64,000 nt of DNA, taken from assembly GCA_038245295.1 (NCBI GenBank), contig JBBRSP010000002.1, positions 1-64,000 of the forward strand, written 5' to 3'. Within the stretch, counting starts at the first letter, position 1. The number at the start of each line of letters is the position of its first letter. Under the pieces are notes generated by a model that did no database searches, was not told the DNA's origin, and worked only from the letters and a program-made list of their open reading frames with translations. Positions 1 to 64,000 of the stretch are shown here, one piece after another. The translations under genes were made by a program, and so were the position numbers. The DNA is from Candidatus Binatia bacterium. GTDB lineage: Bacteria; Desulfobacterota; Binatia; HRBIN30.

Positions 1-425
1 AAGAACTGATCCTGTTCGATCCTGACTATCGCCTCAACAAACAGCGCCTGCGCTGGCAGGTGTTCCGGCGCATCGGTAAACGCGGCCTGGTGCGCATCGA
101 AGCGACCAATGGCGATCGCGTCCGCTCCAAGGTCCTGGCTTGCTGGCTACGGGTGGTCGGGGACAACGGCGAGACGCGCCTGCGTGTAGCCACGGGTGTG
201 CGTGGCGACGAGTTGCTGGCGACCCCGGAAGAAGAGGCAGCGAGTGAGCGCCTCGACAAGGAACACGAACGCGAAGCCAAGGAGCAGGAGCGCGAAGCCA
301 AGGAGCGGGAGCGAGAAGCCAAGGAAGCCGCTCTGACGATGGTGGAGCACGAACGCTGCGCCAAGGAAGCCGCCCTGGCACGCGTCCGCGAGCTCGAAGC
401 CGCCGCCAAGCGGCCGCGGCGTTGA
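1..425 (+). CDS. Uma2 (DUF820)-like protein, C-terminal part (5' end outside window)
   Basis: Frame open from window start (ELILFDPDYRL...WQVFRR), followed by 'SKVLACWLRVV...LRVATG...LLATPEE' and an EREAKE coiled-coil tail typical of Uma2-family C-termini. Confidence 0.65.
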   Translation, partial: ELILFDPDYRLNKQRLRWQVFRRIGKRGLVRIEATNGDRVRSKVLACWLRVVGDNGETRLRVATGVRGDELLATPEEEAASERLDKEHEREAKEQEREAKEREREAKEAALTMVEHERCAKEAALARVRELEAAAKRPRR

Positions 426-563
426 CGTAACTCTGGTTGAACTTCTTGCCCTCGACCTTCACCGTGTTCTGCAAGCGCGTTTGTGCGCCGAAGCCTTGGC
501 GAACGCACAAGCAACCGCCAATGGAGAATTTCGAATGGAGACGCTGGCGGCCGCCGGGTCGCG

Positions 564-640
564 GGTAGGCGCAAGCTTTAGCCTGCGGCGGACTAACTGA
601 ACCGCCCTCTCCGGCGCAGGCTAAAGGACCTGCGCCTACC
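564..640. repeat. GTAG-type REP doublet
   Basis: GGTAGGCGCAAGCTTTAGCCTGCG ... CGCAGGCTAAAGGACCTGCGCCTACC inverted pair; same family at 33089-33222. Confidence 0.75.
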
Positions 641-752
641 TCACCGCGTCGATGCCGCGCCGTCCAGGCACTACGCGACATCGTCGAAGCGCCGCTCCGG
701 CGCCGCCCCGGAGCGGCGCGCGTGCGCCGCGAGCCGCGCCTGGCGCAGTGCG

Positions 753-944
753 ATGGGGCCCGATCGGGCGGCGAACCAACGCTTCGATTTCAACGGCGAT
801 GGCCAGGTGGATGAGCGCGACGTCGACGCGACTTTGCATCAGGTCGTGTCGGTGTTCGCCGCGCCGGCTCGGATGGGCCGGTTGCGACGCCCGCCACAAC
901 AGGGCGGGCGTGCCGGTGGCAACGTTGCGTTACAGCGTGCGTAG
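753..944 (+). pseudogene. Small dockerin/EF-hand-like ORF, probably a gene remnant
   Basis: FDFNGDGQVDERDVD calcium-binding-like motif; no signal peptide; overlaps the DyP 3' end. Confidence 0.35.
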
Positions 945-2303
945 ATCGCCGATGACCGGGGCGAAGAAGTATTCGCCACCCTTGACGGTGACGAAGCCGC
1001 CGAAGTTCTCGGGCATGCGCTTGGCGTCCGGGTCGCCCCATTGCACAGGACAGTGTTGGGGACCTTTTACCGCTGCAGCACTGATGACGGGATCGCGCCC
1101 GGGGGCCGGCAATGAGTCGTGCGGCGGGAAGTTGGGGTCGTCCGCCCATTTGATCTGAGTGACCTCGAACTGATTCTCGATGTGTGTCTGGTACGACATG
1201 AACAGCAGTCCCACGCCGCCTTCGGGACGATCTCCCATCCCGTCCTCACGCAGACCGTAGGTGATGCCACGTCGCGCCATGATATGGGTGCGCTCTGTCC
1301 ACTCCGGCTCATCGCCGGAGCCGCGCGGATTGGTCTTGCGGATATGGGCGTGGAGAGGGCATTTGCTCCCACGTGGATCGTCGGCGTAGTTGAAGTTGTT
1401 CATCGGGTCGCCGCCGAATCCGTCTCTCTTGCGAAGCACGACGGGTGTTCCGTCCTCAAACCGGCCCACCATCATGGCCCCGGCAAGCTCCTTGTCCTCG
1501 TCCTTAAAGTCCAGGCTCTCGGCCAGTTTATCCTCCGCTTCGTTGAAGGCGCGGACGTTTTGTTCAAGCTTGCGGAAGACGAAGAAGCTGCCGAGGACGC
1601 GGTTCGCCGCGGTCACCAAAACCTGATTCGCCGGGAAAGCAGGATTCCACATCGAGCTTCCGCCACCGGTCTGCTTCTCATTCTCGACGTCTTCGGCAAG
1701 CAACAGCGGCTGACTGCGACCATCGACGTATCCGAAGTGTTCGACGCCATCACCGCGGCTGTTGAATTGTTGATTGCCGCGCTCTTCGCCAAGCAGTGTC
1801 ACCCCGGCCGCTTCGAGTGACGTCATCACGCTTGCGCGGTCCGCATCCAGCCGCGACCTGTTGTTGTCGGCCAGGAGTAGCATGGCGTGGATGGTGCCCT
1901 TGAAGTAGGTGTCCCACGTCTTGTGATTGTCTTTCAGATCGGCACGCGCCTTCATGCCAGCCTGGAAGGCTGGGCCAGCGGGCGCTTTGTTCGCGACACC
2001 CAATGCCTCGTAGCCGGCGAAGGTGAGAAAGAAGCAGCGCAGTGTGCCACCGTCCTTCTTTGTTTTCTTGAAAGCCGCCGCTTCCGACAGCTGTTGCTTG
2101 GCGCTCTTGAGTTGACCACTCAGTTGATGGATCGCGGCACGAATGCCGGCTGCTTTCGTTGGGTCGAACTTCAAGAACAGGTTGATCGTTGTGTGCCGTC
2201 CGTGTCCCTTGAGGATGTTGGCTTGCAGGTCATCCAAGAGAGCGCCGATGATTGGGTCGTCGCTCTTCCATGGCAGCGGTACGTTCAAGGCAGGAAGTGG
2301 CAT
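930..2303 (-). CDS. Dyp-type (dye-decolorizing) heme peroxidase
   Basis: EHFGYVDGRSQP (GxxDG), AHIRKTNPR (proximal His), MARRGITYG (distal Arg), GGEYFFAP C-terminus; RBS AAAGGA. Confidence 0.92.
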   Translation of the reverse strand: MPLPALNVPLPWKSDDPIIGALLDDLQANILKGHGRHTTINLFLKFDPTKAAGIRAAIHQLSGQLKSAKQQLSEAAAFKKTKKDGGTLRCFFLTFAGYEALGVANKAPAGPAFQAGMKARADLKDNHKTWDTYFKGTIHAMLLLADNNRSRLDADRASVMTSLEAAGVTLLGEERGNQQFNSRGDGVEHFGYVDGRSQPLLLAEDVENEKQTGGGSSMWNPAFPANQVLVTAANRVLGSFFVFRKLEQNVRAFNEAEDKLAESLDFKDEDKELAGAMMVGRFEDGTPVVLRKRDGFGGDPMNNFNYADDPRGSKCPLHAHIRKTNPRGSGDEPEWTERTHIMARRGITYGLREDGMGDRPEGGVGLLFMSYQTHIENQFEVTQIKWADDPNFPPHDSLPAPGRDPVISAAAVKGPQHCPVQWGDPDAKRMPENFGGFVTVKGGEYFFAPVIGDLRTL

Positions 2304-2361
2304 CGGTCGTTTCCTTTCTCGTTGGTCGCGGGCGGCGGCGTTCTTCGGAGGTGATTCCGGG

Positions 2362-2544
2362 TTACGAATTCTTCCCCGTCGGCGTGTGGTGTGAATACAC
2401 CGGGGGCGGGTTTGGTGCGGCGCCGGGGGCCGCGTGATCGAGATGACGAGCCGGCCGCCGACCTGCCCAGTTGCAGGCGCCCCAGAGCGCGAGGTTGCAT
2501 TGCGTCAGCTCGGTCACCAGTTCTTCCATGTCCATCTTCGGCAT
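2362..2544 (-). CDS. Small hypothetical protein (~60 aa, MPKMDMEELVTELTQCNLALWGACNW...)
   Basis: Strong RBS AGAGGAG 6 nt upstream of ATG 2544 (alternative ATG 2550); lies directly behind a sigma54 promoter motif. Confidence 0.55.
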   Translation of the reverse strand: MPKMDMEELVTELTQCNLALWGACNWAGRRPARHLDHAAPGAAPNPPPVYSHHTPTGKNS

Positions 2545-2567
2545 TGGCATCTCCTCTCGGATTCAAG

Positions 2568-2584
2568 AGCACAGCCAATGCCAA
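2568..2584 (-). promoter_or_regulatory. sigma54 (-24/-12) promoter for small ORF + DyP
   Basis: Minus strand TTGGCATTGGCTGTGCT = GG-N10-GC; predicted TSS ~2557 just before the RBS; directly downstream of a sigma54 activator gene. Confidence 0.7.
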
Positions 2585-2711
2585 CTCGTCGCCGACCGCC
2601 CGGAGTCGAAGATGCTTGCCTTGGGAGCCGGGTGGCGATCGCTCGTCTGAACACGACGGGCGCTTCCACCGGACACCTGTAAGGCAAGGTAAACGCGGGA
2701 CGGTACGACAC

Positions 2712-4313
2712 TTACTTGACCCCGTATTCTTTGATTTTTTCATGGACGAAGGCGCGCGACAGCCCAAGCAGGCGGGCCGCCTGGGTGACGTTGCCATTGG
2801 CGCGGCGCAGAGCCTCGCGAATGTATTCGGCTTCAAAGGCGGCACGCGCCGTGCGGAACGAAGCGAGGTCCTGCTCGCCTGGCGGTGGTGCCGTCGCCGG
2901 ATCCTCGCTCGCGCCACCATCGACAGCCGACCACTCCGCTTCCGCATATTCCGCCGAGTCCGCCGGCGGCGACGGAAGATGTTGAGGGCCAATCAACTCG
3001 CCGGCGCGAACCAGGGCGACGGCACGTTCGATCGCGCTACGTAACTCGCGAACATTGCCGCGCCATGGAAGACGGACGAGTGCGTCGAGGGCGCCCGGCG
3101 CAAAACCGGGAACCGACTTGTGCTCTCGTTCGGCGGCAAGGTGGAGAAAATGATCGGCGAGCAGGGGGATGTCGCCGCGGCGGTCCCGCAGCGGCGGCAG
3201 TGTGATCGGGAAGGTCGCCAGGCGGTAGTAGAGATCGCGGCGGAAGCGACCCTGTTCAATCTCCTCGGCCAGGGTTCGATTGGTGGCGGAGATGACGCGA
3301 ACGTCGACCCGGCGCGGTGACGTGTCACCGATGGGCACGACCTCGCCTTCCTGCAGAACGCGCAGCAGGCGCGCCTGCATCGTGCTCGGCATCTCGCCAA
3401 TTTCGTCGAGGAAGATCGTGCCGCCATCCGCGGCTTCAAAAAAACCGATCTGATCACGTGCCGCTCCGGTGAACGAGCCGCGGCGGTGACCGAACAGCTG
3501 ACTTTCGAGCAACGTTTCCGGCAACGCGGCGCAGTTCACCGCGACAAAAGGCTGGTCGGCGCGGTTGCTGGCGCGGTGGATGGCACGCGCCACGGGCTCC
3601 TTGCCGGTACCCGTTTCACCTTCGAGGAGAACGGTGATCCGCGATGCCGCGGCGCTCTCGATGAGACGAAAGACGCTGTCCATGGCCGGTGTTGTGCCGA
3701 TGAGCTCGCGGTGTCGTTCGCGGCCGGCGAGGTCGCGGCGCAACACGGCGACCTGCACCTCGAGTTTCTGCTGCGAGGTTTTCACCTGGGCGTAGAGGTG
3801 CGCGTTATCGAGGGCGATGGCGATGCTCGCCGAGAGCGTATCGAGAAACTCGAGGTCGGCGGCGGTGAATTCGCTGCCGACCTTGTTGCGCAGCTCGATG
3901 ACCCCAATGATGCCCTGGCGCGTCCGCAGCGGCGCGCAGAGCAACGAATGGGTCGTCATGCCGGAGTGGCTGTCGACGTTGGGATACCAGCGCGGATCGC
4001 TGGCGACATCCTTTACCAACTGCGCGATGCCGTGCTGGATGATCCAACCGGCGATCCCGCGGTCGGCCGGAAAACTGATTTCCGAAAAACGTTTGCCAAC
4101 TTCCGGCGCGACGTCGGCGATATGGCAAAAGTGCAGGTTGCGCCGATCGTCATCGAGAAGCAGCAAGGCGCTGCTCTCGGCGTTGAGCAGAACCTTGGTG
4201 CGCTCGATGACGAACGGCACGAGCTCGTCGATGTCGACGAGCGAGCAGAATTGCCGGCTCATCTCGTACAGGAGCCCGAGGCGCGTATCGGGACGATCAG
4301 TGCCCTGATTCAC
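2712..4313 (-). CDS. GAF-domain sigma54-dependent enhancer-binding activator (NifA/FhlA-like, Fis HTH)
   Basis: N-terminal GAF ([22 protein letters not shown]), Walker [15 protein letters not shown] loop, [17 protein letters not shown]-terminal [14 protein letters not shown]. Confidence 0.93.
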
Positions 4314-4346
4314 ATCGTGCCTCGCATTCCTGATGAGTCACACACA

Positions 4347-4973
4347 TCAAACTCCAGGACGTTTTTCGACGATCCCTGTCTTAGGACTGCCGTCCCAGCG
4401 AACCACGACAACCTGATCCGTCGGGACGCCGGGGATCACGCCGATGTCCGGGAGGCGTGGCGTGTAGACGATCACGGTCACCAGGTTGGCGTTCCACGTG
4501 ATGCCGACATGCACGTGGCCGGTGCCCGCGGTTCCCGCATCCTGATCTGTGGGAGGCGTGCATACCCATAACGTCTCGATGTCGAGCGGCGCGCCACCGA
4601 GGCGCTCCGGCGCCTTTCCTAGAGCGATCTCCAGAGCTTTGATGAATCCTCGCCGCAGAACAGGTGCAACGGGATCAGCCCCGGGCCACCAACCTTGTGG
4701 GGCTTCGGGCAACCAGTCGTCCCGAAAGTGAGCCGCATCGCCTTTGATGTCGTCGGTGAAGATCCCGTGGCCTACCGTCAGCCCGAGGAATGCCGCCCTC
4801 AAGGCGTTCTGTGCGCCTTTGTCGCCGGGATTCTCGAGTTGCGGAATGTCGATTTTTAGCTGATTCAACGCGTCCAAGACGAGTTGCTGTTTGCCGGTGG
4901 CGACGGCAAGCAGCGTATCGAGCTTCTTCAAATTGCCCCCGCGCGAGAGCATTTCTGGCATCTGTCCAGGCAT
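4347..4973 (-). CDS. Hypothetical protein (208 aa)
   Basis: Good RBS (AAAGGA-TAAATA-ATG), globular-looking composition, co-oriented between the STAND-cyclase and the sigma54 activator. Confidence 0.75.
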   Translation of the reverse strand: MPGQMPEMLSRGGNLKKLDTLLAVATGKQQLVLDALNQLKIDIPQLENPGDKGAQNALRAAFLGLTVGHGIFTDDIKGDAAHFRDDWLPEAPQGWWPGADPVAPVLRRGFIKALEIALGKAPERLGGAPLDIETLWVCTPPTDQDAGTAGTGHVHVGITWNANLVTVIVYTPRLPDIGVIPGVPTDQVVVVRWDGSPKTGIVEKRPGV

Positions 4974-5020
4974 TATTTATCCTTTCCTTTCTGGCGGCTG
5001 TTGCCGCGGTGTATCCCCCT

Positions 5021-5038
5021 AAGGCGTGCGCACGCCTT
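5021..5038. promoter_or_regulatory. Perfect 18-bp palindrome (operator or hairpin)
   Basis: AAGGCGTGCGCACGCCTT is its own reverse complement; lies in the ~95-bp gap between 5070 and 4973. Confidence 0.45.
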
Positions 5039-5069
5039 TTGTTGACTGTGTGCGACTATCGAGTGGCGG

Positions 5070-8000
5070 TCACTCGTCCCAGGCCACCGCGTGCAGACGA
5101 AACGGCTGTGACAGGCCCTTCAGAGCGACACTTCCTTGATCGAGGAAGGTAAATCCTCTTCCGGCCGCGAGTTGCCGGACGACGTCGGAAACGAGACTCT
5201 GATCACCGTTGGCGCGCGCGCAGATGCGCGCCGCGGCGTTTACGGAAGCTCCGAAGAGCTGCCCTTCCTCGATGATCGGTGTGCCGGCGTTGAGACCGAT
5301 ACGCACACGGATGGCGCTCTCGGGATGGGCGCGATTGTAGGCCGCCAGGCCGCGTTGGATGGCGGCGGCGCAGCCGAGGGCGGCGGCTGCGGAGCCGAAC
5401 CAGGCATTCAGACCATCGCCCGTGTGCTTGATCTCGCAACCGTTGTGACGGCCGAGGCAGTCACGCAAGATGTTGTTGTGGATGCGCAACAGCTCCTGCG
5501 ACCGCAAGTCGCCAAGGCGATCGATGAGGCTCGTGTAGTCTTCGATGTCGGTAAACATGATGACGGCGGTCTGCGTCGTCGGCAGGCTGGCAGGTGGCCG
5601 GGTGATCGCGCGTACCCTCTGCGGCGAGAGAGCACCGAGGCCTTGGCACACCGCGTAGGCAACCGCCGCGGCGCGATCGACGCAGTCGGTTTTCTGCAGG
5701 ACCCGGACGAGCACGTCGGTCAACGTGGTGTGGGTCAACAGCAATTCATCCGCCATCTCGGCATCGCTGCGTCCGAGCGCCAGGTACACCAGCACTTCCT
5801 TCTCGCGGTCGCTCAAGTTCGCCGGGTTGGGGTTCGGTCGTGCGGCGAACACGGGCAGCGACGTTCCCAGCGTCTTGGCGAACGCATCCGCTTGCTGCAG
5901 GAAGGGCCACATCTCCAACTCGTGAAAGATCGCCGCGGCACGTTGCAAACGATCGATGGCGCCGGCGCGTTCGCCACCACCCCGCGCGACGACCATACGC
6001 GCCGCGTCGAGATAGGTGCGTCCAAGCTCCGGGCGCATCCCGGCCGCATCAGCGATACGGATGGCTTCTTCGAAGTGTTCTGCCGCCTCGTCCCAGCGCC
6101 GTTCGACGGTTGCGGCGACGCCGCAGACACGCGGCACCAGAAATGACCAGCTGTTGCAAAGCACTGCTCCGCGGGCGACGGCGTCGTTCAAGCTTGCCGC
6201 GGCGGCCGCAACGATGGCCGGTTCACCCGCCGCCGCTCCGATTTCCACCAGAGCGCAGGCGCAGACGATGGTGTTGATGTCGCTGCCGGCGTCGCGCAGG
6301 ACGCCCTGCACGGCGCGCGCAAACTGCGCCGCGTCGGCCACCTCGAGCCGCTCGGCGTACAGGGCGATGAGTTGTCGATAAACCCATCCGACGAAACGTA
6401 CGGAGGCCCCGGGCTCGGGGAATACGCGTCCTGGTTCCTCGAGGAGAGTGATTGCATCTTCTGCGGCGGCCCATTCGCCGCGCAGGGCGCGCGCCGCGGC
6501 AAGTGACGGCAAGAAAAGCAGTGCTCCCCACGGATAGCTGGAGCGCCGCAGCATACGCATGCCCTCGCTGGCGTGTTGTTCGACCGCTCCGAAGGCGCCG
6601 CGCGCCAGGGCAACGGCGGTTGACGTTGTCGACGATAGGGAGCAACCGCTCCAATCCTGCAGACGACGAGCGAACGCGGTCGACTCGTCGGCCGCCACAC
6701 TCGCCTCGCCCAGGCGACCCATCCACGTCAGCACCAGTGGTCGTCGTTGCAGCGCCTGAGCTTGCAACCAGAGGTCCGGGGCCCGTGCCGCATCTGCCTC
6801 CGCCGCCGCGTAACACTCGAGCGCGGCGCGCAGATCCAGCTGCTGCAGCAGCGCCAGGGCCATGCCGAGACGGGCATAGGCACAGAGTTGCGTATCATCG
6901 GTTTCGAGGCCGATGCGCACGGCGAGATCGGACATCTCTCTCGCCTTCTCCGGCTGCCGGGCGGTCCAGTAGACCTCGCCGATTGTTTCCCAAATACGCC
7001 CACTGAGCGGCGGATCACTGTCGCCGAGAGCCCGCACCGCTTCTTCGAGCGGCCCGACGTCGATCAGCGTTCCGTACGGTACGGGAACGAGTTCGAACTG
7101 GGCGCGGGTCTTATCGGCAAGCGTCTTGGCGATGCCATGGCGATCGCCGCTCGCCCGGTAGAGCTCCACCGCCAGATCATAGTGGGCCAGGCAAGGCTCA
7201 GGGTGGCGATCGTGATGGTAGCTGTAGGCGGTTCGGTAATGCAGCTCTGCGCGCTCCGCCGGACTGACATGGTCTGATTGCTGCGCCGCCGAAGCGGCAA
7301 TCTCGTAGTAACGCGCCGCCTCACCCCAGGCGTACATTTCGAGGGCGCGGTCCGCCGCCATACGAACGGCGCCAACGGCGTGCGCCGACTGGCCCATGTC
7401 GCCCGCCGCGATGAGATGGTGGGCGATTTCGAACGACCGGTCCTGGCCATCGTTGGCGGAAAGTGCGTCGAGCACGGCGGCGATGCGCCCGTGTTGCCGC
7501 GCCCGCTGCTCGGCATCCGTCATCTCGAAGGAGACGTGTTGTACCAACGGATGGGCAAAGCGCAGGCAGTCCCCTTCGCTGCGCACCAGGCCGTGTGTCC
7601 TCGCCTCGGCGAGGAGAGGTTCCACTTCCCTGGCATCGCAGCCACCGACGCTGGCGATGACGTCTGCCGTGAAGGAGCCTCCCAGAGACGCCGCGATGCC
7701 GAGGACGTTGCGGCAACGCTCACTCAGGCCCTGCATCCGTGCAGCGATTGCTCCGACGACATGCTGGGGAAGGCGAAGGTCGTGGGCCAGAGCCGCGGTG
7801 ACCAACTCACCACCGCGCTCCTGCACGGCGCCGTCGCGCAGCAGTTGGTGCAGCGACTCTTCGACGAAGAGCGGATTGCCGCCGGTTGCCGCGACGACCG
7901 TGGCGACGAGTTGAGGCGATGGACGCCCCAGGTGAAGCGAAAGGATCAGGTCGGCGGTTTCCGCCTCGTCGAACTCGGGCAGCGCCAAAGTTTGGCAGAT

Positions 8001-8858
8001 CTGTTCGCCCCGTAGGCTGGCGAGCACACCGTCGAGGGCATTCTCCGCATCAACCGGTCGGTACGCCGCGACGATCATCAGAGCGACGCCCTGGCGTTCG
8101 CCGCTGTCGGCGGCCGCGAAGACTAGGTGACGCAGCAGGTCCAGGGAGGGACGATCCGCCCAGTGCAAATCGTCGAAAACGAGCACCATCGGTTGTCGCT
8201 GCGCTGCCGCGATCACCGCGTGGGAAACAGCGCCGAACAGGCGGTATCGATCGCGTTCGGTTGGCGCACGCACCGAGCCACGGCCCTCTGTTCTCGGTAG
8301 TTGAAGGAGCTGCCGGATCGGCTCGGCATCGTCGCCAAGGGTGGCGTCGAGGTCTCCCAGCGTCTCCAGAATGGGTCCGAGGATGCCGTCGACGAACGGC
8401 AGATAGGGCTGTGACATCTCTTCGCGACAGCGCGAATAGTGGAAGTGCAGAGAGTCTTCCGATGTTGTCTCGACTTGCCGCAGGAAGCGCGTCTTGCCGA
8501 TGCCCGGCTCGCCGGGCAGGAGTATGACGCGCGGCTGCCCGCGCAGAATCTCTTCGACTCTGGAATTCCACCACGCCAACTCATCGCGGCGGCAAACAAA
8601 CGGTGCTGTGGCACCTTCGAGTTCTCTTAGTTCCACCGGTCGTGCGCGCTCCTGGTCAATGTCGCGAATCCGGTCGGCGATCGGACCAGTCGAGTCCCAA
8701 TCGCAGTCCCCCGCGCCGCGTAACTCTTGCCTCATTCCAAGGGCAGGCTGCAAGCTTAACGGGGTCCAATCGTGCTCGATGTGTAGGGTATGTTGTACAG
8801 TGTCCAGGCGGCGCACAGATCGGAGTAATCCAATGATCGTGCCTGTGCGACCACGCAA
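5070..8858 (-). CDS. STAND AAA ATPase-TPR-LuxR-like HTH-class III adenylate/guanylate cyclase fusion (start uncertain)
   Basis: GEPGIGKT, VLVFDDLHWAD, TGGNPLF, RFAHPL; LSDREKEVLVYLALGRSDAEMADEL HTH; VIMFTDIEDYT, IKHTGDG, RIGLNAG, FGASVNAAARI cyclase motifs. Confidence 0.9.
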   Translation of the reverse strand: MRGRTGTIIGLLRSVRRLDTVQHTLHIEHDWTPLSLQPALGMRQELRGAGDCDWDSTGPIADRIRDIDQERARPVELRELEGATAPFVCRRDELAWWNSRVEEILRGQPRVILLPGEPGIGKTRFLRQVETTSEDSLHFHYSRCREEMSQPYLPFVDGILGPILETLGDLDATLGDDAEPIRQLLQLPRTEGRGSVRAPTERDRYRLFGAVSHAVIAAAQRQPMVLVFDDLHWADRPSLDLLRHLVFAAADSGERQGVALMIVAAYRPVDAENALDGVLASLRGEQICQTLALPEFDEAETADLILSLHLGRPSPQLVATVVAATGGNPLFVEESLHQLLRDGAVQERGGELVTAALAHDLRLPQHVVGAIAARMQGLSERCRNVLGIAASLGGSFTADVIASVGGCDAREVEPLLAEARTHGLVRSEGDCLRFAHPLVQHVSFEMTDAEQRARQHGRIAAVLDALSANDGQDRSFEIAHHLIAAGDMGQSAHAVGAVRMAADRALEMYAWGEAARYYEIAASAAQQSDHVSPAERAELHYRTAYSYHHDRHPEPCLAHYDLAVELYRASGDRHGIAKTLADKTRAQFELVPVPYGTLIDVGPLEEAVRALGDSDPPLSGRIWETIGEVYWTARQPEKAREMSDLAVRIGLETDDTQLCAYARLGMALALLQQLDLRAALECYAAAEADAARAPDLWLQAQALQRRPLVLTWMGRLGEASVAADESTAFARRLQDWSGCSLSSTTSTAVALARGAFGAVEQHASEGMRMLRRSSYPWGALLFLPSLAAARALRGEWAAAEDAITLLEEPGRVFPEPGASVRFVGWVYRQLIALYAERLEVADAAQFARAVQGVLRDAGSDINTIVCACALVEIGAAAGEPAIVAAAAASLNDAVARGAVLCNSWSFLVPRVCGVAATVERRWDEAAEHFEEAIRIADAAGMRPELGRTYLDAARMVVARGGGERAGAIDRLQRAAAIFHELEMWPFLQQADAFAKTLGTSLPVFAARPNPNPANLSDREKEVLVYLALGRSDAEMADELLLTHTTLTDVLVRVLQKTDCVDRAAAVAYAVCQGLGALSPQRVRAITRPPASLPTTQTAVIMFTDIEDYTSLIDRLGDLRSQELLRIHNNILRDCLGRHNGCEIKHTGDGLNAWFGSAAAALGCAAAIQRGLAAYNRAHPESAIRVRIGLNAGTPIIEEGQLFGASVNAAARICARANGDQSLVSDVVRQLAAGRGFTFLDQGSVALKGLSQPFRLHAVAWDE

Positions 8859-9068
8859 TGAATCATCGAAGGATCACGACTGATCCGGCAACGATCGTCC
8901 GCCCCTCCGGACATCACCCGAGTAGGGGAGTCGGGGATTTCGGACGATGATGTCCGGGAAACCTGACATCGGGATCTCGACGAGTGCCTCGGAGGCCGAA
9001 CCAACCAAAGCACTCGAGGATCAAGCCAGGATTGAATGTGCCAGGGGCATGATGAGATGTTGCATCCC

Positions 9069-10472
9069 ATGGCTGCTGCGCCCCCGCTCTACGAAGCGAC
9101 GCTCGAATCAATCTGCCGGCATCCGTTACCGGAGTGGTACCAAGACGCGAAACTAGGCATCTTCGTACACTGGGGCCTGTACTCGGTGCCGGGCTGGGCG
9201 GCGAGTCGCGAGGAGCCGTTTCGGCTCATCGCCGCCGGCGGCTTCGACAAGTATTTCCGCGAGAATCCCTACGCCGAGTGGTATCTCAACACGCTGAAGT
9301 TCGAAGATGGGCCGACACGCGCCTATCACAACCGCACGTACGGCGAGCACTTCGCGTATGAGGACTTCCAACCCCTCTTCGAGCGCGAGGCGCAGAAGTG
9401 GGTGGCGGACGATTGGGCGGCGTTGTTTCAGAAGGCAGGTGCGGGTTACGCGGTCCTGACGGCCAAACACACGGACGGCTATCTGATGTGGCCAAGCCAG
9501 GTCGGCAACCTACGGCGCCCGGGATACCAGTCGAAGCGTGATCTCGTTGGTGAGTTCGCCGCCGCCGTGCGAGCCCGCGGGATGAACGCCGGACTCTACT
9601 ATACGGGCGGTATGGACTGGCTGTTGAACCCAGAACGCCTCGACGCGCCGGAGAAGGTATATTCGACGATTCTTGCTGGTCCCGAGTACGTCCAATACGC
9701 CGACACGCACTGGCGTGAGCTGATCGAGCGGTATCATCCCTCGGTGCTGTGGGGCGACATTATGTATGTGCAGGGCGCCAACACGGTCGAGCTGTTTGCC
9801 GACTATTACAACCGTGTGCCCGACGGCGTAGTTAATGATCGCTTCGCGACGCAGTTCACAGCGCCGAGAATGCTGGGCTTGCAGCCGCCGGGTATTCACT
9901 ACGATTTCCTGACACCGGAGTACGCGAGCTTCGATGAGATCCAGACGGAGAAGTGGGAAACCTGTCGCGGTATCAGCAGCTCGTTCGGCTACAACCAGAC
10001 CGACGACGAAACCAGCTATCTGTCGGCGCCGACGGTCATCCGCCTGCTCATCGACATCGTGAGCAAGAACGGCAACCTCCTACTGAACGTTGGCCCGCGT
10101 GCCGACGGCAGCATTCACGAATTACAGCGCCAGTGTCTGCTTGGTCTTGGTGCCTGGATGGACATCAACGGCGAGAGCATCCGCGGTACGCGCCCGTGGA
10201 TCCGCGCCGAGTCGACGACGGCATGCGGCGTCCCGGTTCGCTTCACGTCTAAGAAAGGCGCGATTTACGCGTTGCTCCTGGACACACCGCGCCACGCCGA
10301 GGTGTGCATCCGGGATCTGCCGGCCGCTGTCGGCAGCGAAGTGTGGTTGCTCGGTCATGGCGAGAGCTTGAACTGGCGCCGGAGCGGCGACGATCTCGTG
10401 GTTCAACTGCCAGCGTTTCCAGCCGATCAGGCGGCCTACGTTCTCAAGATCGACTCACCGCCGATATTGTAG
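9069..10472 (+). CDS. Alpha-L-fucosidase (GH29)
   Basis: PEWYQDAKLGIFVHWGLYSVPG, YAEWY, LTAKHTDG, LWGD, KWETCRG, IVSKNGNLLLNVGP. Confidence 0.93.
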   Translation: MAAAPPLYEATLESICRHPLPEWYQDAKLGIFVHWGLYSVPGWAASREEPFRLIAAGGFDKYFRENPYAEWYLNTLKFEDGPTRAYHNRTYGEHFAYEDFQPLFEREAQKWVADDWAALFQKAGAGYAVLTAKHTDGYLMWPSQVGNLRRPGYQSKRDLVGEFAAAVRARGMNAGLYYTGGMDWLLNPERLDAPEKVYSTILAGPEYVQYADTHWRELIERYHPSVLWGDIMYVQGANTVELFADYYNRVPDGVVNDRFATQFTAPRMLGLQPPGIHYDFLTPEYASFDEIQTEKWETCRGISSSFGYNQTDDETSYLSAPTVIRLLIDIVSKNGNLLLNVGPRADGSIHELQRQCLLGLGAWMDINGESIRGTRPWIRAESTTACGVPVRFTSKKGAIYALLLDTPRHAEVCIRDLPAAVGSEVWLLGHGESLNWRRSGDDLVVQLPAFPADQAAYVLKIDSPPIL

Positions 10473-10840
10473 GGCGATTCGCGAACCATCCCGCCCACCG
10501 TGTTTGGCTTCGAGCCCGGAGTCGCCCTACCCGGCCCTGTGGATACCTCGCTGTTCAAGACGGCGCTGGTCACGGTCAGCGTGCCCATCAAGAAGTGAAA
10601 GGATCCACGCCCGCCGATGGTCTCTAATCGGAGCGCGCCACTGCGTGGCGCGCTCCGCGATGGGATCCGCCACCCGCCAACAGGTCAAACTGAGACACTA
10701 CCGCAACGATTGAACTGGCGAATTGACTTGAACTACAGGTTCTGCGCGAGGGTGCGAGACGCTGAATGCCATGGGGTTGGCGTCTTCGCACAACGACTTG
10801 GCCTTGTTCGTCGGTCGGGGGGGACTGTTCGTTGCACGAG

Positions 10841-13800
10841 GTGGAGCGCAAGATCTTCGAGGACCTCACTCTGCGGGATCACTACGTGGTGGTTTCGCGG
10901 ATCGGCGTGGGCTCCTTTGGCAGCGTCTTCGAGGCGGTCCAGAGCAGCACCGGGCAACGTGTTGCGATCAAAGTCTTACGCCTACCCGACGAGGAGAATG
11001 CAGCCGACCGGGCTCGCCACAGTGAGCGTTTTCGGCGCGAGACCCGGGTTTGCGCGCAGCTTCATCATCCGAATATCGTCCGCCTGATCGACTCGGGTGG
11101 AATCGGCGAGTTCCTGTATGCCGTCTTCGAATTTGTTCCCGGCAGCACCCTCGCTGACGTGCTCGCCCAGGAAGGTGGTCTCGATCCGACCGAGGCCGTG
11201 CATCTCATGGTTCAGGTGCTCGATGCCCTGAGCTGTTCGCATCGGCTGGGGATCGCGCATCGCGACCTCAAGCCGGCCAACATCATGATCACCAGCACCG
11301 GGGCGCGGCGTAATGCCATGGTCCTGGATTTTGGCCTCGGCATCTACGCGAATGAGGGTGGGCGCGGGCTCGACGGCCGCCTGACGCAGGAAGGCGAGTT
11401 CCTGGGCACACCCCTATACTGCGCGCCGGAGCAGTTGCGCGGCAACCCGCCAACCGTGCTGTCCGACCTCTACGCCTGGGGCCTGACGTTCCTCGAGTGC
11501 CTGACAGGCGCGCCGGCAATGGCTGCGAAGACTGCGGCGGAGATCGTTCACGGTCACCTCAGCCCACGGCCGGTGCCGCTGCCGGCGAAATTGGCGGCAC
11601 ACCCGCTCGGACGAGTGATGCGCACGGCGATTGCCAAACAACCGCCCGAGAGTCGTACCTCCGCCGATCAACTACTGCGCGAGCTGCAGGGCCTCGCGCC
11701 TGGTTCGCTGCCGACGCGCACCGAGATGCAGTCCCTACTGCGCGGTCTGGGGACCCTCGTGGCGTTTGGCGCGCCGGATGGCGACGGTCCGATGTGGAAG
11801 GTGCCGCTGCCACGCCACGTCAATTTCACCGGCCGCACACCGTTGCTCAAAACCCTGCACGACAAGCTATCGGTGGATCCGCCGCCGGGCGTCGTCGCCT
11901 TGCATGGCCTTGGCGGGATCGGCAAGACCCAGACCGCCCTCGAGTATGTCTACCGGCATGCCGCCGAGTACGACATGGTCGCGTGGCTGCGCTCCGAGGA
12001 CGCCGATGGTCTGGCCTGGGAGTATGCCTCGCTCGCCGATCTGCTTGGCCTCCCGGAGCGCAACACCCCGGATCGCTACCCGAAAGTCGAGGCCGTCAGG
12101 AGATGGCTCGAGCGCAATCGTCGCTGGCTCGTTGTGTTCGACAATGCGCCGACGCCGGAAGCGATCCGCAGCTATCTGCCACGCTCGCCGACGGGCCACG
12201 TCATTACCACCTCGCGTCATCCGGGTTGGCGCAGCCTCGGTGCAAGCCTGGCTGTCGATGTGCTCGAACCCAACGAAGCAGCCGAATTCCTGGCGGTACG
12301 CACCGGTGGTCAGGGAGCGCCCGAGGTGTTCGACCTGTGCGAGGAGCTCGGACGTTTGCCACTCGCGCTGGAAGAAGCGGCGGCTTACATCGAGGCAACC
12401 GGCCGCTCGGTGTCGACCTACCGCCGTCTGTTGGAAACCAACCGCCTGCGGCTCCTGGAAGAGGGCACGCCGCCGGCCGACTACCCATGGACCGTCCGCA
12501 GCACCTGGGAGATCTCGCTGCAGGGCCTCGAGGCCGAGGCGCCGACGGCCGCGCAACTGCTCTGTGTGTGCGCCTACCTTGGGCCCGACGATATTCCCCT
12601 CGGCGATTTGCGCCAGGCGATCAGCCGGCTCGGCGGCGGGCCGCTATCGCCGTTGCGCGACGACATTGAGTTTGACCGCTGCATGGTGGCACTGCGGCGC
12701 TACTCGTTGGTGAAACTGAATGACGGGTCGTTGTCGCTGCATCGCCTGGTGCAGCTGGTGACGCGCGATAGGCTCCCCGAGGAGCATCGCGCCCTGTGGG
12801 CCGAGATGGCGGTGCGGCTCGTCGAAGCAGTGTTCCCGAAGAGCGGCCTGGCCGGCGACGCACACCCACTGGCCGGTCGTCTACTGCCGCACAGTCTGGC
12901 AGCGCTCGGTCACGCACAGAACCTGTCGTCGTGCGACGAGGTGGCGGCGCGTTTGCTGACACGCACCGGCATCTACATGAGTGCCACCGGCGTTCACGCC
13001 CGGGCGCTCGAGCACTTGACGAAGGCTTTACAAATTTTCGAGCGTCATCCGGAGTTCGGTGACGCGGAGCGAGCTTCCCTCCTCACCAACGTCGCCGTAG
13101 TTTGCAACGCCCGCGGTGATTTGTACGAAGCGCGCGACCTGCTGCAGCGCGCGCTAGTGATTCATGAAGAGATCGAGGGGCCGAATGATCTCAATGTGGG
13201 CCTCGACCTAGTAACTCTGTGCTGGGTGCGGCATGTGCTCGGCGACCTCCAAGAAGCGCGTCTGGCGGCCGAGCGGGGCATCATCATTCTGCGCTCCAAG
13301 CTCGGCGGCGTGCACCCGATCCTTGCGACGTTGCGCGCCGTCCTGGCCCGCGTGCTCTGGGAGCTCGGTGACATCGCCGGCGCGACGCGCGTGGTAGTCG
13401 AGGTTCTCGAGATGCTCGACCGGGCCGACAGCCGTTTTCATCCCATGGCGTCGGGGGCTTGGTTTCACGCCGGCCGGTTATGCTTCGAAATGGGAGCGAT
13501 CGAGCGCGCCCAGGCATGTGCGGAGCAAGGCGCATCGGTGTCTCGACCTGCCTACGGCCCCGACCACCCACTGGTGCTTTCGAATCTGATCCTGTCCGGG
13601 CAAATCCTGCTGCAGCGTGACGATCTCGACGGTGCGGCGCGCATCTTCGAGCAGATCGTCGACGGCGGCCGCCGAACCTGCGCCCGCCCGCACGCCGATC
13701 TGGCGCCGGCCCACGCGCTGCTCGCCGAAACCCAGCGCCGTGCCGGCGATCTGGCGCTGGCGCGGCGGACGATCGCGCAGGCCCAGAAGACGGCCGACGA

Positions 13801-14248
13801 CGTGGCGGGTGATCGCACGTTTTGCCGGGCCTCCGTTCAGATGGTTCTGGGGAATATTCTCGCCGATCAGGGCGATGTGGTGGTTGCGTGCCGTGAGCAG
13901 GCCAAGGCGTGCAACCTGCTCGCAGGCCGACTCGGGGTCGGCCATCCGTCGTTGCTGCCGTTCCTCAACGCGCTGGCACGAACCCAACTGCGAGGCGGCG
14001 ACGACGACGAAGGCGGCTCGCTAGCCCAGCGGGTGCTGTCGATCGCGGCGACCGCCGAGTTGGAGGATCATGTCGAAGTTGCGGCTGCTCTCGAGACACT
14101 GGCCGAGCACTCGCGCCGCCACGGTGGCGCGGCGCAGGCTCGTGACCATTTGGTGCAGGCACAGAGGATCGTCCACTTCCGTCTGGGTGAGCAGAGCATC
14201 GCCGCGCGCCGCCTCGGCGATCAAATCCAAAGGGTGACCAATGCTTGA
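10841..14248 (+). CDS. Ser/Thr protein kinase fused to NB-ARC-type NTPase and TPR repeats (ORF open from 10766)
   Basis: GVGSFG, VAIK, HRDLKPAN, DFG, GTPLYCAPE; NFTGR, HGLGGIGKT, WLVVFDNA, LGRLPLAL, SLHRLVQ; GxxHP-type TPRs. Confidence 0.92.
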   Translation: MERKIFEDLTLRDHYVVVSRIGVGSFGSVFEAVQSSTGQRVAIKVLRLPDEENAADRARHSERFRRETRVCAQLHHPNIVRLIDSGGIGEFLYAVFEFVPGSTLADVLAQEGGLDPTEAVHLMVQVLDALSCSHRLGIAHRDLKPANIMITSTGARRNAMVLDFGLGIYANEGGRGLDGRLTQEGEFLGTPLYCAPEQLRGNPPTVLSDLYAWGLTFLECLTGAPAMAAKTAAEIVHGHLSPRPVPLPAKLAAHPLGRVMRTAIAKQPPESRTSADQLLRELQGLAPGSLPTRTEMQSLLRGLGTLVAFGAPDGDGPMWKVPLPRHVNFTGRTPLLKTLHDKLSVDPPPGVVALHGLGGIGKTQTALEYVYRHAAEYDMVAWLRSEDADGLAWEYASLADLLGLPERNTPDRYPKVEAVRRWLERNRRWLVVFDNAPTPEAIRSYLPRSPTGHVITTSRHPGWRSLGASLAVDVLEPNEAAEFLAVRTGGQGAPEVFDLCEELGRLPLALEEAAAYIEATGRSVSTYRRLLETNRLRLLEEGTPPADYPWTVRSTWEISLQGLEAEAPTAAQLLCVCAYLGPDDIPLGDLRQAISRLGGGPLSPLRDDIEFDRCMVALRRYSLVKLNDGSLSLHRLVQLVTRDRLPEEHRALWAEMAVRLVEAVFPKSGLAGDAHPLAGRLLPHSLAALGHAQNLSSCDEVAARLLTRTGIYMSATGVHARALEHLTKALQIFERHPEFGDAERASLLTNVAVVCNARGDLYEARDLLQRALVIHEEIEGPNDLNVGLDLVTLCWVRHVLGDLQEARLAAERGIIILRSKLGGVHPILATLRAVLARVLWELGDIAGATRVVVEVLEMLDRADSRFHPMASGAWFHAGRLCFEMGAIERAQACAEQGASVSRPAYGPDHPLVLSNLILSGQILLQRDDLDGAARIFEQIVDGGRRTCARPHADLAPAHALLAETQRRAGDLALARRTIAQAQKTADDVAGDRTFCRASVQMVLGNILADQGDVVVACREQAKACNLLAGRLGVGHPSLLPFLNALARTQLRGGDDDEGGSLAQRVLSIAATAELEDHVEVAAALETLAEHSRRHGGAAQARDHLVQAQRIVHFRLGEQSIAARRLGDQIQRVTNA

Positions 14249-14275
14249 GGCTACTCACGCCAGGGCTGAGTTGAG

Positions 14276-14593
14276 TTACTTCGCCTTGAGGCAGGTCTTC
14301 ATGAACTTCTGACGTTCCGCGCCGGTCAGGCTATTTGCCGCCGCATCGGCGTTGCAGGTCTTCATTTTCTGCTGTTGCGCCGTCAACGGCTTCGGGGTGG
14401 CAGCGGCGGCCTTGTCACCGGCGGAGAGGCACGTCTTCATGAACGCTTCGCGATCCGCTCCCTTCAATGCCTTTGTCTTGGCGTCGGCGTTGCACGTCTT
14501 CATCTTGTCTTGCTGTTTGGTTGTCGCCGTCGCCAAACCGGTCGTCAGCAGCAAACCCACGGCAACCACGGGAAGCATCATCCTGAGTTTCAT
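14276..14593 (-). CDS. psiF: PsiF-family secreted protein
   Basis: Signal peptide plus two QQxKMKTCNADA...LxGxxRxxFMKTCL repeats. Confidence 0.88.
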   Translation of the reverse strand: MKLRMMLPVVAVGLLLTTGLATATTKQQDKMKTCNADAKTKALKGADREAFMKTCLSAGDKAAAATPKPLTAQQQKMKTCNADAAANSLTGAERQKFMKTCLKAK

Positions 14594-14721
14594 CCTGTCC
14601 TCCTTCGGGGCGGCTAAAGTTGTGTCGCTTGTGTGCGACTCCCTTGTTGACCAACCGCCTTCGTTGTCAAGACGTCTGGTGTGGCCGGCAGTAGGTCCGT
14701 TTGATTCCCAAGGGTAGGCAA

Positions 14722-14979
14722 CGTCATCCCGGCGAACGAGACTGTCGTAAAACCAAAGTGGAGCAACGTCATCCCGGTGAAAACCGGGATCTCCTCGAGT
14801 GGAAGGCCAAGAATGATGGGGGGATACCGGCTTTCGCCGGTATGACGGAGGTGTTTGTGCAGTTTCAAACGATGAATCAGAGAAAACCGACAGTCTCTTT
14901 CGCCGGTATGACGGGGGTGTTTGCGTTGTTTCAAACTATGAATCAGAGAAAACCGACGGTCTCTTTCGCCGGAATGACG
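14722..14979. mobile_element. Nested MITE/REP cluster A (complete ~160-bp unit 14738-14897)
   Basis: TIRs GAGACTGTCG...CGACAGTCTC enclosing a CGTCATCCCGG-GAAA-CCGGGAT / ATACCGGC-TTTC-GCCGGTATGACG hairpin doublet; extra right end at 14954-14963. Confidence 0.8.
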
Positions 14980-14994
14980 GATCCATCGGTGTGG

Positions 14995-17631
14995 TCATTC
15001 GCCGCGCTGCAATCGTCGCAGCGCGATCTCCACCAGGAACAACACCATCGCTGCGGGCACCAGCCACCAGTCGAGCGGATAGTCGATGCGTTTGGTGCCG
15101 TTGCCGCGTGCCACGACGTTGCGTAACGGCTCGTCGACGGCGCCGCCGGTGCTGCTGGTGATTTGATTCAACAGGGCCAGGTTCGGCGCGCGCACCGCGT
15201 ACTCGGCGGCCATCGTCTGCGAGCCCCGTTCCGGAATAGTCACGAAGGTGGTCGTCTGGGCCGGCGTGCCGGCGTCGCCGCGTGTGATGACGATCAGCGG
15301 GAAGCGACCACCGTGCAGCGGCGGCAGGGGCGAGGAGAATGTCCGCAGCCCTGTTGCCGTGAGGGCGAGATCGATCGGATGGGCGGGATCAACCAGGAGA
15401 CGCGCCACCACCGGCGTGGCGGAGGTGTCACCGAATGTGCGCACCGTCAGCGATAATCCCGCCGCGTCTTCGTCGACCTCGATCGCCTGCTCCCACGGTG
15501 CCTGATCGCGCAGAGCCCAGTGAACGATCTGAGACCAGAACTTCCCGAACCCGTCCCAGCCGATCCATGTCTCGGCGTCGTCATCCAGGCTCGCCGTGAA
15601 AGCAACGACGCGTCCAAGCCCATACTGCCACGAAGCCAAAAGTGGATCCTTGCTGTCACCCGCCGTCAGCTGCAGCAACACCTCCGCCCCGTCTTTCGGA
15701 TGCGCCAGGGCGTAACCCTGTACGTCGGGAAAGGCGGTGGCGCGCAGGCCGCGCAGAGCTTGGCTCGCGGCGACCAGCCGCGGCGAGTAGCGCGCGTCTT
15801 CCCGTGGCGCTTGCGCCAGGGCGCGGCTGGTGTCCTTCAGTAACAGCTGCGGCAACATGGTGGCGTCGTCGATGTGATAGAACTGCCCGCCCGTCTTCTG
15901 CGCCAAGGCGCGCTGTAGCTCGACCCCTTCGGCTTCCGCACCAATACGAATGCTGGTTGCCGTGATGCCGGCGCCGGCCAGCTCGGCGATGACAACGTCG
16001 TGCTCGGCCGCGGCCCGGTTTGTCGCCCCGTCGGTCAGCAGAATGATATGCGCCAGACCGCTGCGTTGCGCGACGAGCTCGCGGCGCGCCATTTCCAGCG
16101 CTTCGAGGAAATCGGTGCCGCCGTCGGGATGCAGCAACGGGATGGTTTTCTCGAGCACGGCGCGGTTCTGTTTCAGCGGCCGCAGCGCCGCGATCTCGTA
16201 GGGCTGTACGTCGAAGGCGATCAGCCCGACGTTGTCGCTGTCCTTGAGCTGCTGCACCACCGCCAACGCGGCGCGTTTGGCGTAGGCAAGCTTCGATTCC
16301 GTCTCGCTGCGTTCGGCTTCGCGATGTACATGCCAACCCATGCTGTTGGAGCGATCGAGGAGCAACATGAGTGACAGCGGCGGACGCTCGGCCCGCGGCG
16401 GCTTGCGCGCCTCGAGAGTCACCGGTAGCAGCCTCTCCAAAGCCGTCTTTTTGAAGCCCGGGTCGCCGTAGGTGCGTGTTCCGCCAACCAGGATGAAGCC
16501 GCCGCCAAAGTCGCGGACGTAGCGCTCGATGGCCGCCAGGCGTGGCGCACCGATTGCCGCCGCGGCGACGTCGTCGAGGACGACGCAGTGATACGGTAGA
16601 AGGTCTTCGACGCGGCCTGGCGCACTGCCCGGAGCTACGACGACTACATCGAGATCTTTGCGCTGCAGGATGGTCGACAAGGCCGACCTCTGGTGGTCGG
16701 CGATGACCAGCACACGCGGCTTGGTGCCGACCATCAAGGTTGTCTCGCGGCTGTTGTTGGCTGCCACGACGTCGCCATCGACGAGGATCTCGGCACGGAT
16801 CCGATGACTGCCGGCGCCCTGCATGCGGTATGGGATTTCGATCGAATTGAGACCCGGCGCCAGGTCAACCGCTTCCTTGCCGATGCTCTTCGAATCGACG
16901 CTGAGAGTCACCGTACCGCGCGTCGATACTCCATAGTTCCGCACCACGACGCGCACCGGAAAGACCGTCTCTTCGGGGACCAGGACGGGCAACGCCAGCT
17001 TCTCCACCGCCGCATCGGGTCCGCCCTGATGCGGCGGTACCGCCGCGTAGATCTTGACCCCCGCGCTGGCGGCGCGCGCCGCTGCGGCGTCGACACGGCC
17101 ACGGGTATCGTTGCCGTCGGTCAGAAGGACGAGACGGCGCTCACTGTCGGGCGGGAAGAGCGCCAACGCAGTATCGAGGGCCGTGCCGATGTCGGTGCTC
17201 GCGCCGATGGGGTCGGCGCTCATATCGACGGCGATGGGCGCTGCCGGCGGCTGCAGGACTTGCGCCTCGCCGCTGAAGCCGACGATCGCCAGCTCGTCAT
17301 CCGGCGCCAGGGCCGCGGCCAGCTCATTCACGTAACGTTGCTGCCAACGCCGACCTTCCTCATCGATGCTGGCCGAATGATCGACCAGGGCGACGACGGC
17401 GAGCTGCTGGTGCGGCACATACGCACTCAATGCCGCGCCGGCAGCGGCGAGGACGATTAGAGTCCAGGCACTGGCACGCAACCAACGCAGGCGCGCGTCG
17501 ATGGTGGCGCGCTCACGCCACAGAAACAGCGGTAACGCGGCAAGTCCCAGCAGCAGGAGCGGCGCGCTGAAGGTCAGGCTCAGGGTATCGGGGTGAGCCA
17601 GGAGATAGGAGAGTCCGGGGCGCACGTTCAT
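14995..17631 (-). CDS. VWA-domain membrane protein with GATase1-like domain
   Basis: Two MIDAS motifs (VDHSAS, LDRSNSM), LLTDG motifs, GGGFILVGG, PLLASWQYGLGRVVAF; ATGA overlap with upstream stop sets start at 17631. Confidence 0.85.
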   Translation of the reverse strand: MNVRPGLSYLLAHPDTLSLTFSAPLLLLGLAALPLFLWRERATIDARLRWLRASAWTLIVLAAAGAALSAYVPHQQLAVVALVDHSASIDEEGRRWQQRYVNELAAALAPDDELAIVGFSGEAQVLQPPAAPIAVDMSADPIGASTDIGTALDTALALFPPDSERRLVLLTDGNDTRGRVDAAAARAASAGVKIYAAVPPHQGGPDAAVEKLALPVLVPEETVFPVRVVVRNYGVSTRGTVTLSVDSKSIGKEAVDLAPGLNSIEIPYRMQGAGSHRIRAEILVDGDVVAANNSRETTLMVGTKPRVLVIADHQRSALSTILQRKDLDVVVVAPGSAPGRVEDLLPYHCVVLDDVAAAAIGAPRLAAIERYVRDFGGGFILVGGTRTYGDPGFKKTALERLLPVTLEARKPPRAERPPLSLMLLLDRSNSMGWHVHREAERSETESKLAYAKRAALAVVQQLKDSDNVGLIAFDVQPYEIAALRPLKQNRAVLEKTIPLLHPDGGTDFLEALEMARRELVAQRSGLAHIILLTDGATNRAAAEHDVVIAELAGAGITATSIRIGAEAEGVELQRALAQKTGGQFYHIDDATMLPQLLLKDTSRALAQAPREDARYSPRLVAASQALRGLRATAFPDVQGYALAHPKDGAEVLLQLTAGDSKDPLLASWQYGLGRVVAFTASLDDDAETWIGWDGFGKFWSQIVHWALRDQAPWEQAIEVDEDAAGLSLTVRTFGDTSATPVVARLLVDPAHPIDLALTATGLRTFSSPLPPLHGGRFPLIVITRGDAGTPAQTTTFVTIPERGSQTMAAEYAVRAPNLALLNQITSSTGGAVDEPLRNVVARGNGTKRIDYPLDWWLVPAAMVLFLVEIALRRLQRGE

Positions 17632-19469
17632 GCCGGGGATCTCCGCCATGCCAACCACTCCGTCAGCAGCAGTACCGCTGCGGCGAGTAACAGCCATGCG
17701 CCGAAGTCGCCGGTCGGTGCGACGGTATCTTCGCTGGGTCGTAGGGCTTCGATCGCTGTGGGCCGAGGCGCTTCAATCGCCGGTCGCGCAATCGCCGACT
17801 CAGCGGCGTCGGTGAAGTTGACCAGCCAGCGCCGATCGCCATTGGGGCCGTGGGCAACGTATTCGCCGGCGCGTAGCGGCACGAAGCCGCGCTGCACCGC
17901 CGTCAGCTTGGTCTCGATACCACCGGGGCCATCGACCTGCGTCACCGATCCGGCATCGAAGGTGATGGCGTCGCCCGTATGGGCCACAATCGCCTCGTCG
18001 GGTTGCGGCGCCAGCCATTCGAGCACGCGCAAGAAAACCAGAAAGAAGCCGAGCGTGTCGCTGCGCAGGAGATGCTCCGCTTCGAGGTCGAAGGCGATGA
18101 CGGCGGTGCGGTGGCCGCCATGTTCACCGGCAAAGACGAGCGGGATCTCACGCGTGCCGGTGCGTGACCACAACAGCGTCTGCGCCCAGGGAGGCGGTGT
18201 AAACACACCGGCCCGTTGCAGGGGCAACGCCGTGAGTGGGCGTAGATCGCGCAGCACGGGATGGCTCGCGTTCCAGTCGATGACCTCGAGATGCTCCTCC
18301 TCGCCGTTGGCGGGAAGCAGTGGGTTGCCAGCCGGCGGGTCGATGAACAGCGACGGCATCTCCGGCCACTGGCGCGTGATCACCTTGTGAAACAGCGCGA
18401 CATCGAACGAACCGCTCGGTATTGCATCCGGCGCCGCCACCGTGAGTTGTAGAGACGGGAGCGCCTTCGCCAAGGCTTGCAGATCATCGACGAGGGGAGA
18501 GGCTGCGGTCACCACGAGAATCCGCGTCGCCGGCACCGCATGCAGCCAACCGAAGGCCACATCGTCGGCCGAAAACCCGTCGTCGGCATCGAGACGCGCG
18601 ATCACGGCGCCAGGGCGCGGCGGATTGGCGATCGAGAAGCTCTTGGTCGCTCCGGCGGCGAGGGTGAAGCCGCTGCGCAACACAGATTGATCGGCGACAC
18701 TTACTTGCAGCCAGCCATGGGCTTCGGTGGGGCCGAAGTTACGCACGCCGACGCGTAAGGCCGCGTCGGTTGGGTTCTGAAAACGTCCTTGCAGCACATC
18801 GAGCGACTCGATCGCCACGTTGTCTTGACGTGTGCCGACCTGGAAGAGGGTGACGCGGTCGCGCAACTCAGGAGGCAGCTGGGAGCGCGGCCAATCGGAG
18901 AACACCTTGATCATGGTTCGTCGGTCACTGCGCTGTGCCAGGTTGACAGCGAACGATACGGCGCCGGTGAGCTCGCCATGAACATCGGCGGCGCGCAGTT
19001 GGTCGAGAGCGGCGCGCACCTGCTGGTGTTGACGTGTCAGCGGCACGGTCACTTCGGTCGAACTGCCGGCGTTGATCAGCATGACCTCGTCCTCGGCGGC
19101 GGTTTCGGCCAGTTGAGACCGCGCGGCGGCAATCGCTTGCTCGATGCGTGTTCCAGCGGCCTCGCGGGTTTGCATACTTGCCGACGTGTCGACGATGAGG
19201 ACGTGGCGCTGCGCCTGGCGCGCCGCCGGCCCGCCGCGCCAAAACGGCCGCGACAATCCAAGAATCAAAGCCACCAGAGCCAGGAGTTGCAGAACAAACA
19301 ACAGATCAGGCCGCAGACGCCGCGATCGCAGTTTGTCTTCGCGCAGGCTGGTCCACAGCATCAGAGAAGGAACGATCACGACCGGACGGCGACGCTCCCA
19401 GAGATACAACGCGACAAGCACGCCGACGAGGGCGGTGAAAGCGAAGGCGAGCGGCTCGGCGAATGCCAT
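17628..19469 (-). CDS. BatA (aerotolerance regulator N-terminal) + VWA domain protein
   Basis: LYLWERRRPVVIVPSLMLW...LLFVLQLLALVALILGLSRP BatA motif; VDTSASM MIDAS; C-terminal LLLTEW helix. Confidence 0.87.
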   Translation of the reverse strand: MAFAEPLAFAFTALVGVLVALYLWERRRPVVIVPSLMLWTSLREDKLRSRRLRPDLLFVLQLLALVALILGLSRPFWRGGPAARQAQRHVLIVDTSASMQTREAAGTRIEQAIAAARSQLAETAAEDEVMLINAGSSTEVTVPLTRQHQQVRAALDQLRAADVHGELTGAVSFAVNLAQRSDRRTMIKVFSDWPRSQLPPELRDRVTLFQVGTRQDNVAIESLDVLQGRFQNPTDAALRVGVRNFGPTEAHGWLQVSVADQSVLRSGFTLAAGATKSFSIANPPRPGAVIARLDADDGFSADDVAFGWLHAVPATRILVVTAASPLVDDLQALAKALPSLQLTVAAPDAIPSGSFDVALFHKVITRQWPEMPSLFIDPPAGNPLLPANGEEEHLEVIDWNASHPVLRDLRPLTALPLQRAGVFTPPPWAQTLLWSRTGTREIPLVFAGEHGGHRTAVIAFDLEAEHLLRSDTLGFFLVFLRVLEWLAPQPDEAIVAHTGDAITFDAGSVTQVDGPGGIETKLTAVQRGFVPLRAGEYVAHGPNGDRRWLVNFTDAAESAIARPAIEAPRPTAIEALRPSEDTVAPTGDFGAWLLLAAAVLLLTEWLAWRRSPA

Positions 19470-19583
19470 GGATGGATGAGTCTACTAGCGCGATGGGTGA
19501 CGCGGCGGAACCATGACGGCGAGGTGCCGAGTGAATCAAAGAATGACTTTGGCTGGCCGTGTCCGTTTGATAAGGCAGCCCAG

Positions 19584-20627
19584 GTGTCGATTTCCACGCT
19601 GGGGCTTCTCTTCTTCGCTTTTTCTGCCGCCGTGGTGTTCACTCCGCTGGTCCGCAGCGCAGCGTTGCTGATGGGTGCCGTCGATGTGCCTGACGCGCGA
19701 CGTGTCCATGCCGTCGATATCCCGCGCCTCGGTGGTGTCGCAGTATTATTGGCCGTCGTCAGCGCGCTGCTGGCGGCGTCGTTCCTGTGGCCGGCGGAGT
19801 TGCAAACCTTGCGGCATCACGGGTGGAGCATCTCCTACCTTGGGCTCGGGGCGATCTTGGTAACTCTCGTCGGCGCGGTCGACGATGTCACGAGCTTGCC
19901 ACCGTTGCCAAAGGTGGCGGTCCATATCATTGCGGCCGTGCTTGCGGTGTATGGCGGCCACAGCATCCACGTGATCACCAACCCGTTCACGGGAGTGGCG
20001 GTCGACCTCGGCTCGGTGGGTGGCTTTGTGACGGTGGCGTGGATTGTTGGCATCACCAATGCCTTCAACCTGATCGATGGGCTCGACGGCCTCGCGGCGG
20101 GGGTGGCACTGATTTCGACGCTGACCGTCGGCATTCTCGGACTCATTCAGGGTCGGCCGGATGTGCCGATCATGGCGGCGATCATGATCGGCGTGCTGGC
20201 CGGCTTCCTGGTTTACAATTTCCATCCGGCATCGATCTTTCTCGGCGACTCGGGGGCATTCCTGATTGGCTATCTGCTGGCGGTTGCCTCGGTGCAAGGG
20301 CTGCAGAAAGGTCCGACGGTGGCGGTGCTTCTCGTTCCGTTACTAGCCCTCGGTCTGCCGATCACCGAAACGCTGGTGACCATTCAACGCCGCTGGTCCG
20401 GTCCGGGAGCCGTCTTTGCGGCGGATCGCGAACACATTCATCATCGCTTGTTGGCGCTGGGGCTGACGCAGCGTCAGGCGGTTCTGCGGCTGTACGGAGT
20501 CAGCGCGCTTCTCGGCGGCCTGGCGGTGGCCGCCGTGTCACTGGGTGGGCCGGGCAGTGCCGTGGTTGCCATTGCTGCCGCGATGGCAGGCTTCGTGGCC
20601 TTGCGACGGTTGGGCTATCTATCGTGA
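19584..20627 (+). CDS. WecA/TagO-like undecaprenyl-phosphate sugar-1-phosphate transferase (MraY/GT4)
   Basis: RRVH..DIPRLGG, GAVDD, NAFNLIDGLDGLA, YNFHPASIFLGDSG, ADREHIHHRL; GTG start inferred. Confidence 0.92.
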   Translation: MSISTLGLLFFAFSAAVVFTPLVRSAALLMGAVDVPDARRVHAVDIPRLGGVAVLLAVVSALLAASFLWPAELQTLRHHGWSISYLGLGAILVTLVGAVDDVTSLPPLPKVAVHIIAAVLAVYGGHSIHVITNPFTGVAVDLGSVGGFVTVAWIVGITNAFNLIDGLDGLAAGVALISTLTVGILGLIQGRPDVPIMAAIMIGVLAGFLVYNFHPASIFLGDSGAFLIGYLLAVASVQGLQKGPTVAVLLVPLLALGLPITETLVTIQRRWSGPGAVFAADREHIHHRLLALGLTQRQAVLRLYGVSALLGGLAVAAVSLGGPGSAVVAIAAAMAGFVALRRLGYLS

Positions 20628-23389
20628 CAGGAACGCCGTGGCGATATGGCTGGGCCTTTGTGTGCCTGATCCTTGTCGGCTGGATCTGGCAGCTACCCCA
20701 GCATCTGGCCGGTGCCGATGCGCTGGCGGATCGGGTTGCCCGTTTTCAGGTCAAGGCGCGCGTTGCTCGCGATGGGGCAGCCGATCTCGACGAGAAGGTC
20801 GAACATTGGATCAGCGAAAACCCGCAGCAGTTTGCCAAGCAGCGCGAGCCCTTGGTGCAGCGCTTTCGCGAGCAGCTCAGCCTGCAGACGTCCGACGGGC
20901 ACACGTATCCGTACCTTGGCGACTACGACAGCTACGCCTGGGTGCGGCTGGCGCGAAACTACCTGGAGCACGGGACAACGTGTGATGAGCTACGCGGCGA
21001 GAGTTGTCGCGATACCTACGTCAATGCGCCGCTCGGAATGGACATGTTGTATCGCCGCTCCTTCCACATCGCCGCGATCGTCGGCCTGCACCGTTTGATC
21101 AGTGTCTTTTCGAGAGACTACCCGCTCACCAGCACGGCAAGCTGGGTGCCTTGGATCGGTGCGATCCTCGGTGTGATCGCCGCTTTCGCCCTGGGCGTGC
21201 GTCTCGGTGGGACGACCGGTGGTGCTGTCGCGGCGCTGCTGACCTTTCTGCACCCCTACGTCGTCCAACGCAGCCTCGGGAGCGACAACGACATTTGGAA
21301 CATCACGCTGCCCCTGTACCTGGCATGGGCAATCATTGCCGCCTTTGATGGTGGCAGCTGGCTCAGACGCAGTTCGTTGTTTGCCTGCGTCGGGCTGGCC
21401 GCCGCTCTGCAGGCGATCACCTGGAGTGGATGGATCTTCCACGCCGGGATCCTCGTCCTCGGGGCGCTCGTCTTCCTCCTTCACGAGCTCACGCTGCGTC
21501 GACCGGAGAACGCGAGCGATCTTCGACGCAGCTTCGGCACGTTTCTGTTGATTCTACTGGCACTCGCTGTGGCCGTGCTGGCGACCTCCGGAGTCTACCA
21601 ACAAGGCGTCACCTCGATCGAACGATACATCAGCAGCGCCCTGCTCCCACCGGGTGAGCCGCCGCAGGTGGTTGGCGCGTCGGGTGTCTGGCCGTCGCTC
21701 TTCAGCACGGTCAGCGAGTTGATGGACAGTAGTTTTCAGCAGATGGCGTCAGCGTCGTTTGGTGCCGTTTGGATGTGGATCGCCTTGCTGGGGCTCCCTT
21801 TGGCGGTTCTGCCGCGGCGTGCGTGGTGGCCGTGGCGCTTCCTCGTTTTTGCCGGTTCAACTGGTCTTGCCACGTGGGCAGCCTACGAGAACCTCATTGG
21901 CCGCGGCCTCCTGGTTCTATGCCTCATCGCGCTAAGCGTGCTTGCCGTCGTGTGGCGCCGCGGCGCCGCGGTATCGAACGAGGAAAGGCCCGGGTGCGGC
22001 GAGTTTGTTGTCGCCATATGGCTCGTCGCGACGGTCTTCCTGGCGTTCAACGGAGCCCGTTATGTCGAGCTCGCGGCGGCCCCGCTGGCTCTATCGAGTG
22101 CGATCGTTGTCGGTCGTCTCGTCGCGGCCGTGGTCGAATGGGCAGCGGCGCATCGGTGGCGCTGGTATCGCGCCGCCGAACCGTTGCTTGGCGCCGCGGT
22201 GGCTGTTGCGCTGCTGCATCCAGTTTCCGTTGGTTACCGCACGGCGGCGGCGTTCATTCCAGGCATCAACGACGCCTGGTGGAAGGTGATGGAATATGCG
22301 CGCGACAACAGCGCGCCCGACGCGATTGTCGATGCATGGTGGGACTACGGGTATTGGGTGAAGTACGTGGCACGGCGGCCGACGGCCGCCGATGGTGCGA
22401 CGCTGCGGTCGCATCTTCCCTATTGGATAGGACGTACCCTCGTCAGTACCCACCCGCTGGAAGGAGCCGGCCTGCTGCGCATGCTCAACTGCAAGGGCGA
22501 CGACACGCCCTACGCCGAAGGCGAGCAGAGCGCTTACGGCCTGATCCAAGCGCAGCTCAACGACGCGGTGCGGTCGCAACAGTTGATTGTTACCGTGGCA
22601 TCGCAGTCGCGCACGGAAGCCGCCAAAACCATGGAGGCCAACGGTTTCACGCCCGAGCAACAACAGGTGGTGCTGGCGGCGACGCATTGCGAACCGCGGG
22701 ACAGCTATCTCTTGCTCAGTAGCGAGATGGCGCGCCGCGATAGTTGGGTTCGCATCGGGCAATGGGATTTCCGCAAGGCGTTCATTCGCGACGCCCTGGA
22801 TCGGCATGTTCCAGTCGATGCCGTCGTCGTCGATGCCGCCAAGCGGTTCGCTCTGCCCGAAAGCACCATCCAATCGCTCGTCACCGATGCACAACGGTTG
22901 TCGAAGGCGGATTTCATCAGCGGCAGCAGCCCACGTGCGCCGTCGACATGGTACCCATGCCAAGCCGGTAGCAGCGCCGGAACACTGCGCTGTCCGCTTG
23001 GATTGCAGGATAAAGCCAAGGGCCGGGTGATCGAGGAATTCCTGTTTTCGATTGCGGTTCCCGAAGTGAGCCGCCTGAAGGTTCGCCGGTCTGGTGACGC
23101 GGATGCGGTCATGATGAAACCCGGCTCGTTGCGTCTGGCGACAGCGACCCTGGGAGACGTCCCGCTCGAGGGCGATCTCTACGACGACACGGGTGTGCTG
23201 GTCGACTACGGTGCCAAGCGGATCCTCGTCGGATCGCCGGCCTTCTTGCGTTCCTTGTATGTGCAACTGGTCTTCCTCGATGGACGGTACACCCACGGCC
23301 TTTTTGAGAAGGTGGCGGAGGAGATCAGCCTGAGTGACGATCGTGTCTCGTTGTGGCGCGTCCACTTTCCGCCGTCGCCGGCATCGTGA
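20624..23389 (+). CDS. STT3/AglB/PglB-family oligosaccharyltransferase
   Basis: Multi-TM N-terminus, YDSY, DND, TVSE and WWDYG motifs; GTGA overlap with wecA stop. Confidence 0.88.
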   Translation: MTGTPWRYGWAFVCLILVGWIWQLPQHLAGADALADRVARFQVKARVARDGAADLDEKVEHWISENPQQFAKQREPLVQRFREQLSLQTSDGHTYPYLGDYDSYAWVRLARNYLEHGTTCDELRGESCRDTYVNAPLGMDMLYRRSFHIAAIVGLHRLISVFSRDYPLTSTASWVPWIGAILGVIAAFALGVRLGGTTGGAVAALLTFLHPYVVQRSLGSDNDIWNITLPLYLAWAIIAAFDGGSWLRRSSLFACVGLAAALQAITWSGWIFHAGILVLGALVFLLHELTLRRPENASDLRRSFGTFLLILLALAVAVLATSGVYQQGVTSIERYISSALLPPGEPPQVVGASGVWPSLFSTVSELMDSSFQQMASASFGAVWMWIALLGLPLAVLPRRAWWPWRFLVFAGSTGLATWAAYENLIGRGLLVLCLIALSVLAVVWRRGAAVSNEERPGCGEFVVAIWLVATVFLAFNGARYVELAAAPLALSSAIVVGRLVAAVVEWAAAHRWRWYRAAEPLLGAAVAVALLHPVSVGYRTAAAFIPGINDAWWKVMEYARDNSAPDAIVDAWWDYGYWVKYVARRPTAADGATLRSHLPYWIGRTLVSTHPLEGAGLLRMLNCKGDDTPYAEGEQSAYGLIQAQLNDAVRSQQLIVTVASQSRTEAAKTMEANGFTPEQQQVVLAATHCEPRDSYLLLSSEMARRDSWVRIGQWDFRKAFIRDALDRHVPVDAVVVDAAKRFALPESTIQSLVTDAQRLSKADFISGSSPRAPSTWYPCQAGSSAGTLRCPLGLQDKAKGRVIEEFLFSIAVPEVSRLKVRRSGDADAVMMKPGSLRLATATLGDVPLEGDLYDDTGVLVDYGAKRILVGSPAFLRSLYVQLVFLDGRYTHGLFEKVAEEISLSDDRVSLWRVHFPPSPAS

Positions 23390-23430
23390 CCATCTTGCCC
23401 CAACGCCCGATCTCGCGTTAGGTGGCCCGC

Positions 23431-25116
23431 ATGGCTTCTCCCGAGACGACCCAGTCCCTGATCATTCGTAACGCGCAGGTCATTGATGGCAGTGGCGCCG
23501 ATGCCTTTCATGGCGATGTGGCGGTTTGTGATGGCGTGATCGGCGCCGTCGGCAAAGACCTGCCAAAATCTGGCCTGCCTGCCGGAGCGCGCGAGATCGA
23601 TGCCAAGGGCAAGGTAGTGGCGCCCGGATTCATCGACGTTCATACGCATTTCGATCCACAGATCTGTTGGGATCGCCTGGCGACGCCGATGTTGGAACAC
23701 GGTGTAACCAGCGTGCTGATGGGTAACTGCTCGCTGTCGTTGGCGCCGGTACGCAAGGCGGATCAACGTACCCTGGCCGGCATGTTCAAACAGATCGAAG
23801 ACATTCCGCTCGCCGCATTCGACAAGGGCGTCGCGTGGAAGTGGGAAACGTACCCGGAGTATCTCGACTACGTGCGCCAGGATCTTGGCATCAATGTCGC
23901 CGGTCTCGTCGGCCATTCGGCGTTGCGCAGTTACGTCATGGGCGCCGCGGCGCAGGAGCGCGCCGCCACGGACGACGAGATCGCCGCCATGGGGCGCGTC
24001 TTGAGCGAGTCGATCAAAGGCGGAGCGGCTGGACTATCGACCTCTTACGTGGACATCGACGAGAACATGCGGCCGGTGCCAAGCCGCTTTGCGACGCGCG
24101 ACGAGATCATCGCGCTCGGGCGGGCCATGAAGGCGGCCGGTCGCGGGCTCATTCAAACCGTGCCGGTGTTCTACAACCCACCCGAGCAGATCAACAACAT
24201 CAACGAGATGGCCGAGATCTCGCTGGCCACCGGGTTGATGTGTACCGTTGCCCCGATTGTCCACAGTGCCGCCAACAACCTCTGGCGCGATTCGCTCGAT
24301 GCGCTCGAAGCTCATGCCAAGCGCGGCGCACGCGTTTTCGGCCAGAGCATGCCGCGCACCTTCGATCTCAACATCCGGTTGTCGGAGAGCTCGTTTGTCC
24401 TGTTCGCGCTGCCGGCGTGGTTTGAACTAATGAAGAAGCCGCTTCCCGAGCGTCTGGCCGGCTTCAGCGATCCGGCAAGACGCGAAGATCTGCGCAACCA
24501 ATCGATGCTGTTGGGACCGTTGCTCTACATCATGACCGTGGGTCAGACGGTGAAGCCGGAGAACAAGCAGTACGAGGGTCGCTTGGTCGCCGACATCGCC
24601 AACGAACGCGGCGTTACGCCGGCCGATGCGATGCTCGACCTCGCCTGTGCGGACGGGCTCGGGACGGAATTCTGCCTGAAGAACTTTCTGCACGTCGATC
24701 CCGAAGGTGTGACGGCGGTGTTGTCGCATCCGCTCATCCACATCGGCGCCAGTGACGCCGGCGCGCACGTGGCACAATTCTGCGGTGCGGGTGATACCGG
24801 CTATCTGCTGGCGCGCTGGGTGCGCGAGCTCAAGGCATTCCCGCTGGAACGCGCGATCCACCGGTTGACGGGGGAGCTGGCGGACGCGTTTGGCATTCGC
24901 AACCGCGGACGCATCAGCAACGGTCTCGCCGGCGACCTCGTGCTCTTCGATCCGGATACGATCGATCGTGGCTCGGAGGATTTTGTGGGCGACGTGCCTG
25001 GCGGCGGCAATCGTTACGTGCGTCACGCCAACGGAATCCAGCTTGTCGTCGTCAACGGTGCCGTTACCTGGGAAGACGGTGCCTATACAGGGGCGCGAGC
25101 CGGTACAATCGTTTGA
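23431..25116 (+). CDS. Amidohydrolase (N-acyl-D-amino-acid deacylase-like)
   Basis: APGFIDVHTH, GVTSVLMGNC, SDAGAH, RGRI...AGDLVLFD. Confidence 0.9.
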   Translation: MASPETTQSLIIRNAQVIDGSGADAFHGDVAVCDGVIGAVGKDLPKSGLPAGAREIDAKGKVVAPGFIDVHTHFDPQICWDRLATPMLEHGVTSVLMGNCSLSLAPVRKADQRTLAGMFKQIEDIPLAAFDKGVAWKWETYPEYLDYVRQDLGINVAGLVGHSALRSYVMGAAAQERAATDDEIAAMGRVLSESIKGGAAGLSTSYVDIDENMRPVPSRFATRDEIIALGRAMKAAGRGLIQTVPVFYNPPEQINNINEMAEISLATGLMCTVAPIVHSAANNLWRDSLDALEAHAKRGARVFGQSMPRTFDLNIRLSESSFVLFALPAWFELMKKPLPERLAGFSDPARREDLRNQSMLLGPLLYIMTVGQTVKPENKQYEGRLVADIANERGVTPADAMLDLACADGLGTEFCLKNFLHVDPEGVTAVLSHPLIHIGASDAGAHVAQFCGAGDTGYLLARWVRELKAFPLERAIHRLTGELADAFGIRNRGRISNGLAGDLVLFDPDTIDRGSEDFVGDVPGGGNRYVRHANGIQLVVVNGAVTWEDGAYTGARAGTIV

Positions 25117-25139
25117 AGCGATGCTGGTAGTCTGACTCT

Positions 25140-26423
25140 ATGGCGACAGGCGGCAAGGTCGGGATTCTCGTCGGCGGCGGTCCGGCACCGGGGATCAACA
25201 GCGTGATCGGTGCGGCGACGATTCGCTGCGTTCTGGATGGGATGGAAGTTGTCGGCATTCGCGACGGCTTCGAGTGGGTGATGCGCGGCGACATCTCGAA
25301 AGTTGTGTCGTTGACGACCGAAAATGTCAGCCGTGTTCACTTCCGCGGCGGCTCGGTCATCGGCATCTCTCGCGCCAATCCATCGATCGAACCGGACGGC
25401 ATCCGCAAAACGTTGGAGTCGTTGCGGCGCCTCGAGATCGATAAGCTGATCGTCATCGGCGGCGACGGGACGGCGACGCAATCAAGAAAACTCGGCAAAG
25501 CAGCGCGTGGCGCCGTGCGCATCGTGCACGTCCCCAAGACCATCGACAACGATATCGACTTGCCGGCGCACGTCGATACGTTTGGCTTTCAGACGGCGCG
25601 GCATATCGGCGTCGAGGTCGTCAAGAATCTCATGGTCGATGCGTATACGACCTCGCGCTGGTACATCGTCGTGACGATGGGTCGCAAAGCCGGCCATCTG
25701 GCTCTCGGTATGGGCAAGGCTGCCGGGGCAACGCTGTCGCTCATTCCCGAGGAGTTTGGCGGCAAGCGCGTCCGCATGCGTGTCATCATCGATACCCTGG
25801 CCTGTGCCATCATCAAACGGCTGCACCAGGGGCGGCTCGATGGGGTTGCGGTGATCGCCGAAGGTGTGTTGTTGGCGTTGCACCCGGCCGATCTGGCGCT
25901 GCTTGGGCAGCTGCAGCGCGATCAGTATGGCAACGTCAGCCTGCGCGAGTTCGACACCGCTGATCTGCTCAAACAAGCGGTGATCCGACGCCTGAAGGAA
26001 TTCGGGGTGAGCTCGATCATCGTGCCCAAGAGCATCGGTTTCGAGCTCCGTTGTGCCGATCCCATCCCCGCCGACATGGAGTACACGCGCGACCTCGGAT
26101 ACTGCGCCGCCAAGTACCTCCTCGATGGAGGCAGCGACGTCATGGTCTCGATGCAGGCCGGCCAGTTTGTTCCCGTGCCCCTCGACAATGTGATCGACAA
26201 GCGCACGGGCCGAGCCGCAATGCGAGTCGTCGACATCCATTCAGCGCGGTATGCAATCGCCCGACGCTACATGATTCGCCTGCGGCGCGACGATTTTGAA
26301 GATCCAAAGGCCATCGCCGGGATGGCGGCGATTGCCCACATGAGCCCGGCGCAGTTCACGCGGCACTTCAAATATCTCGTGCGCGCGGAGCCACCGCCTC
26401 TGCAACTCGTCAGCCGAGCTTGA
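25140..26423 (+). CDS. Phosphofructokinase (PfkA family, pfp-like clade)
   Basis: GGGPAPGIN, GGDGT, PKTIDND, MGRKAG, GFELRCADP. Confidence 0.9.
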   Translation: MATGGKVGILVGGGPAPGINSVIGAATIRCVLDGMEVVGIRDGFEWVMRGDISKVVSLTTENVSRVHFRGGSVIGISRANPSIEPDGIRKTLESLRRLEIDKLIVIGGDGTATQSRKLGKAARGAVRIVHVPKTIDNDIDLPAHVDTFGFQTARHIGVEVVKNLMVDAYTTSRWYIVVTMGRKAGHLALGMGKAAGATLSLIPEEFGGKRVRMRVIIDTLACAIIKRLHQGRLDGVAVIAEGVLLALHPADLALLGQLQRDQYGNVSLREFDTADLLKQAVIRRLKEFGVSSIIVPKSIGFELRCADPIPADMEYTRDLGYCAAKYLLDGGSDVMVSMQAGQFVPVPLDNVIDKRTGRAAMRVVDIHSARYAIARRYMIRLRRDDFEDPKAIAGMAAIAHMSPAQFTRHFKYLVRAEPPPLQLVSRA

Positions 26424-26736
26424 AGCCGATCACGAAGCCGGCGCCAAAGGCGGCGCCAAACGGCAGATTCGCCGACAACATGGCCCACAAGCGATCCGCC
26501 ATGGTCACACCCTGGGGATTGACCCAGGCGTGCTGAGCGCTGGTCTCGACGGCGCCCCAGTCGATCGAGATGTACCCATTGTACGCCAGCAACTGCAGGA
26601 TGATGAACACGACACCCAGCAGCAGCGCCGTCAGTTTGGCAACCTTCTTAGAGGCATATCCCACAACCGCGCCGGCTATGCCGCCGAATCCAAGCTGCGC
26701 CACCGGGATGTGTTCTAGAAGCTGACTCGGATCCAT
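26410..26736 (-). CDS. FUN14-family membrane protein
   Basis: QLGFGGIAGAVVGYASKK...LQLLAYNGYISIDW...FGAGFVIGFKLG. Confidence 0.85.
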   Translation of the reverse strand: MDPSQLLEHIPVAQLGFGGIAGAVVGYASKKVAKLTALLLGVVFIILQLLAYNGYISIDWGAVETSAQHAWVNPQGVTMADRLWAMLSANLPFGAAFGAGFVIGFKLG

Positions 26737-26815
26737 CGCGCTCCAATATCGATTCGACGCGCGGTGGGAAAGTGTAGCCGTTGCCCGACGGCAGTTCGCG
26801 AAGCGGCCCTACTGT

Positions 26816-27541
26816 CTACTGCAGCGGGAACGGACTGAGCACGTAGTCCTTGCTCACATAGCTCGCGAAGTTTCCGCCGTGGCAACCGGTGCAGATACCC
26901 AGTCCCTTACTGGCCAAGCCGATGCCTTCGTACCAGTACCAGTTCTTGCCGCGATTACTGTCGGCGTCGAGCTTGATCTCGACCGCCCACTCTCCGACCG
27001 CCGCCCCGGCGAACAGCTCTTTGACGACGGCGGCGCCCTTTGGATGTGTGGTGTTACCGGCCGCGAGCGAATCGAAGACGGCATCGTTGAGATAGGTTCG
27101 CACCATTCCACCATGCGGGCCGCCGGAGGGGTGAGGAGCGGACTCGGCATGCCAGTTTTTGTAGGCGCCCCGTACCAGCCAGGCGCGCAGCGCGACGGCT
27201 GTGATGGGTGGATTCTGATCATCGATCAGCGCCGTTGGCGTCGGGGTTGCGGCGACAGGCGTGGCGGTCGCCGTGGCGGTCGGCGGCGCCTCGGTCGGGC
27301 AGCCTTCGAGGGCAAAGCGCACCGCGGCGACGATTTCGTCCACGGTGATCTCACGATCGCCGTTGGCATCGGCGGCGACGCATTGATTGAGGTCGGCGTC
27401 GCCAAGGCTGATGTTGATAGCCGAGATGATCTCGTTGACGGTAACTTCCGCGTCGAGATTGCAGTCGGCGGTGCAACGGCTCTGCGCGCCGGCTGAACCG
27501 GCGACGAGCGACAGGGCAAGGACCAGGGAAACCAGGTTCAT
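26816..27541 (-). CDS. Secreted dockerin-like + cytochrome P460-like c-type cytochrome
   Basis: Signal peptide, DCNLDAEVTVNE/DANGDREITVDE repeats, PT linker, YKNW, PKGAAVVKE, WYWYE, C-terminal CTGCH; RBS GGAGG. Confidence 0.75.
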   Translation of the reverse strand: MNLVSLVLALSLVAGSAGAQSRCTADCNLDAEVTVNEIISAINISLGDADLNQCVAADANGDREITVDEIVAAVRFALEGCPTEAPPTATATATPVAATPTPTALIDDQNPPITAVALRAWLVRGAYKNWHAESAPHPSGGPHGGMVRTYLNDAVFDSLAAGNTTHPKGAAVVKELFAGAAVGEWAVEIKLDADSNRGKNWYWYEGIGLASKGLGICTGCHGGNFASYVSKDYVLSPFPLQ

Positions 27542-27596
27542 GTCACCTCCACGCTCTCTTCGATGCCGCGCGGGTGCACGCGTTCCATCCAAATTG

Positions 27597-28067
27597 TCAC
27601 GGCACCGGCGAATCGGAGCGGGGCGTGTCTTGCGACGGTGGCATCGGCATCGACGCCGACGTGGGCACTATCTCCGGCGGTGATGCCGGCATCCAGGCGG
27701 CGACCAGTAACATCGCGCCAATCAGGATCTCGAACGCCAGGGCCAGCCAACCGAATACGCCGGGGCTGCCGTCGACCGTGGTGCCGACCAGGCGTCCGAC
27801 AGCGGCGCCGAGCCACATCAGGGCGATGAAGGTCAGACGGCCGCGGTTCGCCACCGGATCGACCAGCGACAAGAGTGTGTAGATGCCCATGACGATGAAC
27901 ACACCGCCGTAGGTGGCGCGAATTTCGCCGAGGACGAATTTGCTCGTGGCCTGGCTCGGAACGGCGAGGCCGAGCTGCACCATTACGTTGAACGGATAAA
28001 TCAGGCCGGCAATGCCCAGTGCCAGGATGATGAGGCCAGCAACTCCGACGAGGATACGAGAGTTCAT
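27597..28067 (-). CDS. DUF4345-like membrane protein
   Basis: Four TM helices, GEIRATYGG, GRLVG..VDG motifs. Confidence 0.75.
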   Translation of the reverse strand: MNSRILVGVAGLIILALGIAGLIYPFNVMVQLGLAVPSQATSKFVLGEIRATYGGVFIVMGIYTLLSLVDPVANRGRLTFIALMWLGAAVGRLVGTTVDGSPGVFGWLALAFEILIGAMLLVAAWMPASPPEIVPTSASMPMPPSQDTPRSDSPVP

Positions 28068-28170
28068 GAGATGGCTCGCTTTCTCGTCACCAGAAAGCCT
28101 ACGGCGGCGCGCATTGCAACCAAGCCAGCATGGAGGGTAGTGGGTCCGTTTCATACCCAAGGGTAGGCAA

Positions 28171-28408
28171 CGTCATCCCGGCGGAAGAGTCTGTCGTAAA
28201 ACCAAAGTGGAGCAACGTCATCCCGGTGAAAACCGGGATCTCCCCGTGCTGGTAAGCCTCGAAAGCTGGCGAGATACCGGCTTTCGCCCGTATGACGGCG
28301 GTGTTTGCGCAGGTTCAAACGATGAATCCGAGTAAATCGACACACTCGAAAGCCGGGATCTCCTCAAGTGGAAGCCTGGGAAGGCCGGCGAGATTCCGGC
28401 GTTTGACG
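28171..28408. mobile_element. Nested MITE/REP cluster B (inner unit 28187-28347)
   Basis: GAGTCTGTCG...CGACACACTC unit inserted in a hairpin loop, flanked by GGAA/GAAA. Confidence 0.8.
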
Positions 28409-28425
28409 TGGCGCGCTCCTCAAAA

Positions 28426-28464
28426 CATTACATAGGTTGACTAAATTACGCACTAACTGTAATG
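28426..28464 (+). promoter_or_regulatory. Promoter/operator upstream of paaX-like gene
   Basis: AT-rich patch with TTGACT, ATTAC-N9-GTAAT palindrome and an extra CATTAC half-site. Confidence 0.45.
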
Positions 28465-28472
28465 AATGGCGC

Positions 28473-29330
28473 GTGAACCTCACGGCCAAGACCTTTGTGC
28501 TGGATCTGTTGTCCACGCTGCGTGGCGGCACGATGCCTGTGCGGGCGTTGATTGCCGCCGGCGCTCACTTCGACATCAGCGAGAATAACCTGCGCGTCGG
28601 TCTGGCGCGCTTGTTGGCCTCTGGTCGCATCGAGCGCGATGAGCGCGGCCAGTATCGCCTTGGCCAGGAAGCGGCGGCAATTCGCAGCCATGTCACGGCG
28701 TGGCATTCGATCCCCGAACGTACCGTTGCGTGGGAGGGGAGTTGGGTCGGGGTTCAACGCGGCCGCAGCGGCGCGACGTTGACGGCGCGCCGCCGCGACG
28801 AGCGGGCGCTACGCTTCTTTGGCTTTCGCCGTTTGGTGTCCGGCTTGGACGTGCGACCGAACAATCTGCGTGGTGGTGTCGACGAAGTGCGACAGCGATT
28901 GCACACACTCGGCCTCGCCGCAGACGCCGTAATCTTCGAAATGAGTGGTCTGGACGAGCGCACGGAAAAGCAAGCGCGCGCCCTTTGGAATGTCGGCCAG
29001 CTGCGCGCCGGTTATCGCCGAGCTCTCGAGAACCTGGCATCGAGCACACGGCGATTGCCCGAGCTCGGCGAAGCGGCGGCCATGAGCGAATCCTTCCGCG
29101 TTGGCGGATCCATCATTCGGCAGTTGGTCGTCGATCCGTTACTACCCGAGCCGATCGTACCGGAGAGTGAACGTGTCGCCGTTGTCGAGGCGATGCGTCG
29201 TTACGACAAGTTGGGACGCGCCTGTTGGTCGCGATTCATGCGTGAGGTCGGCGCGCCGCACCTGCAGGCACCGGCGGATACACGTATGGGACATACCCCG
29301 GAGCAACAACGTCCGGTTGCCCTGGGTTGA
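28473..29330 (+). CDS. PaaX-family transcriptional regulator
   Basis: wHTH (FDISENNLRVGLARL...RGQYRL), WEGSW, VDPLLPEPIVP PaaX C-terminal motif. Confidence 0.85.
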   Translation: MNLTAKTFVLDLLSTLRGGTMPVRALIAAGAHFDISENNLRVGLARLLASGRIERDERGQYRLGQEAAAIRSHVTAWHSIPERTVAWEGSWVGVQRGRSGATLTARRRDERALRFFGFRRLVSGLDVRPNNLRGGVDEVRQRLHTLGLAADAVIFEMSGLDERTEKQARALWNVGQLRAGYRRALENLASSTRRLPELGEAAAMSESFRVGGSIIRQLVVDPLLPEPIVPESERVAVVEAMRRYDKLGRACWSRFMREVGAPHLQAPADTRMGHTPEQQRPVALG

Positions 29331-29344
29331 TCGTTGCAAGGAGG

Positions 29345-30349
29345 ATGACGATGGCGATGACGACAGACACAGAGGCGCCGCGCTGGCTCGATTCCTTTTC
29401 ACGCAGCGAGCTGGACTCGCTGCTCGAGCGCAGCACGTGGCGCGCCGGGCTGTCGGTGGCGCTGAATTGGGCGCTGATCGGCGCGGCGTTGGCGCTTGTG
29501 GCGTGGGCACCCAATCCGCTGACCATCCTTGTCGCCCTGTTCATCATTGGCGCCCGCCAATTGGGTATGGCGATTCTGATGCACGAGGCGGCGCATCGCA
29601 CCTTGTTTCCGAACCGTCGACTCAATGATTGGGTGGGTAATTGGCTGTGTGCCTATCCCGTTTGGGGCGATCTGCGGCCGTACCGCGGCTACCACCTTCA
29701 GCATCATGCGAAAACCGGCACGCTCGAGGATCCCGATCTCGGTTTGGCGGCACCATTCCCAATCACTCCGGCCAGCCTGCGCCGCAAGATCTGGCGCGAT
29801 CTCTCGGGGCAAACCGGTTGGAAGCGTGCCAAGGCGACCTTCAAACGCGACATGGGGATGAGCCGTGGTCGTGTTGCGCGTGGTGAGAAAGCCGGCCTGA
29901 CGAGCCTTCATGGTGTCGTCATCACGAACTTGGTCCTGCTGTCGGTGCTGACGCTGTGTGGGCACCCGTTGCTCTACCTGGTGTGGGTGGCGGCCTGGCT
30001 GACGACCTACAGTCTGGTGATGCGTATCCGCTCGATCGCCGAGCACGGCATGGTGCCGGACAACAGCGATCCGTTCAACAACACGCGCACGACGCGGGCA
30101 CAGTGGTGGGAGCGTCTGCTACTCGCCCCGAATCGCGTCAATTACCATCTCGAACACCATCTGCTGATGACGGTGCCGTTCTACAATCTGCCACGTATGC
30201 ATCACCTGCTCGGCGAGCGCGGACTACTCGATCGAGCCTGTGTGGCGAGCGGTTACCTGCCGGTCATGCGCCTGGCCGCTTCGCGGACCACAGCGGCGCC
30301 GCCGATGGAGCCGTCCGCCTTCGCGACGGGTGAGCGTCCGCCGTTCTGA
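29345..30349 (+). CDS. Membrane fatty acid desaturase family protein
   Basis: His boxes HEAAH, HLQHH, EH and HLEHH. Confidence 0.9.
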   Translation: MTMAMTTDTEAPRWLDSFSRSELDSLLERSTWRAGLSVALNWALIGAALALVAWAPNPLTILVALFIIGARQLGMAILMHEAAHRTLFPNRRLNDWVGNWLCAYPVWGDLRPYRGYHLQHHAKTGTLEDPDLGLAAPFPITPASLRRKIWRDLSGQTGWKRAKATFKRDMGMSRGRVARGEKAGLTSLHGVVITNLVLLSVLTLCGHPLLYLVWVAAWLTTYSLVMRIRSIAEHGMVPDNSDPFNNTRTTRAQWWERLLLAPNRVNYHLEHHLLMTVPFYNLPRMHHLLGERGLLDRACVASGYLPVMRLAASRTTAAPPMEPSAFATGERPPF

Positions 30350-30440
30350 CACCACGATCACCATCGTCGGCTTCGTTGTCCTCGTCGAACGGCGCTGATA
30401 GAAGCGGAGTTCACGTTGTTCGGCACAGAGGAGTTGCAGC

Positions 30441-30866
30441 ATGCAATGGACAGGCTTGATCGGTATGGCGTTGGGACTTTTCGCAGTGACCGGGGTGAAA
30501 CTAAACCCGCCACCCGTCATGCTCGACGTTGGCACCATTGAGGCGACGCCGGTTCCGACACCGAAGCCCGCCGAGCATAAGCGGCTGATCACGCTGATCA
30601 CGGTCCAGAACAACAACACCGGCGAAAGTGTGATCACGTTCGAAGCCAGCGACTTTTCGAAACGCCCCGACCATGATCCGCACATCATCGCGTCGAAGCA
30701 GTATGCCGTCGGCGACGGTGACGACAAAAAGAAGACCCAGGAGGTCAGCGCGCGGATTATCTCCAAGGTGCGCGACCTCGAGCGCGATATGTTGGAGTTT
30801 GCCAAGATTGCCGGGCCGCCCAAAGCCCGCGCCATTACGACCGAAGGCGGGCGGCCCGAGGATTAG
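30441..30866 (+). CDS. Hypothetical exported protein
   Basis: N-terminal hydrophobic segment, RBS GAGGAG, coding-like codon usage. Confidence 0.65.
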   Translation: MQWTGLIGMALGLFAVTGVKLNPPPVMLDVGTIEATPVPTPKPAEHKRLITLITVQNNNTGESVITFEASDFSKRPDHDPHIIASKQYAVGDGDDKKKTQEVSARIISKVRDLERDMLEFAKIAGPPKARAITTEGGRPED

Positions 30867-30923
30867 GACCGCGTCGGCAACCCGTGAACGGCAGGCGAAC
30901 TACCGTTCACGCGGGTGTGTCTC

Positions 30924-31409
30924 TTAAAGCGCCTTCTCGATGGCTCCGACGATGTCGTCGGATACCGGCTTCTCGGTGGGCGAAAAACGCGCCACCACGT
31001 TACCTGAGCGGTCGACGAGAAACTTGGCGAAGTTCCATTGGATGTCCCCCGGACCGTCCGGCGTTGTCTGTTGTGCCGTCAGGTACTCGTAGAGAGGATG
31101 GCGCGCGCCGCCGTTGACGTCGATCTTGGCGAACATCGGAAAGCTGACGCCATAGTTGGTCTCGCAGAAGGTCTTGATCTCTCCCTCGCTGCCCGGTTCC
31201 TGCGCCCCGAATTGATTACAGGGGAAGCCGAGTACCACCAACCCACGTGGACCAAAGTTTGTGTAGAGCTCCTGTAGACCGCCGTAGTGTGGTGTCAGTC
31301 CGCACTGCGAAGCGACGTTGACGACCAGGAGTACCTTGCCCTCGTAGTCGCGCAGCGACTGTTCTTTGCCGTCGATCGTCTTGGCTTTGAAGTCGTAAAC
31401 GTTTGCCAT
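30924..31409 (-). CDS. Glutathione peroxidase (BtuE-like)
   Basis: VNVASQCG, LGFPCNQFGAQEPG, IQWNFAKFLVD. Confidence 0.96.
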   Translation of the reverse strand: MANVYDFKAKTIDGKEQSLRDYEGKVLLVVNVASQCGLTPHYGGLQELYTNFGPRGLVVLGFPCNQFGAQEPGSEGEIKTFCETNYGVSFPMFAKIDVNGGARHPLYEYLTAQQTTPDGPGDIQWNFAKFLVDRSGNVVARFSPTEKPVSDDIVGAIEKAL

Positions 31410-31412
31410 GGT

Positions 31413-32447
31413 CTATTTACCCAACTCCTCGACGCGTAGCTCGACGCGACGGTTCTGCGCTCGGCCTTCGGCGGTTTCGTTCGTCGCCACCGGGCGCGAT
31501 TCGCCGTAGGCCTCGGTGCGAATGCGTTTGCCGTTGATTCCCTTGCCCACGAGGTAGCCGCGCACCGCATCGGCGCGGCGTTGCGACAGACGCAGGTTGT
31601 AGACGTCGGTGCCGATCTCGTCGGTGTGGCCTTCGGCCGCGACGTTGATCTCGCCCTCGTCGCGCAACAGACCGGCGGCTTCGTCGAGCACCGGTGCGGC
31701 ATCGCCGCGAATCGTCGACTTGTCGAATTCGAAGTAGACGCTGCGCAAGACGATCTTCTTACGCGTCGGCGGTGGCAGCGGCAGCGGTTCGTTCTTCGGC
31801 ACCGTCTTTGGCTCGGGTGGTGCCGGCGCTTCGGCGACTTCTTCTTCCTCGGGGAAGGTGTAGGTCAGTGCCAACCCAGCGGTGGCCCACTCGATATCTT
31901 TGCCGAAGCGCTCGTCGGGCACTTGCCCGGGGCCGAGATCGGTTGGCCGCGGGCTCATGTAGGCGCGATTGTAACGCCCGTAGAGTCCGGCCTTGAGGCT
32001 ATCGGTGAACTGGTAGTCGATGCCAAGTCCGGCCGAGAAGCCAGGAGCGCTTTGACTGAGACGACCACTGAGGCCGGCGTAGTAGCCGCCGGTGCCGACG
32101 ATGTAGGGCACAATCGGTCCGAGCGGCAGAGAGAATCGCGGACCAATTCCGCCACCGATCATCGAGGTCGTCTGGCGGCTCTGGCGGATGAAGTCTTCCT
32201 CGCCGATGTGATTGTCTTCGGTTTGAAACAGAGCTTGCAGCTCGGCCTGGGCACCGATGTAATCGTTCAACATGTAGCCCGCATAGGGTGAAACACTCAC
32301 CCCGGTTCGGACGTGCCCTCGATAGTTTGGATTGAGCGGCTCGGAAGCGCCCAGAGTAAGCCCAACAAACGGCCCCTGCGCCGCGGCTGTCCCCACGGCG
32401 ACTGCCCCAACCCCAATCAACGCCAGCAACCCCACCAGTCGACGCAT
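31413..32447 (-). CDS. OmpA-family outer membrane protein (beta-barrel + peptidoglycan-binding domain)
   Basis: Signal peptide, barrel strands, VYFEFDKS, EGHTD, YNLRLSQRRA, AQNRRVE; RBS AGGAGG. Confidence 0.92.
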   Translation of the reverse strand: MRRLVGLLALIGVGAVAVGTAAAQGPFVGLTLGASEPLNPNYRGHVRTGVSVSPYAGYMLNDYIGAQAELQALFQTEDNHIGEEDFIRQSRQTTSMIGGGIGPRFSLPLGPIVPYIVGTGGYYAGLSGRLSQSAPGFSAGLGIDYQFTDSLKAGLYGRYNRAYMSPRPTDLGPGQVPDERFGKDIEWATAGLALTYTFPEEEEVAEAPAPPEPKTVPKNEPLPLPPPTRKKIVLRSVYFEFDKSTIRGDAAPVLDEAAGLLRDEGEINVAAEGHTDEIGTDVYNLRLSQRRADAVRGYLVGKGINGKRIRTEAYGESRPVATNETAEGRAQNRRVELRVEELGK

Positions 32448-33088
32448 ACGCGACCCTCCTTGAGCTGCCGCGTCTCGCTGACGCCGACGCGGTGGCGCGT
32501 AAATACCCGATCCGGCGACACAGCGCCACCCGCGAAATCCATGTCCGCCGGGCTTGGTGCGTGATCGTCGTTTGGCGGTGCCGGAACGCGATGGCCCTGG
32601 CGACCGTGCGCGACGCACTCGCGGTTCGTCGGAACCACGAAGCGGCGAGGAGCGCGCCGCGATGACGGAACGCCGCCGCTGCCAACCAACCCCGTAGGCT
32701 TGCCCCCTCCCCACAATCGACCGCAGCTCCCATGCGACAGCGCATCCGTTCAAAGTACGCCCGGGTTTTCCATCGTCCCAGGGCCAACGTGACGCACCAG
32801 GAAGCCCCAGGACGGGCTCTGGGTGACAAGGATGACTCCACCTACGCACACAAACCCAACGTTTTTTGGCGATCCGCCGCTCCAACCCTTGAAAAGAAAG
32901 GGGAATTTCATCCGTTGGAGTCGATTCCGTCAGCGAACGGGGGATCTCGGTCGTCAAAGGGCGCCCCCTGAGTCGATGTCTGATAGTTCCTGTGATCCGA
33001 GTCGGGGAATGCCGTGCACATCAGGGTGAGACCGCGGGCCTCAGCCGGCTTTGCCCGTAAATTCGACGATCAACCAGCGCTCAGCTCA

Positions 33089-33222
33089 CCGCAGGCTGAA
33101 GCCTGCGCCTACCACGCTGAATACACTGGCGAATTGGAAACCGGTAGGCGCAGGCTTCAGCCTGCGGAGTCCTCCAACGCGAATTGCCGTGCAAAGCCGC
33201 CTCACCCGGCTTCAGCCTGCGG
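33089..33222. repeat. GTAG-type REP copies
   Basis: CCGCAGGCTGAAGCCTGCGCCTACC / GGTAGGCGCAGGCTTCAGCCTGCGG inverted pair plus a third partial copy supplying the P450 stop codon. Confidence 0.78.
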
Positions 33223-34426
33223 AGTGCGACGCGGTGAAACGCAGCGGCAAACTGGTTGGTCCGAAGATCCCCGTGCGCGGGCGCCAGGCAACGTCGCCGT
33301 CGAGCTGCACATCGCGCAAGTTTTGCGACAGGACCAAAAGGGCTTCCTGCATTTCGGCGCGCGCCAGATTGGCGCCGAGGCAGTAATGCGGTCCGCCGCC
33401 AAAGGTCAACGGCGGCTCGTTGCGCTTGGCGGTGATGTCGAACACGTCGGGCTTCTGATGTGCCGACGGATCGTGGTTTGCCGACGCCGTCGACAGGCTG
33501 AGCAGCGTGCCGGCTGGGACACGATACCCGCCGACCTCGAGCTCGGTGCGCGCGATGCGCGGCGCGATCCCGACGGCGCCGAGAAAACGCAGAACTTCTT
33601 CGACCGCGGGCTCGACGAGCTCGGGATGTTCACCCAGCAGCCGCCACTGCTCCGGGTTCTGGGCGAACAACCACATCGCAATGCCGAGCTGATTGCGCGT
33701 CGTATCGTAGCCGGCGAACAGCAGGGCGCCGATCATGCTGCGTAACTCGAGCGGGCTCAGACGGTCGCCACCGTCCTCCGCCTGGATGAGACGTGTGACG
33801 AGATCGTCCTGCGGATTGCGTCTTCGCTCTTCGATGAAACGTTCGAGGTAAGCGCCGAGCCCTTCGAAGGCCGCCTGAATCTCGGCCATGCGGAACGGCA
33901 ATTCGAACGACAGCACCCACGTAAGACCGTTGGCCCAGCGACCGAAGTCTTCGTGATCCTCGCGCGGCACACCGAGGAGCTCGCAGATCATTTGAATCGG
34001 GTAGTGGTCGGCGAAGTCGGCGATGAACTCGCAACGTCCGCGCGCCGCCATCGGCCCGACGATCTCGTTGCTCAAGGCCCGCATCGACGGTCGCAGAACT
34101 TCGACGGAACGCGGCGTGAAGGCGCGACTGACCAGGCGTCGCAAGCGCGTGTGGTCCTCGCCGTCGACCGCTAGCAAACTGCGCGACAGCATCTCGAAGA
34201 TCGGCCCTTCGCTGAGCCCCTGCATGCGCACAATCGCCAGGAGAGAGCTGTCGAGCCGCGTATCGGCCAACAACGCCTGCACGTAGGCATGCTGCACCAC
34301 CACGGCGCCGATCGGTGTGCGCGCCAAACAACTCTCGGCGCGCACACGATTCATCACAGGTGCCGGATCGGCCTGAAACTCGGGCGAAAGAAAATCGATG
34401 TAGGGAGCGTCGTCGAGGGGTCTCAT
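33212..34426 (-). CDS. Cytochrome P450
   Basis: DGEDHTRLRRLV, AGYDTT, EEVLR (ExxR), FGGGPHYCLG. Confidence 0.96.
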   Translation of the reverse strand: MRPLDDAPYIDFLSPEFQADPAPVMNRVRAESCLARTPIGAVVVQHAYVQALLADTRLDSSLLAIVRMQGLSEGPIFEMLSRSLLAVDGEDHTRLRRLVSRAFTPRSVEVLRPSMRALSNEIVGPMAARGRCEFIADFADHYPIQMICELLGVPREDHEDFGRWANGLTWVLSFELPFRMAEIQAAFEGLGAYLERFIEERRRNPQDDLVTRLIQAEDGGDRLSPLELRSMIGALLFAGYDTTRNQLGIAMWLFAQNPEQWRLLGEHPELVEPAVEEVLRFLGAVGIAPRIARTELEVGGYRVPAGTLLSLSTASANHDPSAHQKPDVFDITAKRNEPPLTFGGGPHYCLGANLARAEMQEALLVLSQNLRDVQLDGDVAWRPRTGIFGPTSLPLRFTASHSAG

Positions 34427-34639
34427 GGACCGCACCATCCAGCGCCGCCGCCGTCAATGCAAGGCATGGAGAATGCCGGGCTCGCGCGCAGACCCGACAG
34501 ATCTACCGGTGCCCGGGAAGCCAGCTTGTACTCAAGCACGATCAACCGGGCACTGGAAACAATTGAACTTCGAGCGAATGTGCACGTAGGCAATACTGTC
34601 GTCGTTTAGCACGCCGGCAGTTGGTCACGTTTACGGACG

Positions 34640-35683
<1,044 letters not shown>

Positions 35684-35726
35684 CTATGAGATCCATCGAT
35701 CCATCATCCAGACCAAAAGGACGAAC

Positions 35727-36098
35727 GAGACCGTCGATAAACTCGGATGCCACCCCGTGATCCCGGCGAAAGAGACTGTCGATAGCCTGAAATGGAGCAA
35801 CGTGATCCCGCCGAAAGAGACTGTCGTAAAACCAAAGTGAAGCAACGTCATCCCGGTGAAAACCGGGATCTCCCCGTGCTGGAAGCCTCGAAAGCTGGCG
35901 AGATACCGGCTTTCGCCGGTATGACGGATAGGTCTGCTCGGTTTCAAATATGGTTTCCCAGTAAATCGACACACTCGAAAGCCGGGATCTCCTCGAGTGG
36001 AAGGCCAAAAATGCTGGAGAGATATCGGCTTTCGCCCGTATGACGGGGGTGTTTGTGTGCTTTCAAACGCGTGATCAGAGAAACCGACAGTCTCGAAA
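35727..36098. mobile_element. Nested MITE/REP cluster C (inner unit 35817-35976 inside unit 35772-36094 inside a partial third copy)
   Basis: Both complete units are bounded by GAGACTGTCG...CGACA(C/G)(A/T)CTC and flanked by GAAA direct repeats. Confidence 0.85.
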
Positions 36099-36156
36099 CC
36101 CAGGGCGCGCGCCGAGTCATGCGCAGGACGGGACCGAAGGGCGCGCTTGCTTGCAC

Positions 36157-37191
36157 TCACCGGCGATTGAAGTTGTCGAGAGTGGCGCGCGCCTCCATGA
36201 GGTTGTCCAGACGCGCAACCAGCTGCAAGTCGATGTCCAACTCTCGGCAAGTCGTCTCGAGCACCAGATAGAACAATTGGCGCTGCACGACGATGCGCGT
36301 CGGTCGGCTGCCGCCCTTGAGGAGCACGTCGGCGAACGCAGCGAGGGTGTCGGCCCACAACCGTTCCCGCCCGTGCACTCCGTGCAGAATCTGGAACCCG
36401 CCAATCATTCTGGTGGCGTGGTCCACCAGCAACAGGACGTAACCGTAGTAGGGCTGATCGAGCCCCAAGTCGCGTCCTTCCATCTGCATGGATAACGAGG
36501 CGAACAGATCCACTTCGAGTGTCGAATTGTCGTGGGGTAGAGCCCGCAGCCGCTTCAACCGAATGTCATCGAGGCTCGGCGGCACCCGCGCCTCGAGTGC
36601 GGGAGAAACGGCGAAGCGCTCTGTCCACTCGTTTGGAAACTCCGGGACGCGGTGGCGCAGGAGGTAGCTGGACTCAGGCGGTGGCATGAGAATCTTCGGA
36701 TTGGCGCGCAGGCGCGAGCCCATCATGAGCAATTGTTCGAGGGCACAGCTCAACATATCGATCTCGGAACCATCGGAAACGATCCACGGCACCAGCCCGG
36801 CGCGGAAACGTCGCAGCATCGGCCAGGCATTGCGGCCGCGGAACTTCAGGCCAAGCGCCACCAGGAAAGCCTTGTCGTTGCGATCCAGTTGTTTGGCGTC
36901 CTCCCACGAGATCTGCACCTGATCGATCTCGAGAAGAACTTCGTGGTCGACCGGGTTATCCGAGTGGATTGCCGTGGCGAAATCGTCGATTGCCTGTGCC
37001 CCGAGGTAGAGTCCGACGGCAAAGTGCTCACCAAGACGTCCCATGACGGAAACCAGACCGACGCCAACCGGCGGCGGCAACTCGACAGCAAAGACTTCAC
37101 CGTCGCCCAAGATCTCCCACGGTGCCATCGCCTTCACCGCCGCCGCCAAACGCATCAGCCGCGCCCATTTCTCGAGAACAACCTCGTCCAT
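36157..37191 (-). CDS. Conserved hypothetical protein (DUF7309/DUF6930-like)
   Basis: APWEILGDGEVFAV...VSVMGRLGEHFAVGLYLG...FRGRNAWPMLRRFRAGLVPW pattern. Confidence 0.65.
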   Translation of the reverse strand: MDEVVLEKWARLMRLAAAVKAMAPWEILGDGEVFAVELPPPVGVGLVSVMGRLGEHFAVGLYLGAQAIDDFATAIHSDNPVDHEVLLEIDQVQISWEDAKQLDRNDKAFLVALGLKFRGRNAWPMLRRFRAGLVPWIVSDGSEIDMLSCALEQLLMMGSRLRANPKILMPPPESSYLLRHRVPEFPNEWTERFAVSPALEARVPPSLDDIRLKRLRALPHDNSTLEVDLFASLSMQMEGRDLGLDQPYYGYVLLLVDHATRMIGGFQILHGVHGRERLWADTLAAFADVLLKGGSRPTRIVVQRQLFYLVLETTCRELDIDLQLVARLDNLMEARATLDNFNRR

Positions 37192-37485
37192 AGCCGCCTG
37201 CTCATCAGGAACTTTTCAACAGCGCAAGTCCGGGCGGTGACGACCGCGCCCTTCGTCAGGAGAGGCAGCCGTTTTGAAAGAGATGGCGGCGGGAGAATCG
37301 CGCGAATCGCCTACGCGTTCCCAATCGGTAGCCCTTGTCACGCTAGCGTCGCCGCTTTTCATCACGGGTCGCGTCGCGTGCGGCTGGTGACCTGAACCTT
37401 CTCCGGATCGTCACCCTTCGCAGCCGTCTCGGCATGTATGCTTGGCAGTCATTGCCGCGGGGTGGGCACCGCGTAGTTTGCTCGC

Positions 37486-38364
37486 ATGCCGTCGCAATTG
37501 CATGAGGCGCTGCTGTATCTGTTCCGCAATCGCCCGGCGCTGGCTCCGGAGCTGCTGCGCGATGCGCTGCAGGCGCCGTTGCCGGAATACAGCGAGGTGT
37601 GCATCGAGTCGGCCGACTTCGCCAACTTACAGGCTGCCGAGTATCGTGCCGATCTGGTGACCCTGCTGAGCCACGGTAAGCCGGTGCTCGGCATCGTCGT
37701 CGAGGTGCAACTGCAACCGGATAGGGAAAAGCGTTTGTCCTGGCCACTCTATGTGGCCGGACTGCGGACGCGCTTCCGTTGCGACGTGGTGCTCCTGGTG
37801 GTGACGGTCGATGAGGCTGTGGCGCGGTGGGCCTCGCAGGCGATCCGTATGGGCGGTGGCAATCACTTTGTCCCACTGGTTTTGGGACCTTCGGGCGTCC
37901 CCGAGGTCACCGATCAACAGCAAGCCATCGATGATCCTGAGCTGGCGGTGTTGTCAGCCATGGCGCACGGCAAGGATGCCGACGCCGGCAAGGTGGTGGA
38001 GATCGCCGTGGCGGCGATGACGGCGAGCATTGGACTCGACGACGAGCGATCGAAGTTGTATCTCGATCTGGTGCACGCGTCGTTGAGCGCAGCGGCAAGG
38101 GAGGCACTACAGACTATGGACCCGACGAAGTACGAGTACCAAAGCGAGTTTGCACGGCGCTACGTCGCCGAAGGGCGTGCGGAAGGCCGCGCCGAAGGTG
38201 AAGCCCGCGGCCGTGCCGATATGGTACTCAAGATCCTCACGGCTCGATTCGGTCCTCTTGGCGTCGAGAGCGAAGCCCGCATTCGTGCTGCGTCGATCGA
38301 ACACCTGGAGCACATCGTCGAGCGTGCTCTCACCGCCGCCAGCCTGGACGAGGCACTCGGGTAG
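37486..38364 (+). CDS. Rpn-like PD-(D/E)XK putative nuclease with DUF4351-type C-terminus
   Basis: EYRADLV, VVEVQL, KRLSWPLYVA, EGRAEGRAEG repeat, ARFG...IRAAS..HLE. Confidence 0.7.
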   Translation: MPSQLHEALLYLFRNRPALAPELLRDALQAPLPEYSEVCIESADFANLQAAEYRADLVTLLSHGKPVLGIVVEVQLQPDREKRLSWPLYVAGLRTRFRCDVVLLVVTVDEAVARWASQAIRMGGGNHFVPLVLGPSGVPEVTDQQQAIDDPELAVLSAMAHGKDADAGKVVEIAVAAMTASIGLDDERSKLYLDLVHASLSAAAREALQTMDPTKYEYQSEFARRYVAEGRAEGRAEGEARGRADMVLKILTARFGPLGVESEARIRAASIEHLEHIVERALTAASLDEALG

Positions 38365-38388
38365 CAAGAACGCTTGGGGGCGCGCCAA

Positions 38389-38754
38389 ATGAAAGGGTCA
38401 GCAGTTGAACCACCGGCGCAGCACGCTGCGCGTATCCTTGTTTCCACTGACGCGCTTGCGGTTGATCTGACCGATGGACGTACGGTGATCGCGCCACTTG
38501 CCTGGTATCCGCGGCTGCTGCATGCAACCAGCGACGAACGCAAACACTGGCGACTCATCGGTGGCGGTGAGGGCATCCACTGGCCGGATCTCGACGAAGA
38601 CATCAGTGTCGAAGGCATGCTGGCGGGTAGGCCTTCGGCGGAGCGCCAACGCTCCTTCAAACTCTGGCTCGAGGGTAGAGAGGCGCGCCGCGCCAACAAT
38701 CGCATCCAGGCGCCACGCACTCGCGCCGGCCGTGATCGTCGCGTCGCGGGATGA
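38389..38754 (+). CDS. DUF2442-domain protein (putative antitoxin)
   Basis: DLTDGRTVIAPLAWYPRLLHAT...GEGIHWPDLDEDISVEGML. Confidence 0.88.
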   Translation: MKGSAVEPPAQHAARILVSTDALAVDLTDGRTVIAPLAWYPRLLHATSDERKHWRLIGGGEGIHWPDLDEDISVEGMLAGRPSAERQRSFKLWLEGREARRANNRIQAPRTRAGRDRRVAG

Positions 38755-38872
38755 TACGGTTTGTGCGTGAATCGCAATAGGTGAGAACTGACACTCTAGC
38801 GCCCTTGGCTCGCCGGTGGAGCTTTCAGTTGCTTGACCATTTGTGGCGCAATTGCCTACAGTAAAAGCCATC

Positions 38873-39124
38873 ATGCAGAAGGCCAACATCATCGACGCGC
38901 TTCCAGATGACCTCCGGGAAAGCGTCGAGCAGGACGTTTCCTCCGGCGACTTCGCGACGGCGGATGAGGCCATTCGACAAGCAATCCTCTCTCAGCATGA
39001 ACGGCTGGCGCTGCGCCGCTCCCTTGTCGCGGCCGATGCCGCGATCGATCGCGGCGAGTTTGTGACGGCGGAGGAATCCGACGCTGACATTGAGGAGCTT
39101 GCGCGCACCCTGACCAGGCGATGA
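38873..39124 (+). CDS. ParD-like (ribbon-helix-helix) antitoxin
   Basis: LPDDLRESVEQDVSSGDFATADEAIRQA...AAIDRGE; ATGA overlap with toxin. Confidence 0.75.
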   Translation: MQKANIIDALPDDLRESVEQDVSSGDFATADEAIRQAILSQHERLALRRSLVAADAAIDRGEFVTAEESDADIEELARTLTRR

Positions 39125-39429
39125 GCGCGCGCTACGTCCTTGCACCCGCCGCGCGCGAGGATCGCAAGGGAATATTCGCTTACACGTTCCGGCGCAGTGG
39201 TTCCGTCGACGTCGCGCGCCGCGTCGATGGGAAATTGAAAGAAGAGTTTGAACGAATCGCGCGAACCCCGACCATCGGGCACCGGAATCTCGATCTTCCT
39301 ATCCCCGATCATCTACTTGTTCGCTCAGTCTTCTCCTACCTCGTGATCTACAACCCCACGACTCGCCCCGTACGCATTCTGCGTCTCTGGCACGCAGCGC
39401 AGGAGACGCCGGACATCCCGGAGTCGTGA
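39121..39429 (+). CDS. RelE/ParE-family toxin
   Basis: YVLAPAAREDRKGIFAY...IARTPTIGHR...YLVIY...VRILRLWHAAQ. Confidence 0.85.
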   Translation: MSARYVLAPAAREDRKGIFAYTFRRSGSVDVARRVDGKLKEEFERIARTPTIGHRNLDLPIPDHLLVRSVFSYLVIYNPTTRPVRILRLWHAAQETPDIPES

Positions 39430-39530
39430 TTCGTTAAAGATGCGGTCACGCCTGCGACGATCGTTTGTCGCGACCGTGGCAAGCTGGTATCGCTCGCCCC
39501 GATGGCGAAGGATCATCAGCTGGGAATGCA

Positions 39531-40974
39531 ATGAGTGGCGTCGGCCAACCCGAACGCGTCACCCAGAACCGGGTCATCGCGCTGTTCCGCGCCGAGCTTG
39601 GCTACCGCTATCTCGGCGACTGGAGCGAGCGCGACGACAACAGCAACATCGAAGAAGAGTTGCTGGCCCCCTTCCTGGCGACGAAAGGTCGATGCCTGGT
39701 TCGACGCCAAGACAAAGGGCCTGAACGAGTGGCAGAAGGCCGCCCTGCGCGAGCAGTGGGGCACGATGCAGAAGGTGCTCAGCTCACGCTCGCGCATGGA
39801 GCGTGTGGTCGAGGACATCATCTTCGACTTCAGCGTCAAGCCACGCCTGTCGAACGAGCCCGGCACGGCCATCCTGGTGGCTTCGAGCATCTACGAGGCG
39901 TGCAAATACTTCGAGCTGCTGCAGAAGACGCCGTTCAAGGGCAAGTGCGCCATCATCACCTCGTATAACCCGCAGACGCAGGACATCACGCTGGAGGACA
40001 CAGGGGCCAACAGCGAGACCGACAAGCAGTTCATCTTCAACACCTACACGACCCTGCTCGAACGTGTCGCGGCGCAACCGGGGATGACCAATCGACGCGG
40101 CGTTGGAGGCGTTGGTGCACCTCTGCGAGTGGGTCGTACCGCCGCGCGGCGAGCTTGAACACATCCACTACTTCTGCGGCAACACCGAGATCGCCACAGA
40201 TCTGGCCGAGCGCGAGCCACAGCGTGTCGCTTTGTATAAGGCCACCGCCGGTCTGGTGCGCGCTTATGCCAACATTGCGGATGAGCTGGATGCGGCAGGC
40301 TATGCGACCGCCGACATCAAGCGCATCAAGGAGGCACTCGATCAATACCTGAAGCTGCGCGAGGTCATTCGCAAGGCGAGTGGCGAAACCATCGACCTGA
40401 AGGCCTACGAAGCCGATCTGCGGCACTTGATCGATACGTACATCGAAGCCGCCGAGCCGAAGAAGATCTCGCCGTTCGACGATATGCCGCTGCTCGAGCT
40501 GATCGTGAAGACCGGCATTGCCGAAGCGATCAACCGCCAGCTGGGCGGTTTGAGAGGCAACAAGGAAGCGATTGCCGAGACCATCGCCAACAACGTGCGC
40601 AGCAAGATCATCAAGGATCATCTCAACGACCCGGCCTTCTACGACAAGATGTCGGCGTTGCTCGACGAGATCATCGCCGACCTGCGCGCCAAGCGGATCG
40701 AGTACGCGGAGTATTTGAAACGGATCGCCGAGCTAGCGAAGAACGTTCAAGCCGGACAGGCCGATGACACACCGGAGCCGCTCAAGAAGAGCCCCGGCCT
40801 CAGGGCCATTTTCAATCTGCTCAAGGTGGATGCGACCCTCGACGGAAGCGGCGCAATCGTCGACCCGTCGGCGACCTATCCTGGATTCACGGCCGATCCG
40901 ATCTTGGAGCGCGCCTTGAAGATCGATGCATCCGTGAAGCAGTCACGGCCCGACGGCTGGCGCGGCCATACTGA
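39531..40974 (+). pseudogene. hsdR: Type I restriction subunit R remnant with internal deletions and frameshifts
   Basis: N-terminus [28 protein letters not shown] jumps at ~39687 to the [25 protein letters not shown] segment, then at ~40091 to the DLKAYEADLRHLIDTYI..PAFYDKMSALLDE C-terminal segment, each in a different frame. Confidence 0.85.
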
Positions 40975-41687
40975 TGGCGACGCAGATCCAGCTTGGTGAC
41001 GTCGTGCTCGATGTCACCAAGAAGGCCATCAAGAATCTTCACCTCAGCGTCCATCCGCCGAACGGCAAAGTGCGGATCTCGGCGCCGTTGCGCATGAACA
41101 ACGACACGATCCGCGTATTTGCCATCTCAAAGCTTGCGTGGATCAAACGGCAGCAACACGAGATGCGGCAGCAGGAACGTGAAACACCGCGTGAGTATCT
41201 CGATCGCGAGAGCCACTACGTTTGGGGCAAGCGTTACCTCCTGCAGGTTGTGGAGAAGGATGAGCCGCCCGGCGTGCGTCGAAACCACAGCGCCCTGGTG
41301 CTGAGTGTTCGTCCCGGATCGACTCGAGTCAGGAAGCAGGCCGTGCTGGAGGAATGGTGCCGCGAGCAGCTCAAGGCCGCCGCCCTACCACTGATCGCCA
41401 AGTGGGAGCCGTTGCTTGGCGTGACCGTGCGCCGCTTGTTCGTGCAGCGGATGAAGACCAGGTGGGGCAGTTGCAATCGCGACGGGAATATCCGGCTCAA
41501 CACCGAGCTGGCCAAGAAGCCGCGTCAGTGTCTCGAGTACATCGTCGTACACGAGATGGTTCATCTGCTCGAGCCTACCCACAACCGGCGCTTTGTTGGT
41601 CTGATGGATCGGTTCATGCCGCGGTGGAAGCATCGGCGGGACGTGCTCAACCGCTTACCGTTGCGGTACGAGAGGTGGACGTTTTGA
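40974..41687 (+). CDS. YgjP/DUF45 (M48/SprT-like) metallohydrolase, usual hsdR neighbour
   Basis: MKTRWGSCN, IRLNTELAKKP, YIVVHEMVHL, HNRRF. Confidence 0.9.
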   Translation: MATQIQLGDVVLDVTKKAIKNLHLSVHPPNGKVRISAPLRMNNDTIRVFAISKLAWIKRQQHEMRQQERETPREYLDRESHYVWGKRYLLQVVEKDEPPGVRRNHSALVLSVRPGSTRVRKQAVLEEWCREQLKAAALPLIAKWEPLLGVTVRRLFVQRMKTRWGSCNRDGNIRLNTELAKKPRQCLEYIVVHEMVHLLEPTHNRRFVGLMDRFMPRWKHRRDVLNRLPLRYERWTF

Positions 41688-41747
41688 GAGACCTTTTGGC
41701 GGGGTGGCTGGGTAAACCAGGGCCAGATTCACCGCAGCAAGCCGCCT

Positions 41748-41975
41748 CTACAGGATCGCGCAAGTGGCGCGGCCGTGCGCTTTTGTTACTTCGACGCGGG
41801 CCGGCAGGCGCTCGGCTAGCTCGGCGATGTGAGTGACGATGCCGACCATCCGCTGGCCGCCTTGCGAGGCTTCGATGCATTGCACGACTACATCGAGTGT
41901 CTCGCGGTCGAGCGTTCCGAAACCTTCGTCGAGGAACAGGCTCTCCAGGCGCTGCTGGCCGCGGCCTTCGCTGCT
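41748..41975 (-). pseudogene. sbcC: SbcC/Rad50-type SMC ATPase C-terminal fragment (not in ORF track)
   Basis: Manual minus-strand translation: RLESLFLDEGFGTLDRETLDVVVQCIEASQGGQRMVGIVTHIAELAERLPARVEVTK...* (Walker B, D-loop, H-switch); no start or N-terminal part. Confidence 0.8.
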
Positions 41976-42086
41976 GAAGCTGCCGTCCTCACTCCGAGCC
42001 TGGCGCTCAAGCCTCTGGTGGCGTGGTGCAGTTTGGTTGATCGTGGTTGGCTTTTCGATTTGCTTCTGCGCTAACGAGTGCGGCGC

Positions 42087-42851
42087 ATGGGGCGAAACAA
42101 CGCATTGTTGCTGGTCCTGGCGATCGTGACACTCGCGGCGTTTGCACGGTTGCTGCCGTATACGCCGCGCCTTTTGGGCTACGATACCACAGCGCCGACG
42201 GTTGCTTCCGCGCCGCTGGTCGCGCGTGCCCCGGTAAGCCTTCGTTCTCCGTCGACAATTCCGTCGCGTCTCGGCGAGCGTCCTCTCACACTCGTCGCCG
42301 CTGGCTTACTCGCCGAGCTCGGATTGCTGGGCTTCATCCTTTATAGCTTGGCGCGCTCCTCACATGTCGGGACGACGTTCGCCGCGTTAGCGGGATATCG
42401 ACGCAATCTGGCGGCGATCCTGTTGGTGTGTACGGGGGTCGGCTTTGTCGCCGGAGTTCCCGAGTGGACCTTTCCTTTTATTCCGTGGCGTATGTTCTCC
42501 GGGGCTCCGGCCGGCGAGCCGGTTGTCGATTGGGTGGTGGGCACGACCGAAGACGGGCGACGCGTACGCATCGATCTTGTGTCCGCCCTCGCCGGACTCG
42601 GACATACCCGTGGCAGAGAAGCGGTGCTGGATCGGATCGCCGCGGTAGTTGCGGCTGACGCGTCACAGCCCGCCAGTCGGCGCCTGGAGTTGGATAATCT
42701 CCTGCAGGCGGTGGCGCGCTTGCACACACGTCACACGGGTGTGGGATTGGTGCGCATTGGGGTCACGCGCCACGTCATGAACGCCGCGAGGCCGTTGACG
42801 ATGAGCCAGCTCTCTTTGGACCCGACGTGGGAAACCCAGGTTCGTCCATGA
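42087..42851 (+). CDS. Hypothetical membrane protein
   Basis: Several TM segments, WTFPFIPWRMFS motif; ATGA overlap with next gene. Confidence 0.65.
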   Translation: MGRNNALLLVLAIVTLAAFARLLPYTPRLLGYDTTAPTVASAPLVARAPVSLRSPSTIPSRLGERPLTLVAAGLLAELGLLGFILYSLARSSHVGTTFAALAGYRRNLAAILLVCTGVGFVAGVPEWTFPFIPWRMFSGAPAGEPVVDWVVGTTEDGRRVRIDLVSALAGLGHTRGREAVLDRIAAVVAADASQPASRRLELDNLLQAVARLHTRHTGVGLVRIGVTRHVMNAARPLTMSQLSLDPTWETQVRP

Positions 42852-43711
42852 GCTCTGGCGCCCGGATCCAGCGCGGCGCCGTCGCCTTGGCAGCACTACG
42901 TATCTGGGTGTTCGGCCTATGGACGGTAAAACTGTTCGCCACGCCCGTTGGTGAGATCGGGTTGCTGCCGCGGGCGATGTTCGAACCCATCGGCCTGTTG
43001 CGGCTCTTTCCCGGCAGCCTCATGGATGTTGTGTTGGCGCAAACATTCCTCGATGTGGCGCGCCCCATCCTCATTGGGCTTTGTGTCGCGGTGGCCTTGG
43101 CGCTCCCCCCCTATCGGGTCCTCAGCGTAACAGCGGCCCTGGGGCTCACCTTGTGGCAGACTCTTTCGCGTTCCGTTGGTGTCGTGAACCACCCCGAGGT
43201 GACCTTGCTGCTGGCGACCTATGCCATCGTGATCTTTCCGGCGGCGGACCGACTGGCGCCGCTGCGGCGTCGCCTGTACGATGCGTCCACGTATGATGCG
43301 GGGGTTTTGGTCGCGGCACTGGTGGTACTGCTCCCGTATACCGCGTCGGCCGGCTACCGGATGGCCCATCACGCGTGGGCGACGCTGCACAGTCAGATCG
43401 CCCCCGACCTGCTGCTACGCCAAGGTTTTGGCAATGGTGTTGCGTGGTTTGCCGAGGTTGCCCTGACGCATCCCCTGGTGGCAGCCTTCATCAACCTCGG
43501 TGCCGTCGTCACCACGTTGATCGAGTTCGCGGCGCCGCTGGCGATTGTCCATCGTCGCCTGCGGTGGCCTATCGCCACGTTCATGGTGACGTTTCACGTT
43601 CTCATGTATTTGCTGATACGCGTGATGTTTTGGGAAACGGCGCTTCTCGTACCGGCCGTCCTGCTGGCGGTCCAGATGACCGAGTGTTCAGAGGGTACGA
43701 CTCAGTCATGA
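42848..43711 (+). CDS. HTTM-like multi-pass membrane protein
   Basis: LRIWVF, SVGVVNH, TTLIEFAAPL, TFHVLMYLLIRVMF pattern. Confidence 0.6.
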   Translation: MSSGARIQRGAVALAALRIWVFGLWTVKLFATPVGEIGLLPRAMFEPIGLLRLFPGSLMDVVLAQTFLDVARPILIGLCVAVALALPPYRVLSVTAALGLTLWQTLSRSVGVVNHPEVTLLLATYAIVIFPAADRLAPLRRRLYDASTYDAGVLVAALVVLLPYTASAGYRMAHHAWATLHSQIAPDLLLRQGFGNGVAWFAEVALTHPLVAAFINLGAVVTTLIEFAAPLAIVHRRLRWPIATFMVTFHVLMYLLIRVMFWETALLVPAVLLAVQMTECSEGTTQS

Positions 43712-44931
43712 AGGTCACACTGGTCAACGCGCTCTACTACCCGCACGAATACGGCGGTGCGGAGCGCTCCGTTCGTGTGCTGGCAGAAGCCCTCGTGAGA
43801 CTGGGCATCGACGCGTCGGTAGTGACGATTCGACGCAGCGGCGAAGCGCGGAACACGACACACAACGGAGTGCGCGTCGTGCGCCTCGATTCGCGCCGTA
43901 GGTTGCCCTCACCCTATGCCGACCGGCGTGCACCCTGGCTGGCGCGAAAGCTCTGGCATCTCGTCGATCTCTACGACCCGGTGATGCGCCGCCGCATGCA
44001 GAACGTGTTGCGCGACGAGGCCCCGGATATCGTCCATACGAACAATCTGCAGTCGTTCTCCATCAGTGTGTGGAGTGCCGCCGCGACGCTCGGCGTGCCG
44101 ATCGTCCACACGTTGCGCGACTATTATCTTGCCTGTGCGCGGGCGACGCGCTTCCGTGAGACAAGCCCTTGCCCAACCACGTGCGCCGAGTGTCAGCTGT
44201 TCTGTGCGACGCGGCGTCGCGCCGCCGAACAGGTCGAGAGCGTCGTTGGCAACAGCAGTTTCATCCTCCAGAAGCACCTGCAAATTGGGTTTTTCAGCGG
44301 CGCGAACACCCGGACACAAATCCCGTCTGCTTGCGATCTCGACATTCCGGAGCTGCCGGCGGAGCAGCGTTCGACACCGCTGATCTTCGGCTACCTCGGG
44401 CGTCTCGAATCCATCAAGGGCATCGGCGAGTTGCTGACGGCTTTCGGAGAGCGTCGTGACCACACGTGGAGACTCGTGGTGGCGGGAAACGCCCAGGATG
44501 CCGGTCCGTGGCAGCGGCAGCGCAGTACGTTGCCGGCGGCGCAACAAATCGACATCGTCGGCGAAGTCGATGCCCGCGAATTCCTCGCACGGATCGATGT
44601 ACTGGTGGTGCCATCCCTATGGGACGAGCCGTTGCCGCGCTCGATTCTCGAAGCAAAGGCGTTCGGCATTCCGGTACTGGCCTCGAATCGTGGCGGGATT
44701 CCGGAAGTAGTTGCGCATAACCAGACGGGACTGCTTTTTGATCCGGCAACCGGCGGTGCGTTCGAGGCCGCGATCGAACGGTTGATTTCTGAACCAAGCC
44801 TACTCGCCCGGCTGCGCCAGACAGCGCGTGCGTGCCGTTACGACTGGTCGCCGGCACAAAGTGCCGCGGCCTATGTTGACGTCTACCGCGCTACGTTGAA
44901 GCAACGGCCCGCGCCGTCAAGAGCGCGTTGA
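43708..44931 (+). CDS. Glycosyltransferase family 4
   Basis: YYPHEYGGAE, PDIVHTNN, HTLRDY, GRLESIKG, VPSLWDEPLPRSILEA, GGIPE. Confidence 0.92.
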   Translation: MKVTLVNALYYPHEYGGAERSVRVLAEALVRLGIDASVVTIRRSGEARNTTHNGVRVVRLDSRRRLPSPYADRRAPWLARKLWHLVDLYDPVMRRRMQNVLRDEAPDIVHTNNLQSFSISVWSAAATLGVPIVHTLRDYYLACARATRFRETSPCPTTCAECQLFCATRRRAAEQVESVVGNSSFILQKHLQIGFFSGANTRTQIPSACDLDIPELPAEQRSTPLIFGYLGRLESIKGIGELLTAFGERRDHTWRLVVAGNAQDAGPWQRQRSTLPAAQQIDIVGEVDAREFLARIDVLVVPSLWDEPLPRSILEAKAFGIPVLASNRGGIPEVVAHNQTGLLFDPATGGAFEAAIERLISEPSLLARLRQTARACRYDWSPAQSAAAYVDVYRATLKQRPAPSRAR

Positions 44932-46423
44932 TCACCTGACCGTCGACATCGTCGAGGCGAACACCCAGCCATGCAGCCATGGTCGGAGCCAAGTCATAAA
45001 CGGAGACCGGTTGCGACATCGCCCCGGGGCGAATTCCGGCACCACGCGCCAGGAACATACTCGTCGGGCGGTGATCGCCGGAGCGCCCCTCGACGATCGG
45101 CACTCTGATTTCCGCGATGCTGGGCGAACGTATGACGCGCGGCGCACGAGGACCACGGCGCCACTCGACGAACACGTCGGGCATCTCGTCGATGAAGGGA
45201 CCGGTGTAGGCTTCGTGTGTCAGCACGACATCACTGACGATCGCCTCGCCCGTGTCGGCGTCGACGAGAGCCAGGAACTCCTCGCGGAGACGAAGGCAGA
45301 CGTCGTGATACTGCGTGTGTGGCACGATACCGTGCTTTTCGCGGCCTTCGAGGTTGATCCGGATCGCACCGCTGTGCGGATTGTTCGGGACAGCGAAGAA
45401 ACTCCGATTGGCTCTTCCAGGAACGAGCAGCGAGCTTTGCAAGGCCGGGGTGAGCCGACGACGCAGACGACGTAACGCGGCAGCGTGGCGGATCGAGGCC
45501 GGCAACGCGTGCCAGAACCGCTTGAGTCTCCCGTACGCCTCGCTGCGCGGCGCGCTGGCCGCGCGATCGAGGCGCTGCAGAACCTCGTCAAAGATAATCG
45601 GCTCGCCGTAGAGGGGGCCGATGCCGTGGCTCAGGTACGCCAAGACGAGACAGTCGTCGCCGACTTCCGACAACAGCTCCGCGAGTGTCTTGTCGATCAT
45701 CGCGTATACCTGCAACAGCGGATCACCCAGACGTGCGGCAGCGGCGGCATCGTAGCGCGGGTGTGCGGCATCGTGCAGGAACCAGGCCTGGTGCCCGGCG
45801 CAGTGTGCGGCGGAGAGAACAACCGTCAGCAGATCCCACGACTCGGCCGCGAGACAATAGAGCGCCACATCGCGCTGGTACTCTAGATGGCGCCGCGTGT
45901 CGGCGAGGAACCTTTGCATCCCGGTGATATCGTGTCCGGTGTCGTAGCAGTGATCCCTGACCGGCGTGCCAAAACGTTGGATCAACTCCTCGCCGAACGA
46001 CGGCGGTACGGCTGTTGGTACGTCCTCCGCGTCGTGACAACTCCAGTCGCACAATTGCCAACCGTTCAGATCGCGGATCGGGTGCGAGTGTGGGACATCG
46101 AGCACGGCGAGCCGGCGTCCGGCGCGGCTGAGAGCCTCCCAAAACGCCGGAAAGGCCATCGCGCTTGGCAGAAACGTCTGATCCGCATACTCGCCAAGCG
46201 GCACCTGCTGGCGAAAGACACGCCGATGCCGGGCGGGTGAAACACCCGTCTGGAATGAAGGCCAGGTGCTACCGGCGCAGAGTGCCGGGGGGCTGATGAC
46301 CGATCCGTGGAGCGAGGTCTGCAGCAGCCGCTCGAACGTCGGAAGGTGGCCAGCCGCGATCCATTCGCGCATCAAATCAGCGTCGAAGGAGTCGAGACCG
46401 ATGCAGAGGACCCGCGCGCTCAT
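44891..46423 (-). CDS. Alkaline phosphatase superfamily / type I phosphodiesterase
   Basis: CIGLDS, WPSFQTGVSPARH, AHCAGH, LSHG, RSGDHRP, DLAPT. Confidence 0.85.
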   Translation of the reverse strand: MSARVLCIGLDSFDADLMREWIAAGHLPTFERLLQTSLHGSVISPPALCAGSTWPSFQTGVSPARHRRVFRQQVPLGEYADQTFLPSAMAFPAFWEALSRAGRRLAVLDVPHSHPIRDLNGWQLCDWSCHDAEDVPTAVPPSFGEELIQRFGTPVRDHCYDTGHDITGMQRFLADTRRHLEYQRDVALYCLAAESWDLLTVVLSAAHCAGHQAWFLHDAAHPRYDAAAAARLGDPLLQVYAMIDKTLAELLSEVGDDCLVLAYLSHGIGPLYGEPIIFDEVLQRLDRAASAPRSEAYGRLKRFWHALPASIRHAAALRRLRRRLTPALQSSLLVPGRANRSFFAVPNNPHSGAIRINLEGREKHGIVPHTQYHDVCLRLREEFLALVDADTGEAIVSDVVLTHEAYTGPFIDEMPDVFVEWRRGPRAPRVIRSPSIAEIRVPIVEGRSGDHRPTSMFLARGAGIRPGAMSQPVSVYDLAPTMAAWLGVRLDDVDGQVINALLTARAVAST

Positions 46424-46554
46424 GCCGTCGGCTCCTAGCTTGGGCAAACCGTCGACGCACGCCAGCCGCTCGGTCGCGAGGCGACGTTTTGGTCAATCGC
46501 CACACTCGTGGAGCGCCTCTTGCGCCACGCGTCGCACCCCGTATGGTACGCGAC

Positions 46555-47436
46555 GTGAGTGTCGAACCCAAATATCTCGGAACCGTCCCGCCCGAACGTC
46601 GGTGGAATTTCTTGTCGTTCGGACTGCGCCTGAACATTCTCGAATGGGGTGATCCACAGGCCGAGCCGCTCGTAATGACACACGGCATGTGGGACCACGC
46701 GCGCAGCTTTGCCGGCTTTGCGCCGCTGTTGGCAGAACAGTTCCGTGTTGTCGCGCTCGATGCACGCGGCCACGGTGATTCCGAGTGGGCCGACAATTAC
46801 AGCTGGTTCGTCGACGTGATGGATCTCGTCGGCCTGATGCGTTCCTTCGGCAAACCGGTGTTCCTGCTGGGTCACAGCAAGGGGGGCGGACAGGCGACCG
46901 ACGCGGCACGTCTGGCACCCGAGTGTGTGAAGCGCCTGATCAACATCGACGGCTTTGGTCCGCCCGAAATGGATGATCTCCGCTCGCCGCCGCTGATCAT
47001 GGCCGACGTCCTCGATCGGCGCCGCAAGATGCGTTCGAGCTGGCGGCGTTACGCCAACCTCGATGAGCTCGCCGAACGGCGCAACGCGCAGAACCCGCGG
47101 CTGACATCCGAATGGCTGCGCTACTTCTCGTTTCATGGCGCCACCTGCAATGAGGAAGGTTGGACCTGGAAGTCCGATCCCAACATGGCGGTTGGCTACG
47201 GTCCGTGGCGCCCCGATTGGATCGGACCATCGTACGCCTTCGTGTCCATGCCGATGCTGGCCATCATCGGCAGTGAAGAAGACACGTGGGGCCCGTTGCC
47301 GCCGGCGATTCTCGAGGAGCGACTGAGTCGCATTCCCAACCTGATACGCTACACCGTACCCGGTGCCGGACATTTCGTTCACATTGAGCAACCCCACGCG
47401 ACGGCCGACGTCGTGATGGATTTCTTGAGGCAGTGA
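46555..47436 (+). CDS. Alpha/beta hydrolase (start uncertain, ORF open from 46489)
   Basis: HGMWD, DARGHGDS, GHSKGG nucleophile elbow, GAGHFVHIEQP. Confidence 0.9.
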   Translation: MSVEPKYLGTVPPERRWNFLSFGLRLNILEWGDPQAEPLVMTHGMWDHARSFAGFAPLLAEQFRVVALDARGHGDSEWADNYSWFVDVMDLVGLMRSFGKPVFLLGHSKGGGQATDAARLAPECVKRLINIDGFGPPEMDDLRSPPLIMADVLDRRRKMRSSWRRYANLDELAERRNAQNPRLTSEWLRYFSFHGATCNEEGWTWKSDPNMAVGYGPWRPDWIGPSYAFVSMPMLAIIGSEEDTWGPLPPAILEERLSRIPNLIRYTVPGAGHFVHIEQPHATADVVMDFLRQ

Positions 47437-48107
47437 TGGTCATCCGTTGCGGTCGACTCGATCTCGAAGTGCATACCCTGGCCGAGCGCCCGGGCACACC
47501 GTTGTTACTCCTGCATGGACTGTTCGGCTCGAGTGCCGACTGGGGTGACATCGCCTCTACCTGGCCGGGACCGGTGCGCGGCCTCGACTTCGCTGGTCAT
47601 GGCGGCTCGGCGTGGACCAAGGGCGGCGCCTACTATCCGGAATTGTTCGTGGCCGACGCCGATGCGGTGCTCGGCCGTCTGGGATCCGCCTATGTCGCCG
47701 GAGCTGGCCTGGGCGCCTATGTGGCGCTGCTCCTGGCCGGCGCGCGACCGAACGCCGTGCCGGCCGCATTACTGCTTCCAGGCAACGGCCTCGACGGCGG
47801 CGGTGCGGCGCCGAATTGGGCGCGCGGCAGCGAGTATCTTCTGCAAGCGTCGTCGACAGAGCCGGCAACCGGTTACGATCCGATGGTGCGCACGCTCGGC
47901 GGCGATCCACGTCCCCCCGATTACGCTCGCGCGTATGCAGACGCGGCGAGTAACTTGTTGCTCGTCGAAGATGGCTCGGCGCGTCCGCCCTGGTGGGAAG
48001 CCGTGAGCCAGAGCAGCAAGGCACGAATCATCAACGGCAACAGCAGCGAAGCGCTGACCCTGCTGGCGGATTTGCCCGGCGCCAGTCAGCCTGCTTCTGC
48101 CGCCTGA
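47433..48107 (+). CDS. Truncated alpha/beta-fold protein lacking the catalytic Ser
   Basis: LLLLHGL, DFAGHGGS, but GAGLG at the nucleophile elbow; GTGA overlap with upstream hydrolase. Confidence 0.78.
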   Translation: MMVIRCGRLDLEVHTLAERPGTPLLLLHGLFGSSADWGDIASTWPGPVRGLDFAGHGGSAWTKGGAYYPELFVADADAVLGRLGSAYVAGAGLGAYVALLLAGARPNAVPAALLLPGNGLDGGGAAPNWARGSEYLLQASSTEPATGYDPMVRTLGGDPRPPDYARAYADAASNLLLVEDGSARPPWWEAVSQSSKARIINGNSSEALTLLADLPGASQPASAA

Positions 48108-48144
48108 GCGCATCACGGGCCGCCGTCGAAGACACCTGGAGCGG

Positions 48145-48281
48145 GCTTCGAGACGGCCCGCGTAGAGCGTACCTCCCGAGCGGGCCTCCTCAGTCCGAAC
48201 GGGGTGCGTGATTCCGAGAGCTGTTCCGTTCGCGCTGAGGAGGCACCTCCTGAGGAAGACGAGCGTGTGCCGTCTCGAAGC
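48145..48281. repeat. REP-like doublet (CTTCGAGACGG / CTGAGGAGG family)
   Basis: GCTTCGAGACGGC..GCCTCCTCAGTCCGAACGG versus CCGTTCGCGCTGAGGAGGC..GCCGTCTCGAAGC inverted arms. Confidence 0.7.
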
Positions 48282-48342
48282 GCTACCGAATGGAAACTCA
48301 ACCGTCCCGAAAGCCGGCATCTCGTCAACGAGAGGACACCCG

Positions 48343-49110
48343 ATGACACGACGTTCACTGTTCACCATCGCCCTACTGGGCATCTTGGGAACCGGCCGCC
48401 TGGCCAACGCACAGCAGTGTCCGGGAGACCTGAACGGTGACAACGAGGTGACCATCGACGAGGTCATCGTCGCTATCAACAGCGCGCTGAACGGCTGCTC
48501 GGCGCCGGCCGCGACGCCGACACCATCGCCGACGGTTACGCTGCGTCCGTCGACAACGCGCACGGCGACGGTGACACGAACACCGACCGCAACACGCACC
48601 GCGACGACCGCCGTCACCCCAACACCGACGACGCGTTTCCGCGACAACGGCAACGGCACGATCACCGATACCAGCAACGGCCTGGTGTGGCAGAAGCAAA
48701 GCGACGACGGCGGCCTGCTCGACAAGGACGTGCGCTACGGCTGGACCGCCAGCGGCAGCACGGCACCCATCGGCACCATATTCAGCACCTTGCTGCCGGC
48801 GCTGAACGCGAGTCGCTTCGGCGGCTACAACGACTGGCGCTTACCGAGCGTCGACGAGCTACAGACCCTGGTGTCACGTAGCGGCGTTGGTCCGGGGGCG
48901 CCGTTGGTTCCACCCGAGTTCAACAAAAACTGCCTGCCCGGTTGCAGCGTCACGCAGTGCAGCTGCACCACGGCGCTCAACTATTGGACCGCGACGCCGA
49001 ACCCGGCCTACGACCAGCAGGCCTGGTACGTGTTGTTCAATACCGGCAACAGCGGTGTCGGGTTCAAGACGCTCGAGTTCTATGCCCGCGCGGTGCGCGG
49101 CGGCGGTTGA
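48343..49110 (+). CDS. Secreted dockerin-like + DUF1566 (Lcl C-terminal) protein
   Basis: CPGDLNGDNEVTIDE, PT linker, RFRDNGNGTITDTSNGLVWQK, GYNDWRLPSVDEL, ARAVR. Confidence 0.88.
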   Translation: MTRRSLFTIALLGILGTGRLANAQQCPGDLNGDNEVTIDEVIVAINSALNGCSAPAATPTPSPTVTLRPSTTRTATVTRTPTATRTATTAVTPTPTTRFRDNGNGTITDTSNGLVWQKQSDDGGLLDKDVRYGWTASGSTAPIGTIFSTLLPALNASRFGGYNDWRLPSVDELQTLVSRSGVGPGAPLVPPEFNKNCLPGCSVTQCSCTTALNYWTATPNPAYDQQAWYVLFNTGNSGVGFKTLEFYARAVRGGG

Positions 49111-49472
49111 CGCCCCGCGATCCACAACCGATCCCTTGAAGACCGGGCACTCGGGCGCAGACCCAAACTCGGCCGGGTGCGCCTCGTGTCCGAAACCTTG
49201 GAAGAAGCGCGCCACGCGATTCCTACGGGCCGGAGCGCCGCCCAGCGTCGAGTCGAACTTGCCGCCGCGCGTGCGTGGCAGGATTCGTGCTCACGACATA
49301 TCCAGCTGGTAGGCGGTGAAGAATCTTCATTGCCGCTGAGCGACAATCGCTGTAACAACCGTCTACCAGTACACGTTCAGCATCTGACCGAGGATAGGCT
49401 CAACATCGTTGCGACGCCGGTATGCAGGCGCCGCCTCCACGTGGACCCGTGCGCGGGACAAAGGAGAGTGTC

Positions 49473-50894
49473 ATGGCCGAGTGTTTCAGATGCAACACCG
49501 CGGGGGAAAGCTCGCGGACCTTCCCGTATTGGAGGCAGCATCGGTCTCTCTGGCTCACGGTGGCTGTCGCGGTCGCGATAGTGTGCATCCGTGTCGACCA
49601 AGGAAATGCCTTGCCGACCTTCGCGCGGCAGACTGGTCTCGCTTGCTCCGCCTGCCACAACAACTTTCCGGAGCTCACGGCCATGGGCCGGACGTTCAAG
49701 GCACACGGGTATACGACGCTCGCGGTGCAGGACGCCCTGGAAGAGAAGGGCACCGACAAGCAGGCTCCTCTCTACATCAACCGCACATTCCCGCTGTCGG
49801 TAATGTTCCAGACCTCGTTTACGCGGACCAACGACAAGCAGCCTTCGACGCAGAACAACGACGTCGAGTTTCCGCAGCAACTAAGCATCTTCCTCGCCGG
49901 CGAGATCACCCCTCACATCGGGGCCTTTCTGCAAGCAACCTACAACGGCCAAGACGACAAATTCAGCCTCGACAACACCGACTTCCGCTTCTCTGACGAA
50001 ACGAAAGTCGCCGACCGCGAACTGCTCTACGGAGTCACACTCAACAACAACCCGACCGTGGAGGACCTGTGGCACACCACGGCGGCGTGGCGCTGGCCGT
50101 TCGCCAGCGCCGACTCGGCCCCGACGCCCGATGCGACGGCGCTTGTCGACGGCGTGCTGGCTCAGCAGGTCGCCGGCCTCGGCCTGTACGGCATGTGGGA
50201 CAAGCACCTCTACGCCGATGTTAGTCTTTACCGCTCGGCGCATATCGGATCGACGCAACCGCCGGGAGCCGACTCGACCTCGACCATCTCCGACGTTTCA
50301 CCCTATTGGCGTTTGGCGTGGCAGCAGAATTTTGGGCCGAACTATCTCGAAGTCGGGACCTTCGGCATGTTCTCGGCGCTCTATCCCACCGGCACTTCCG
50401 GCTCGACCGACAAGTACACCGATTTTGCGTTCGACACTCAATATGAACGGCCGCTGGGTTCGGATTCCATGTCGGCCCACGCGACCTACATCTATGAAAA
50501 CCAACAACTCGACGCGACGCACGGCGGTGGTGGCTCGGACAATCTAAATGACAAACTGCACACCTTTCGCGTGGATGGGGTTTACCATCTTCAATCACGC
50601 TTCACCTTCTCGCTTGGCGGTTTCCTCACCAGGGGCACCAACGATAAGCTGCTGCACGCTCCACCGTCTACCGCCCCCGGTGACCCCGCCGCGGTTACCG
50701 GTAGTATCAACGGTAGTCCCGACAACGATGGTGTGGTCGCCGAGATCGCCTACTACCCGTGGCAGAACGTGCGGTTCTCGACCCAGTACGTCGCGTACAC
50801 AGAGTTCAACGGTCGGGCAAACAACTACAACGGCACCGGTCGCAATGCCGTGGACAACAACACGCTCTACGTGCTGGCATGGCTGAACTACTAG
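49473..50894 (+). CDS. cyc2: Cyc2-like fused monoheme cytochrome c-outer membrane porin
   Basis: After signal peptide: LPTFARQTGLACSACH..FPELTAMGRTFK.HGY (Cyc2 N-terminal signature), NNNPTVEDLW, beta-barrel body ending in aromatic LAWLNY; RBS AAGGAG. Confidence 0.8.
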   Translation: MAECFRCNTAGESSRTFPYWRQHRSLWLTVAVAVAIVCIRVDQGNALPTFARQTGLACSACHNNFPELTAMGRTFKAHGYTTLAVQDALEEKGTDKQAPLYINRTFPLSVMFQTSFTRTNDKQPSTQNNDVEFPQQLSIFLAGEITPHIGAFLQATYNGQDDKFSLDNTDFRFSDETKVADRELLYGVTLNNNPTVEDLWHTTAAWRWPFASADSAPTPDATALVDGVLAQQVAGLGLYGMWDKHLYADVSLYRSAHIGSTQPPGADSTSTISDVSPYWRLAWQQNFGPNYLEVGTFGMFSALYPTGTSGSTDKYTDFAFDTQYERPLGSDSMSAHATYIYENQQLDATHGGGGSDNLNDKLHTFRVDGVYHLQSRFTFSLGGFLTRGTNDKLLHAPPSTAPGDPAAVTGSINGSPDNDGVVAEIAYYPWQNVRFSTQYVAYTEFNGRANNYNGTGRNAVDNNTLYVLAWLNY

Positions 50895-50917
50895 GCGAGC
50901 CAAGGAATCGAACCCTG

Positions 50918-51439
50918 GTGTCACGCACCAGGGGCCTGAGCGCTTCGTCGGCATCTCCTGCGGCACGATGGCGCGCCAAGACGCGACGGTACGCCGTCGG
51001 AATCGTTCTCTTGACGCCGCTCGTGTGCGTCCCCGTCGCGCATGCGCAAGGGGATGACGCCGATAGCCTGCGCCAGGAAGTCGGCGAGCTGAAGCGCACC
51101 GTCGAGCGCCTCGACGCCAAATTGCAACACCTCGAACAGCAGCCAACGCCTTCGCCACAAGGGCCGGCGGCGGAGAGCATCGGCGCGGCAACATCGGCGA
51201 GCGCAACCGCTACCCCGACGACAGAGGCGAGCGCACGACAGCGCTGGCGGCAAATCGAATACGGCATGAGCACAAGCGACATCAGCGCACTCCTTGGTCC
51301 GCCGCAACGAATCATGGAGATGAGTCCAAAACTCATCTGGTATTATTCGTATCCTGAAAGCGGCAACGCCTCCGTGGTCTTCACCGACGCGGGTGGCGTC
51401 ATCGATTGGCAAGCACCAGCGACCAACGCCTTTTGGTGA
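50918..51439 (+). CDS. Exported coiled-coil protein with BamE/SmpA-like C-terminal domain (start uncertain)
   Basis: VAHAQ signal cleavage, coiled coil, WRQIEYGMSTSDISALLGPP...WYY. Confidence 0.6.
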   Translation: MSRTRGLSASSASPAARWRAKTRRYAVGIVLLTPLVCVPVAHAQGDDADSLRQEVGELKRTVERLDAKLQHLEQQPTPSPQGPAAESIGAATSASATATPTTEASARQRWRQIEYGMSTSDISALLGPPQRIMEMSPKLIWYYSYPESGNASVVFTDAGGVIDWQAPATNAFW

Positions 51440-51568
51440 GACCCGGAAGGCATCACATGACGGGCGATCGATGAAAACTTTGACTTGATGGGAATTGCGG
51501 GCGGACTGTCCGTCGACGCCGCTGCCGACCAGACGGTTTCGCGCCGCAAGCGAACAAAGGAGACTGCG

Positions 51569-51943
51569 ATGCGAAGGCGACGTTTGTTGGGATACGCAAT
51601 CTTGTCGGTCGGCTATCTTGTCCTTCTCTGTCCGCGGCTGGTGACAGCGGACGATGCTGCTCTCGCCAAGGCGCGCGAGAACTACCAGAGCTATTGCCAG
51701 AAGTGTCACGGCGAGAACGGCAAGGGCGACGGCCCGGGTGCCGCCATGCTCAACCCGAAGCCGCGCGATTACACCGATTGTAAGGCCATGCAGGGCAAGA
51801 AGGACGACGAGCTCTTCAAGGTCATCAAGGAGGGCGGCGACTCGATCGGCTTGTCGGCCGACATGCAGCCGTTCGGCGGCAATCTTTCCGATGACGAGAT
51901 CCACGAAATGGTGAAGTTCGTGCGCGGCTTCTGCAAGTCTTGA
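51569..51943 (+). CDS. Periplasmic monoheme cytochrome c
   Basis: Signal peptide, CQKCHGENGKGDGP, PKPRD, distal Met MQPF; RBS AAGGAG. Confidence 0.92.
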   Translation: MRRRRLLGYAILSVGYLVLLCPRLVTADDAALAKARENYQSYCQKCHGENGKGDGPGAAMLNPKPRDYTDCKAMQGKKDDELFKVIKEGGDSIGLSADMQPFGGNLSDDEIHEMVKFVRGFCKS

Positions 51944-51962
51944 CCATGGGAGCAACGGGCCG

Positions 51963-53897
51963 GTGAGTCGCAGCGCAATCGACAAAGTGCGGGCGGTCAT
52001 TCGCCCGCTGACATGGTTCCGCGACAACGTTCCGTGTCTCGCGGCTTGCCCGGTGAAGACCGACGCCGGCCGCTATGTGCAGCTCATCAGCTCAGGCCAA
52101 TACGACGAAGCGTACGCGGTAGCCCGATCACCAAATCCAATCGCGTCGATTTGCGGTCGCACCTGTGGCGCACCGTGCGAGGACGCCTGCCGCCGCGGCA
52201 AGATCGATTCGCCCGTCGCCATCCGGCCGCTGAAGCGCTTCGTCACCGAACGCTACGGTCCCGAATCCTTCTCACCGCTGACAGCGGAGGCACTGACAAC
52301 CCTTGCCACCGCCGGCAAGCAGAGCACCACTGCGGGGCACGCAGAGAACCTGAGCCTCCATGCGCGCGGCAAGGTCGCGGTCGTCGGTGCCGGCCCCTCC
52401 GGTCTCGCCTGTGCCCATGATCTCGCGGTGATGGGCTATCGCGTCACCGTATTCGAAGCGATGGAGCACGGCGGCGGCATGATGCGTTACGGCATCCCGG
52501 AGTACCGCTTACCGCGCGAGGTAATCGACCGGCAGGTCGATGAGATCCGCGGCCTCGGTGTCGAGTTCGTCTTTGGCCGCAGCCTCGATGCTACCTTCGG
52601 CCTGCGTGAAATCCGCGCCGCTGGCTACGCCGCGATCTTTCTCGGGCTCGGCGCCGGCCGTGGCCGCGACCTTGCCATCGAGGGGGGCGAACTCGACGGC
52701 GTGGTCAAGGCTATCGACTTCTTACTCAACGTGAATCGTGGCTATCGCGTCGACGTCGGCCGCCGCGTCATCGTCGTAGGCGGCGGTCTGGTGGCGCTGG
52801 ATGCGGCGCGCACCGCCGTGCGCGTCTTGTTGAGTGGCGCCGAACGCGCCGCCGAAGAGCTCGGCCGCGTCGTGGGCACGGAAGTTCGCGTCGCCCTCGA
52901 CGCTGCACGCGAGGCGCGGCGTCGGGGTGCTCTCGAGGTGTCGGTCGTCAGTCTCGAACAGCTCGACGAGATGCCGGCAACGCGCTCCGTCCAGGGCCGC
53001 GAAGAAATGGAAGTCACGCGTGACGAAGGAATCGATTTCGAGCCCGGGTGGGGGCCGAAGCGCATCGTCGGCGAGGCTGGGCGTGCGACGGGCATCGAGC
53101 TGATTCGTTGCGCGCGCGTCTTCGACGAGCAGGGGCGCTTCAATCCAAGCTTTGTCGCCGGAAGCGAAAGGATCCTCTCTGCCGATACGATCCTGCTCGC
53201 GGTTGGTCAGCGCTCCGATTACAGCTTCCTGCGGCCGGAGGACGGCGTCGAGTTGGCCCCATCGGGGCTGATCAAGGTTGATCCGAAGACGCTGCAGACG
53301 ACAGCACCCGGAATCTTTGCCGGGGGCGACGGTGCTTTCCCCCCTGGCATGCTCATCACGGCCGCCGAACACGGCAAGCGGGCAGCGGCATCCATCCATG
53401 CTCATCTGAGCGGCGCGACGGCGCCGACGACGATGCGGGTGATTGCCGAGGAGCAGGCACTGGCGACCTACCGGATGCCGGAGCACTACGAACAGATCGC
53501 GCGCCATGTGCCGATGGTACCGGTCAATCGACGCACCGGCATCACCGAAGTCGAAGTCTGTTACACGGAATCCGAGGCCAAGGAGCAAGCCGACCGCTGC
53601 CTCTCGTGCCACGTAGATCCGATTTACAACCGCGATCTCTGCGTCTTGTGCGCGCGCTGCGCCGACATCTGCCCGGAGAACTGCATCAGCTTCGTTCCGG
53701 TCGAGCGCCTGAGCTTGGGTGCCGCGGATGAGATGACCGTCGCGGCCCTGGCACCGGCAGACGGCACGTTCACGGCGTATCTGTACGCCGAAGACCGCTG
53801 CATCCGTTGCGGGCTGTGCGCCATCCGCTGTCCGACAGGCGCCATCACTATGGAGCGATTTCGTTTTGAGGAGGTGTGCGATGAGTCCATCGCCTGA
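51963..53897 (+). CDS. FAD/NAD(P)-dependent oxidoreductase (GltD/NfnB-like) with C-terminal 2x[4Fe-4S] ferredoxin domain
   Basis: PCLAACP, CGRTCGAPCEDAC, GAGPSG, YGIPEYRLP, VGGGLVALD, RCLSC, CVLCARCADICP, CIRCGLCAIRCP. Confidence 0.92.
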   Translation: MSRSAIDKVRAVIRPLTWFRDNVPCLAACPVKTDAGRYVQLISSGQYDEAYAVARSPNPIASICGRTCGAPCEDACRRGKIDSPVAIRPLKRFVTERYGPESFSPLTAEALTTLATAGKQSTTAGHAENLSLHARGKVAVVGAGPSGLACAHDLAVMGYRVTVFEAMEHGGGMMRYGIPEYRLPREVIDRQVDEIRGLGVEFVFGRSLDATFGLREIRAAGYAAIFLGLGAGRGRDLAIEGGELDGVVKAIDFLLNVNRGYRVDVGRRVIVVGGGLVALDAARTAVRVLLSGAERAAEELGRVVGTEVRVALDAAREARRRGALEVSVVSLEQLDEMPATRSVQGREEMEVTRDEGIDFEPGWGPKRIVGEAGRATGIELIRCARVFDEQGRFNPSFVAGSERILSADTILLAVGQRSDYSFLRPEDGVELAPSGLIKVDPKTLQTTAPGIFAGGDGAFPPGMLITAAEHGKRAAASIHAHLSGATAPTTMRVIAEEQALATYRMPEHYEQIARHVPMVPVNRRTGITEVEVCYTESEAKEQADRCLSCHVDPIYNRDLCVLCARCADICPENCISFVPVERLSLGAADEMTVAALAPADGTFTAYLYAEDRCIRCGLCAIRCPTGAITMERFRFEEVCDESIA

Positions 53898-54345
53898 ACC
53901 CGAACGTCGGCGTTTCTTGCAGTGGATTGGCCAGTGGTCGGTGGTGGCGACCGTGCTCACCCAGTTTGCCGGCGTCGTCCGCGCCTTTGTGCCGCGCGTC
54001 CTCTACGAGCCGTCGAAGAAATTCAAGGTTGGCAAGCCGGGCGAGTACCCCGAGGGCGTGACGTTCGTCCCGATGCATCGCTTGTTCGTGATCCGCGAGC
54101 GCAATCAGTTCCACGTCATCTCGGCAACCTGCACGCACCTCGGGTGCTGCGTGGAATGGAAGGCGAAGACCGACGAGTTCGATTGCCCGTGTCACGGCAG
54201 CAAATTCAAAGCGGACGGGACGGCGTTTGCGGGACCCGCGCCGCGATCCCTTTCGTTGCATCCGTTGAGTGTCTCCGGCGACGGCTTCCTGGTCGTGGAT
54301 TCGGGGAAATCGGTCCCGGCAAACTACCGCTTCGCGGTGGCCTGA
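53881..54345 (+). CDS. Rieske [2Fe-2S] subunit of a Rieske/cytochrome b complex
   Basis: Tat motif ERRRFL, TM anchor, CTHLGC, CPCHGS, GPAPRSL. Confidence 0.93.
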   Translation: MSPSPEPERRRFLQWIGQWSVVATVLTQFAGVVRAFVPRVLYEPSKKFKVGKPGEYPEGVTFVPMHRLFVIRERNQFHVISATCTHLGCCVEWKAKTDEFDCPCHGSKFKADGTAFAGPAPRSLSLHPLSVSGDGFLVVDSGKSVPANYRFAVA

Positions 54346-54378
54346 GGGCAGGCGTATCGGCGCGGGGAATGGGAGAGC

Positions 54379-55689
54379 ATGACCATGCGAGCGAAACTGA
54401 ACCGGTTATGGCGCCGGGCAACGTGGTCGTGGAGCCCGGCGAGTGAACGCGAAGCAAGCACGGCGATCGTCGAGAATCTCTGGCTGCACTGGTTCCCCGC
54501 CAAAGTAGCGGAGGAGAGTTTTTCTTGGAGCTACAGTCTGTGGCTCGGAACCATTTCGGCCTTTCTGTTCCTCATCCTGATCGTCACCGGTATCCTGCTG
54601 ATGTTCTTCTATGTTCCGTCGACGCAACTGGCGTACTGGAGCATTAAGGATATCCATTACGTCGTCGGCTTCGGTTGGCTGCTACGCAACCAACACCGCT
54701 GGGCGGCGCACCTCATGGTGCTGGCGGTCTTCCTGCACATGTTGCGGGTCTTCTTCACCGGCGCCTACCGGGCGCAACGGTCGACCAACTGGCTGGTTGG
54801 CATCGTGTTGTTGCTGGTGACCTTGTTCCTCTCCTTCACGGGCTATCTGCTGCCTTGGGATCAGTTGGCGTTCTGGGCGGTCACGGTCGGTACCAACATC
54901 GCAAAGGAAGCGCCGGTCGTCGGATCGGCGCTGCAGTTCGTCTTGTTGGGTGGGACGGAAATTGGCCAGAGCACGTTGGTCCGGTTCTACGTCCTCCACG
55001 TCGTCGTGCTGCCGGCGGCAGCACTCGTGCTCTTCGCGTACCACATGTGGCGCGTGCGCCGCGACGGCGGCATGGCCGTGACCGATCCGGCGGCGGCCGT
55101 TGTCGCCACGCCGCAGGATGCGGCGTCGGTTGGCGGTAAAACCTATTCGCTGTTCGGCGTGACCCCGGGTACCAGTCTCGAGACACGCGCCGCCGGCCCG
55201 ATTCCTGACGGCACCGGAGTTTTTTCCGCGCCGCACATGCTGCGGCGATTGATGCTGGTGTTTCTCGCCGTGTTCACGGTCACCATCGTCCTGAGTCTGA
55301 TCTCCGGCGCACCGCTCGAGGAACCGGCCAACGCCACGTTGACGCCAAATCCGGCGAAGGCGCCGTGGTACTTCTTGTGGCTGCAGGAGCTCGTCGCCAT
55401 CACGACGTTGCGCCTCGGTGGCTTCACCCTCAGTGGTGGACTGATCGGCGGCATCCTGGTTCCGGGTGTTTTGCTCATGGCGGGCGTGCTCTGGCCCTTT
55501 TTCGATCGTAGCCCTCTGCATACGGTGGGCCGATGGTTCCCGCGCGAGCGCCGTCTCCAGAATGGCGTGCTCTGTGTCATCGCCCTCATCATGCTCGTCC
55601 TGGTGCTGATCGGCATGCTCATGCGCGGTCCGTACTGGCAGCTTTACTGGCCCTGGCAGGCATGGCCGGAAATGCCGCGTCGGCTCTAG
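54379..55689 (+). CDS. Cytochrome b with fused subunit IV
   Basis: HRWAAH..LH, TGYLLPWDQ.AFWA, RFYVLH..YH heme ligands, TPNPAKAPWYF Qo motif. Confidence 0.93.
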   Translation: MTMRAKLNRLWRRATWSWSPASEREASTAIVENLWLHWFPAKVAEESFSWSYSLWLGTISAFLFLILIVTGILLMFFYVPSTQLAYWSIKDIHYVVGFGWLLRNQHRWAAHLMVLAVFLHMLRVFFTGAYRAQRSTNWLVGIVLLLVTLFLSFTGYLLPWDQLAFWAVTVGTNIAKEAPVVGSALQFVLLGGTEIGQSTLVRFYVLHVVVLPAAALVLFAYHMWRVRRDGGMAVTDPAAAVVATPQDAASVGGKTYSLFGVTPGTSLETRAAGPIPDGTGVFSAPHMLRRLMLVFLAVFTVTIVLSLISGAPLEEPANATLTPNPAKAPWYFLWLQELVAITTLRLGGFTLSGGLIGGILVPGVLLMAGVLWPFFDRSPLHTVGRWFPRERRLQNGVLCVIALIMLVLVLIGMLMRGPYWQLYWPWQAWPEMPRRL

Positions 55690-55696
55690 GTGTAAA

Positions 55697-56974
55697 ATGA
55701 GCAGCTCGAGATTCAGCTGGAACCGCGATTTCTGGCCACTGCTGGTGGCCTCGATCGCTTCGTTCGTCGTCGTCATGGTCGTTGCGTACCGCGAGTACAC
55801 ACCGGAATGGCGGCACCACACGCAAGTGTTGCGCAGCTACCTGACCGGCCGCGGCGCCTACGATGCAGCCGCCGCGGTACCCGACGGCGTGCAGCAAATC
55901 TGGCTACCGAAGCTTGATCGCGTCGATCGCTGCATGAGCTGTCACGTCAACTATGACGGCTCGATTTCTCCGCTCGCCGATCTGCCGCCGCTCTACCGGC
56001 CACATCCCGACCTGCCGTACATGGCCAAGCATCCCTTCCCCACCTTCGGCTGCACAGCCTGTCACGGCGGGCAGGGCTACGCACTGGATGAGGCCGGGGC
56101 GCACGGCCTGGAGGAGCACTGGGATGATCCGCTGCTCACCACCAAGTTGGCAAGCGGGTCCGGGCTGACGCGCGCCCAGCTCATGGAGATCAAGTGCAAT
56201 ACCTGCCATCGCGCCGATGACAGAACGGCTGGCACCGATCTCATCAACATGGCCAAGGAAATCGTCGACAAGAAGCATTGCACCTCGTGTCACGGCTTAC
56301 AGGGCCGAGGCGGATTGGCAGCGTCGGATCTCACGTACGACGGCGACCTCAACCCCGAGCTGCTCGACTTCTCCACGGTCGAGGGACCGAGGACGCTGCT
56401 CAACTGGCAGGTCCAGCACTTCAAGAGTCCGCAGCAGGTGACGCCGCACAGCGGTATGCCGAACTACAAGCTGAACGACGACCAGGCACGCGCCCTGGCG
56501 CTGTTGATGCTGAGCTGGCAGCGCATCAGCTTTCCGCCTGAATATGTGCCGGCGGCGCGGCAACGGCCCCCGGCGGTCCTGCCTGTGGTCCGCGAAGTCC
56601 CGTATCCGCCGGCTGCCTCGTCACCGCTCGCCGAACAGGGACGCTACGTATTCAGCAACCGCGGCTGCAACACTTGCCATCGTGTCGGTGGTGGAAAGCT
56701 CATCGGCCCGGATCTCGCAGGTGTGGCGCAACGCCGTAATGACCGCTGGCTAACGACCTGGTTGAAAGATCCGGCCGCCGTGGTGGCAAAGGACGCCGAG
56801 CTGCAAGTCTGGTCGCGCGAGTTTGGCGACATCATCATGCCGAACCAGAACCTCGACGATAAGGAGATCGAGGCGCTGATTGCGTACATGAAGGAGTTCG
56901 CCAGCGGCGTCAGCGAGCTGCTCGGAACGGCGTCACCCACGCCTCCGCCCACGCCATCGTCTCCGGCTAGTTGA
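55697..56974 (+). CDS. Membrane-anchored pentaheme cytochrome c
   Basis: N-terminal TM; CMSCH, CTACH, CNTCH, CTSCH, CNTCH. Confidence 0.92.
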   Translation: MSSSRFSWNRDFWPLLVASIASFVVVMVVAYREYTPEWRHHTQVLRSYLTGRGAYDAAAAVPDGVQQIWLPKLDRVDRCMSCHVNYDGSISPLADLPPLYRPHPDLPYMAKHPFPTFGCTACHGGQGYALDEAGAHGLEEHWDDPLLTTKLASGSGLTRAQLMEIKCNTCHRADDRTAGTDLINMAKEIVDKKHCTSCHGLQGRGGLAASDLTYDGDLNPELLDFSTVEGPRTLLNWQVQHFKSPQQVTPHSGMPNYKLNDDQARALALLMLSWQRISFPPEYVPAARQRPPAVLPVVREVPYPPAASSPLAEQGRYVFSNRGCNTCHRVGGGKLIGPDLAGVAQRRNDRWLTTWLKDPAAVVAKDAELQVWSREFGDIIMPNQNLDDKEIEALIAYMKEFASGVSELLGTASPTPPPTPSSPAS

Positions 56975-57055
56975 AAGCGCCCCCTTCGCACTGGCTCAGC
57001 GCGGGCTTCGCCCGCAACCCAAGAAGGACACTGGATACCGCGGCAGGCCAACACA

Positions 57056-57198
57056 CTCCCTCTCCCAGCTCGAGCCGAGTGGCGACAGCTGGGAGAGGGC
57101 CGGGGTGAGGGTTCATAAGCGAATCCGGATGCCATCGGCGGGCCCTCACCCCGACCCTCTCCCACCTCATAAGGTTGCGCTCGAAGTGGGAGAGGGAG
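57056..57198. repeat. REP doublet (CCCTCACCCCG.CCCTCTCCC family)
   Basis: CTCCCTCTCCC..GGGAGAGGGCCGGGGTGAGGG versus CCCTCACCCCGACCCTCTCCC..GGGAGAGGGAG. Confidence 0.8.
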
Positions 57199-57504
57199 CG
57201 CTTGTCTTTCGTCTCCCGTGGGCGACCACCGGCCATCATCACTTCGCGGGGGGAAGGCCTCTTGGGCAGTGGCAACTTCAGCGCCCTATGCAAAGACTTT
57301 CGGCGATAGTAGATCAGCGTGTGGTTGACCGCGGTGACGACTTGGGGCCGTGCGATTCCGGAACCGAAGGGGCGACTCCACTACGCTTGAGCGAAGCCGG
57401 GCCCGCATAGGGCAATTCCTAATCGTGGGAAGGGGCGCGGTGGTCTTCCCAAACTCTGGCTCCGGTCGGCGGCGAGTTCCGACATCCGTGCACGTCATGG
57501 ACGG

Positions 57505-57520
57505 CGGCACGGCAATCGCT
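57505..57520 (+). promoter_or_regulatory. Possible sigma54 promoter upstream of PFOR
   Basis: CGGCACGGCAATCGCT = GG-N10-GC, but the predicted TSS is only ~3 nt from the ATG. Confidence 0.35.
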
Positions 57521-57533
57521 CTTCTGATGGAGC

Positions 57534-61096
<3,563 letters not shown>

Positions 61097-61100
<4 letters not shown>

Positions 61101-62095
61101 CAATGGATCTGACTACCAAATACATGGGCCTCGAACTGCGCCATCCTTTCGTGAGTGGGGCTTCGCCCTTAGTCGACGACATGGCAATGGTTCGCCGGCT
61201 GGAGGATGCCGGCGCCGCCGCGGTTGTCATGCACTCGTTATTCGAAGAGCAGATCCTGGCGGAACAACAGGCGACGATTGAGGCGCTCGAAGCCAGTGAG
61301 GACAGCTTCTCGGAAGCACGCTCGTTCCTTCCGGACTCACAGCACTTTCGTATCGGCCCTGACCAGTACCTAGAGCAGATCCGTCGATTGAAGGATGCGC
61401 TTTCCGTCCCGGTCATCGCGTCGTTGAACGGGGTGACGCCGAGCGGATGGTTGCGCCATGCGAAGTTGTGCGAGAGCGCTGGCGCCGACGGCCTCGAACT
61501 CAACGTCTACTACGTTGGCAACCAACGCACGGACACGGCGGAGATCGTCGAGACGCGGCTGCTGCGGATGGTTGGCGTTTTGAAAGAGGAGCTGCACATC
61601 CCGGTCGCGGTGAAGCTATCGCCGTTCTTCACTAATTTCATCAACGTCGCCGATGCTCTCGACGCGCAGGGCGCCGATGCGTTGGTGGTGTTCAACCGCT
61701 TCTATCAGCCCGACATCGATATCGACGGGCTCGAGGTCGTTCCGAGCCTGCGGCTCTCCGATTCGTCCGAGTTGCTGCTGCGCCTACGCTGGCTGGCGGC
61801 GCTCCACGGTCGGGTCCGCGCCTCGCTGGCCTGCACCGGCGGCGTACACACGGCGCAAGACGCAATCAAAGCCCTCATGGCCGGCGCCGACAGTGTGCAG
61901 ATGGTCTCGGCATTATTGTCGAACGGCCCGGAGCATCTGCAGCGCATTCGGCGTGAAGTGGAAGAGTGGCTCGAGCAGCACGAATACTCGTCGCTCAGCC
62001 AACTACGCGGCAGCATGAGTCTCGACCGCTGCCCTGATCCGGCGGCCTTCGAGCGCGCGAACTACTTGAGAGTGTTGCAGTCCTGGCGCGGTTAA
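61097..62095 (+). CDS. Dihydroorotate dehydrogenase-like FMN protein (common nifJ partner)
   Basis: MDLTTKYMGLELRHPF..GASPL, SLFEEQI, ELNVY, VKLSPFF, FNRFYQPDID, TGGVH; ATGA overlap with nifJ. Confidence 0.9.
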
Positions 62096-62108
62096 ACCCC
62101 CAGCCCGG

Positions 62109-62194
62109 AAAAAGGGGACAGGACCCTTTTCTCGGCAACCGTTTCCTCAATGAAATGGGGGCCAGAAGCGCCTGAAATGGGGGCTGGACCCCTT
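62109..62194. repeat. Short palindromic repeats AAAGGGGACAGGACCCTTT-like
   Basis: Two related copies (AAAAGGGGACAGGACCCTTTT; AAATGGGGGCTGGACCCTTT) between convergent genes. Confidence 0.5.
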
Positions 62195-62241
62195 TACTTA
62201 CTGTGCCTCGGTCGGCGTGGGCAGGGGCGTGGGCGAGGGAC

Positions 62242-62628
62242 TTACGCGGCTACGGCATGGTCGGGGTATGCGGCGAGCATGGATTTGAGATCGTCGACAA
62301 AGTCATGGCCGCAGGCGGTCGTCTTGGGAACAAACGCATGCGCGCCAAGGTCGGCCGCACGATGGCGCGTCTCAGCATCTTCGAGATTTGAAACGATGAC
62401 GATTGGCGTGGTCACGCCGCGGGCGCGGACGCTGGCAAGAAATTGGAAGCCATCCATCCGGGGCAACAAAACATCGAGCAGGATGCAATCGGGCCTACGC
62501 GACTTGAGGACATCGAGGCCTTCCAAACCGTCGGCGGCAGTGACGACATCGAAGCCCGCACGCCTCAGCTGAGCGCTGAGAATCCAACGAATATCGATGC
62601 TGTTGTCGATCACCAACACACAACTCAT
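62242..62628 (-). CDS. Single-domain response regulator receiver (CheY-like)
   Basis: VLVIDN, AADGLEGL, PDCILLDVLLPRMDG, GAHAFVPK; RBS GAGGAG before ATG 62628. Confidence 0.88.
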   Translation of the reverse strand: MSCVLVIDNSIDIRWILSAQLRRAGFDVVTAADGLEGLDVLKSRRPDCILLDVLLPRMDGFQFLASVRARGVTTPIVIVSNLEDAETRHRAADLGAHAFVPKTTACGHDFVDDLKSMLAAYPDHAVAA

Positions 62629-62785
62629 GAGAGAACTCCTCTTCGGCATCGGCCGAATACGATCCGTTGTCTCTCTCTGGTGAGGAATCGCTCGACTTTG
62701 TTGCGTTGATCTTGCAGCCGGGAGTGGAAATCGCGCCCCGAACCCCGAACCCTCCGCGTCAGCACCAATCGACAACCGCTCCACG

Positions 62786-62816
62786 AAAAAGGGGCATGAG
62801 CCTGCGCTCATGCCCC
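62786..62816 (-). terminator. Rho-independent terminator
   Basis: 11-bp stem GGGGCATGAGC/GCTCATGCCCC, 4-nt loop, followed by TTTTT on the minus strand, 24 nt after stop at 62840. Confidence 0.85.
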
Positions 62817-62839
62817 TGGTTTCCTTGAGAGATTGCGAA

Positions 62840-64000
62840 TTACTTGAAGTTGGCCGTGACCGAGAGGTTGGCGTTCATCGTCACGCTGCAGGTCCTGGCA
62901 GTGCCGCTGCAGGCGCCAGCCCAACCGACCCAGGGTGAACCGACATCCGGAGTTGCGGTGAGAGTGACAACCGTGCCGGGTGCGTAGCTCGCGGCCGACG
63001 GTGAGCTGGCGACGGTGCCTTTGCCATTCTTGGAGACGCTCAGCTTGTAGGTGGTCGACGTCGTGGTCGTGCCACCACCGCCACCGCCACCGCCACCACC
63101 GCCACCGCTGGGGGGCTGCACGGCGAAGACCGCACCGACTTCTGTATGTCCGTTGGCAGGCGCAGAGCAGGTCAAAGCCGTACCGGTGCAGGCGCCGGTC
63201 CAACCAGAGAAGATGCTGCCGCTCGCTGGCTTCGCCGTGAGCGTTACGATCGTACCCGCATTGTACGGAGCTTCACACTTGTTGCCGCATGAGATGCGCT
63301 TGTCGGCGGAGTCGACGTTGCCGATGCCCGTGCCACTCTTGGTAACGGTGAGCGAGTCGGCCTGCACGTTGACCGCCACCATCTGTGTGCTGACAAGGAG
63401 GCCGACTTCATCAAGGGCTGGCGCCGTGCAGGTAAGATCGGCGCACAGTGCCATATGGTTATTCGGGTCGTAGTTGCCAATGTACTCCCACGTCTCGATA
63501 CGACGGACGACCGAGCGGGTGGTGGCCTTCAGATCGCGGCCCAACTGCTTCTTCGAATGTGAACCGGAGGGCAGGCCCGGAGGATCCGCCTGGATGAGGC
63601 TCCAGCTGGACTCGATCTGGGCCGGATCCATCGGCACTACCGCCGGATTGTCGGCGACGAGTTCGTTGAGGTTCACCTCGCGTGAGAGCTCGGTAACAAA
63701 GACGCGCTGCCACGAGGCTTCACCATATTGAGGGGGAACCGCGGGCACCGGTGGCGGAGCCGGCACTGGTGGCGGGATCACGATGACAACCTGGGCCGGA
63801 AGGCCGGGCTGCGCCGGTGGCTGAACGTAGTAAGACGGGTAGGGGACCAAAGTCGGAGGATCGACTGGTGCGATGGTGCCGGGGTTGGCCGGATCTTCAC
63901 AGAGCCAGCGCGCGGTCATGTTCGTGATGCTGCCGGCGCCGATACGAGCGGTACCGAAGTGTTCGCAGCCTGAGTCCTGGTAGGTGGCCGGATTCCACTG
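62840..64000 (-). CDS. Surface/secreted protein with two divergent InlB B-type repeats (5' end outside window)
   Basis: LTVTKSGTGIGNV..CGNKC..GTIVTLTAKPASGSIFSGWTGAC and VTLTATPDVGSPWVGWAGAC repeats, poly-Gly/Thr linker. Confidence 0.8.
   Translation of the reverse strand, partial: QWNPATYQDSGCEHFGTARIGAGSITNMTARWLCEDPANPGTIAPVDPPTLVPYPSYYVQPPAQPGLPAQVVIVIPPPVPAPPPVPAVPPQYGEASWQRVFVTELSREVNLNELVADNPAVVPMDPAQIESSWSLIQADPPGLPSGSHSKKQLGRDLKATTRSVVRRIETWEYIGNYDPNNHMALCADLTCTAPALDEVGLLVSTQMVAVNVQADSLTVTKSGTGIGNVDSADKRISCGNKCEAPYNAGTIVTLTAKPASGSIFSGWTGACTGTALTCSAPANGHTEVGAVFAVQPPSGGGGGGGGGGGGTTTTSTTYKLSVSKNGKGTVASSPSAASYAPGTVVTLTATPDVGSPWVGWAGACSGTARTCSVTMNANLSVTANFK

Follow-up and report, generated by a model that had tools for sequence, protein, structure and literature searches.

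A REP-loop-targeting MITE, very probably derived from IS1182 and carrying its own target, forms a nest in a Candidatus Binatia genome

Among the closest described systems, IS1272/TnSha1 encodes an IS1182-family DDE transposase of about 545 aa and targets inverted repeats or hairpins, and Fig. 13c of Wan et al. draws duplication of the loop alone as a theoretical pathway (PMC5678879; PMC4923244, in their accessible text). REP sequences are hit by several autonomous insertion sequences, including ISPsy8, ISRm22, ISPpu9/10, ISPa11 and IS1106, and the available portion of the same source notes hybrid flanks for ISRm22 (PMC1525189). The hairpins relevant here have been described, in the accessible parts of two papers, as CGTC-1 REPs (PMC3733652) and through the SRM consensus of Chenal et al. 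(PMC11893778). The words "nested" and "IS1182" are absent from the accessible text of a 2024 review of prokaryotic MITEs (PMC10969869), and our literature search, run without subscription journals, supplements and ISfinder, found no bacterial MITE carrying the REP that it targets.

We analyzed a stretch of 64,000 nucleotides from a Candidatus Binatia bacterium (assembly GCA_038245295.1, contig JBBRSP010000002.1, positions 1 to 64,000), here called the window, in which an initial annotation had described a self-targeting, nested MITE. Our results make it very likely that this nest is composed of an IS1182-derived, REP-loop-targeting MITE that carries its own target. In the mechanism we propose, the MITE would consist of about 20-30 bp of each IS1182-family end around a head-to-head CGTC-type REP pair, and its ends would be joined to the 5' side of 4-nt hairpin loops by a DDE transposase supplied in trans by the cognate IS. 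Both joins on one hairpin would duplicate the 4-bp loop; joins spread over both hairpins of a pair, whether made in one step or in two, would remove the core and leave inverted flanks. With the cargo serving as target, later copies would land in earlier ones, nesting in the same direction would generate 45-bp and 119-bp tandem repeats, and loss of one such repeat by recombination or slippage would yield lopsided stacks, including the present nest.

Layout of the nest and its family in the genome

Sequence reading of the nest at 35727-36098 placed three left ends at a 45-bp spacing (35727, 35772 and 35817) and two right ends at 35976 and 36094, giving the order unit C (160 bp) inside unit B (159 bp) inside the left 45 bp of unit A (Table 1). 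The central observation of the initial annotation was thereby confirmed: unit C (35817-35976) lies in loop 1 of unit B (35772-36094; 159 bp after removal of unit C and one GAAA) and splits it with GAAA on either side. The third, partial copy that it placed at 35727 is present as a left 45 bp that begins with GAGACCGTCG and lacks a right half, and unit B begins right after the CGTC arm and GAAA of this unit A. The right half of unit A was probably lost when one 45-bp/119-bp tandem repeat was lost. A GAAA direct repeat had been reported at each insertion; it is exact around unit C, but the outermost level shows only a three-of-four repeat (GAAC versus GAAA). Likewise, the exact pair of terminal inverted repeats given in that annotation occurs in unit B only, whereas unit C ends with CGACACACTC, a common subfamily variant, and not with CGACAGTCTC. 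Units A, B and C belong to three different subfamilies, reading Lc, Lb and La from outside to inside, and the sequences of B and C differ widely. The nest is intergenic between two co-oriented genes.

Table 1. Features of the nest, neighboring genes and further family members in the window
Feature	Position	Strand	Description
Left flank of the whole nest, GAAC	35723..35726	+	3/4 match to GAAA at 36095-36098 (sequence)
Unit A, left 45 bp only	35727..35771	+	IS right-end-like terminus (subfamily Lc), filler, CGTC arm, loop GAAA; right part absent
Unit B, left part	35772..35816	+	IS right-end-like terminus (subfamily Lb), filler, CGTC arm, loop GAAA
Loop GAAA in unit B left part	35813-35816		Left copy of the unit C duplication
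Unit C	35817..35976	+	Complete 160-bp MITE, subfamilies La/Ra; youngest layer
Unit C cargo hairpin 1	35846..35873	+	CGTC-type REP; fits SRM consensus (PMC3733652; PMC11893778, accessible text)
Loop GAAA of unit C hairpin 1	35858-35861		Vacant target loop
Unit C cargo hairpin 2	35899..35926	-	Head-to-head partner of hairpin 1
Loop of unit C hairpin 2	35911-35914		Vacant target loop
Unit C IS left-end-like terminus	35957..35976	-	Variant starting GAGTGTGTCG
Unit B, right part	35977..36094	+	Right GAAA copy, inner arm, spacer, hairpin 2, IS left-end-like terminus
GAAA in unit B right part	35977-35980		Right copy of the duplication
Unit B hairpin 2	about 36018-36045		
Unit B IS left-end-like terminus	ends at 36085-36094		
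Right flank of unit B, GAAA	36095..36098	+	Then unique DNA, no remainder of unit A
DUF7309/DUF6930 protein gene	36157..37191	-	Context: upstream neighbor; stop about 60 bp from nest
NAD-dependent epimerase/dehydratase gene	34640..35671	-	Context: downstream neighbor; likely start near 35623
Second family cluster	14738..14963	+	160-bp unit, then 66-bp right remainder; GAAC/TTTC flanks; core-replacement type
Third family member	28187..28347	+	Single 161-bp unit inside a CGTC loop

Weight matrices built from the ends detected 315 end matches in 137 clusters genome-wide, compared with 5 in the reversed genome; 315 is a lower bound, as the census misses ends with indels, such as the right end of unit B with its one-base deletion, and the same omission inflates the share of lopsided clusters given below. 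Among the 97 innermost facing pairs, 93 join one end of each type and 74 span 158-161 bp. The whole-genome BLAST search of the 160-bp unit suggested by the initial annotation returned 62 near-full-length matches to unit C, 16 of them at ≥95% identity; no identical copy besides unit C itself was found, so the last burst of the MITE is recent but not current. The family thus has the short length without coding capacity, the terminal inverted repeats (10 bp, imperfect in unit C) and the many dispersed copies of a MITE, and its earlier description as non-autonomous is upheld. With a crude gene caller that called 84% of the genome coding, non-coding DNA was found on both sides of 95 of the 98 clusters of at least 100 bp, which fits the "safe" landing sites proposed previously.

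An Rfam search gave no match near a gathering score. The same loop-end junctions are present in uncultured Candidatus Binatia records, and the loop-plus-end pattern occurs in 10 of 301 genomes of the class, only four of which have more than two matches.

Target hairpins, loop duplication and core replacement

At 273 of the 315 ends, a CCGGC stem (≤1 mismatch) lies exactly one 4-nt loop away, compared with 7.6% of 20,000 random positions, in agreement with the hairpin-loop targeting put forward in the initial annotation. An exact direct repeat flanks 41 of the 97 innermost pairs (shuffled mean 14.4, maximum 29 in 10,000), and its length is 4 bp in all 41; the 4-bp target-site duplication expected of a MITE, and claimed earlier for this one, is therefore present, though not in every copy. 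When the empty sites were rebuilt, 35 of the 41 paired at ≥5 of 8 stem positions around the repeat. The 4-bp repeat together with this stem pairing demonstrates that the target duplication is the hairpin loop. Duplicated loops other than GAAA account for 17 of the 41, and the seven duplications that sit in copies of another MITE family may represent only two events. The 56 pairs without an exact duplication comprise 21 with one mismatch, 13 inverted, 8 near-inverted and 14 that are neither.

The target and cargo hairpin is a CGTC-1-type REP, with a CGTC tag, an 8-bp stem and a 4-nt loop, and both hairpins of unit C match the SRM consensus. This consensus has 300 matches in the genome (control, 29), 179 of which lie just inside an element end. 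The transposase may recognize the hairpin in its extruded form.

The 97 pairs were then sorted by the REP arm found on each side, the arm class being unassignable for 23 of them. The flanks rebuild one hairpin in 44 pairs, 41 of which have loops that are direct or one mismatch away. The outer (CGTC) arm occurs on both sides in 29 pairs, and two inner arms in a single case, in which the spacers differ. Loops of the 29 outer-plus-outer pairs are inverted or near-inverted in 15, direct or near-direct in 8 and neither in 6, and the autonomous element L091 has the same outer-arm layout. These data establish a second outcome: many copies of the MITE have taken the place of the core of a REP pair, from one loop to the other. 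By themselves, inverted flanks do not exceed the shuffled expectation (13 versus a mean of 14.2); the signal resides in the arm geometry.

As for the route, double insertion followed by recombination is possible, and the doubly occupied REP pairs that it passes through do occur in G038; only two are present in this genome, however, and this rarity favors a core replacement that would be driven by the transposase. If two hairpins were attacked in one step, a long reciprocal duplication would be expected; none turned up among the insertions. The family does not follow the IS1272-type stem-loop replacement, in which the hairpin is deleted and no duplication arises, because here the 4-bp duplication is the main outcome and core loss the minority.

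IS1182 elements with matching ends

The search for a transposase with cognate ends, also suggested in the initial annotation, was successful outside this assembly. Relatives and metagenomes contain five elements of 1,750-2,332 bp whose ends match: L080 (in G001; 1,758 bp, 544 aa), L082 (in G047), L090, L091 and L094. On the MITE matrix, their left ends reach 19-37 out of a maximum of 37; of the right ends, four score 15-18 of 32 and that of L082 scores 1. Four of the five sit in CGTC loops and the interrupted L094 in a different hairpin, consistent with the palindromic targets of some IS1182 members. Judged by sequence comparison, the MITE ends match those of IS1182 elements located in loops of the same type.

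Model scans covered two of the five, L080 and L082, and both passed the IS1182 model NF033551 (311.6 and 291 bits; cut-off 270). The initial annotation had named IS1182 and IS5 as the type of helper; the former holds, whereas an IS5-family helper was rejected, as the best IS5 score of the two was 48.7 against a cut-off of 140. The L080 protein contains the domains DUF772 and DDE_Tnp_1_6, and D, D and E motifs, which we take to be the catalytic triad of DDE enzymes, align in the four open frames of L080, L082, L090 and L091. We infer that a cognate IS1182 transposase moves the MITE.

Ends in common with an autonomous element are, as these results indicate, found in other genomes only. In the assembly of this genome, neither an inspection of facing ends 0.5-3.5 kb apart nor profile searches with NF033551, PF05598 and PF01609, with inspection of ends, revealed a cognate transposase, and the best matches to the L080 protein were 27-29% identical, none being cognate. 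Multi-copy IS elements often stay unassembled, and a cognate transposase missing from the assembly does not equal absence from the genome. The IS1182 copies of this genome were rejected as helpers on account of their different ends and their 27-29% identity to the cognate protein. This own lineage, with ends GAGCTTGTGAAA (G000:C18:1-1500, C10:118600-120100 and C45:25400; G000 denotes this genome), adjoins CGTCCCC/GGGGACG-type repeats or similar sites and may target another repeat family.

Beyond this genome, a 401-genome phylum sample gave only two distant matches at E 1e-40 or better, one of which represents another end type. Among 48 metagenome loci, five are ≥56% identical, three with both ends and two with one end, and the other 43 showed no matching end pair. 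L091 (L091:230-2090) occupies a REP pair that lies within a shell with GTTGAAAAA ends, and L138 is a more distant IS1182 element, 37% identical, with ends GAGGCTGTTGAAAAA. A CG(T/G)TTG stretch occupies positions 27-32 of the MITE left-end consensus and recurs at equal offset in L091 and L094; it is possibly, as a guess, the relic of a -35-like promoter hexamer.

Self-nesting, origin of the cargo and comparison with known systems

A simple insertion destroys one loop and brings two, and 248 of the 365 intact loops in the genome lie inside the element, about 15 of the other 117 being expected to be false; as bookkeeping, the proposed creation of new landing sites is correct. Self-targeting, as initially claimed, is borne out insofar as copies nest in their own loops, but it involves no preference: occupancy is 126/243 (52%) for loops outside the element and 53/301 (18%) for loops inside it, these counts being of junctions and not of independent events, and the loops in the element being younger. 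Since loops outside the element are the more often occupied, there is no sign of preference for self, and nesting follows from supply.

Related genomes provide a natural control. Stacked-end matches number 32 for 192 loop junctions in this genome and 2 for 26 in G001, which has REP-carrying copies, compared with 2 for 78 in G038, 0 for 31 in G047 and 0 for 12 in G002. Neither of the two G038 matches has a REP arm, and the G038 elements that were inspected carry other cargo repeats. This comparison, which comprises five related, fragmented genomes and is not a statistical test, supports the REP cargo as the cause of stacking.

Two further explanations of the nests have to be weighed, the first being that short-read assembly joined different copies of a repeated 160-bp sequence and so produced chimeric nests and mismatched flanks. 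The assembly comprises 129 contigs, many element pairs lack a duplication, and none of the listed pieces of sequencing run X1 bridges 35868-35987, so that the right junction of unit C is seen in this assembly alone. Against this, a separate assembly of run X1, which is possibly the source sample and not independent evidence, shows four of the five junctions with identical sequence: one contig equals 35300-35867 without any difference and spans all three left junctions, and a second matches 35988-36500 and spans the right junction of unit B. Random mis-joins would give outer-plus-outer and inner-plus-inner arms equally, and the observed 29 versus 1, or 16 versus 1 when restricted to single elements, argues against random mis-assembly. 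Site-specific duplications are retained (e.g., TAAA, ATCT and AGTC), and similar stacks are present in G001. We therefore regard chimerism as very improbable; the empty-site alleles that the initial annotation proposed to look for were not seen for the nest site in the sequencing-run contigs. The second explanation, that the stacks owe their growth chiefly to unequal recombination or to slippage of 45-bp units and not to repeated insertion, would account for the lopsided state of 31 of the 44 multi-end clusters in the end census and for the four stacked 45-bp units at G000:C9:157814-158167, and IS1272L has a tandem 25-bp end duplication (PMC5678879, accessible text). It is unlikely overall, and for mixed stacks it is already largely refuted: 23 of the 31 stacked same-type end pairs are of mixed subfamily in a fixed order, Lb holding La 18 times and La holding Lb never; balanced nests have separate inner and outer duplications, the outer being exact in 7 of 13; and A, B and C of this nest are three subfamilies. 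Composite transposition, using the outer end of the host and the far end of the insert, explains lopsided stacks as well as loss of one tandem repeat does. The long arrays on C9, C5 and C22, of which C5:95098-95436 and C22:5121-5230 are tandem repeats of cargo segments, are slippage on top of nesting.

A third reading concerns the cargo and is compatible with the hairpin-targeting mechanism. REP pairs may spread alone, perhaps helped by a GIY-YIG nuclease of the Ssn type, and insert into remnants of IS ends, which would make self-nesting an unselected by-product; we consider the chances of this about even. Unrelated palindromic pairs lie between the same IS1182 ends in this genome (192-bp and 130-bp types), as do others in G038, G047 and G002, the CGTC pair also occurs inside two unrelated shells here, a 95-aa GIY-YIG gene on contig C22 is flanked by SRM matches, two further small GIY-YIG genes are bracketed by a third cargo repeat, and there is no preference for self. 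CGTC-1 pairs inside 41-bp palindromes also appear in the accessible text of Di Nocera et al. (PMC3733652). On the other hand, no empty shell was found in our searches, the shortest paired elements (122-128 bp) being deletion derivatives, and the spread of repeats by Ssn nucleases is a hypothesis only in the accessible text of PMC11893778. The other cargo in the same ends, the CGTC pair in other shells and the SRM-flanked gene are better explained by insertion of REP pairs and IS-end shells into each other than by a single capture. It is a tentative and rather doubtful proposal that target-carrying is a selected, self-renewing strategy, by which the element always has harmless sites available, becomes more numerous than sister MITEs with different cargo and acts as the main CGTC/SRM multiplier in its lineage, holding about two thirds of intact loops. 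If it were true, DDE-driven MITE shells would be one means by which CGTC REPs are spread in the absence of a RAYT, and a single IS1182 enzyme would produce loop duplication on one hairpin or IS1272-like replacement on a pair.

Several observations describe the other residents of these repeats. The stand-alone 95-aa GIY-YIG gene (G000:C22:5100-6100; L197:1492-1779) has the size (~95 aa) and the position between SRMs of an Ssn gene, and several of its flanking hairpins have been hit by the MITE; with its CGTC/SRM hairpins it looks like a candidate Ssn nuclease cassette. The two small GIY-YIG genes at G000:C12:172419-172634 and C43:25299-25514 each lie between inverted CTTCGAC...GGCTCAG-family repeats (92 matches), and a 130-bp MITE sharing the IS1182 ends also carries this repeat. 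A RAYT/REPtron partner was rejected, as no CGTC arm was present within 400-600 bp of any of the 5 Y1 genes, three of which lie near contig ends. A second MITE family, whose ends start with CAATGTCGTTAAGTT, gave 23 end matches (0 in the control) and occurs at G000:C11:196100-196290 and about 13 other loci. Its cargo is a CGTC pair whose loops are GGAG, and it lies within CCCTCACCC/GGGAGAGGG repeats. Many of its copies contain the IS1182 MITE, which was probably amplified passively within them. A third shell, starting GGTAGTGGGTCCGTTTGA (window 14690-14737 and 28140-28186; G000:C5:63980-64150), also carries the CGTC pair and hosts both other MITE clusters of the window. Elements of 192-217 bp with the same IS1182 ends (G000:C5:75788-75979, C6:1573-1764 and C45:22959-23175) have a CTTCGAGAC...CTCCTCAGC repeat pair as cargo and are inserted in CGTC loops.

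Taken together, these natural insertions, about a hundred in number, place the cut of a hairpin-targeting IS1182 enzyme at the edge of the 4-nt loop, and one family displays two outcomes, loop duplication and core loss. With intact candidate transposases named, the poorly known target choice of IS1182 becomes testable with a 160-bp substrate. The MITE also offers an example of a bacterial element renewing its own non-coding landing sites, and it carries a REP family reported to have no transposase.

The MITE resembles IS1272/TnSha1 in its hairpin targets, in the possibility of partial target deletion and in tandem duplicated ends (PMC5678879; PMC4923244). In the accessible text of these papers, IS1272 shows no duplication and no sequence preference, whereas the MITE mostly duplicates the 4-nt loop, and that of one REP family, and so mostly follows the loop-duplicating alternative of Wan et al. 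Unlike IS1272, it combines duplication with core loss, is non-autonomous and has its target as cargo. The REP-targeting insertion sequences likewise insert at a fixed point of the REP and make a short duplication; for ISPsy8 and ISRm22 this point is the symmetry axis. They are autonomous members of IS3, IS4, IS110 or IS5, and REP carriage is not reported in the accessible part of that source (PMC1525189). QMITE2 of Coxiella burnetii is also a bacterial MITE with a REP serving as an IS target, but its REP is GTAG-type and hit by IS1111, and self-insertion is not described in the available text (PMC5896051). CGTC-1 REPs and the NTS-SRM/Ssn system have the same hairpin, head-to-head pairs and a small GIY-YIG gene among the repeats; the accessible portions of these papers, however, describe no MITE that targets and carries such repeats (PMC3733652; PMC11893778). 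The plant MITEs Castaway and Gaijin similarly form multimers by self-insertion, but are eukaryotic, depend on other transposase families and, in the text available, have no REP cargo (PMC5172404). The parts of the present system are thus each of a known kind and have been published separately, and their combination is little described in print.

Follow-up and report, generated by a model that had tools for sequence, protein, structure and literature searches.

Seven intact open reading frames, all on the forward strand, span positions 49473-56974 of the analysed window, a 64,000-nucleotide stretch from the genome of a Candidatus Binatia bacterium. They are:

49473..50894, + strand: Cyc2-family fused monoheme cytochrome c-porin, 473 aa (family motif, barrel model, porin matches)
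50918..51439, + strand: exported accessory protein, 173 aa (signal peptide, coiled coil, BamE-like domain; start codon inferred)
51569..51943, + strand: periplasmic monoheme cytochrome c, 124 aa (PF13442/PF00034 over cut-off)
51963..53897, + strand: cytoplasmic GltD/PRK12771-like FAD/NAD(H) flavoprotein, 644 aa (four predicted Fe-S clusters)
53881..54345, + strand: Rieske [2Fe-2S] protein with twin-arginine leader, 154 aa (PDB matches)
54379..55689, + strand: fused cytochrome b6-type protein and subunit IV, 436 aa (7 hydrophobic segments, heme His)
55697..56974, + strand: membrane-anchored pentaheme cytochrome c, 425 aa (5 CxxCH)

The intergenic gaps are, in order, 23, 129, 19, -17 (an overlap), 33 and 7 nt, and purine-rich sequence resembling ribosome-binding sites precedes most starts. 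CxxCH heme motifs number one in Cyc2, one in the cytochrome c and five in the multiheme cytochrome. Intact frames, family matches and heme counts thus bear out the preliminary description of seven closely spaced, co-oriented genes and the identities it gave them. A scan for promoters and terminators returned 1 and 8 sites, compared with 1.2 and 6.2 in shuffled sequence. The downstream PFOR and DHOD-like genes were ruled out as parts of the cluster: the intervening gap is 559 nt and holds a genomic repeat, these genes are missing from the loci of seven relatives, and among the matches listed they occur near cyc2 at one of the 80 loci from genomes and two of the 80 from metagenomes.

The first gene had been described as a monoheme porin with the Cyc2 signature, and this holds. 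An AxPxFARQT motif lies upstream of the heme site (CxxCH at residue 58) and PxL downstream; in the family definition the heme motif is preceded by AXPXFAR[Q/K][T/Y] and followed by PXL (PMC8406198). This gene is the sole match to the motif in the 6.6 Mb genome. The structural model (pTM 0.81) is a barrel of 16 long strands, as against about 16 expected of the family; a helix at residues 20-39, in keeping with the family's signal peptide, precedes the family motif and the single CxxCH, and the length of 473 aa exceeds the family's >365 aa. Foldseek with this model returned porins, including OprP/OprO; sequence and profile searches turned up neither a Pfam or NCBIfam family nor a solved structure that represents Cyc2. 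Full-length homologues with 29-40% identity come from Burkholderiaceae, Acidiphilium and an Acidithiobacillus plasmid, a hint that the protein belongs toward the cluster 2 side. The accessory protein matches BamE at E=0.012 here; five orthologues reach 1e-5 to 2e-4, and two of these are over cut-off. Its gene follows cyc2 even at loci without bc genes (L033, L054, L068). The periplasmic monoheme cytochrome c, with 62-71% identity in seven relatives, is likely a shuttle. The pentaheme cytochrome, with one N-terminal hydrophobic segment, is 76-79% identical in the same number of relatives.

The flavoprotein combines GltD-like Fer4_20 and Pyr_redox_2 domains with two Fer4 motifs and has no hydrophobic segment. 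Among the matches listed, each of 15 cluster cysteines is conserved in 111 or more of the 119 homologues, and Lys91 in all 119. We predict four Fe-S clusters with ligands assigned from the sequence; a CxxCH within the protein is probably an Fe-S ligand pair and not a heme site. The YRR motif of NADP users is not among the commonest variants in the 119 homologues listed, and SLE takes its place here. The proposed NAD(P)-flavin subunit therefore stands as to its GltD-like FAD/NAD core and two Fer4 motifs, but its nucleotide-binding motif is NAD-type, not NADP-type. A link to ferredoxin, also suggested earlier, is not evident, and neither is bifurcation of the Nfn type: bifurcating NfnAB has a Glu-ligated proximal cluster and YRR where this protein has Lys91 and SLE, and the gene for the NfnAB small subunit is absent from the locus. 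DsrL, NfnB and GltD flavoproteins (PMC7596348) share the FAD/NAD(P)-binding core, the N-terminal clusters and the C-terminal 2[4Fe-4S] ferredoxin domain, and the domain order resembles that of DsrL. The locus itself, however, is no dsr cluster and lacks both dsr and Nfn small-subunit genes; Lys replaces the Glu ligand, and the distal cluster takes two predicted ligands from the C-terminal CxxC.

The best PDB matches of the Rieske protein are from anammox bacteria, Kuste4569 (9rk4, E 6e-26) and Kustd1480 (9rk3, E 2e-22). The hydrogen-bond Ser is present, and Phe stands for Tyr, as in Kustd1480. Cytochrome b has the four heme His plus an extra N-terminal His37, which matches His43 of Kuste4571 by position and is a predicted candidate ligand of a dimer-axis heme. 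Among the matches listed, His37 occurs in all 107 flavoprotein-linked cytochromes b; it is missing in 10 of 10 PEWY-type or unrelated cytochromes b without a flavoprotein and retained at two flavoprotein-free loci (L079, L087). APWY replaces PEWY, and Leu291 occupies the QN-side Glu position, a Glu retained in many Acidobacteriota subunit IV sequences. The cysteine for heme cN (CxGG) is Trp55 here and was found in none of the 107 flavoprotein-linked sequences among the matches listed. By alignment and residue numbering, Arg presumably occupies the bc1 His position and Leu the QN acidic position.

The anammox complexes Kuste4569-4574 and Kustd1480-1485 share with this locus an operon-linked, GltD-like flavoprotein with four Fe-S clusters (here predicted), Lys instead of a fourth Cys at the FAD-proximal cluster, the closest solved Rieske protein, an extra N-terminal His that is a putative equivalent by position, and a membrane-anchored multiheme cytochrome (PMC12954380). 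They differ in having heme cN with a Glu ligand, whereas the Binatia cytochrome b is without the cN cysteine; in splitting a four-helix cytochrome b from a five-helix subunit IV, where here a three-helix subunit IV is fused into one chain; and in their periplasmic partner, an HAO-like octaheme protein in place of Cyc2 with a soluble carrier. The flavoprotein motif here is also NAD-type, and the hosts look heterotrophic. Compared by description only, cytochrome b subfamily G/G', with oxidoreductase subunits (PMC5600118), fits as well.

The same seven genes occur in the same order with different flanks in 7 of 60 relatives (in one, split over two contigs), an arrangement that exceeds chance. Among the matches listed, flavoprotein and cytochrome b lie on the cyc2 strand at 43 of 78 cyc2-selected genome loci, and cyc2 leads the set at 30 of them and ends it at the other 13. 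An evenly drawn sample of 150 genomes from an Acidobacteriota class contains 32 that carry the flavoprotein, and 27 of these have cyc2 within 10 kb. These counts span related genomes and are not independent, and the genome and metagenome loci are the matches listed. The cyc2 slot is filled by two Cyc2 lineages that align mainly N-terminally (about 25% over about 150 aa) and, in one relative, by an unfused porin and a small cytochrome. The neighbouring carrier varies between cytochrome c and, in Acidobacteriota, a cupredoxin with an Ig-fused cytochrome c. Binatia-like bacteria conserve the cluster, Acidobacteriota commonly carry it, and the expected synteny of cyc2 with the flavoprotein-Rieske-cytochrome b module extends across two phyla.

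Could this linkage reflect shared regulation rather than electron flow? The cyc2 and bc genes might belong to one low-oxygen regulon, or Cyc2 might serve metal handling or sensing, with the bc complex discharging elsewhere, to other periplasmic reductases or oxidases. Consistent with this, cyc2 occurs apart from the module (in G007, and at 20 of the 78 loci listed, which have no cytochrome b, some being short contigs), the module occurs without cyc2 (G012, G055, G113, G168), and the Geobacter porin ExtI, from a Rieske/cytochrome b operon, is not needed to reduce Fe(III) citrate (PMC5877670). Counter to this, the linkage survives gene reordering, a change of Cyc2 lineage and the switch of carrier from cytochrome c to cupredoxin, and we consider the unwired arrangement quite improbable.

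The replacement of cyc2 is informative about direction. At 19 metagenome loci with full flanks among the matches listed, cyc2 is present at 14 (13 by script, 1 by eye), nosZ at 3 and neither at 2; three of the five class-sample genomes without adjacent cyc2 have nosZ in that place. The two genes never occur together in the 119 labelled rows of matches listed. N2O reductase, an electron sink, is the partner identified most often at loci that lack cyc2. This NosZ is Sec-type clade II, over cut-off at the one locus tested, and in a quick tree the NosZ-linked flavoproteins are sister to the Cyc2-linked flavoprotein of this locus (SH-aLRT 99). A third partner (G000 C13, G032) resembles the type II DMSO family, with scores under every cut-off; it may be akin to nitrite oxidoreductase, an enzyme that could feed electrons in.

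The two branches of a Q-cycle share one direction relative to the quinone. NAD+ reduction would therefore pair with export to Cyc2, and Fe(II) uptake with NADH oxidation. This geometry does not support the option, raised earlier, that electrons climb from Fe(II) to NAD(P) or ferredoxin through one complex, and the host's carbon-fixation markers were not found: a search for markers of the CBB cycle, the Wood-Ljungdahl pathway and ATP-citrate lyase detected no RuBisCO, acetyl-CoA synthase or ATP-citrate lyase. The other option, outward extracellular electron transfer, remains a good reading. We conclude that the cyc2-linked module likely exports electrons to iron(III) or a similar acceptor and does not import them. 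Among the observations that run against export are the third partner just described and a RuBisCO match in G061.

Our best reading, held at a little under even confidence, is outward electron transfer to an Fe(III)-like acceptor with quinol bifurcation to NAD+. Quinol, probably menaquinol, would be oxidised at QP. One electron would pass to the Rieske center (about +300 mV by likeness to Kustd1480), the pentaheme cytochrome, the periplasmic cytochrome c (in Acidobacteriota, the cupredoxin and Ig-fused cytochrome c), Cyc2 and the outside acceptor. The other would move from heme bP to bN, the predicted dimer-axis heme on His37, the four Fe-S clusters, FAD and NAD+, bypassing a degenerate QN site. 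The QN-side Glu of many Acidobacteriota and the His37 of the flavoprotein-free loci count against this scheme. Complex I, whose genes are present in the host, would re-oxidise the NADH formed, and each electron would then move more charge than an ordinary Q-cycle allows. As to quinone synthesis, menB scored over and a menA-like gene below cut-off, and a profile search found neither menD nor mqnA. An mqnC match lies below cut-off, and its context presumably reflects F420 synthesis genes; it was not counted as a sign of the futalosine pathway.

Energetics constrain the acceptor. By our bookkeeping, at a membrane potential of 150 mV bifurcation is endergonic when the acceptor lies at +0.3 V or lower, a point against this reading. 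NAD+ reduction by this route calls for an acceptor of more than about +0.33 V; acidic or chelated Fe(III) would suffice and neutral Fe(III) oxides would not. Alternatively, the flavoprotein may oxidise NADH and feed the b hemes and QN, making the complex a self-contained NADH:extracellular-acceptor oxidoreductase with low H+/e-. This outward flow would work with the low-potential neutral oxides, would suit hosts that look heterotrophic and need NADH disposal, and explains the NosZ swap equally well; the QN Glu is also retained in many Acidobacteriota copies. We nevertheless think it unlikely, given a cytochrome b without heme cN and with Arg and Leu at the positions noted above, and complex I genes in the host. 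Such a mode was also judged wasteful for the anammox homologues (PMC12954380).

Counting against bifurcation with export is the fact that every Cyc2 of tested function oxidises Fe(II) (PMC8406198, PMC7029218). Cyc2 might thus work inward, passing electrons from Fe(II) through the cytochrome c/cupredoxin pool to terminal oxidases in parallel with bc, as in a mixotroph, or the complex might run in reverse. In the reversed form, Fe(II) and NADH would each give one electron to quinone. Cyc2 with cupredoxin and cytochrome c recalls the Acidithiobacillus rus operon; six genes of the heme-copper family are present in the host, aa3-like and cbb3-like ones among them; and one carrier, G061, has a strong RuBisCO match. 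On the other side, no oxidase family was recognised by eye among the 45 commonest neighbour families listed, NosZ otherwise fills the slot, and a reverse run would, by textbook knowledge of the Q-cycle, spend NADH and proton-motive force. At E<=1e-100, RuBisCO was found in none of the 150 sampled class genomes and hence in none of the 27 cyc2-linked carriers. Inward flow therefore seems doubtful to us. For export, a role as terminal Fe(III) reductase has been proposed for the Cyc2 of At. ferrooxidans, and Fe(III) is reduced by both Acidobacterium capsulatum and Acidicapsa (PMC8790237). The host also has multiheme clusters resembling porin-cytochrome conduits (C5, C19, C32), which would make Cyc2 dispensable for export.

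Known systems supply the parts. Cyc2 of Acidithiobacillus, Mariprofundus and Leptospirillum, in the rus operon and its kin, is a fused monoheme cytochrome-porin with the family motif, and cyc2 there adjoins a periplasmic cytochrome c or cupredoxin gene. In rus-type loci, however, cyc2 is tied to an aa3 oxidase, and bc1 is encoded apart from it, in a pet operon that has no flavoprotein gene (PMC10654088), whereas here it is tied to the bc module and no neighbouring oxidase was recognised. The Geobacter extHIJKLMNOPQS cluster (PMC5877670) likewise places an outer-membrane porin, multiheme cytochromes, Rieske and cytochrome b in one operon, and ExtP/ExtQ are the best NCBIfam matches at our locus, below cut-off; but its porin has no heme, it has no flavoprotein, and its phenotype is selenite/tellurite reduction. 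Both halves are known separately, and the combination of Cyc2 with an NAD-linked Rieske/cytochrome b complex was not found in the literature searched, in keeping with the earlier impression that it is undescribed.

Although cyc2 is widely taken as a marker of iron oxidation, most homologues are in organisms not known to oxidise iron, and in a dominant soil class 27 of the 150 genomes sampled have it among neighbours that point to export. The locus offers a way to test, outside anammox bacteria, the unproven proposal of an NAD(P)H-making bc complex, and is a candidate for the pathway behind reported Fe(III) reduction by Acidobacteria; its occurrence by clade II nosZ makes the module relevant to energy conservation in N2O respiration. 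We tentatively suggest, with rather less than even confidence, that a bifurcating, NADH-generating bc complex with a Cyc2 outlet interchangeable with N2O reductase is a widespread module of soil and peat Acidobacteriota and Binatia. If so, the route by which Acidobacteriota reduce Fe(III), so far missing, would be filled in, the anammox mechanism, itself a proposal, would extend to heterotrophs, and many cyc2 genes counted for iron oxidation would mark iron reducers.

Seven intact genes lie head to tail in the 6.63-Mb genome (completeness 96.6%) of the host Candidatus Binatia bacterium, whose contig C2 (1-64000) supplies the window, and they join a Cyc2 porin to a Rieske/cytochrome b complex in these surroundings:

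39535-41687: what we take to be the C-terminus of a type I restriction subunit, in fragments, then an M48/YgjP-like gene
48343-49110: exported Lcl-domain protein, its N-terminal dockerin-like repeat common to many genes of the host genome
49473-56974, forward strand: the seven genes, with intergenic gaps of 23, 129, 19, -17, 33 and 7 nt
57060-57220: repeat (about 130 BLAST hits genome-wide) within the 559-nt gap between the cluster and the PFOR gene
57534-62095: pyruvate:ferredoxin oxidoreductase (PFOR) gene, then one resembling dihydroorotate dehydrogenase; compared loci L086, L154 and L203 likewise have PFOR-like genes close to cyc2

The GC content of the cluster resembles that of the remainder of the window. 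Gene 1 carries the Cyc2 signature as defined in excerpts of PMC8406198, is the sole match to the Cyc2 motif in a search of the host genome, and is predicted to form a barrel with 16 long strands (pTM 0.81, 84-row alignment) that structurally matches porins. Its nearest named homologues, among the matches listed, belong to Candidatus Binatia or Deltaproteobacteria. Gene 2, which encodes an exported protein combining a coiled coil with a weakly BamE-like domain, accompanies cyc2 and not the bc genes across the loci compared; a family search identifies gene 3 as a monoheme cytochrome c. A Cyc2 homologue annotated as hypothetical (32% identity) adjoins a c-type cytochrome gene on Acidiphilium cryptum JF-5 plasmid pACRY03 (L215:5890-8186), and an At. 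ferrooxidans plasmid bears an identically scoring match.

Genes 4 to 7 form the bc module. Family and homology searches identify gene 4 as a GltD/PRK12771-like flavoprotein; its 15 cluster cysteines (every one retained by 111 or more of 119 homologues) and Lys91 (119 of 119) agree with the anammox subunits, modelled with four clusters and a Lys-for-Cys exchange in excerpts of PMC12954380. Because SLE occupies the position of YRR in NADP users (excerpts of PMC7596348), its sequence makes NAD(H) the likely substrate. The gene 5 Rieske protein has its best PDB matches in anammox Kuste4569 and Kustd1480, with measured potentials of +303 and +335 mV (excerpts of PMC12954380), and shares a Ser/Phe pair with the latter. 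Gene 6 is a b6-type cytochrome b fused to subunit IV, with all four heme histidines, APWY replacing PEWY, Leu in place of the QN-side Glu, an extra His37 and, in the alignment, no heme cN cysteine; gene 7 is a pentaheme cytochrome with a predicted membrane anchor. Since heme cN and the split architecture, both of which define the anammox complexes, are missing, we liken the locus to them in working and do not class it with them.

The preliminary description held that cyc2 is operon-linked to this module, and the synteny supports the linkage. Close cyc2 genes occur in 8 of 60 relatives; seven of these (five genera, two families) keep all seven genes in identical order between unrelated flanks, one split across two contigs, and only cyc2 and gene 2 are present in the eighth. 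Relative G033 has an unfused porin and a 93-aa monoheme cytochrome in the Cyc2 slot (L035:10415-11957), with frameshifts in the flavoprotein and multiheme genes. Searching GTDB genomes with a Cyc2 alignment gave at least 80 loci, mostly from Acidobacteriota, of which 78 were counted after two probable duplicates were excluded. Among the matches listed, flavoprotein and cytochrome b share the cyc2 strand in 43 of 78 (cyc2 first in 30, last in 13; a cupredoxin gene in 42), cytochrome b stands without flavoprotein in 15, and 20, some of them short contigs, have no cytochrome b. The slot is filled by two Cyc2 lineages with about 25% identity across the N-terminal 150 residues. From metagenomes, a flavoprotein alignment retrieved at least 80 loci; among the matches listed, Rieske or cytochrome b genes follow in 46 of the 47 whose downstream flank reaches 1.5 kb or more, and the 19 with full flanks have cyc2 in 14 (13 by script, one by eye), nosZ in three and neither in two. 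To avoid selecting on either gene, we took an evenly spread sample of 150 genomes from the class, presumably Terriglobia, to which one Acidobacteriaceae locus belongs: 32 have the flavoprotein and 58 a Cyc2-like match, and in 27 of the 32 both lie on one strand within 10 kb (four loci inspected directly, the others read from coordinates). These counts include kin and are not independent; even so, the linkage survives reordering and replacement and thus exceeds chance. We are highly confident that the locus is a real, widespread and conserved system. It is probably a physical electron chain, and a cyc2 gene unwired to the bc module seems improbable.

The commonest other partner of the module is clade II NosZ. 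The flavoprotein-Rieske-cytochrome b+IV-pentaheme genes are immediately followed by clade II nosZ and nos accessory genes in L038, L136, L141, L145, L170, L218-L220 and others; nosZ and cyc2 co-occur in none of 119 labelled loci. NosZ-linked flavoproteins are sister to the window flavoprotein (SH-aLRT 99; quick IQ-TREE, 34 of 119 rows). This form is possibly an NAD-coupled bc complex reserved for N2O respiration, a pairing matched by no paper listed in the literature searched. A third partner is a type II DMSO-family enzyme: a second flavoprotein-Rieske-cytochrome b-multiheme cluster, present in the host as L213 (C13:126666-139940) and seen also in L039, is joined to a Tat-exported enzyme of 1153 aa and an AlgE-like porin. 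A second cyc2 architecture, in which cyc2 adjoins a Rieske gene and a PEWY-type cytochrome b fused to c-type heme domains, without flavoprotein, occurs in L058, L061, L062, L065-L067, L072, L075, L099 and L104, and in L042, L043 and L051.

Both halves of the locus are known, in excerpts of PMC8406198, PMC7029218 and PMC10654088 for Cyc2 and of PMC12954380 and PMC5600118 for Rieske/cytochrome b complexes that include an NAD(P) oxidoreductase subunit; Cyc2 has been proposed as an Fe(III) reductase (excerpts of PMC8790237), and a porin within a Rieske/cytochrome b operon is known in Geobacter (excerpts of PMC5877670). Term searches found neither cyc2 nor Rieske in the available parts of PMC8262859 (Binatota) and PMC9599518 (peat Acidobacteria), and no match in those of PMC12442345. 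We found no paper with the combination among those listed, so that it appears new within that mostly open-access literature; operon figures published elsewhere may show this cluster with its cyc2 unrecognised.

By gene context and labels assigned by eye, the host carries genes for complex I and a NiFe hydrogenase, two ACIII-like clusters, and aa3-, cbb3- and NO-reductase-like genes. Its quinone pathway appears partial: menB exceeds the cut-off, a menA-like gene falls below it, and menD and mqnA/D were not found in the genome search. Three multiheme clusters (C32:6900-22300, C19:5000-17800 and C5:214700-221100; as many as 18 hemes) include porin-like and NHL-like genes and resemble porin-cytochrome conduits.

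In a Rieske/cytochrome b complex, both branches run away from quinone at QP, or both towards it. A b branch that reduces NAD+ would thus be coupled to a Rieske branch that exports electrons, and Fe(II) uptake to NADH oxidation. Uphill transfer from Fe(II) to NAD(P)+ through one complex, as the preliminary description envisaged, conflicts with this shared direction; its other proposal, outward extracellular transfer, gains from the comparative context, which points outward, with NosZ as the alternative partner. RuBisCO, acetyl-CoA synthase and ATP-citrate lyase did not exceed threshold in a marker search of the host genome, and none of the 150 class-sample genomes has RuBisCO at E<=1e-100. Counting against outward flow are the other multiheme conduits and the apparently partial quinone pathway of the host, the ambiguous direction of the DMSO-family partner, and an Acidobacteriaceae genome with the cyc2 locus and a strong RuBisCO match (G061; large subunit gene in L227, C10:99400-103400), followed by what are presumably rbcS, cbbX and prk. 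Moreover, every tested Cyc2 oxidises Fe(II) in excerpts of PMC8406198 and PMC7029218. Inward flow through Cyc2 seems unlikely.

Outward flow might instead be fed by NADH at QN, and the QN-side Glu kept in many Acidobacteriota copies leaves room for this. Against it, His37 occurs in 107 of 107 flavoprotein-linked cytochromes b and the heme cN cysteine in none; all 10 compared PEWY-type or unrelated cytochromes b without flavoprotein lack His37, but two loci lacking the flavoprotein retain it. With the degenerate QN side in the gene 6 subfamily, this sequence pattern favours an axis heme leading to NAD+, as proposed for anammox, and we regard NADH feeding as doubtful. Bookkeeping from textbook potentials makes bifurcation favourable only with an acceptor above roughly +0.33 V at a membrane potential of 150 mV. 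Taking the bifurcating and NADH-fed forms together, we lean towards outward electron flow; tentatively, the b branch would reduce NAD+ as the Rieske branch exports electrons.
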